This document shows positions 1 to 64,000 of a DNA stretch of 64,000 bases, piece by piece; position 1 is the first letter of the stretch; each line of letters opens with the position of its first letter. The position numbers and the translations under genes were made by a program. The DNA is from Fimbriosthenelais zetlandica (lineage: Eukaryota). The notes under the pieces were generated by a model. It ran no database searches and was not told where the DNA came from. It was given only the letters and a program-made list of their open reading frames with translations. Location of the stretch: contig OZ365112.1 in the NCBI GenBank assembly GCA_977030845.1, positions 22,630,001-22,694,000 of the forward strand. Reading direction: 5' to 3'.

Positions 1-308
1 CACCACATGAAATTTTCCAGAATATTCTATCCTCAGTTTGTACATATAGAAACCTAAACTGTATTTAAGACGAGAAACGTAACATTCATTAATATGTTCC
101 ACTCAGATCGCTACATTGAATTTAACCAGAAATGAAGACATAAGGGCGGAAAACCAACGCGTATTGACCCGGTTTGTCATTGAGGCCATTCGTGTACCGT
201 AGGCGCCGAGACAGCTCGGTAAGCCTTGGGAAAACAAGAGGTGCGATCGGGCTGTTCAAGAATATTTCAGGCATAAAAGTGGAGAGCAAAGTCGTCTACT
301 TGACTTAC

Positions 309-430
309 CTTTGTAATTGTAGTGTAGTATCAGTATTAAGTTGTACTCTGCGGGTGTAGGATGGAGCTTTCAGGTCGATGTGTGTTGATGGTACTGAGAT
401 CGGGCTGCTAAAGGCCGGAATATAAAGCAA
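309..430 (-). other. Probable non-coding first exon of a gene transcribed divergently from MCM6 (rest lies outside the window)
   Basis: Strong minus-strand donor AAG|GTAAGT (intron starts 308 going left); ETS motif CCGGAAGT near 433 and CCAAT boxes near 481 and 541 upstream; no ORF in the exon. The 5' end is approximate. Confidence 0.45.
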
Positions 431-959
431 CACCGGAAGTTCTCAAACTCACCAGAACCTTCTGCAATACGTCATCACCGACCAATCAGAAAGCGCGACA
501 CATCAACCCACGGAACAGCCTCGCAAAGAAGTCGGCTGTCATTGGTTAGATGCGTATGAATGGGCCAGGTCACATGGACCAGCAGATTAGTCAAGCAGTT
601 CATGGAATTTTCTAGAAAGTAGTATGAATTTGCCTATTTTTTTTTTTTTAGTTTTCCATCTGTTTATATTTTATTAAATACGTATATGTTGAAATATCAT
701 TATTTAATCACTTTTGCCACTGTATAAAAAAAAAGCTAGGGCTGAACAGTTCATTTCCTGCCTAGAACATGCTGTCACTGTAGGCCAGGGCCGGAATCGT
801 TATAAAATAGATTTAGACACTGTTATCCTCAATAATTATTTATCTGCTCAAGATTATCAGAAAAGTATATGTATAAAACATACATTTGTCTTCCTTTGCA
901 CTGGTAAACATGAGAAATATATGGAAGGGGGGAGGCGTTTTAGAGGATGGAAGAGCCGT

Positions 960-992
960 GGCGGGAAATGTGATCACGTGGTCTTTCCCGCC
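960..992. promoter_or_regulatory. Inverted pair of E2F sites flanking an E-box, just upstream of the MCM6 ATG
   Basis: GGCGGGAAA at 960-968, CACGTG at 975-980, TTTCCCGCC at 984-992; ATG at 1043. MCM genes are established E2F targets. Confidence 0.75.
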
Positions 993-1042
993 ATCAACCC
1001 GGCCTTTGTCCATATGATAGACACCATAAACAAAAATCAAGC

Positions 1043-6122
<5,080 letters not shown>

Positions 6123-7459
6123 ACGAACAAAACTCCTAATAAAATAACTAGGGACTTAAGACGACTGGCATTTCACACCTTATAATCTTGAACAAATTAC
6201 CTGGGAAGTGCTAGAGTTAAGTAGCCCGAAAAAATATTTGTATTTTCTGTAAGAATTTGTATTTTCTGTAAGACTGTTAACGAACTTAATAGCAAATGCA
6301 AGCTAAGATCTGTGTATATTCATGATAAGTCGGGCTCATAAATTGGCCCCCTTTGTGCCTTAATGATCAGGTTCCATGTTTAGCAGTGGACTGGCGAATT
6401 TAAAAGGTGCTTGGGCCGAGAGGTACTGCTGGCTGTGTTCAAAATCTGTGTAAATATTGGTTTAGCCATGCAATAGGGCAACTCTTCGTTTTAACCTATT
6501 ATTTCGCATGGGACTATAGTAGGCCTAGTTGTGGTGTATTGAAAGATTATGCATATAAAGACATTTTTGATATCCATATTTGATATATATACATCTTGTA
6601 TAATTTTGATAATAAAACAAAGTACCGGTACTCTATTTTTTTTCAATATTGATTCGTGTTCTAAATTTATCTATAATTTTGCTCCTGGGCTGAGGCCTCT
6701 GCAGCTTTTTAGGCTTCTAAGACTAAGTTTTATTGACAGAGAGTGGTATCGGAAAAGATTGTTTGGCGGGCTGCTCTTGGCGCTTACATCGGACAAAAGG
6801 CGAACTAATACTAATAGCATCCCTCTTCCTTACCTCCACGACTGGAGAGTTCGTTTCCTGACCCAAACAAACCTGAAGCAAAGATAAGGATATCTGGGAA
6901 AAAAGAACCGGAATATTAAGTTAAGACTTTGGGTGAGACCTAAGGAAGGAAGGAGCAGTGTGCGGAGAAGTGAAATGTGGAGATAGGAACGATTTGTGGC
7001 GAGTAGTGGTCCAACAACCTAGTTGTGACCGCGGAGGTGGTTGTGCCAACTCTTCCCTTCACTCGCTTCAGGATGTGATTTCATCGTCATCATCCGCATC
7101 CCTCTCACCATCCTGGTCTCGTCTGTGGAGAAGGAAGAAGGGGAAAATTCGGCCACGGTAAACTTTTCTGCCTTTGTTCATTGTTTCTGACATCTTTCCT
7201 GGGAGAAAAAGTGTTATTAAAACGTCTGTTTATTTATGAAGGACTGGGCGATAATTGGGGTAGTGACTGAAGGTCTCTTGCTCAGTAGAGTAGGCAGTAG
7301 TAGCCCCCATGCCCATGGCATGAGTCAAAAATGATATTGGATACCGGGGTACATAATTTCTCGGAAGCCATACGACATGACTCCGAAATCAAAAAGTTAA
7401 GTTGAATTCTTCTTTCATTTTCAGGGTGTTGGGACGGTTAACCAGTGTTAACAACCAAT

Positions 7460-10400
7460 ATGTATGACATCCTACCTCTGAAACTCACAGCAATCCTTGT
7501 GATTCTATGTTATTTGAATCATCCTGGTGAGTGGACTTTATTAGTTTCTAAATTTTATTCATATTGTTCAATGAATATATGGAAATATTGCCTTTATATT
7601 TAAAAAGTTCAGTAGGCCTACCTACACCCAATTTAAGACTAAATAAATAAACATTAAAATCAAATAAGGGCTCTATACTATAGTATAGACCCGATGTCGT
7701 GATATGATGAATGGGATATTTTTATTTGCTAATTAAATAAATTAAACCTAGTCAGTTTACCAAAGCTTCATTCCTACAGTCCTAGGGCAACGACGATGTA
7801 GTAGGACAGAGAAGTCATGTCCAGGCGGCACATGTGTGAGGGTTTGGGAGAGTTGCCCTGATTGCCCCGATCATCGCCATGTACTTTGTCCTGATGGAAC
7901 GTGTGTTCTCATAGGAAAATCCTGTCGTAAGTTTCTTTTATTTATGATAGTTTAAGTTATGGTATATATTTAAGTGTTGCGGTAAGACTTAATTTGTAAA
8001 TGACACAAATTACCCTGCTGTATAGAATTAATTCTAATCTTAAACAAGAATAAGAAAACTTTAATTTGCATTAATACCGGTACTTTTTTCTGCTTCTATA
8101 ACCTGATTTATATTTAGACCTTAAGATTGAACATTTGTTTTGTACAGTGTTCAAAGGATGTTATATTGAAGAAAAGAAATGCCCCGATGGGCGATGCGTG
8201 CTGATAGATAAAAAATGCTGTAAGTTTCTAAGTTGCAGTACCTTATTCTGTGGCCATTGACATTTCACATGTTCAGGGGCAGGCATTGTTACCCCCTCCT
8301 CACTAACCTCTTCTCGCTAACCTCCTCCCGCACCTCTGCACTCCTCGCTTCACCTCTCACCTGCACACATCTCTTACCTTCTCGCGTCTTTAATAACCTC
8401 CACCCTCCCCATCATCTATCTTTTATTTTCTTGTAATTACTCATCTCGCTGTTTTTTTAATCATTCCCCATCTCGTTACCTCGTCTTTTCTTTTCCATAT
8501 CATTCAACAATTCTATATTATCTCAACTCATTCTTTTTTAATCAAAATTCTTACCTTATCAACCTTATTTAATCTGCCGAGTTACTTCTTCATTTGGGGG
8601 TTTGTGATAATGAGATATATATTCTCTCTAGTAGTGGTACCATCTTTGGTATAATTGTGTATTCAGTCAATATTTTAATAAAATAATTACTCTATGATTA
8701 TGACAAACTATCTATAATAATTATAGTCATTACGTTAAGATAATAATGGCTTTATGTATAAATATTATATTCATATAATCTGGACTTTCAGCCGATGGGT
8801 GCTTGTACAATGAAAAGAAATGTGACAGTGGTAATTGCGTGACCGGTGATCGTTTCTGCAGTAAGCATTGATCTTTATTTGCAATAATTAAAATTTCCCT
8901 CTCTTCGAATAGTCTTTAGTTATTGACTCCATGTTTGACTTTTCAGAGGAAGAGAAATGCCCTGATGACAAGAGTGAGAGGTGTGCTGATGGGGACTGTT
9001 TTACAGCTGAGGAGAGATGTAACGGTACTCCCTACTGTAAGGATGGAAGTGATGAATTAGACTGCTCATTTAGCTTAAACAGTAAGTCGTTAATTAATTA
9101 TAATTCTGCTCTCAGAATTTTTTGTTTTGTAGAGAATTATGTACGTATTTTTTATTGACTAATAATGATTGTCTTTTTTTTCAGAGATACTGGAGACACC
9201 TTGGCTGATAGTAATTATATCTGTGATCATCTTTGCTCTGTTCTGTCTAATCGTCGCTTTGTGTTGTCGCTATCGTCATAACGAAGAACGCCGTCGGCGA
9301 GAAAGAAGAGGTGAGACTTCTTTTCTCCTCTCTGATATCCTACCTCTATTGCCCAATATAATAATTTAAGGATTTGTTATCTGTTCATCAAGCTGATGAT
9401 TTATCAAGGCACCAGAGGACATGTAGTTCAAATTACATAATATTATGTTCTTTTCTGCTAACAGTCACCAGAAATCGACAGCAATATCCACAGAATTACG
9501 AGGAGATGCCAGTAGTAGCAGGCCGGAGGATGCAGCCACTCACTGCTCGTCAGCAGAGTACACCAGTACAGGACCCTCGCTCTCCCAGCTTTAGTTCTGT
9601 ACCCAGTCCTTACAACCCAGAATTGGTTCCCTTTATGATGCCCAATGCCTTCGCTTCCCCTATAGCTGCAAATCCATATCCGCAGCCAGCCGGTGCTACA
9701 CCTAGAGGTAAAGTTTTCATATTTATCTCTTTCAGAAGTTGTGTATTGTATTTCTTTTTAGAGTAACACAATTTTATTAGTTATCATCATTATATCAACT
9801 TGCAAAGATTTAAGATCAAAATTGATATTTATAATTTCATGATTGTTTTCTTATAATTATGTAAAGTCTGGTACCGTACTTGCCGGTGTATAACGCGCTC
9901 CGGACTATAACGCGCACCCCCCTACCTCTCAAGTAAAATCCATATATAGTGCGCACCGGTGTATAACGCGCAATTTGTATACCCGTTTCTCCCACCCCAG
10001 ACAGCGTCCTCCCAGACACAATAGCCATCTCAAGGCAACATAGCTTTTCTGTATGGACTAATTAGCCTCCCACTAATCCGTGGACATAGTCGGCTGCCTC
10101 CCACCATGCGTCCCTTTGAAGTCTGACAAGCATGGTCCCGCCGAACTTAGACCGAATTTGACAGTCACCATGTGAGAAAAATCCATATATAATGCGCTCC
10201 GGTGTATAACGCGCAGGCCCCGATTTTGGCCAATTACCAGGTCAAAAAGTTGCGCGTTATACACCGGCAAGTACGGTAATTACATTGTGAGCTTTTGCTT
10301 TACCTTACAGCTGAACCATCAGCACCTCCTCTTGGTCTAGAGCCGCACCTAGCACCCCCACCATATCATGAAGCTATGGCTGACAGTTACATAGAAGGAA

Positions 10401-10625
10401 CGCCTGGCCGAGATGTACCGGTAAGTAACGAAAGGTTGTGGTCATGGAATTAGCATGCAATTATTCCAGAAGGGAATATCATGATGAAGAGTTTTTACAT
10501 GGTAGATTTACGAAAACTTCAGCCATGTAACATTTTGAAATCTTTGCTTACAGTACCTACCTTCATATGAAACTGTGCAGAGAAGTGGACCTTCGGGACC
10601 TATCCCAGATTCCCAAAGATCTTAA
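7460..10625 (+). CDS. Type I membrane protein, LDLRAD3/4-like: signal peptide, Cys-rich repeats, one LDLa domain, TM helix, PY-motif tail
   Basis: Exons 7460-7526, 7780-7926, 8148-8219, 8792-8860, 8947-9082, 9185-9310, 9465-9707, 10311-10420, 10554-10625 with consistent phases. Signal MYDILPLKLTAILVILCYLNHPVLG; LDLa CPDDKSERCADGDCFTAEERCNGTPYCKDGSDELDC; TM WLIVIISVIIFALFCLIVALCC followed by RYRHNEERRRRERR; tail motifs APPPY and LPSY. Confidence 0.85.
8292..8560. repeat. Pyrimidine-rich low-complexity tract in an intron of the LDLa gene
   Basis: Plus strand is almost free of G (cctcctcactaacctcttctcgctaacctcctccc...), with degenerate ctaacctc/cacctc repeats. Confidence 0.6.
9872..10278. mobile_element. 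Intact non-autonomous Tc1/mariner-superfamily (pogo/Tigger-like) MITE, about 403 bp, with TA target duplication
   Basis: Perfect 25-bp TIRs CCGTACTTGCCGGTGTATAACGCGC (9874-9898) and its reverse complement (10252-10276); TA at 9872-9873 and 10277-10278; internal repeats of cggtgtataacgcgc and aaaatccatatata; no ORF. Confidence 0.92.
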
Positions 10626-12817
10626 TTTAAGTCCTGTTAGGACTATAGGTAAATTTGTTATTTCCTGAAGGCGTGCATAATTTTATGAAGTCTGTGAGTG
10701 GATGCTGCCTTGGGATATGTTTCCTTCGTGTGATAATCGCCACTTGAAATGTAAATCTGTAACAAATTTACTACCAGATTTACCTTAAACTTCAGTAAAG
10801 GGCGACAGTGATCTGGCTGCGAATTTTGACACTGAAGCGCGTGTTATGCCCTTGAAAAGGGCCATGATTTTAATTCAATTAAAAAAAATGTATTTCTTTT
10901 TGCTAAGGTTACATTTTACAGAGATACTTTGTTCGGTATTCTAGGGTATACATAAATTTTATACTTGTATGATTAACCGATAATATATTAACGGTGCTGT
11001 AGATGTGTCATGGAGATTTTACCTGATGAAATAATGTTATAAGTTTTGTGTATAAAAGAGACGAGATTTGGGTCTGTTTTAAACGATTATGTATGAAAGA
11101 AGGAAGGGAGTTTCCTCCCTATATTGGTCTCTGGGATTCCTATCTAAAATCCACGATTATACATATAATTGTAGATAGTTTATGATTAATAGTTTCCAGA
11201 TTGGGAAGTACGAATACTTTATCTGTATAGTCGGTTGGTTTACTACTAATCATGGCAATTATTGCTGATTTTATCATGGCTACAGCTGTTGTAACTAATT
11301 ACCTCAGTGATGTGAGATTTACTTTTGCTTCTACTTATACAAATACAATAACAAGTGTATTGGTTTGAGCGTAATAAGATGCTCCACGTGTGCCAAAAGT
11401 CCCATATTATATATTACCCAAAACTGGCTTCAAAATATGTTATAATAGCATAAGAATTAGTCTCAGATGCCATAGTATCGAAGTAAGGATGTAATTATTC
11501 CAATACGAAAAATAGTCGTGAGGGTTATGTCTAGTTTATATTAAAAATTAAGTGCAAACATATTCTGGAGAATGTATTGAAGCTGTCAAGAATAAGGTTG
11601 CCTCTATGGGATTGCTCATCCCACCAGACTTGTACCAGTGTATACAGGCACGATATTGTATATTTTAGTTTGTTTGTCTTTAGCAAGAAGCACCCATGTG
11701 CCTGATGGGACCAATTGTTATCTTTATATTTGTCTTCCATTCGTTAACACTGGAGGAAATGATCTTTTTACATAGGTAGGTGTTCTGAAAGGTTTGGGAG
11801 CAAATTTGGGTTGTGTACTGGACGGTTATGACAATGAATTGCAGAATAGAACGCATTGCTCCGTATCAAAGAATGCTACGTAGTATTTTATACTCTCAGT
11901 TCCAGTCTTCTGCCGATTCTGCAAACTTAAGTATGTTTCCAAGTGGAAATATTCTCTCTTCAAAGGTGCTACTTGAGCAGTTGACTAGCCGAAAGATCAA
12001 AGAAAACTCTTGATATTTTTGTTTATCTAATGAACAAACACTTTTCAGTACTGTTGTATTTTTAATACTTTAAAACCAAGTTGCAGATAAAATAGAGAAT
12101 TTTCAACCTTCTGCCTCAAACCTGTCCCAGTTATGTACGAGGTTGTGAGCTCTTTAGAAATCATTGATGCATATCAACTAGAGTTTTATTAGAAGATTCC
12201 CACAAAATTCTGTTGTTGGATGGATGAATGATTTTGTTATCAACGTGTATGGAGTTACAATTTGGGAAATGACCTTTATATATGAACGTTTATTATTATT
12301 TCGATATGTTGGATAGAATACCACTTTTACTGTTGAGAGATCTGAATCTACTTTTTTATTTGAAAAGGCGGTCGAGTATTGGTTAATCCTTGGTCATATT
12401 TTTTTTAGCCGAAGCTCTGTTTATCAATGCACATTTACGATATATCAGTCCTTTTCTGAACATCGGGTAACTAGTAATATTAAACATTCACTCCTCTAGG
12501 TTAATGCTTTTATGTCTAAAGTAGAATGTTTATGAATTTATTGAGAAACTTAGGTTAAGTTTTTTTATACATTGCCTCTTGTAATTCGTTTCACGAATGT
12601 GTATTTGCTCAATAATAAATAAGAAAATAGGTATGACGTTTATACTTGTCTTGACGAAGCAGAATTCACAAGATCAAATCTTCTTGTTTACAATAATAAT
12701 TTATTTCCACTCATTTGTCTGAGAAATATTCTCGACTAAGTATAACACCAACAACACTGTAAAAACTCGGGTACAAAACGCCCCAATCAATAACGTTACA
12801 GTCATCATCAAAAACAA

Positions 12818-15755
12818 TCATTTGCATGGCGAACTGGCAAGGTACTCTAGAATGTATTTCTCTGCGTTTGCTTTCTTTGACAAGCGGTTAGCTTTGCCTT
12901 GGTAACGTCCGTTTTTACCTGCCCCCTTTCCTTCAATAATTTCGGCCACTCTGGAAAGAAATATGAAAGGAATAAGTAAACATTTACAACATCGGGTAAT
13001 TATTTTGAAACTGAAATTAAATGTGTAAAAGGCAACTATAGCATCTATCCTTTGTAAACATGCAATTTGTGCTATTTTTGTAAGATGATATACTTATATA
13101 TATTATATACCACATACTTCGGTCCAACTGCTGCAACCACTTCCTCTTTTCCCACTAACATGAAAAGACCACTGCCTTTATCATCGCCCGTGCTTAGGAA
13201 AAGGAGGATTTCCTGGAATAATAGTTTGTGAATGTCAAAATATATCAACATAAACAAAATGTACGAGTTCCGAAATGAACGCTGTATATACTCACCTTGT
13301 TTCCTACTTCATTTGACAGAATATTCATAAATTCATTATCTCCTTCACGCCTGCAATCAGAAAAGTGTCTTGATAATTATAATAATGTTGGATCGTTGTA
13401 TGACAAACATGATTTATAAAGGTAATTGTAATATTTACCTATGGCAGAAAAAGTACTCTGGAGGTTTTGATAAGGCCTTGATTTGCTTTCCCTCTAACAC
13501 AGCCAAATCTCTCATCAAACTGGTCGCACTCTGAAATAAATTTAAGGTACTACATGTATACATATTCAGAGTTTTCCTGAGTTATATTGGGCAATTAATA
13601 GAAAGAGGAAGATTATACCTTTTGTGCCACTTTGTAAGAGTTCTGCAGTTTAGTTAGCAACTCAATGTGTTGGTCAGGACCTCCTCTGAAAATATCATTT
13701 CAAGATTTACTAGTACAATTAAACTATCATTAATAAACCCCAAATAGACCGATCAATATCAAAGTAGTTGATTAGGACTCAATTTCTTACTTCAACAGTC
13801 CAGTTATAGCCTTCTCCGTCTCGTAACATTTGCCAAGATATGACAAAACACGGTCACCAGCAACAAACACGAGATTACTTTTTCCCTTCTTTCCTTTCTC
13901 GACTGCTAATAACTTGATGGTCTAAAAGGAAAAAGAGATAAAGCGTTAGTTCATAAATCCATCCTTAGATTCTTCTCTGGTATGGTACAACCTAATTATA
14001 TGCAAGATAAGTTATCTTATCCCCGGTTAAAACTAACCTGAAGATGAGCTAAGTTAGAAACATGAGTTCCGCAACACATGTTCGATTCTACTGCTTCTAT
14101 CGTCACCACACGTACAGGTCCAACGTGGTCCTCTGGTAGGCCTCGAGTACGGACCTGATAATGAAGATGGGATTTTTAACAGCAAACTTGACATATATAC
14201 CTTCCATGACATATAGCCGCTACAAAGAGCTTTTTGATAACCAATATATTTTTATGAATATAAAAATTGAAAAATTATACTCACTTCCTGCAAAGCAGGG
14301 TCATGAACACTTTCATACAAGGTTGGATACATTTTGAGTCCTGCTCTGATCTTTTCATTTACCATCTGCTCTAACTGCACCATCTGCTCTATGCTTACTG
14401 ATGGAGTGTCCAACTCTATGAACGAGGTTTTCTCTCCGAGATTCCTAGAAAAATTATGATTGAATTATGTATATTTCGAGGGGATTGGGAAATGTAAAAG
14501 TACACGATCAACTACAGAACCTGGTATTTTGTTTATTGCACTCACCATGAAGTAGTTTTAAATCCATAATGTTCATCAGCAATAGCTGTAACTAGATGTT
14601 GACCTGCAATATAAAAGAGAAATGATTTAAAGTATATTGGAACTCAATGAAAATTATATTCATTTAATCGGGGGATAGTGTTAGCCACCTGAATGCTGTT
14701 GCATATGATCCCATCTTCTCGTCCAGTCAACCACCAGATCTACATCCTGATCAGGATCAAATGGTACAGGCACAAAATGAATTGCTGAGCCGCCTTTCCG
14801 GGATACTTGCAAGACATCGTGTCCATTTATCTAAAAAAAAATCAATCATTATACAAGGGACCAAACCTGTCCAACATGTAAGTTAATTTTAATTCATCTA
14901 CATTTTTCTTTAAGTACCGGTATGTATCACTTGGTATGTGGAAATTAAAGTACACATGTCGTGAGGCTGTACGTATTCAAGTAAAGTACATGTATTTTAA
15001 TAATTAAAGGATCAAACTCACAGTTCCCCGGTCATCTGGCTGGAATAATCGAAAACAAAATATGTTAATTTTCGGTTGGAATAATAATTTAGGCCTAAAT
15101 TTGTACGAAACAGCTCTGACGATGATGGAAATATGAAAAGTAAATGACATAATAAACATACCTGTCCTCCACCTTCTGGGAATATCACAGTGTCTTCAAG
15201 TGTCACAGCAAACACATTCAGTTTGGCCTTCTTTCCATTAACCACAGTTTTCAACTCAGTTGGTTCACATGACAGAACTTTCGTCTTAAGCTAGTGAGAA
15301 AATAAATAATGCACTAGCAGCACTAAATTGCCTAGGTAGCACTGAATAATTTATTAATAGGGCCTAATGGCATCTGTGGATAAAGATATAAAAGTTAATT
15401 AAATATCGGTCTAATCTAAAGCTCCATTCACTGATTCAGGGGTAGTACAAGTAAACTGACAGCCAAGATGAAGTGACAACAAACGAGTGAGAGGGACGGG
15501 AGCAAGCAAAAAATTTCAACCGAGACTGTGGGCTCCTTTCCCGGGGGCCTCGGTCGGGAGGTGACGGTCTCCTGGTCGGACATGGGCACTGGCTCGATTT
15601 CCGGGGTAATCTTAGAGTTACTTGTTGTTTTAATATACCAACACCTTGTTCTAGATAGTATTATTACTGTCCCAAAATATATTTAGACATATAATGATAT
15701 TTACCTCCTGTAAGTAACTATTTCTCTGACAAGCGAGAGCACCTGCCACCGCCAT
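12818..15755 (-). CDS. AARSD1: Alanyl-tRNA editing protein AARSD1 (AlaXp)
   Basis: Start MAVAGALACQRNSYLQE (15755-15705); LEDTVIFPEGGGQ|PDDRGT; zinc ligands WDHMQQHSGQHL and NMCCGTHVSNL; last exon VAEIIEGKGAGKNGRYQGKANRL, stop at 12820-12818; all introns GT-AG. Confidence 0.96.
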
Positions 15756-15769
15756 GTTGTTTTCCCGCC
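15751..15769. promoter_or_regulatory. E2F site abutting a YY1-like start context in the AARSD1/MBD5 divergent promoter
   Basis: TTTTCCCGCC at 15760-15769, next to AACATGGCGG (minus strand) containing the AARSD1 ATG. Confidence 0.55.
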
Positions 15770-17117
15770 ACTCTCGTCCATCTTCGTGAGATCTCGTCCT
15801 CCATGTGAATTCTGGGATGGTCTTCCCCGCGCATGCTCACTGGGCCGCAGCCATTTTCCAGGTTGAAATATGAAAAATAATAATATTTTTGCATTTACCA
15901 CTAATTATCCAGTGTAGATATTGCATTACATAGAAGAATGCAAGTCTTAGTCGGACTATAAGGCTTTGTTTTTCATTTTATGCCTCCTGGATTACCGTCT
16001 ATTCGCTAGATAAGAGCCTGCTGCCAACGATACAGAAGATCACAACACAGGTGTCTCGTCGGAACTCTTCCCCAGGACGCTTTGGCCCAGGTGATCCAAC
16101 TGCAAAATGTAGGTGTTTTTACAGCTATCTACTGACACTTTTTAGCAAAGCAGTAGTGTTTTCGCACTCCCAAAGGCTTTGGCTATTCAGAAAAATGGCA
16201 AATATTGGTATACTAGGCCTTGATTCGATGTTGAATTGATGATTTTGGGAAGGAGGCGGTGTTGTTGACACTTGTCTTTGACTGGGTTGCTGATAACTGG
16301 GGTTAAGATGAAGGATGCGTGTACATTTATTAGTGTTGTCAAATCATTTATTGTCTGAGAGAGTTCCAATAATCGCTTGTATGTGATAATTATTCTGTCC
16401 TGTACCTTTCTTTGTGTAAACAGCAAAAATATAATGATAAATATCGCTGAATAAGCATCAGATAGTTTGTGTTTTGGTTGCATTATGAGGTTGCACTGAG
16501 AGTTTGATTCCATCTGACAATCTGTCACATCATGTAAAATCAAACGCTTGGGGCGTGAAAATCATGATTTATTAACTCCTTATTAACAATGATGGCCTTT
16601 CTTGGACCTTGTTATATATCATTTATGTCAATCATTAAATTTTACAAGTGAAATTAAAATTAAATCGAGCATCAACTCGATATACTCTAGAATGTGTTGT
16701 GGAGTTGGTGCCTAGGCCTACTTACTCTGCCTATGCCCTGTGATATCTTGATTGACAGTGTATTGACTGCAGCCTTAATGAAACTGGAATCACTCTCACA
16801 GTAATATAATGCTCTAAATAGAAATAAATAGTAAATTAACTCCCATTTAGCATTAGGATTAATCATTAAGGTATCAGAATTAGATAGGCTACTAATATTA
16901 GATGTTTCATCTGTGTAACTAATATGAACATAACTGATGCTGTTTTGGGTTATGTAATGTCAATACACTCCCGAACATAAAAATATGTGCTACTGACACT
17001 GTCTAATTTACACACACTTGTCGTCGCCTACAGCCTGTTCATAATAAGTCGGTGTAGTAAATGTACATGTATATACTTTAATGTGGGATCACCTTATTTT
17101 GGACAGACTGTAGTACC

Positions 17118-17244
17118 ACCTAGTTCAGTATTGTGTATTGTCGACACCTAGTAGATGACTGTTGTGTATTGTCTACGCCTAGTAGATCACTAATATTGTG
17201 TATTGTCGACAACGACGCCTAGTAGATCACTACTGTGTATTGTA
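17118..17244. repeat. Degenerate minisatellite, about 33-bp unit, 3-4 copies
   Basis: Repeated ttgtgtattgtc(g/t)ac..cctagtagat(c/g)act in the presumed 5' intron of the MBD5-like gene. Confidence 0.8.
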
Positions 17245-17695
17245 GATATTCAAATGTGACATTATTATATAAATCATAAATGCGTTAGTCTATTAGCCAT
17301 TTGCCCTATTGTATTTCATTGACGAAATCTGTTTATCTAGTTACAGGTCAAATTTAAGTGTTTTATAATAATAAATGTGTATTGCATGATCCTCACGATT
17401 TAAATAAATTTGCCCACCACCCCGCCCCTTTAAGCTTTGTACTACTACTACTTTAGCTATCTGTCATTATTTAGCAATTGTATGTAATACCATCATTAAT
17501 TGGTCCCACCCGTTTCCCCTTGCAAGTGACAAGTGTGATAAAATATAATTTACCTGTTAAAATGAATGTTGTTACATGACTAAGATAGATTGTCTTATTG
17601 TGTTGTAGGTTTGCTGAGACACCTCCGAGTAAGCAGCAGATGAGTAGGGTGGGAAGTTGGCGACTGTTGGCTGGCATTGACTACTCCAGGATGTG

Positions 17696-20600
17696 ATGGA
17701 CACACGCTACAGGGGTAATCAACAGGGGCTTGGCCCGCGCCCACCTCTACACAACCAAGACCAGGCCATGGATGTACAGGGTAATCCTGCCTTAGGTCAC
17801 ATGGGCCTCCACCACAACCATGTCAACGATGGTGACATGGGTACTGGAAGCAAGGTGATGGAGCAGTACTACAATATGGCTGGTCACCGTGCTGCAGGCA
17901 TGTACAACCCCCAGGCACAACACCACCACCAGGCACAGGGCATGAAGGGTTATGTGGCTAACATGGATGGTGGGCAGTACAACCAAATGATGGCCTCACC
18001 ACCTGGAATGCATGTCACTCCTGGAGGTAACATGTCACATAACATGGCCATGTATAAAACACATGCCATGATGAGCCATGGTGCAGGCAATTCTCAAGCT
18101 GCTGCTATGGGCATGGGACCTGCATATGGCAGAGGGGGAGCTGTGGCCGGCGGTGGAGGGGCAGGGGCAGGAGGAGGGGCAGGAGGAAGTGGTGGTCGTG
18201 GTGGGGGTATGCCTCAGTATGGTAATATGATGCAACGTGGAATGCCTCAACATAATATGGCAGGTATGCAAGGTGGCCATGGTAATATGATCCGCATGCA
18301 ACAACCTATGGGCATGAACACCATGGGTGGTACAAGCCAGCAGGGCATGGTGGGCATGCATGGTCACTACGGCAACCAACAGTATATGGATATGGCCGGC
18401 CAAGGTCATCGACACCATCAAGGTCATCCTACTCACCACCACCATCACCAACAACAGCAGCAACAGCCGCAACAACATCCGCAACCACCACACCAGCAGT
18501 ACTTGGGATCACCTAACTCGTGCATTATGTCACCACCCCCACCTCAGCAACAGTCTCACCAACAGCAACAATTGCAGCACACCAGTCCTAGCATGGCCCA
18601 GCATGGCTACTCTCCCAGTGTTAAACACTACCCTGGTAACATGGCCATGGATGCTAGCACCCAACTACAGCAAACACCACCACAAAACCCACAAACCCAA
18701 CATCCACCACATCCTCTCCATCATCAGCATTCTCACAACCAGCAACAACTTCAACATGAGCAACATCAGCAAGCACAACCTCCACAACCGCAAAATAGGG
18801 GACCTCAGCCTCAGTACTCCCATCACGGTATGCCTACTGTCAACCTGGATCAGACTGGGCGGGCTTTAGGCGCCCCGTCTCAACAGTTGCCTGATTTCCG
18901 TACTCTAGCTTCAGCGTCCACCATTAGGGGCAGTGATACTGTATCTAACAATATGACAAATATGGGGTACTTAGCATCAGGGACGAATATGGCCTGTGAT
19001 AAGTCAATGGACAGTACGGGGAGGGCCAGCCTGCAGGCCAGTGGCAGGATGCCTCAGGAAATGGCTGGTGACGTGGCTATGGCATCGAGGCACAAGATGC
19101 CAGGGATGCCACAGGCAATGCAAAAACCATTTCCTCATTCTCAACCGGGAGTTGCACCACATCAGAACTGTAAACAAAACTATGGGAGCCATGGTCAAGC
19201 AATCCATGCTAACCATGTTAATCCCATGGCCTCACAACAAGTACAAAACGACCAGATGATGCACCATTTACGGGCAATACAGTCAACTGCCGTCACATTA
19301 AATGTCACCTCCAGTAGAGTGGTCACACAGACAGCTTCTGCTGTGTCACCAGTGGTCACCACAACTCATGTAAGCCCTGTAGTTAGTCATGCTGCTCTCC
19401 AAAATCCAACACTCACAAACTGCTTGAAGTTAGGTCCTTCTCTACCACCGCCAGGTATGGCACCAGATCAAAACTGTACATCTCAACCAACCTCACATAA
19501 TGGTAATCTAGAATATTCTAATAGCTCTCTAAGGAAATCACCGGCAGCTTCAATATCTGCGAGTGACGTACCAGTACAAACTCACCACCCGCCACAACAA
19601 ACTGTGTCTTTAGCCACTTCCAAAAGTGACCCTTCCCATGCAAATCAAGGCTCCTCCATTCCAGCCTGTCTTGCCAAATCCGGCGGCTCTAGCTTGGCCT
19701 CCTCCGCTCCTGCGATATCTGCTTTACTATCTGGGAACCGGGGACCCATGCTGCACAAAGTTCCTCCTCACACTCAACAACTGGGCCCTCCCACTAATAG
19801 TTTGCGTCCGTCCGGGCCTTCCCTAAATGAACCTCAAATCCAACCTCAGCTTCGACACCAGCAACAAGGGCAAACCAAACAACAACGCCAACATCATCAT
19901 CAACATAATTATCATCCACCACCACAACAGCAACATGGTCAGCTCTCTAACCATCAGACTGAGGAGGAGCTGGCCACATCAACGAGCCACAAAGCCACCG
20001 GTGCTGGCTTTGAGAAGGAGAAGCAGGGCAGTGATTGCGCCTCGGCCAGTGTTATATCTGTCACTGTGCCCTTTGGTTGGCGACGAGTGGCAGAATCAGG
20101 TGCTGTGGTGTATTACAGTGCTAGTGGAATCAAACTCACCTCATTGTCACACATAGTGCAATACCTACAAACTGATGGTTCCTGTAAGTGTGGACTCGAG
20201 TGCCCCCTTCTAGTGGATAAAGTATTCAATTATGATCCCCAGGTGAGTGGTCATTTTTTTTCTCATTATTTAATAAAAAGATGATGTGAGGGTATGTTCA
20301 GTTTAGAATCTTGTACATCTTTTTCTAACAGTATTTTTTACTTAGTATATTCCATGTGTACACCAGAATGATGATGCTGACTTGCTGCATATTGTCAATT
20401 CGATTTTCTTGAGGTTAAAGTTTAACTTTATATCTTTTCAGGTGGCATCTAAACAGTGGAACAGTGTTGATCTGTCCCATAACGATGATCTCTCTAAACT
20501 GTGTAATCACAAACGGAAAATAATTGCCATGGCAACATTCCGAAAGTCAGCTCTCCAACGAGAGGATAGGCCGTCACATGACCGAGGCAGGTCGAAAAAC

Positions 20601-23600
20601 ACAGGTAAAAATTAATTCTCTGATTGATTATATCCCTCAACTGAATAAATGATATGTACTATTCATCTGCCCCCAAAATTAGTAAGATAATAGAAAATGA
20701 AATATAAATAATTTGTGCAACTAAATTTATATAAGGCATCTAAATTTATATAATGTTGACAGTAAATTATGTTTTAATCAAATTTCAGAAGGCCAATTAC
20801 AGATGAAAGGTAATGGAAACCCGTACGAGCACATGCTGATGTCACGCCTTTTGTCACAAAGGGAGAAAGTGAGTAACTCAGAGCAACACCACCACCAAAG
20901 AAGTACGCCAGCATGGGAGAGTGCCAACGACACAGAGGACAGGAAACCCAGTGAGAAACAAGTGCTTGAACACAATCTAACAAACAATCAAATGTCCAAC
21001 AGTGTTAACAGCATGGGTAATGCCATCTCCAGCGACCAGCACAATGTAGAGGCACCTTACTCCAATGTAGGGATCGTTAAACAAGAGAAGGAGGATAACC
21101 TCATGGACAATGAGGGTGACAGGTCAGATTATGAGAAGAAACCAGACTTGAAGAGTATGGCTCAAAAGGTGCAGGCAGCATTGAGGAAACCAGATTGGAT
21201 GGGTACGTGTGGCTTGAAAAGTGGACGTGGCAGGGGGCGGCCGAGAGCTCAATCAGACACCAGCACGTTTAATTTAAAACAAGAGCAATCCATGCCAAAC
21301 CACCATCCACGCTCCTTCTCCCACAGTGATGCCTACTCCATGCATCAGATGAACACTAGTCTTTTTAACTCCCCTGTTATGCAGAGATCTACAGACAGTG
21401 TGATGAGTCAGTCATCCCAGCATAGTGTTGAGAGTGATTATTTCCAGGATGATGAAATGATAGCCAATACAAATGAACAGCATCTACAAGCAGCTTCAAT
21501 GGACTATCATAATGCACATAGACATGATCCTAGCATGATCAAGCAGCAAATGCAAAACCAACAGCAACATCACCCACATCCTGAGCTCTACCATCAGTCC
21601 GGCTCATCTTCTGTCTACCCAGAAGCTAACCTGCAGATTCCCGGCCTACCGACCATGGAAAGCTGGGCAGAAATGCAGAAGGTGGGGAGACGAAAAGTGG
21701 GAGCATCCAAACGAGGAAGAAGGAAAGTAAACCATTTCCTCGACCGACCACCGTGCCCTAATGTTGACGTCCGACACATGCAACAGGATGGAAAGCCTGG
21801 ATCCGCTGGTGGAGGAATGCCATCCTTTTTTGACAACCCAACTACATTCCTTGCCCAGCAGTCAGCCATGGTGGCTAATTCCCTAGGTAGAACTGACATT
21901 CCACCCGAGATCAACACAGACCATCACGGTGGTCTGGGCTCTCAGGTTAGTCCAGCTCCTTCAATGTCCTCACTTTCAACGAAAAGTGCCACCCCTACTC
22001 CACTCTCCAGTCCTGGCCGCCCATGTAGTCAGAATTCACAGACCTCCACTGGCTCTGCATCCAAGAGCTACGGTTCCAGTAACCCACATGGTCCTGGCAA
22101 CTCGCTGTTCCAATCCTCGCCTGGCGTTCCTTCTAGGTCTGGCAGTTCTGGGATGTCACGCCTTTCTCCCCGTCAAGTACAACAGATGGAATTTCAAAAG
22201 CAGCTTCATATCTTCACCGGTGGATCGTTTCCCAACGCCATGGCTGGAATTGATCCAGTCACAGCTACTCTCATGTCCCCAAAAACTGTCAAAGGAAAAG
22301 CACAGAAAAATGACGGGCGTCATAGCCCCGAAAATATCAAACTCAACTTACAGACTGTACTCAATCCTAAAAGCTCTGCGAGCTTCCCTGCAAGTAACTT
22401 GTTGTCTGCTGCAGCACGGGCTCAGGATGAGAGCCGTATCAAGGCGACAAGCTCCCCTGACTCTACCATCAAACACAATCATAATCAGGCTGTTCCACCA
22501 ATGAGAAACATGGTCCTCTCCCCCCAAGAACATACTCCAGTGCCTCCTGGAGAAAGGGGTATGCATCATCAGATACCTCATAACCACATGGGAAGGGTGA
22601 ACAATCTGCCCTCCAATAGTGGTATGCCATTCATGTCCAATCCTGGCCATCACAACCCCATGATGTACCAACACATGGGACAGGGAGGGGGTGGTAACAG
22701 TGGTATGAACCCACAAGCCATGATGAGTATGATGCCTTCATCTGGAGACCAACATCAGCCTGGTCTTCATATGAACACTGGTCTTGGTAAGATGGGTCCT
22801 GGACCAGCCCTACAACATTCACAGTCCCCCAGGTCTGCCCTTACCCAATACCAAAAGGAGCAAACTCCCATTGAAAAAGTTCAAGACATGATTTCGGGTT
22901 TAGAAGCTGCGCAGAATGCCATTGTGGCTGCACATGCTGCCGCTACTGCTCAGGAGTCGTTGCCTAACAAGGCTGATGGTACATGGCCACCTAAACGGAG
23001 AAAGTCATCAACGTCATCAGACGCACGACAGAGTGTCAGCCGTTGTTCAGATGGTGGAGCGTCTACTGAGGCTTCCATGAATATGGGGCTTGGGAATGCC
23101 ACCCCGGACAGCATCAGGAGTGGTCCACCCAGCCATCAAGGTGAAATGATGATCAATCAGAACATGTATGGAAACATGGCTCTCACCCATTCAGTGGATG
23201 GAACAATGGACCCCAATGGACCAGTGCCTGGGGGTGTCCTCAATAATCCACTGGCTTCATCCAATCAGGGAATGAACCGGCTGCTGTCTATAGTCAATAT
23301 GAATATGTCAGGTATGCCAGGTGGACACCCATCATTGCCTCATGGTGGAATGCCTAATGCTGACAGTAACATTTCTCCAGGCCTTGCCATGTCCCAGCTA
23401 AACAACCCACAACTCATGCAGCTTGTTGGCAATGCTCCTCAGATTCAGAACCCGTTACTCATATCTAACTCTATCAATATGGACTCAATGCCCACCCAAA
23501 TGCAGGCACCCCCTCCGAAAAAGCTTAACCCAATTGAGCTCACAGTGCAAGAAGTTTTCAAACAAGGATGTACTGAATCATCCAGTAATCAGCCAGTTAC

Positions 23601-26600
23601 CCAGCAGGCAGATTCCACCAAGCCGAAAGAGGCTGTGAGCAACTCGCCTCCAGAGAAGGATCTGTTTGCTCGGAGTAAAAGCAGTACTGAATTGATAAGA
23701 GAAGCTTTGAAAGCAGATGATGAGAAATATCCAGTCTGCTCTGAAGCTTTTGAGAAGATGAATGAAAGCACTCAAGGTACTGAATCAAAGAAGATGGAGG
23801 GCATGCCTCAACCTGGGGTCCGACCTGAACACCTCAAGGTACAGACCAACGCTGTACTGCCTTGTGGGCCAGCGATGCCTGGTCAGACATCACCTCGCGG
23901 TCTGAGAACAACACCAGACAACAAGCAGAAGCGGATGCGAGAACGTTCACGTAAAGCTAGCACGCCTACAATAGCTAAGATGCTCCAGGCGGCCCAGGCT
24001 CCACAGAACAAAAACCCATCCATGGTCATGCTACCCAACATGCAGACCCAGCTTCTACAAGTTGTCAACCCAGTTCTCAGCCAGATGGTGGGTCAGATCC
24101 CAGAGGAAGGCATGAATCCTCAACAGCTCATGTATCTACAACTTGCGCTGCAAAATCCACAGCTTGATGCCCAGATGCTCCAACAAAACCAGGAGCTCCT
24201 CAGTGCTCTGGGTATGCCTCAGGTCCCGGACAAGATGAATGCCAATCAACCAAACTTTGGTCAGAACCCAGATATGGGGGGACAGGTCCAGAATCCCAAT
24301 GATATGAACCAGTTGAACATGCTGCAGAACTTAAACATGTTACCTGCCCTGGGAAGCATGAATCCTGCTTTATTACAAATGTTGCAGTCTTTACCCAATG
24401 CTGGCTTACCTAACATGGCAGCCTTGCATCCTCAGCTCCAGCAGCAGATGCTGAAGCAGATGGCCCCGTTCCTCCTACAAAACCAGCAGCTGCTGCAGCA
24501 GTTGCAACCGCAGCAGGCCCTGGCCAATTCTAGCAATGTTACGCCAGGTGTCAATTCAGACTTGGAAAAGCTCTCAAAAGATCGTAAATCGGCAGAGGAA
24601 AAATCATTTGCTGCCCACGATACTCACAAAGTGCAGAACGATTATAACCCTTCTGCTTGCTCTAAGTCCTCAGGTCAGCACTTAGACAATACATCTATTG
24701 AGACCGAGGACAACCAACCACAAACCCCAGTCCGTAGCTTTGATAGTGCTGCAGGTGAGAAGTTAAGATTAGACTATAGTGTTGAGAAACCCTTATGTTC
24801 AGCGACTCATACACCTTCTGCCAGCATAACGTCTAGTGGCAGTAGTAGTAGTCATAGTAGTCATTCTCCGCCTTTCACTACGAAAATACCAGCTGATCCA
24901 GGTCGTGTTATGAATGCTAAGCCATCTTCTCCCTCTGATTCCATTCCAAACCCTGCTAACTTGACTGAAGCTGTCACTGCGGTGGTCAGCAGCCAGGACG
25001 TGTTTGGGGATGATGAGGATGAATCGCCACATATCGAACCTCCACTGAGAAAGTACGCAGTCAGGAAACACCACAATCACATGTGTAACCTAAGTCAGAA
25101 ACTATCCACTAATCCAATTCAGAATTCATCTTCCTCTTCTGTGCCTTCTTTATCGCCTTCAGCCAAATCTCCCATTGTACGGGCCTTGACTTTTGAAACG
25201 CCACCCAAATCTCCCGAACCTGCAGAGGATGCTGCAGAGGAAGAGCCTTTAAATGCAGCAGGCGAGGAGGAAGAGCCGAACGACGAACACCAGGTGAGCA
25301 TGAACAGCATCGGTACCAACACCTGTGATGAAGGCAGCCTGGAGAACTCACTGGAGGGTCTACAGGAGGTCGACGACGACGACAATGGAGACCCACTGGA
25401 GGAGATGGAGGAGGATGGAGATGAGGAGGCGGAGGAGGAGGTGGCTATGGGCATCCATATGGCATCTACCGCTACCATGACGGATGAGGAAGGTCTCACT
25501 GATGGCGATGGTCTGCCTTATACCTCCCCCGATGCTGAACTGATGGAGAGAAAAGAGGACGAGGTTGATGAAGACACAGATGTGGAGGAAGCCGTGTCAG
25601 ATTCAGGAGAGTACGATGACGGGCTTGAGGGAGATCTGATGGATGAAGATCCATATGAGGAGGTAGACAATGAGGACCTGGGTGAGGTTCAGTCTGCTAC
25701 AGACACTAGTGACGTACAGCAGGTGGTAGATGCTGATGTAGAGGACAGTCAGGGTACCGTATTAACTGAGGACTATAATCCTCTAGTTCCCAAGGAGGAC
25801 CTCGACTCAGTCCCTAGTAGTACAGCAGAGGAGAGCATACCTACACCAAACGAGAACCATGTAGCAGAAGGCGATCAGATGGAAGGAGAGGAAGAGTTGT
25901 CTCCAGTACAAGAAGAGCCGTGTGAAGCTGAGGGCTTGGTGGGAGAGGAGGGCAGTGGCCCTCCACCACCAACATTAGATGATGAAACTGATGGCAACAA
26001 TGAGGTGGAAGGTGAGTTAACAATAACAAAGTTCTGATCAAGGACATTATATTGAATATATCTCTCTTACAAACGAATAAGGTTTTAATGCACTGAATAG
26101 AAAGATTCTGGAAGGACACTTTATAGATGATCTGTTGAGATTCATTTAGTCACAAGGCAGCTCTGTAGTTTATATAAATATGTTTTGAATTTCCTCTTTT
26201 TCACAGATGAATTTCTGGAACCAAGCACTGATAATCCTAAATCCAGTACTCGAACCTTCAATATTGGAGACTTGGTATGGGGGCAGATCCGCGGCTACAC
26301 ATCCTGGCCGGGAAAACTTGTGGATGAGTCTTCTGTGAAAGGAAACCATTCAAAAACAGAGATAGGAAAGGTGAGGCAAATATGTTGAAGCTAAAAACTA
26401 TTGTTAAGCATCAAATGTTCATTTCCGAATTGTAATACCCTAACAATCTTAACTTACAAAAACTGTGTTGCGATTTTTCCCCAGCTTTGGGTCCGGTGGT
26501 TCGGAGATCATTCCTTCACACAAGTGGAGCCACAAGAGTTGAAAACCTTGTCTGAAGGTTTGGAGGCCCATCACGATGCTAGGAAAAGGTATCGCCGGTG

Positions 26601-27065
26601 AGTAGATTTTATTATTGCTTCATCGATAGATCCGGGATTTATTAAGATGAACGATTCTGGGATTGGACAGATAAAATCTAGCCAGTGGTAAAAGTTAACC
26701 TATCAATTATTGAATTTTTGTAATTTACCGCGCATACCGGAATCTGCAGTAATTTATTGGATCCAGCAGACTTTTAATTGATTTTAAACTTTTGCAGTGG
26801 ACGCAAGATGAACACAAGCCTCGAGTCAGCGATCCAAGAAGCAATGATGGAGTTAGACCGCCAGACTGAGGCTGCGTCCTGTTCCATCGACAAGCTGGAT
26901 AAGGTGATACCACAAACCACCACCCTGCCACCTGCACCTCTTGAACCACCTCTCTCTCCACCACCACCAGACCCCACATCTGACATCTCAACTCTTACCT
27001 CTCCTACTCCACCCACCATCTTGCGAGCTGGCAAAGGGCGGCCTGGCAAGAAACGGAAGAGGTAA
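17696..27065 (+). CDS. MBD5: MBD5/6 ortholog (MBD + PWWP), about 2825 aa, mostly low-complexity
   Basis: Exons 17696-20242, 20442-20604, 20789-26011, 26207-26370, 26485-26597, 26798-27065 sum to 8478 nt in frame. MBD5-type MBD VPFGWRR...SGIKL...[26 protein letters not shown] followed by [14 protein letters not shown]; [25 protein letters not shown]...[10 protein letters not shown]. First ATG is 17696 (the ORF track start at 17693 is GTG). Confidence 0.93.
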
Positions 27066-27384
27066 CAGTGGATCAGCCCATAGGACATAGCAACGTAGCC
27101 TTCTCTATATAGGATAATCCTAGGCAGAAGTTTATATATTTATTTTAGGGACATGGAAATAGATGGAAAAACTAAACAATGAAGCATTCTGTGGTACTTG
27201 GTGGATGGCGTTGGTCACTTGCTGTTCAAGAACACCCAAGTCTGCAGTGCCAGGGATATAATTATTATATATTATATCTCTCCCTCTCATACACACATCC
27301 AACACATCCTGCAGGCTCATCATTCAAGTGGTGTTAATTATCATCATGTAAACTAATGACAATGATATAGTGTTTAGAATGGTC

Positions 27385-27403
27385 CTCTCTCTCTCTCTCT
27401 CTC
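27385..27403. repeat. (CT)n microsatellite
   Basis: About 9 CT units in the presumed MBD5 3' UTR. Confidence 0.85.
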
Positions 27404-29922
27404 CTAGCTCTAACCCCAGTGCAATATCATCTTCTAGCGGAGACACACAACTTACTTGCATCTGTATTTAGCTGGACACACACAAATAAGATTCGGGCTT
27501 TATTGTGTTTTTATGCTGGTTCATGTTATATTGTGAGGCCACACATAAAGGCCCTAACATACCCCCATATGTTCCTGCACTATATAATATAGAGTTAGTC
27601 ATTCTTTGTTGCAGAATACATGCTATAGACAGGGGTTGATATATTTTGTTTATATTATACCTGAGAATGGTTGAGGATAGGATGGAAATAACGTTCCCCA
27701 AGTGATCAATATGTGACCTCGAATACGACTCCTATTTATTGTCGGTACAAATACATGTGGAGACATTCATTGAGTGGTACAAATTCGGTGAAGAGTGCAT
27801 ATCATTCGAACCCTGATTGCTGGTAGTTTCTTTTTCAAAGCTAGAAAGTTGAAAGAAACTCAATCACCTGTTGTTGTCTAATGCTGTGCTTAAGAAAAGA
27901 CGATGAGTTCAACCGTATTTAGACCATGGCTGAGTTTATACTTGATTATCGTTTTGAATCTCATGAATTAGTTCCGCTGTATTTTACGCCAAACTGTGAT
28001 TAGCCTCAAGGAAATTCCTCTTATTCTTAAGCATGATTTTATTTGAAGGTAACCTTTATTTCCTCCCCAAAATGGTTACCTCTTCCTCTGAATATTTATT
28101 TCCTTGTCAGTTGTAAGTAAGACTATGTTAAAATGATTCGGTAATGATGGTTAAGGTTTCCTGCAATGGTCTGTATCATTTAGTCAGAAAAATACATTTG
28201 TTGTCACTGAAGACATTTTTGAATTGATGTTTGATTTTGTCAGAGTGCCATGTATGAATACTAAGTCAACACCCCTAAATCAGAGCTATAGGCGTGCACC
28301 CACATAACTCTCTATCTACAATCTCTGTCGACATGTCTTAGACATGCCATGTGTATATGATATGAAACAATGGCATACGTACATGTTTCTTTGGTACATT
28401 TACGGATAAATTTATGTTACATGGGAAGAGAACTTAATCCTCGTGCTTGCTAACTGTTCTCAGTATTTTTCTTTCACCCGTACACTTGTATCATAATTAA
28501 AATTACATGTTCTATTTGAAGTTGGAAAAATTATCCCTGTATATTTGTTCTTGTCTCTGTTAGGGACATACATTACTATTCACAATGATACTTCACGTGG
28601 TGGTGAATATTTCGCACTCATACTTCACTATGATTTTCAGTTCACGTGGAGTACTTCATGCTTTCCCTCATGGTAATATTGATTCTGGAAGAGTTGCTAA
28701 CACTAGCGGTGCTTGATGGACTAATATTTTGTTTGTTCTTTTTTCTTTAAAAAATCTATATGCTCTCTTCTTTATCATGTGTTGTAAATATTTATTTCTA
28801 TATAAATTGGAGTAATTTCTTCACCCCTTCCACGTTTATCACCTACTTGTTTTAGCCATTCATGCAATATTGAGTTGTCATATGATTTAGTAACTAAAAG
28901 TGATTTCACACCATTTGCCTATGATTTTGATCATTGTCGTTTATTTCGCACAATGTTGATGGTTATCTTATTTTATATCAGTTATTATATCCTGCATTTT
29001 GGTCAGGGCTTGTTTATTGAATCGATTTCAAGTCAGTGGTGTGTATTCTTTATTTTGCGATGTCTATGTACAGTTCATATATCTTTGATCATTGTTCATA
29101 CCCAGGCCATTTCACATTGTATAGTTTACACGGCACACTTCTTGCTGCAAACTCTTCAAATATGTAAATGTTTATATGTAAATGTGTGTAATTATTGTAT
29201 GTAGTAGCCAAGTCACCAAGCCCTTACCTGCTCTCACCTTAAATCCATATAGCCCTCTTGTTCATTTCCAGAGGCTCTCACCAGTAGTCGTAGAAACATA
29301 AACCTTTTTTTTATAAAAGAGCAAAATAATATGATGTTTTACTTATCATTCAGACAACAGAGATTGAAACTTTGGTCAATGTTTGGCTTATCATTCTGTG
29401 CTTGGTTGGATATATATGATTTACTTGGTTCATTACCAACAGACAGTGAGAAGGATTTCCCCTGTTCTCGTGTGTATTTTGTCCTGTATGGATGCATCTT
29501 GCTGGAATTGAACTGGATGAATCATGTAGGTTCATTGTTGCTATGGGAATGAAAGCATATATAGTGATCCATTGTGAATTTCTGAACTTTCAAAAGTATG
29601 CTTACTTTGGTACTTCCATAAGTCGTGAGCAAAACATTTAGCCCATGCATCGAAAATGGGCAGTATCGTCTGCCTTGAAGCTGCAGCACCATTGCAAGCT
29701 ATTGCAGCTTTGCTGCTCGGGGTATTTGGTCATAGAGATTGCAATATTTTGGCATACAACCTCAGTGCAACATCACAAAATGCACGGTTGTCATTCGCCC
29801 ACTTCGGTGTTCATATAACCATCTCATACAGTTGTACTTGTTGGTTGTATGTTGCAGTATCAGTCAATGTTAATTAACTTGTATTTGTAAATTGAGTACC
29901 TTATTGAAAGTAACATTGGACG

Positions 29923-29962
29923 GCACCACCACAACCACCACCACAACCACCACCACCACCAC
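29923..29962. repeat. (CCA/ACA)n microsatellite
   Basis: caccaccacaaccaccaccacaaccaccaccaccaccac. Confidence 0.8.
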
Positions 29963-31485
29963 TGAAGTGTGCTTTAAATGTCATTAAAGAAATTTGGTGA
30001 AGGGTCACTAGCTTATGAATGTGTACATGTATACATGTATGTTTATGTATATATATTGTATATGTATACATATATAAATACACTCATATACATATACATT
30101 ATATAGGGACGTGATCTCAAAATGGAGTTGTTAAAAGCTTGGCATGGAACTGTTGTGTATACATACGACTATAAGATACTATATATGATAACAATTGGTA
30201 AATGAACTATTCTCCCAGGTAGTCCATTTTGAAAAAAGACTGTAAATATTTTTTTCCAGTGTGAAAATATGTGTGGGAGGAGAAGTCCCCCCTCTGCCCC
30301 ACTCCCTACTACTATTAATCACACATCATGTACAGAGCAAAGTGAATGGTCTGTGTGACTGTCAATGTTAATCCAACTATATTGTAATAATCAACTGACC
30401 GCTTATCATCCCAGTGCAGTGATCTATAGGGATAGATATTGTATATGCTAGCAGTGAAGGATATAATATCCATGCTTCATACATGATATATATGTTTATA
30501 TTTCATTCTCTGGAACGGTTCTTGCTCTACTGCTGGAGCTAGAGAACCAAAGGTCTGTTGAGATGTATCTTCGATCCTAAGTGATATGTACGTTATAGTT
30601 GTTATTCTCCTATTGTATAGAGAGTCACTTATATAGTAAAGATATGCAAATATTAAAATGTAAAAATTTAAAGAAAGCTTGTGAGTTATTTATTGACATT
30701 TTAACAGATTTAATGATACCTGGCCATTCCAGGTTCCAGCTACAGTGTATATGCTTATTGCTGGTGTTTGTGGTCTATGACTAGTATGAGAACCTTTCCC
30801 CACATCATCTAAATCTACAAATCGCTAGTATTTGACATTAAAAATGTGTCATTTCGTTCAGGGAGTCGTTATGCGATAAAACCAAGCATGGTTAATGTAT
30901 TAAAAGATATATTAAGCTTTAACATTGGCAAAAAGGTCTTTTTGGCGGCCATCTTGGGCCGTTGTAACGGGTGACGTGGTCCAACTCTTACCGTTTCCCG
31001 CTGGTTTCCAGTTTTCCCGGTGTGGCGTGCCTGCATGCACAGAACCATGAAGCATTGATCACTCTCACTAAGACACTTTCCATAAGGTTGGAAGTAAGTA
31101 GATTCTATTTATTTGAGACAAAGAAAGCTTATTTCAAGCATGTGTACATCATTTGCCGTAAACCTGGAACAAAGGACTGCGCGTCTCCAGGGCAGGATAA
31201 TTGCTCCTGTAGTAACCGCTCCTGAGTAACCATGGCATGGAGACCTGGCGCCCTGAATCTGGCACAAGCGGATCATATTAGCTTCACTTCGTTGCACAGG
31301 ACATTTGATTAGCAGGATAAAGATGTTTTATCATTCCTGAGAGATTTATAAGTTTTCTCTGGCGCTGCATGGGTGGGAATCCGTACATCACTCAGGCTTC
31401 CCCCTTTGTTGGAAAGGGAATTTCCACCCAACATTGCCATTGCCGGCATTGGCGAAAACACCCGCCTCGACTCGAGGACAGGGTC

Positions 31486-33091
31486 ATGGCATTTTGTGGA
31501 TGTTCAAGGAAAAGATGTCCTGAAGATATCAGTGGCTTGAGTTCCATATGCGAGGAAGTTTTATCGCCAGAAATGGTAACTATTTTTATCTGAATAATTT
31601 TACCACAATCAATGTTGAATAACTCCCTTTTCTCACCTGCTCCTGCTGTCAGAGGCATGGGCCATGGCGCTAAGTGAGGAATTATGGACTTTAGTTTTAG
31701 TAAATTTTGCGATTTATTGACATTGACATTGGCCATTTAAGATATTAAGTCATTAGAATCTAAATTTAAGAATGCCTTACAGTGCCTTTACGGTTTAATA
31801 CCATTTGATTTGAACAGGTGTCTGCATACAAGATGAAAGGCAGAGAAGCCTGGGAGAAGACCTGGGACATTTTCAATACAATCACAGGATGGAAGAACTC
31901 GAGGGGCACAGATCTAACCACAGGAATTATTCACTACCAAAACTTCAAAGGCATTGGGAAAATCTTTCGATTACAGGTATATCTATTCTAGATGCCTACA
32001 TATAGATCTAATATGCTATAATATATATCTGAATATCTCTGCTGCCTAATTCACATATTTAGTTTTATTTCACATTTCCCAACTAGATCCTAGAGGCCTG
32101 TCCTAAGAATTATCATGTTTTCTTTTTCCTTTTCAACAGGGCATTTTGCCCATGGCACCCATGAGACTATTCAATGAAATCACCATGAATGTTGAGCAAA
32201 GCCCTAAGTGGAACACTGCTGTATTAGAATCCAGGGTAAGTTAATTAGACCTGTATTTTATTTAAGATCTTATTTTATTTTACTAGATTGGTCTTAGCCC
32301 TCGGCATACTATTTTCCAAGATTGGCAAGAACCCTAATTTCTATTTTTCTTTTTCAGATTATAGAGGACATTGATGAGGACACAGATATATGCCACAATA
32401 TAAGTGCTGATGCCGCAGGGGGACTTGTCGCTAAGAGGTTAGGATAATTTTATTATTTTTCTACCTTTGATAGGATTTAGTTGACAGTCACAGGCAAGCA
32501 CATAATTCACATTTTGTCCAGGACAGGTCTGCTATTATTTTTAATACCGGTACCCGATACAGTAACTTTTCCGACCATTGCTCCATGAATAATTGAAAAT
32601 CCACCTTCCCCCCTTCCCCACCCCTCCCATATCCTGCAGGGATTTTGTATCAGTAAGGCATTGGAGGAAACAAGATGGTGTCATTATATCAGCGAGTTGT
32701 GGTGTTGAACATCCAAGGGTTCCCCCATCCAAGAATTGCGTCAGGTTAGTAAAATTGTTGGCTACCCGGTACTGTAATTTCCATTGGTATCTTCCATCCA
32801 ATTATTCCGCCTATTTCCCTCCCAATCTATGTCTTAAAAGCCTAAAATTATTGATCGATATTTTGTTGTAGGGGCATTAATAAGCCTGGGGGTTGGGTTT
32901 TTGCACCACACGACACTGACCCAGACCTGTGTGTGTTCAGCTGGTTCATGGGAACGGACCTGAAAATCTGGTTACCACAGACCGTCCTAGACCGGGTGCT
33001 CTCATCCATGCTCCTCGATTTCTTCCAAAACCTCAGAAAGCATATAGAGAACGACTCCATCCTGGTCACCAACCCAATCAAGGACCACTAA
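31486..33091 (+). CDS. START-domain lipid/sterol transfer protein of the StAR/STARD3 type, START domain only
   Basis: Exons 31486-31575, 31818-31976, 32140-32235, 32358-32437, 32640-32744, 32872-33091 in frame. Motifs PKWNTAV, ADAAGGLVAKRDFVSVR (cf. STARD3 AAGGVVSPRDFVNVR), VRGINKPGGW, GTDLKIWLPQ. An upstream in-frame ATG at 31369 makes the start uncertain. Confidence 0.88.
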
Positions 33092-33573
33092 TCCCTTAGA
33101 CCCAATATTCATTATATTTAATTTTATCAATATTATACTTTACAAAATTAAGATTTGTCCTATGTGTACATCTATATTAGTGACCCGTATGGTGTTTATT
33201 GTGCAACGAAAAATATGCAAATTACTTCCAAGCAATTTATTGACGTTTCTTTGGTCTTTCCCTTTATAGTGCCTTAGTAGTAGACTAATACATGATCTTA
33301 GCCTAAGAAAAGTAGGAATTTATTGCAGTAAATAGGTTGTGGTCTTCGTATATAATTTTATATGGAATCTTAGTAATGGTATATATATCCTGAATTTAAA
33401 TGCCTTGCTTCATCTCTCCTTAACACGGAATACATAATTTATGTATTTGTTTATCCTACTCATGTAGTAGCGATACATGAATAAGTCTTGAAATTCATGT
33501 AATATTACAGCGAGTGTAATATAATATATCACCTTGGGCGACCAAAGTCCATGGATATCAAGAGCGCTACCGT

Positions 33574-36500
33574 TTAGATCTGAAAACCAAGAGGAAAATG
33601 AGAACGCACCATAAATATTATGCTGTGCATATCAATCCAGCTATTCTCATATAACTTTTCTTGTGAGTAAAAGTTCGTGTATTGGGATTTCTATGTTGAA
33701 GGTTAAACCTACCTTAAGATCCCAGATGATGAGCTTGGCATCTATTCCCGAAGTGGAGAACTTGCGAGCATTGCTTTTGTCCCCTTCATAGATGGCCACC
33801 TGACTGTAAGAAGTGAAAATGCTACTAATGAAATCACAACTAAACATCTTAGGCCTTAAAATGAGGAATCCTGGAAAACGTAGAGTATTTATTCAGTATT
33901 ATCTAAGTATGTCACTCACGTGATGGTGTTCTGATGTACGCTGGTCAGTTCAGTCTTATTGTCATCCATGGTTTGCCCTCGGGTATCCAGTGTCTGGAAA
34001 TGTTTCATGGCCCTGAAATAAAACCAAGGCCAATGACTGATCAACTTTTAAATATCAATGAGGAAGAGACTAAAGAAACATACAGATTTGTCTGCCTCTG
34101 GCTATGCTGTGTGTGTCTTCCAGGTTTCTCAATTGCCCTTACGTTCAAGTAGCAATATCAAGTTAATTCTTACGTGAACTTGGTCGATGCTGAAGCCTTG
34201 CCTTCATCCAGTTTGCTGACAAACTTCAGCTCTTGTCCATTGTAGTGGTAGTGCATAGGGACGCAGTCATGTCCCTACAAAGAGACAATCATACAAGGGG
34301 GTTTACAAATAATGTAAAAAATACACCCATCAACCCAGGCCCCTTAAATTGAAAGGTAATACATGTACAACTTACAGCCACAAGCAGGGCACCTTCCTTC
34401 ACCCATGTACAGCTTACAAATGGCAGAAATTTGGTCTTGATGGTCAACAATCTGAAGAAAAAAACAGAAATAGAAACGTCAATACAACTTATATTGTATG
34501 AGGTTAGCAACCAGTTGTTGCCATATATATTATGCTTCATTGTCATAATTTCCTAACCATATCTTTTCCTGATCACATAAAAGACACAAAAGTACTTACT
34601 GCTGATCAGAGGCAGGGTTAGCAATAGAGATGCTGGAGTCATGTCCCACCCAGGCCAGCTGGTCTCCGCCCGCAGAGAAAGACACATCATGTACCCAGCC
34701 ACCTATCATACCAATCATAACACTGACAATCACATTCATGTATTATTCATTGATATTATGGAGCTTCAAGTTTTATCCTTATCTTTCAACAACGCCAAAA
34801 AAGTTTACTCTTAATAGTACAACATCTTCCTTAAAACACATGCATATTACTGTCCCTCGACTAATAGTATAGATTTGTGGAAAGAAATGAGATATTGGGG
34901 TCACCTAATGGAAAATGTATGAACATAAACCTGTTAAATTTGTAGAACCCATGCAGACTACAGACACTCAGGTAGAAGGGTAAAGTACTACGATTTCACT
35001 CTTAGAACAATTCTTTAGGATCTAATTAACCCATAATAACCAATGTCCATTAAATCCTTCGTCCCCACGCCTATGAATGAATGAAATAGCTATGACAACG
35101 GCTAAACCTAACCACTACACTGTTCATGCAAAACTTATCTGACCGATTCCAAGAAACTATGGAGCTGACATTAAAATTCTCTAAATTAATTGGAACCGAC
35201 CAAATAGTCAATGTCGATGCTGCACCGCACATAACTGTCCCAGGTCCCATTAATTAAAAAGATTTCATTTCAAAACTTGAGCAGGAGTCGAAACAGTTGG
35301 GGTAATTTGGGTTGGGATGAGTTAATGTAAAGGGACACCATTGCAAAATATGGCTTTTGTCATATTCGTACAGCATAGAAAGTAATGACATTATGTCCAA
35401 GCTTTGGCTAAAGTAATCCATAAAGGGCAGAATATTAAACGCTGCCAGCAGACGCTCACGCGCTGACTGCCATTGTGAACATTGACCCCTCTATGAGCAC
35501 ATACACACAACTAAGAAAATCCCCAGATTCCATCAAGAGTAGCAGCCATCATAGAATATTATGAATAATTGAAAATTTATATAGAGAATCATGGAAATTC
35601 CTATACTTGTTTCTAGCTTTAGCTTCATAAGATAACTCTGCTGCCCTTGTTGAATCAATTCAAGAATATAAATGGGAAATTAAACTACATATCAAATTCA
35701 AAATGAAACATGTCATCAAGTCCAAAAATAACCAGGACATGGTGCAGTTAAACTAACACTGATCACCCACCTTTCTGCGATCCTGAAGTTTGGAAAAAGA
35801 GTACGCAAACAAATGAAAACCTAAAGTCGTTTCAACGAGCTTTCAGTAAATCAAAAGTTATTTCAGATTACAATAAATTAATTATTGACGAGCCAACTGT
35901 TAAGAAAATATCTGTATCACCTTAAACTGAAAGTGAAAGAAGTGCAAGGGGTAATCTACTTATATAATTCAATATATTTATAGGGTAAATTAATTTCATC
36001 TAGAATAACTTTTCATATGGTCCAGAAAATATTACACATCTACTGTAGAATCCTGATGGAGTCAATGGTCAAAAGCTACAAGGCATAGACATCATGTGTA
36101 GACACTGATTCCTGACATATTAACAGCTGGGGACTGACCATGGTCCAGTCATTCCAGGTCCGTTCTTCACCTTTACAAACTTGTCATTCAAGTTTATCAA
36201 TGTATGTCTTCCAGTGGACATAGAAATGAGGTGGAACAAATGGTCAGAGATAAGAGAAGGCTTGATATCTTGTTTTAGAGGACAAGCCATTCAGAAGCCA
36301 TGCATGATTGTGCCTTACGAGTAGCAGAGATGTCTTACGTGAGCCTGTGTATCTGTTGACCATTATTCTCACCATGGATTATAGGGAGTGAAGACACACC
36401 TCCGCCGTTTGAGTACTCAGCCATCAAGTTTCCAAATGTCATCTTCTTCCCCCATGATGTGGCAGCAGGCTTTTCATCCACCTCCTTGATGTAGGCAGAG

Positions 36501-37857
36501 AACACTCTGTCAACACAAACAATTATTACTCAATTACTCAACCATACTCGGCAACCTTTAGCCAACATAATATTTCATTTTCATTGATAATTGTGACCGA
36601 TTAAAGATATGACAAACCTGGCTTTAAAATCGCTGGAGCCTGCAGCAATCAATACGTTGTTAGGATGCCAGTCAAGGCTGAAAAACAAGAACATATTCAA
36701 CACCACTCAGTCACTCAATAAGAGAATATAAATTGACGCAATTATTTAATTTGAGTGTTATATAGTATGGTAGAACTCAATACTGAGTTTATTGAGTTCT
36801 AAACTCGGCACACATGCCAGAGCTGAGTAGTAAGGAAACATACCTAGTAACAGTTGAGCGGAGTGGCTTCTTGATGTGCTTGCTCACCCACCAGTCATTC
36901 TCCTGCTCAAAGTAACATACGGATATCAGTCTGGCACTGCTTCCAACTGCAAACTTGGTCTCTGAAAGAGAAAATGGCAATTTTTAAAACTCACAAACCA
37001 ATGACAAATATCTGATCATATAGATAAGTATATAAGCCTTAGGTAAAACTAAAGCATATCAATACTGCATGCTTTTACCATGTTGAACAAATAATAGCTC
37101 TTGTATGACAAGTGCTTCTTTGTGACAAATAGCTTTTGGATGACAAATTGTACTGTGTATTTGTCCTTACCAAGAGGGGACCACTTGACATGAGTGGCAG
37201 CTCGGTTAATACGCAAGATGACCAGAGTAGGTTTCCATGTTCCCTGCTGCTCCGTCCACACATAGGCATTACGATCCTGAGATAGAAAAAAAAATGTTTA
37301 TAACAATTTTATATAGGATCAAGGAACTGGGGAGATCCCATATGTCTGAATTAAATTTATTATTTACCATACATTATCACTTTGAAAAAAAACTTACCGC
37401 ACCACATGTTACAATGCGGTTGCTGCGTGCGGCCCAATCAATCCCGGTGATTCGCTGGACATGCTCAGTTAGGGTAGCAGTCTGCTCCCACTTGTTACCA
37501 ACTCTTTTATAGATGTGTACTTCATGATTGTTGGGTGACATGGCCATCTCTGCAAGGTTCAAACTCTTAATACAATATATCCAATTAATAGTTTCCAAAC
37601 AGATACATAACTTTAAAAAAAATAATTTCCAGATATTTTACATATCTAGACCTACTTCATGGCTGATCTACTTCAAGGGAAGAACCTTCAAATATTGCTT
37701 CGATTTTAAGTATTTTTTCTCATGAAAATGATAATTGGGCACTTTTAAAAATTGAATTTATGAAACTCAAATGAAAAAAGATAGACTTACGCGTTCGATC
37801 ACCGTTGAAGGCATGGCATGTAATTGGTGTAATACCAAAACTGTGAGTTTCTGGCAT
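33574..37857 (-). CDS. ARPC1A: Arp2/3 complex subunit 1 (p41-Arc, WD40)
   Basis: [22 protein letters not shown]; [10 protein letters not shown]; [21 protein letters not shown]; [22 protein letters not shown]; [10 protein letters not shown]; GHDCVP; [13 protein letters not shown]. Pre-duplication ARPC1A/B co-ortholog. Terminal exon uncertain (predicted Ile-stop at 33579-33574). Confidence 0.95.
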
Positions 37858-38848
37858 TTTTCCTAATATTTGTTTCAACCTGATAACCTGTGTGAGAGAG
37901 AACAAAATCTATTATAATAATAATTCGTAATTTAATTTTCTATTTCGTTTTTTACTGTGATCCTATTAAATCTAGTTTTGATAGGACCAATATTCGCTTT
38001 CCAAAGAGCTATGCAGGTCTACGTCCCTTGGCCATTGATTCCACACACACTCCGAACAGTGAGTGTACGGACTGGTTTCACAGATAGTTACTGCAGTTCA
38101 GCTGTCAAACAATAGGTGGCAGTAGTTTCGCATTTTATGCGTGGAACCAGCCGATCATTCTAGTTTTGACTGAAATGTTGATTAATACTATAGCCTGATC
38201 CCTAAGGTCGGGTTCCACCCACCAAAGGTTTAGATAGAATATCTGAAATAAGGGAGATCTCCCACAAAAGGTGCAGGATGCCGGGGGACACCCCGGGAAT
38301 GCCGGGGGACACCCCGCCTTGGATGTGGGAGGATCCTCCCCCGGTAGGCTTACTTATCCGGGCTTCTGTCGGGACAGATCTATTAAACGTTGAACAAATT
38401 TCAATATATTTTGTATGTCTCATATTACTGAATCAATGATATACTCACAGAACCTTTGTAAAGCAGCAAGTTTTCCCGAAATTCGCGGACTCTGGGCAGT
38501 CTACACGAATTTCCTTCTCAAGATAAATGCGGAAGTGGATGTAGGTCACCAGGTCGGCGCTTGAGTTAGATTGCTGCTGCGAAACGTGGTCCTGCGAAGT
38601 GGGTCCGGTGCAGCTCTTCTACTAGAAACAGTCATACATGGGATAAACTTTTTAGAAAATAAATTATTGATCTATTTTGGATCATGTATGTTATGGGAGG
38701 AAGTATACGGTTGTGTATCTAAGAAAATACAACAAGAATTAAGGGGACTTTTTCCTATTTGTTTCAACCAATGAGAAGCTTACGAGTCAGCTGCCTCGAA
38801 ACTAGGTCACGAGGTCGGGGAAGCCCTTGTTGTTTCCTGTCATTCAGC

Positions 38849-40504
38849 ATGTGCAAGTGGGAGTTTGGAGCACTATTAGTGCTTATTCTGCAAATCTTGG
38901 TGTTATCAGCAGAATTTATAGACGATAATGATCCAGTGTATGTATCAACAGACCCATCTGTGCGAGAGCCGAGGCCATGTGAGAGTAAGTAGCTCAAAAT
39001 AATCCCCTACTAGATCTGTTATAATCCCCGACCGTAGGGGCAGGGCCAGGCAGTCTATCTATCGGCACTTCACGTTAGGCTAGCGGTGGAAAATCAATGC
39101 AATTTCATTTGTTTACATGTACATGGTACCGTATTTTGTTTTTTTAATGTATATTTTGCGTATTTTTCTGTTGCTAGTTTGCAAATATCTTGTGACGGAA
39201 CTTGGCAGTCGCCTGGAAAAAAGTGGCAGATCATCAGAAGTGTTAGAAACAGGCCAGAGGCCAGATCAACCAAGGAAACGCATTGCTTACAAGCATTCGT
39301 ATGTATTGCCTATATAATCTATCCAATTCATTAAACTTTAGTACGAACTCTGGTATTTTAAAATGATAATCCCCCCCCCATCACCAGGTCAGGGCGTTTA
39401 TTATAGACATGGGATTTTCTTTTTCAGAGAATTGCGTTTAGTTGAAGCCCTTCACGAACCCCACATATGTCAAAATATCCTCAACTATAATGTCCATGCT
39501 GAGAGGAAAGGCAGTCTTCGTTACGGCAAGGGTGAAAGTGAGACTATGTCAACCCTCAAAGGCTTAGTGTAAGTAATTTTCCTTATGGACTTTTGTAATA
39601 CTTGTATGTGATTCCTGAAATGGAAAATGGTTACTATTTCATCTCTAGGTGTACAATGCGGCTTTTAACATTGTTATAACATTTGTCTTGCAGGGATAAA
39701 GGAGTGAAAGTTGAACTTGGAATTCCTAATGAATTGTGGGATGAACCATCTGCTGAAGTCACAAAGATGAACAGAGCAGTAAGTAATAAAATGCAAGAGT
39801 TGGGAAATAATTCTTTTTATTGTAAATATAATATCTTAGCTGACATCCATGTTAAGAAACACTGAAATATACATTACCGACAACTTTCCAATACTTTAAC
39901 AATAGTTAATGGTTTTCAGTGTTATAACCTCGTGGAACAGTACGAAGATGACATAGAAGAGTGGTATTATAACCATCAGGAGGAAAACTTAGCCCAATAC
40001 ATTTGTGCTGATCGGTTTCTCAAAGATAAAAATGCCAACCCTTGTAAGTACAACCTTTGTTATTAGACTGAGTTCATGGCGTTAAATCACCATTCATTCA
40101 TTCATTCATTCATTAGACTGAGTTCCATTCCATCAGATGTACAATGATTCAATATATTTTTACCCTCATCATTTGTTGATAGCTTTATCTCTTTAATGAG
40201 GAAATGATTCTTTTTATTCAGCTTGCCTCATGGAACTCGCACCACAGAAGGAAAACAAAAAGAAATTAAAAAAGAAGAAGAAAGGTAATTCTTCCATCAT
40301 GCATATTAAGTGTAGGCCTACATGTAATAGTCAACGAATTGTATTGAATAAGAAGCTAATACTAACTTTCAGATTTGCGCTACATTTTGTACATCCTACT
40401 GGTACTAAAACAAAGCATTGTACATTTTGGCTTAGAGAACTTTACTCTGTTTTTCAGATAAAGACCGCAAAGGAGACTCGGGAAGTCCTAAGGATGAGTT
40501 ATGA
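38849..40504 (+). CDS. CNPY4: Canopy homolog CNPY4 (PRAT4B-like saposin-fold ER protein)
   Basis: Exons 38849-38984, 39178-39298, 39428-39568, 39694-39778, 39920-40043, 40222-40284, 40458-40504. Signal peptide; [58 protein letters not shown] (closer to CNPY4 than to CNPY3 as recalled); C-terminal PKDEL. Confidence 0.93.
40091..40114. repeat. (CATT)n microsatellite flanked by a duplicated attagactgagttc
   Basis: Six CATT units in a CNPY4 intron; the 14-mer occurs on both sides (near 40062 and 40112). Confidence 0.75.
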
Positions 40505-41145
40505 TGTCTTGGGAGCCAAATATAGAGACGTATGTAAAATATAGAGTTAAATGTTTTACCTAGTTTTAAGATTAAGTGGCAGTTTCTAGCAGGTATGTAC
40601 AGTTTTGTCCCATGTTTCGACCTTAACTGGGTCATAAAGCCGACTATTTTTTCTCCACTATTGCATGTATAAATATTAAGGATTTATATAGTTGTGGTAA
40701 TACATTTCTATTAACTTATTTGATGTATGATAAAATGCAAACACAGAGACAAAGGTACAAAAATAGACATTAGGAATCCAACAGAAACAAAATTATTTAC
40801 AGTTTTCGTGAATACAATTGTGAACGTGTGGGTCCGAAAAGGGCGCACCTGGTCAATATTATCCAAGATATTTTCGTGAATATAACTGTTACAGTGACAG
40901 TACATTAAGTTACGAAAAATATTGAAGCATATATACAGGAATTTCCTCTGTCCCATATACCCAGAGACATTCCATTCTAAATAGAAAAATGTGGAATAGT
41001 GGCTGGTTTAAAATCTATAAATTGTCTTGACATCTGTCCTGGTTTACATTGCCTTCCTATATGGGAAGGTCTTCCATACATCTACCGAATGAGATGAGCA
41101 AAAAGTATAGGTATCGTTCCCAGCCTTGTTCAGGCAGATGGTTCC

Positions 41146-43185
41146 TCACTCACTTACATCACTATAACCCATGTTACAGTCCAGAGGAGTTGGACCATAA
41201 TCGAGTGATGGCCAAGGAGATGAATTAGAATTGGGGAGATATGATGAAGTGCCAGCGAAAGCCCAAGCCTGGTTGGCTTCCTCTGCCATCATTAATTCCA
41301 GTTGTCCACCGAGCTCAGCTGGGCTGTTATCGATATTGTCAGGTTCAGTCTCCATCATTAGACTATCTGTTGGGGAATCGTACAAACGTGGGGTACCTCC
41401 ATAGAAGGGAGACCCACTGCCCTGTGAAGATCCAACACTTTTAGGTGTAGAGCAGTTGCTGTTCTGGCTGAGCTCAAACCTTCTACGCATCATAGCTATG
41501 AGCTGAAGCCTGGGTGAATCAGCTGGTCCTGAGATGGATCGCAGGAGAGCTGGAGATGGGCTCCTGGAACTTGAAGATGAGGGTGTTTGTGGCGGTGTAT
41601 TGTTCACTTTGGGTGTGGCTGGTGTAGCAGTTTGACTGTTTGGTTCATAAGTTGACATGGTCGCATCAAAGTGTTCCAGTGAGAATGGGGTTCCATACAT
41701 GCCATGATCATTAAAGTCCATCTCATGGCCAGGCGTGTTTGGGACTGACCAAGTGTTAGGTTGATCAGGCAATGAAACGGGTGAATCATCAATCCCCTCA
41801 ACACTGGCGTCATCCAGGTTGGGGATATAGGTGAGGTTTGTTACATCGAGGTCCCTGCCTGGTGTCATTGGAAGGGAATCAGTCTCTTCAGTTTCAGAAA
41901 TATTGATTGTCTTTTCACACATTTGACTTTGTTCATTATTATTTGGGTCCATGGTATCAGCTGCAGTCTTACCAGACTGCTCACTCTGATTATCACCATC
42001 TTCCTCTCCTTCAGATTCATTTTCTGAAAAGAGGAGTGTATCATCACTTGAATCATAGAGTATATCGAAGCTCTCGCCATTGGCTTTGCTCTGATCTTTC
42101 CTTTTAATGAACGGATTGTCTGGAGCAGGCGGGTTCTTCAGGTATTCTGGACTAAAAGGGCTATATACAAATGGCCTGGGAGAATACTCTTGGCTGCTGA
42201 GTACTTCTTCCATTGGTGGTGATTCGAATGAATCCCGAACCAACTGTTCGGTAACACAAATCTTATAAGCTGGAGCATGAAGTGGAGATTCCTCTGACTC
42301 GGAGATCTGCCGCTTTAATTTGCCTCTCACATTGTCTGGGTAGTGACTGTTTCTAGACGTTTGAACAGAGCTGGCCTCAGTGGGTTTGTTGCCATTCCCA
42401 TCATCGGATGGAGCAGAGGTGCCATTTGTATTCAGATTAGTACTGGTAGGAGCAGGAGAAAGGTTGGACGGTGAATTGGGCAAGAACACCGGAGAATGCG
42501 GCAGAGGGACCCAGCCTAGAGCAGACGCTGGATGTTTCGAAGTTGAAGGAATTGAGGGTGGATAGGTGGAGGCTCTGTCCAGTGCACAAGAATGGTCTGA
42601 TGGCTTGATGCTGGAGCAGGGAGTAGGAGCGGGAGGAGAATCAGGAGTAGGTGATTCTGAAGTTAAATCACTTGTAGGATTCTGATGAGGTTGTTTATTC
42701 TTTAAATTAGATGGGTTGTCAACTGTGTCGGCAGCTTTGGATGATAAGTTTGTGGAAGGTGGTGGAGAGGGCGGGGTATCAGATGATGGGGAAAAACTTG
42801 GTGGACAGGATGAAAAGTTTGGTGAATATAATAGAGAAGTTGCGAAATATTGTGGAGAGGTCGGGGAATAAGAGGGAGAGGTTGGGGAATATGAGGGAGA
42901 GGTCGGGGAATATGAGGGAGAGGTCGGGGAATAGGTTGGAGAGATTGGGGTATACATTGGAGAAGTCGGGGAATAAGAGGGAGAGATTGGGGAATAGGGT
43001 GGAGAATTTGGGATATACATTGGAGAAGTCAGGGAATATGTTGAGCCATATGCTGGTGAGGAAGGGAAATATATTGGCGACTGTGGTGCGAGTTGTGGGG
43101 AAAAGGCATTTACTAAAAGCCAGTGGGTCTCCTCGTTCGATTCAACACCTCGGATAGGTGAAGATTCTCCTACTGCATCAAACAT
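41146..43185 (-). CDS. Orphan 679-aa Ser/Pro-rich disordered protein with an N-terminal Pol II CTD-like heptad array
   Basis: 2040-nt uninterrupted ORF in a genome where non-coding ORFs rarely exceed about 130 aa; candidate splice acceptor about 19 nt upstream of the ATG; no RPB1 catalytic motifs; convergent with CNPY4. Confidence 0.8.
42808..43071 (-). repeat. Coding 21-bp tandem repeat encoding YSPTSPS-type heptads
   Basis: Tyr every 7 residues from aa 50 to 120 (11 units), plus YFPSSPA at aa 39; three perfect YSPTSPS at 42933-42871; core DNA unit TATTCCCCGACCTCTCCCTCA. Confidence 0.95.

Positions 43186-64000: not shown

Follow-up and report, generated by a model that had tools for sequence, protein, structure and literature searches.

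The minus strand of the window (the whole 64,000-nucleotide, or 64-kb, stretch of DNA that was analysed) was found to contain an intact, intron-free open reading frame (ORF) of 679 codons followed by TGA, which encoded 11 in-register heptads of the kind that make up the CTD of RPB1. The heptads lay near the N-terminus of a protein that is predicted to be disordered throughout, no polymerase core was encoded in the window, and the amino acid differences between the heptads fell largely outside the residues that define the CTD. We tentatively read the ORF as a real gene of a narrow lineage, for a disordered Ser/Pro-rich protein that may act by CTD mimicry, a reading which we hold to be possible and somewhat short of probable. 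The features of the ORF and the genes that surround it are given in Table 1.

Table 1. Features of the ORF and of its genomic neighbourhood, with positions numbered along the window
Feature	Position	Strand	Protein position	Basis or remark
Single uninterrupted ORF, 679 aa	41146..43185	-		ORF listing, start/stop context
N-terminal residues, non-repeat, no significant RPB1-linker match	43102..43185	-	N-terminal 28 residues	alignment
3 decayed heptads, N-terminal side of array	43039..43101	-	aa 29-49	alignment to long CTDs
11 in-register heptads	42808..43038	-	aa 50-126	21-bp / 63-bp tandem repeat beneath
Core of 7 consecutive Y-[ST]-P-x-S-P-x heptads, 3 of them exact YSPTSPS	42850..42996	-	aa 64-112	pattern match, pN/pS
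Putative R-x-x-S basophilic-kinase type site, then acidic CK2-type serines	42286..42321	-	aa 289-300	inferred from motif reading
Isolated second pair of heptad-spaced units	42145..42186	-	aa 334-347	sequence inspection
Acidic region, net charge ~-23	41776..42075	-	aa 371-470	charge count
Hydrophobic/basic segment, C-terminal part	41470..41508	-	aa 560-572	single-sequence model predicts no helix
GTAAGT, consensus 5′ splice-donor hexamer, 3 codons before ORF stop	41152..41157	-		sequence match
AATAAA, first canonical downstream of ORF stop (~0.93 kb), candidate polyadenylation signal	40213..40218	-		sequence match
TATATAA, ~455 nt upstream of ATG, candidate TATA element	43636..43642	-		pattern match only
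MBD5/6-like gene, giant exons and PWWP exons	17.7-27.1 kb	+		host gene
ARPC1	33.6-37.9 kb	-		host gene
Seven-exon coiled-coil/transmembrane gene	48169-46216	-		host gene
HELT-like bHLH-Orange gene	from 50.4 kb	+		host gene

The heptad array and its relation to RPB1

An earlier, sequence-only reading of this DNA had described 11 in-register heptads near the N-terminus of the 679-aa ORF, and these were present exactly as quoted. Analysis with Tandem Repeats Finder revealed that they are encoded by a tandem repeat of 21 bp, with a higher-order period of 63 bp, between 42819 bp and 43038 bp. Tyr at position 1 was invariant in 11/11 units, Ser5 was found in 10/11 units and position 2 was Ser or Thr in 9/11. 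Alignment to long CTDs showed that aa 29-49, and aa 113-140 on the other side, also behave as decayed heptads, so that the array amounts to approximately 15 units of which an intact core of seven remains.

A phmmer search against PDB chains matched RPB1 CTDs only, in nine stretches and with E-values down to 1e-73. The Pfam repeat family RNA_pol_Rpb1_R (PF05001) scored 14.8 bits on the ORF (E = 0.036), which is below its curated gathering threshold of 20.3 bits; this shortfall, and the presence of only seven intact heptads, both count against CTD mimicry. The array resembles the RPB1 CTD in consisting of tandem YSPTSPS units, in keeping Tyr1, Ser2, Pro3, Ser5 and Pro6, in varying mostly at positions 4 and 7, and in its predicted disorder. 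It differs from the RPB1 CTD in its N-terminal location (aa 29-140 of 679), in being followed by 540 unrelated residues and in having no acidic CTD tail. It is also shorter, with seven intact units (approximately 15 with the decayed flanks) whereas functional CTDs have 26-52 heptads; approximately eight are the minimum for yeast viability.

The ORF had been described as encoding a free-standing protein without polymerase domains, and a misassembled RPB1 had been raised as an objection to this. A Pfam scan found no polymerase domain in the ORF (RNA_pol_Rpb1_1 to RNA_pol_Rpb1_7), and no domain of any other kind beyond the sub-threshold Rpb1 repeat match. When 12 long RPB1-type proteins were searched against the window with tblastn, they matched only between 41569 bp and 43209 bp, through their CTDs, and no RPB1 core was found in the window. 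With no RPB1 core in the window and a frame that continues from the heptads into 540 unrelated residues, the ORF is not a misassembled or partial RPB1; the objection was therefore not borne out, and the description of the protein as free-standing was upheld. An origin of the N-terminal 28 residues in an RPB1 linker was also rejected, as their resemblance to P0041 was not significant. The rare heptad YFATS is common to the array and P0041, which appears to be a coincidence.

Differences between the heptads

The units of the core differed from one another by 0-6 of 21 nucleotides and are not fresh identical copies; two units of the array were identical. The codons TAT (Y1), TCC (S2) and TCT (S5) were nearly invariant in the array, and the present units therefore descend from one founder unit. 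The array itself could have arisen either by capture from RPB1 or by expansion within a Ser/Pro-rich frame.

Between aa 50 and aa 112 the departures from YSPTSPS at positions 1 to 7 numbered 0, 2, 1, 3, 0, 0 and 5 respectively, such that positions 4 and 7 accounted for 8/11 of them (binomial P = 0.003, or P = 0.008 when one shared variant is discounted). When the seven core units were compared with each other, pN/pS was 0.10 at positions 1, 2, 3, 5 and 6 versus 0.79 at positions 4 and 7. The codons of Y1, S2, P3, S5 and P6 showed 24 synonymous versus 6 non-synonymous pairwise differences. Neither these counts nor those of the departures from YSPTSPS are independent events, because the repeat units are related to each other by duplication (as in the 63-bp higher-order period). 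This dependence counts against CTD mimicry; the substitution pattern, which is also that of genuine CTDs, nevertheless suggests selection on the CTD-defining residues Tyr1, Ser2, Pro3, Ser5 and Pro6.

The remainder of the protein and the generic phosphoprotein alternative

The earlier reading had listed several features outside of the array, and all of them were recovered. It had claimed many SP/TP sites, and 54 were counted, spread over the whole of a protein composed of 18% Ser and 15% Pro. The second YSP cluster consisted of two heptad-spaced units, an acidic tract was present, and the basic KLKRQIS motif was located in the segment that also contains the putative kinase sites (Table 1). A 13-residue motif that had been called amphipathic was found in the C-terminal part of the protein, but the single-sequence model predicts no helix there. 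AlphaFold2, which was run without an alignment, gave a mean pLDDT of 36 and no helices, such that the whole protein is predicted to be disordered, in agreement with what had been claimed. The sole marginal predicted structure was a beta-hairpin (DILYD...TLLFS, 42025-42066, pLDDT ~53) in the acidic tract. No classical monopartite or bipartite nuclear localisation signal (NLS) pattern was found in the whole protein; a nuclear location is therefore not predicted, and this counts weakly against a nuclear role.

These properties would also be expected of a generic Ser/Pro-rich disordered phosphoprotein, in which the heptads would be proline-directed (CDK1/MAPK-type) sites that arose from expansion of a 21-bp minisatellite in coding sequence which was S/P/T/Y-rich beforehand, with no link to Pol II and possibly outside of the nucleus. 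The 54 SP/TP sites and the Ser and Pro content along the whole protein agree with this explanation, as do the missing classical NLS and the array itself, whose DNA is tandemly repeated (higher-order period 63 bp) and two of whose units are identical. Additionally, the searches described below found no homolog of the remainder that points to transcription. However, the chance of a random 21-mer encoding YSPTSPS is approximately 6e-9 per frame (by arithmetic from codon degeneracy), Tyr1 is invariant in 11/11 units even though proline-directed kinase sites make no use of it, and the amino acid changes avoid exactly the five positions of the CTD code. We consider a generic phosphoprotein to be somewhat unlikely.

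Searches for relatives and gene order

A phmmer search of 1.84 billion representatives returned 1005 matches, and the best 150 of these all matched through aa 4-210 only. As this holds for the best 150 of the 1005, a weak ortholog that lacks the heptads could be hidden. No match was found when aa 141-679 were compared to the best 150 of the 1005 matched proteins with blastp and phmmer, nor when aa 130-679 were used in a word-indexed protein search. A feature search of the ESM Atlas gave scores of 0.72 or below, which is the level of noise, and scans of the JGI metagenomes and IMG/VR gave no match. The exact ORF sequence was absent from a collection of 15 billion proteins, an absence which says nothing about the gene, as the collection does not include this genome; the best match there to the 1744-aa MBD5 exon of the window was 55% identical. 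A HELT exon used as the query found nothing at database-size E-values. An ortholog as similar as the MBD5 exon is in the two nearest sampled species would have ranked near the top, and was absent among the matches listed.

Gene order was compared with that of assembly ERZ25767047, from a relative whose MBD5 exon is 47% identical to that of the window. This assembly was walked for approximately 17 kb downstream and approximately 18 kb upstream of MBD5, and neither the ORF nor ARPC1 was found within these distances. A cyclophilin exon was located in the place expected for ARPC1, and only non-coding blocks matched the window. The neighbourhood of MBD5 is thus arranged differently in ERZ25767047, and synteny is therefore uninformative with regard to an ortholog. 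Both the lack of a detected ortholog in any search and the absence of the ORF and ARPC1 from the MBD5 locus of the relative count against CTD mimicry. The searches weakly suggest that the gene is either restricted to a narrow lineage or evolving very fast.

Coding status and structure of the ORF

The ORF starts with the ATG at 43185, which has an A at -3 and is preceded by an in-frame TAA 12 codons upstream. It could in principle be non-functional or very young, in which case RPB1 CTD-coding DNA would have been copied beside unrelated sequence and would be unexpressed or unselected. An intron-free ORF amid intron-rich genes would fit such an origin, as would the decaying flanks of the array and the failure to find an ortholog. 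The absence of the exact protein from the 15-billion collection would fit too, but is weightless for the reason already given. On the other hand, a 2-kb frame uninterrupted by stops or frameshifts greatly exceeds what chance would produce. In 500 shuffled versions of this DNA no open frame was longer than 237 codons, approximately a third of the 680 codons observed, and 42 kb of the window outside of the ORF contained none beyond 141 codons.

The 540 non-repeat residues, which like the N-terminal 28 show no similarity to RPB1, also have the periodicity of coding sequence. The GC content of their codons was 0.51, 0.51 and 0.39 at positions 1, 2 and 3 respectively, and G made up 0.27 of position 1 compared to 0.14 of position 2. 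Synonymous codon usage correlated with that of the neighbouring MBD5-like exons with r = 0.65 in the frame of the ORF, versus 0.12-0.52 in the five other frames. Furthermore, CpG is depleted in the ORF (observed/expected 0.41) as it is in the neighbouring gene bodies (0.32-0.38 in the MBD5-like exons and 0.41 in the ARPC1 region), whereas intergenic DNA had values of 0.57-0.70. This pattern would be expected of a germline-transcribed unit in invertebrates with gene-body methylation. In its length, codon periodicity, codon usage and CpG depletion the ORF looks like real protein-coding sequence, and we regard a non-functional or very young ORF as quite unlikely.

Insertion of a transposon or virus was rejected, as the ORF has ordinary host genes on both sides and no flanking repeats. 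No direct or inverted repeats flanking the ORF and no second copy of its sequence were found in the 64-kb window, and a search against Rfam found nothing in the window.

It is also improbable, in our estimation, that the ORF is a large first coding exon with the GTAAGT near its end used as a donor, followed by further exons between 38 kb and 41.1 kb that might add a folded domain. The hexamer is a perfect match to the donor consensus and would be expected by chance approximately once in 4 kb; its location just three codons before the stop leaves room for a downstream exon or an intron in the 3′UTR, and it could be a putative donor of an alternative or 3′UTR intron. However, no convincing minus-strand coding ORF was found between the start of ARPC1 (37.9 kb) and 41.1 kb, and the AATAAA at 40218 fits a plain 3′UTR of 0.9 kb. 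A first coding exon would be compatible with CTD mimicry and is not opposed to it.

CTD-type arrays and CTD mimics in other proteins

Predicted proteins other than RPB1 that contain CTD-type arrays were identified in public data. P0029, P0030, P0035, P0087 and P0135 had an array and no other domain, and arrays were also found in multidomain predictions together with FHA (P0057), BTB (P0096), ankyrin and SOCS box (P0100), and RING/IBR (P0130) domains. These predictions are similar to the 679-aa ORF in having from 3 to 20+ Y-[ST]-P-x-[ST]-P-x heptads, which are not C-terminal, and no polymerase domains; they differ from it in sharing no similarity outside of the heptads. At least P0030 was encoded by a single open frame on a eukaryote-looking contig. 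One such CTD-type array protein was located on a gene-dense, possibly viral scaffold. All of these predictions are unnamed and some may be gene-model chimeras. A search of the literature found no paper describing a non-RPB1 protein with a CTD-type array, nor a function for one. As CTD-type arrays occur in unrelated predicted proteins, this architecture recurs, though rarely, and is uncharacterised; its recurrence suggests an overlooked class.

The CTD mimics found in the literature searched were either short or non-phosphorylatable (PIE-1, Trf4 and Sen1). C. elegans PIE-1 combines two CCCH zinc fingers with one or two YAPMAPT motifs, which are non-phosphorylatable, with Ala in positions 2 and 5. 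The earlier reading had drawn an analogy between the ORF product and PIE-1. This analogy is a loose one, since the array keeps Ser2 and Ser5 where YAPMAPT has Ala. Unlike PIE-1, the ORF had no zinc finger or other domain in the Pfam scan, and its array is long, consensus and, by its sequence, phosphorylatable. With Ser2 and Ser5 kept, the array would therefore serve as a substrate or a sink and not as a dead-end inhibitor. Binding to cyclin T1 and inhibition of elongation have been described for PIE-1 and for synthetic CTD analogs (work cited in PMC3745420). In germline precursors, phosphorylation of CTD Ser2 is opposed by PIE-1, Drosophila Pgc and ascidian Pem-1, which are lineage-specific proteins unrelated to each other (bioRxiv 10.1101/2021.07.12.452040). 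The ORF product differs from these proteins, and among the matches listed it resembled no annotated protein in sequence.

In yeast, Trf4 and Sen1 have CTD-mimicking Nrd1-interaction motifs that occupy the CTD-binding site of a CID domain (PMC4186968 and PMC7110113). Trf4 and Sen1 are similar to the ORF product in being non-polymerase proteins with CTD-like short linear motifs, and differ in that theirs are single short motifs in folded-domain enzymes whereas the ORF encodes a tandem consensus array in a disordered orphan.

Proposed role and its meaning

If the ORF is a gene whose product acts by CTD mimicry, the protein would be expressed and nuclear, would bind CTD factors and may have a developmental role. 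The readers and writers of the CTD, which include CID domains, capping enzyme, Pin1, Ssu72/Fcp1-type phosphatases and CDK7/9/12-type kinases, recognise a linear motif of one to three heptads, and would therefore be expected to bind and phosphorylate the array wherever they meet it. The protein could then titrate CTD factors away from Pol II or, alternatively, use the array to anchor its acidic/hydrophobic part at Pol II hubs. The decoy or scaffold role that the earlier reading had proposed is plausible but hypothetical.

A more specific version of this role, which we think very unlikely, is that the protein is a spiralian counterpart of PIE-1, Pgc and Pem-1. It would then be a maternal, lineage-specific and phosphorylatable sink of high affinity for P-TEFb/CDK7, or a passenger of Pol II condensates, which imposes or times global transcriptional quiescence in the early embryo or in germline precursors. 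A germline role is pure conjecture. If the quiescence reading were true, CTD-targeted repression would have been invented independently for a fourth time, and for the first time with a true copy of the CTD.

A separate protein with at least seven consensus heptads would naturally act as a competitor or as an adaptor across the entire CTD interactome. If it is expressed, it would constitute a natural experiment in which the tolerance or use of a soluble CTD by cells could be followed, and would be a candidate transcription-quiescence factor outside of nematodes, flies and ascidians.

Antisense frame and donor-like sites

A 148-aa antisense ORF carrying [13 protein letters not shown] repeats does not count as evidence for a gene: it is just the heptad repeat of the CTD-like ORF (the 679-aa disordered, heptad-bearing frame) read on the reverse strand. 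On the coding strand, a perfect GTAAGT donor hexamer began three codons ahead of the stop of the CTD-like ORF. The seven-exon gene, which has short introns, also carried a GT donor-like site (CAG|GTGAAT), 3′ of its stop codon.

Features of the window and of the scaffold encoding P0035
Feature	Position	Strand	Counterpart in relative
Antisense ORF	42711-43157	+	
GTAAGT hexamer	41152-41157	-	
ARPC1 (Arp2/3 complex subunit 1) gene	33647-37905	-	
Seven-exon gene	46216-48169	-	
MBD5/6-like gene	17693-20284, 20803-26037, 26185-27065	+	
HELT-like bHLH-Orange gene	50435-50560, 51277-51942	+	
233-codon ORF	51241-51942	+	
Conserved block, upstream of MBD5-like gene	about 15700-16130		L003:2800-3220
Conserved block, downstream of MBD5-like gene	30599-30665		L001:21657-21722
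P0035	L004:8001-9905		

Neighbouring genes and conserved blocks

Downstream of the CTD-like ORF, 3.2 kb past its stop, came the start of the ARPC1 gene, one exon of which matched human ARPC1A/B (E = 1e-17). The seven-exon gene encoded a protein in which a coiled-coil segment preceded about three transmembrane helices; this protein had no Pfam family and the Atlas gave no useful match. The HELT-like gene was divergent from the two minus-strand genes, and its 233-codon ORF apparently runs straight across an in-frame intron that separates the bHLH end from the Orange domain.

Two exons of the MBD5/6-like gene are giant and of low complexity, the first of 863 codons and the second of 1744. A weak MBD closes the first, and PWWP exons follow the second. 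Orthologous exons in two other assemblies showed 35-55% identity, and the PWWP exons 82-90%. The blocks flanking this gene matched the relative's contig (assembly ERZ25767047; stretches L001 and L003) on both strands and in several reading frames, a pattern more typical of conserved non-coding or UTR elements than of exons.

A heptad-bearing protein on a metagenome scaffold

P0035, a predicted non-RPB1 protein of 634 aa with about 20 CTD-type heptads, was encoded on a 12-kb metagenome scaffold (L004). Its 14 genes were densely packed with short spacing, and almost all of them lacked Pfam families. The scaffold resembles DNA from a large virus or from a very compact genome, and P0035 could be a viral CTD mimic.
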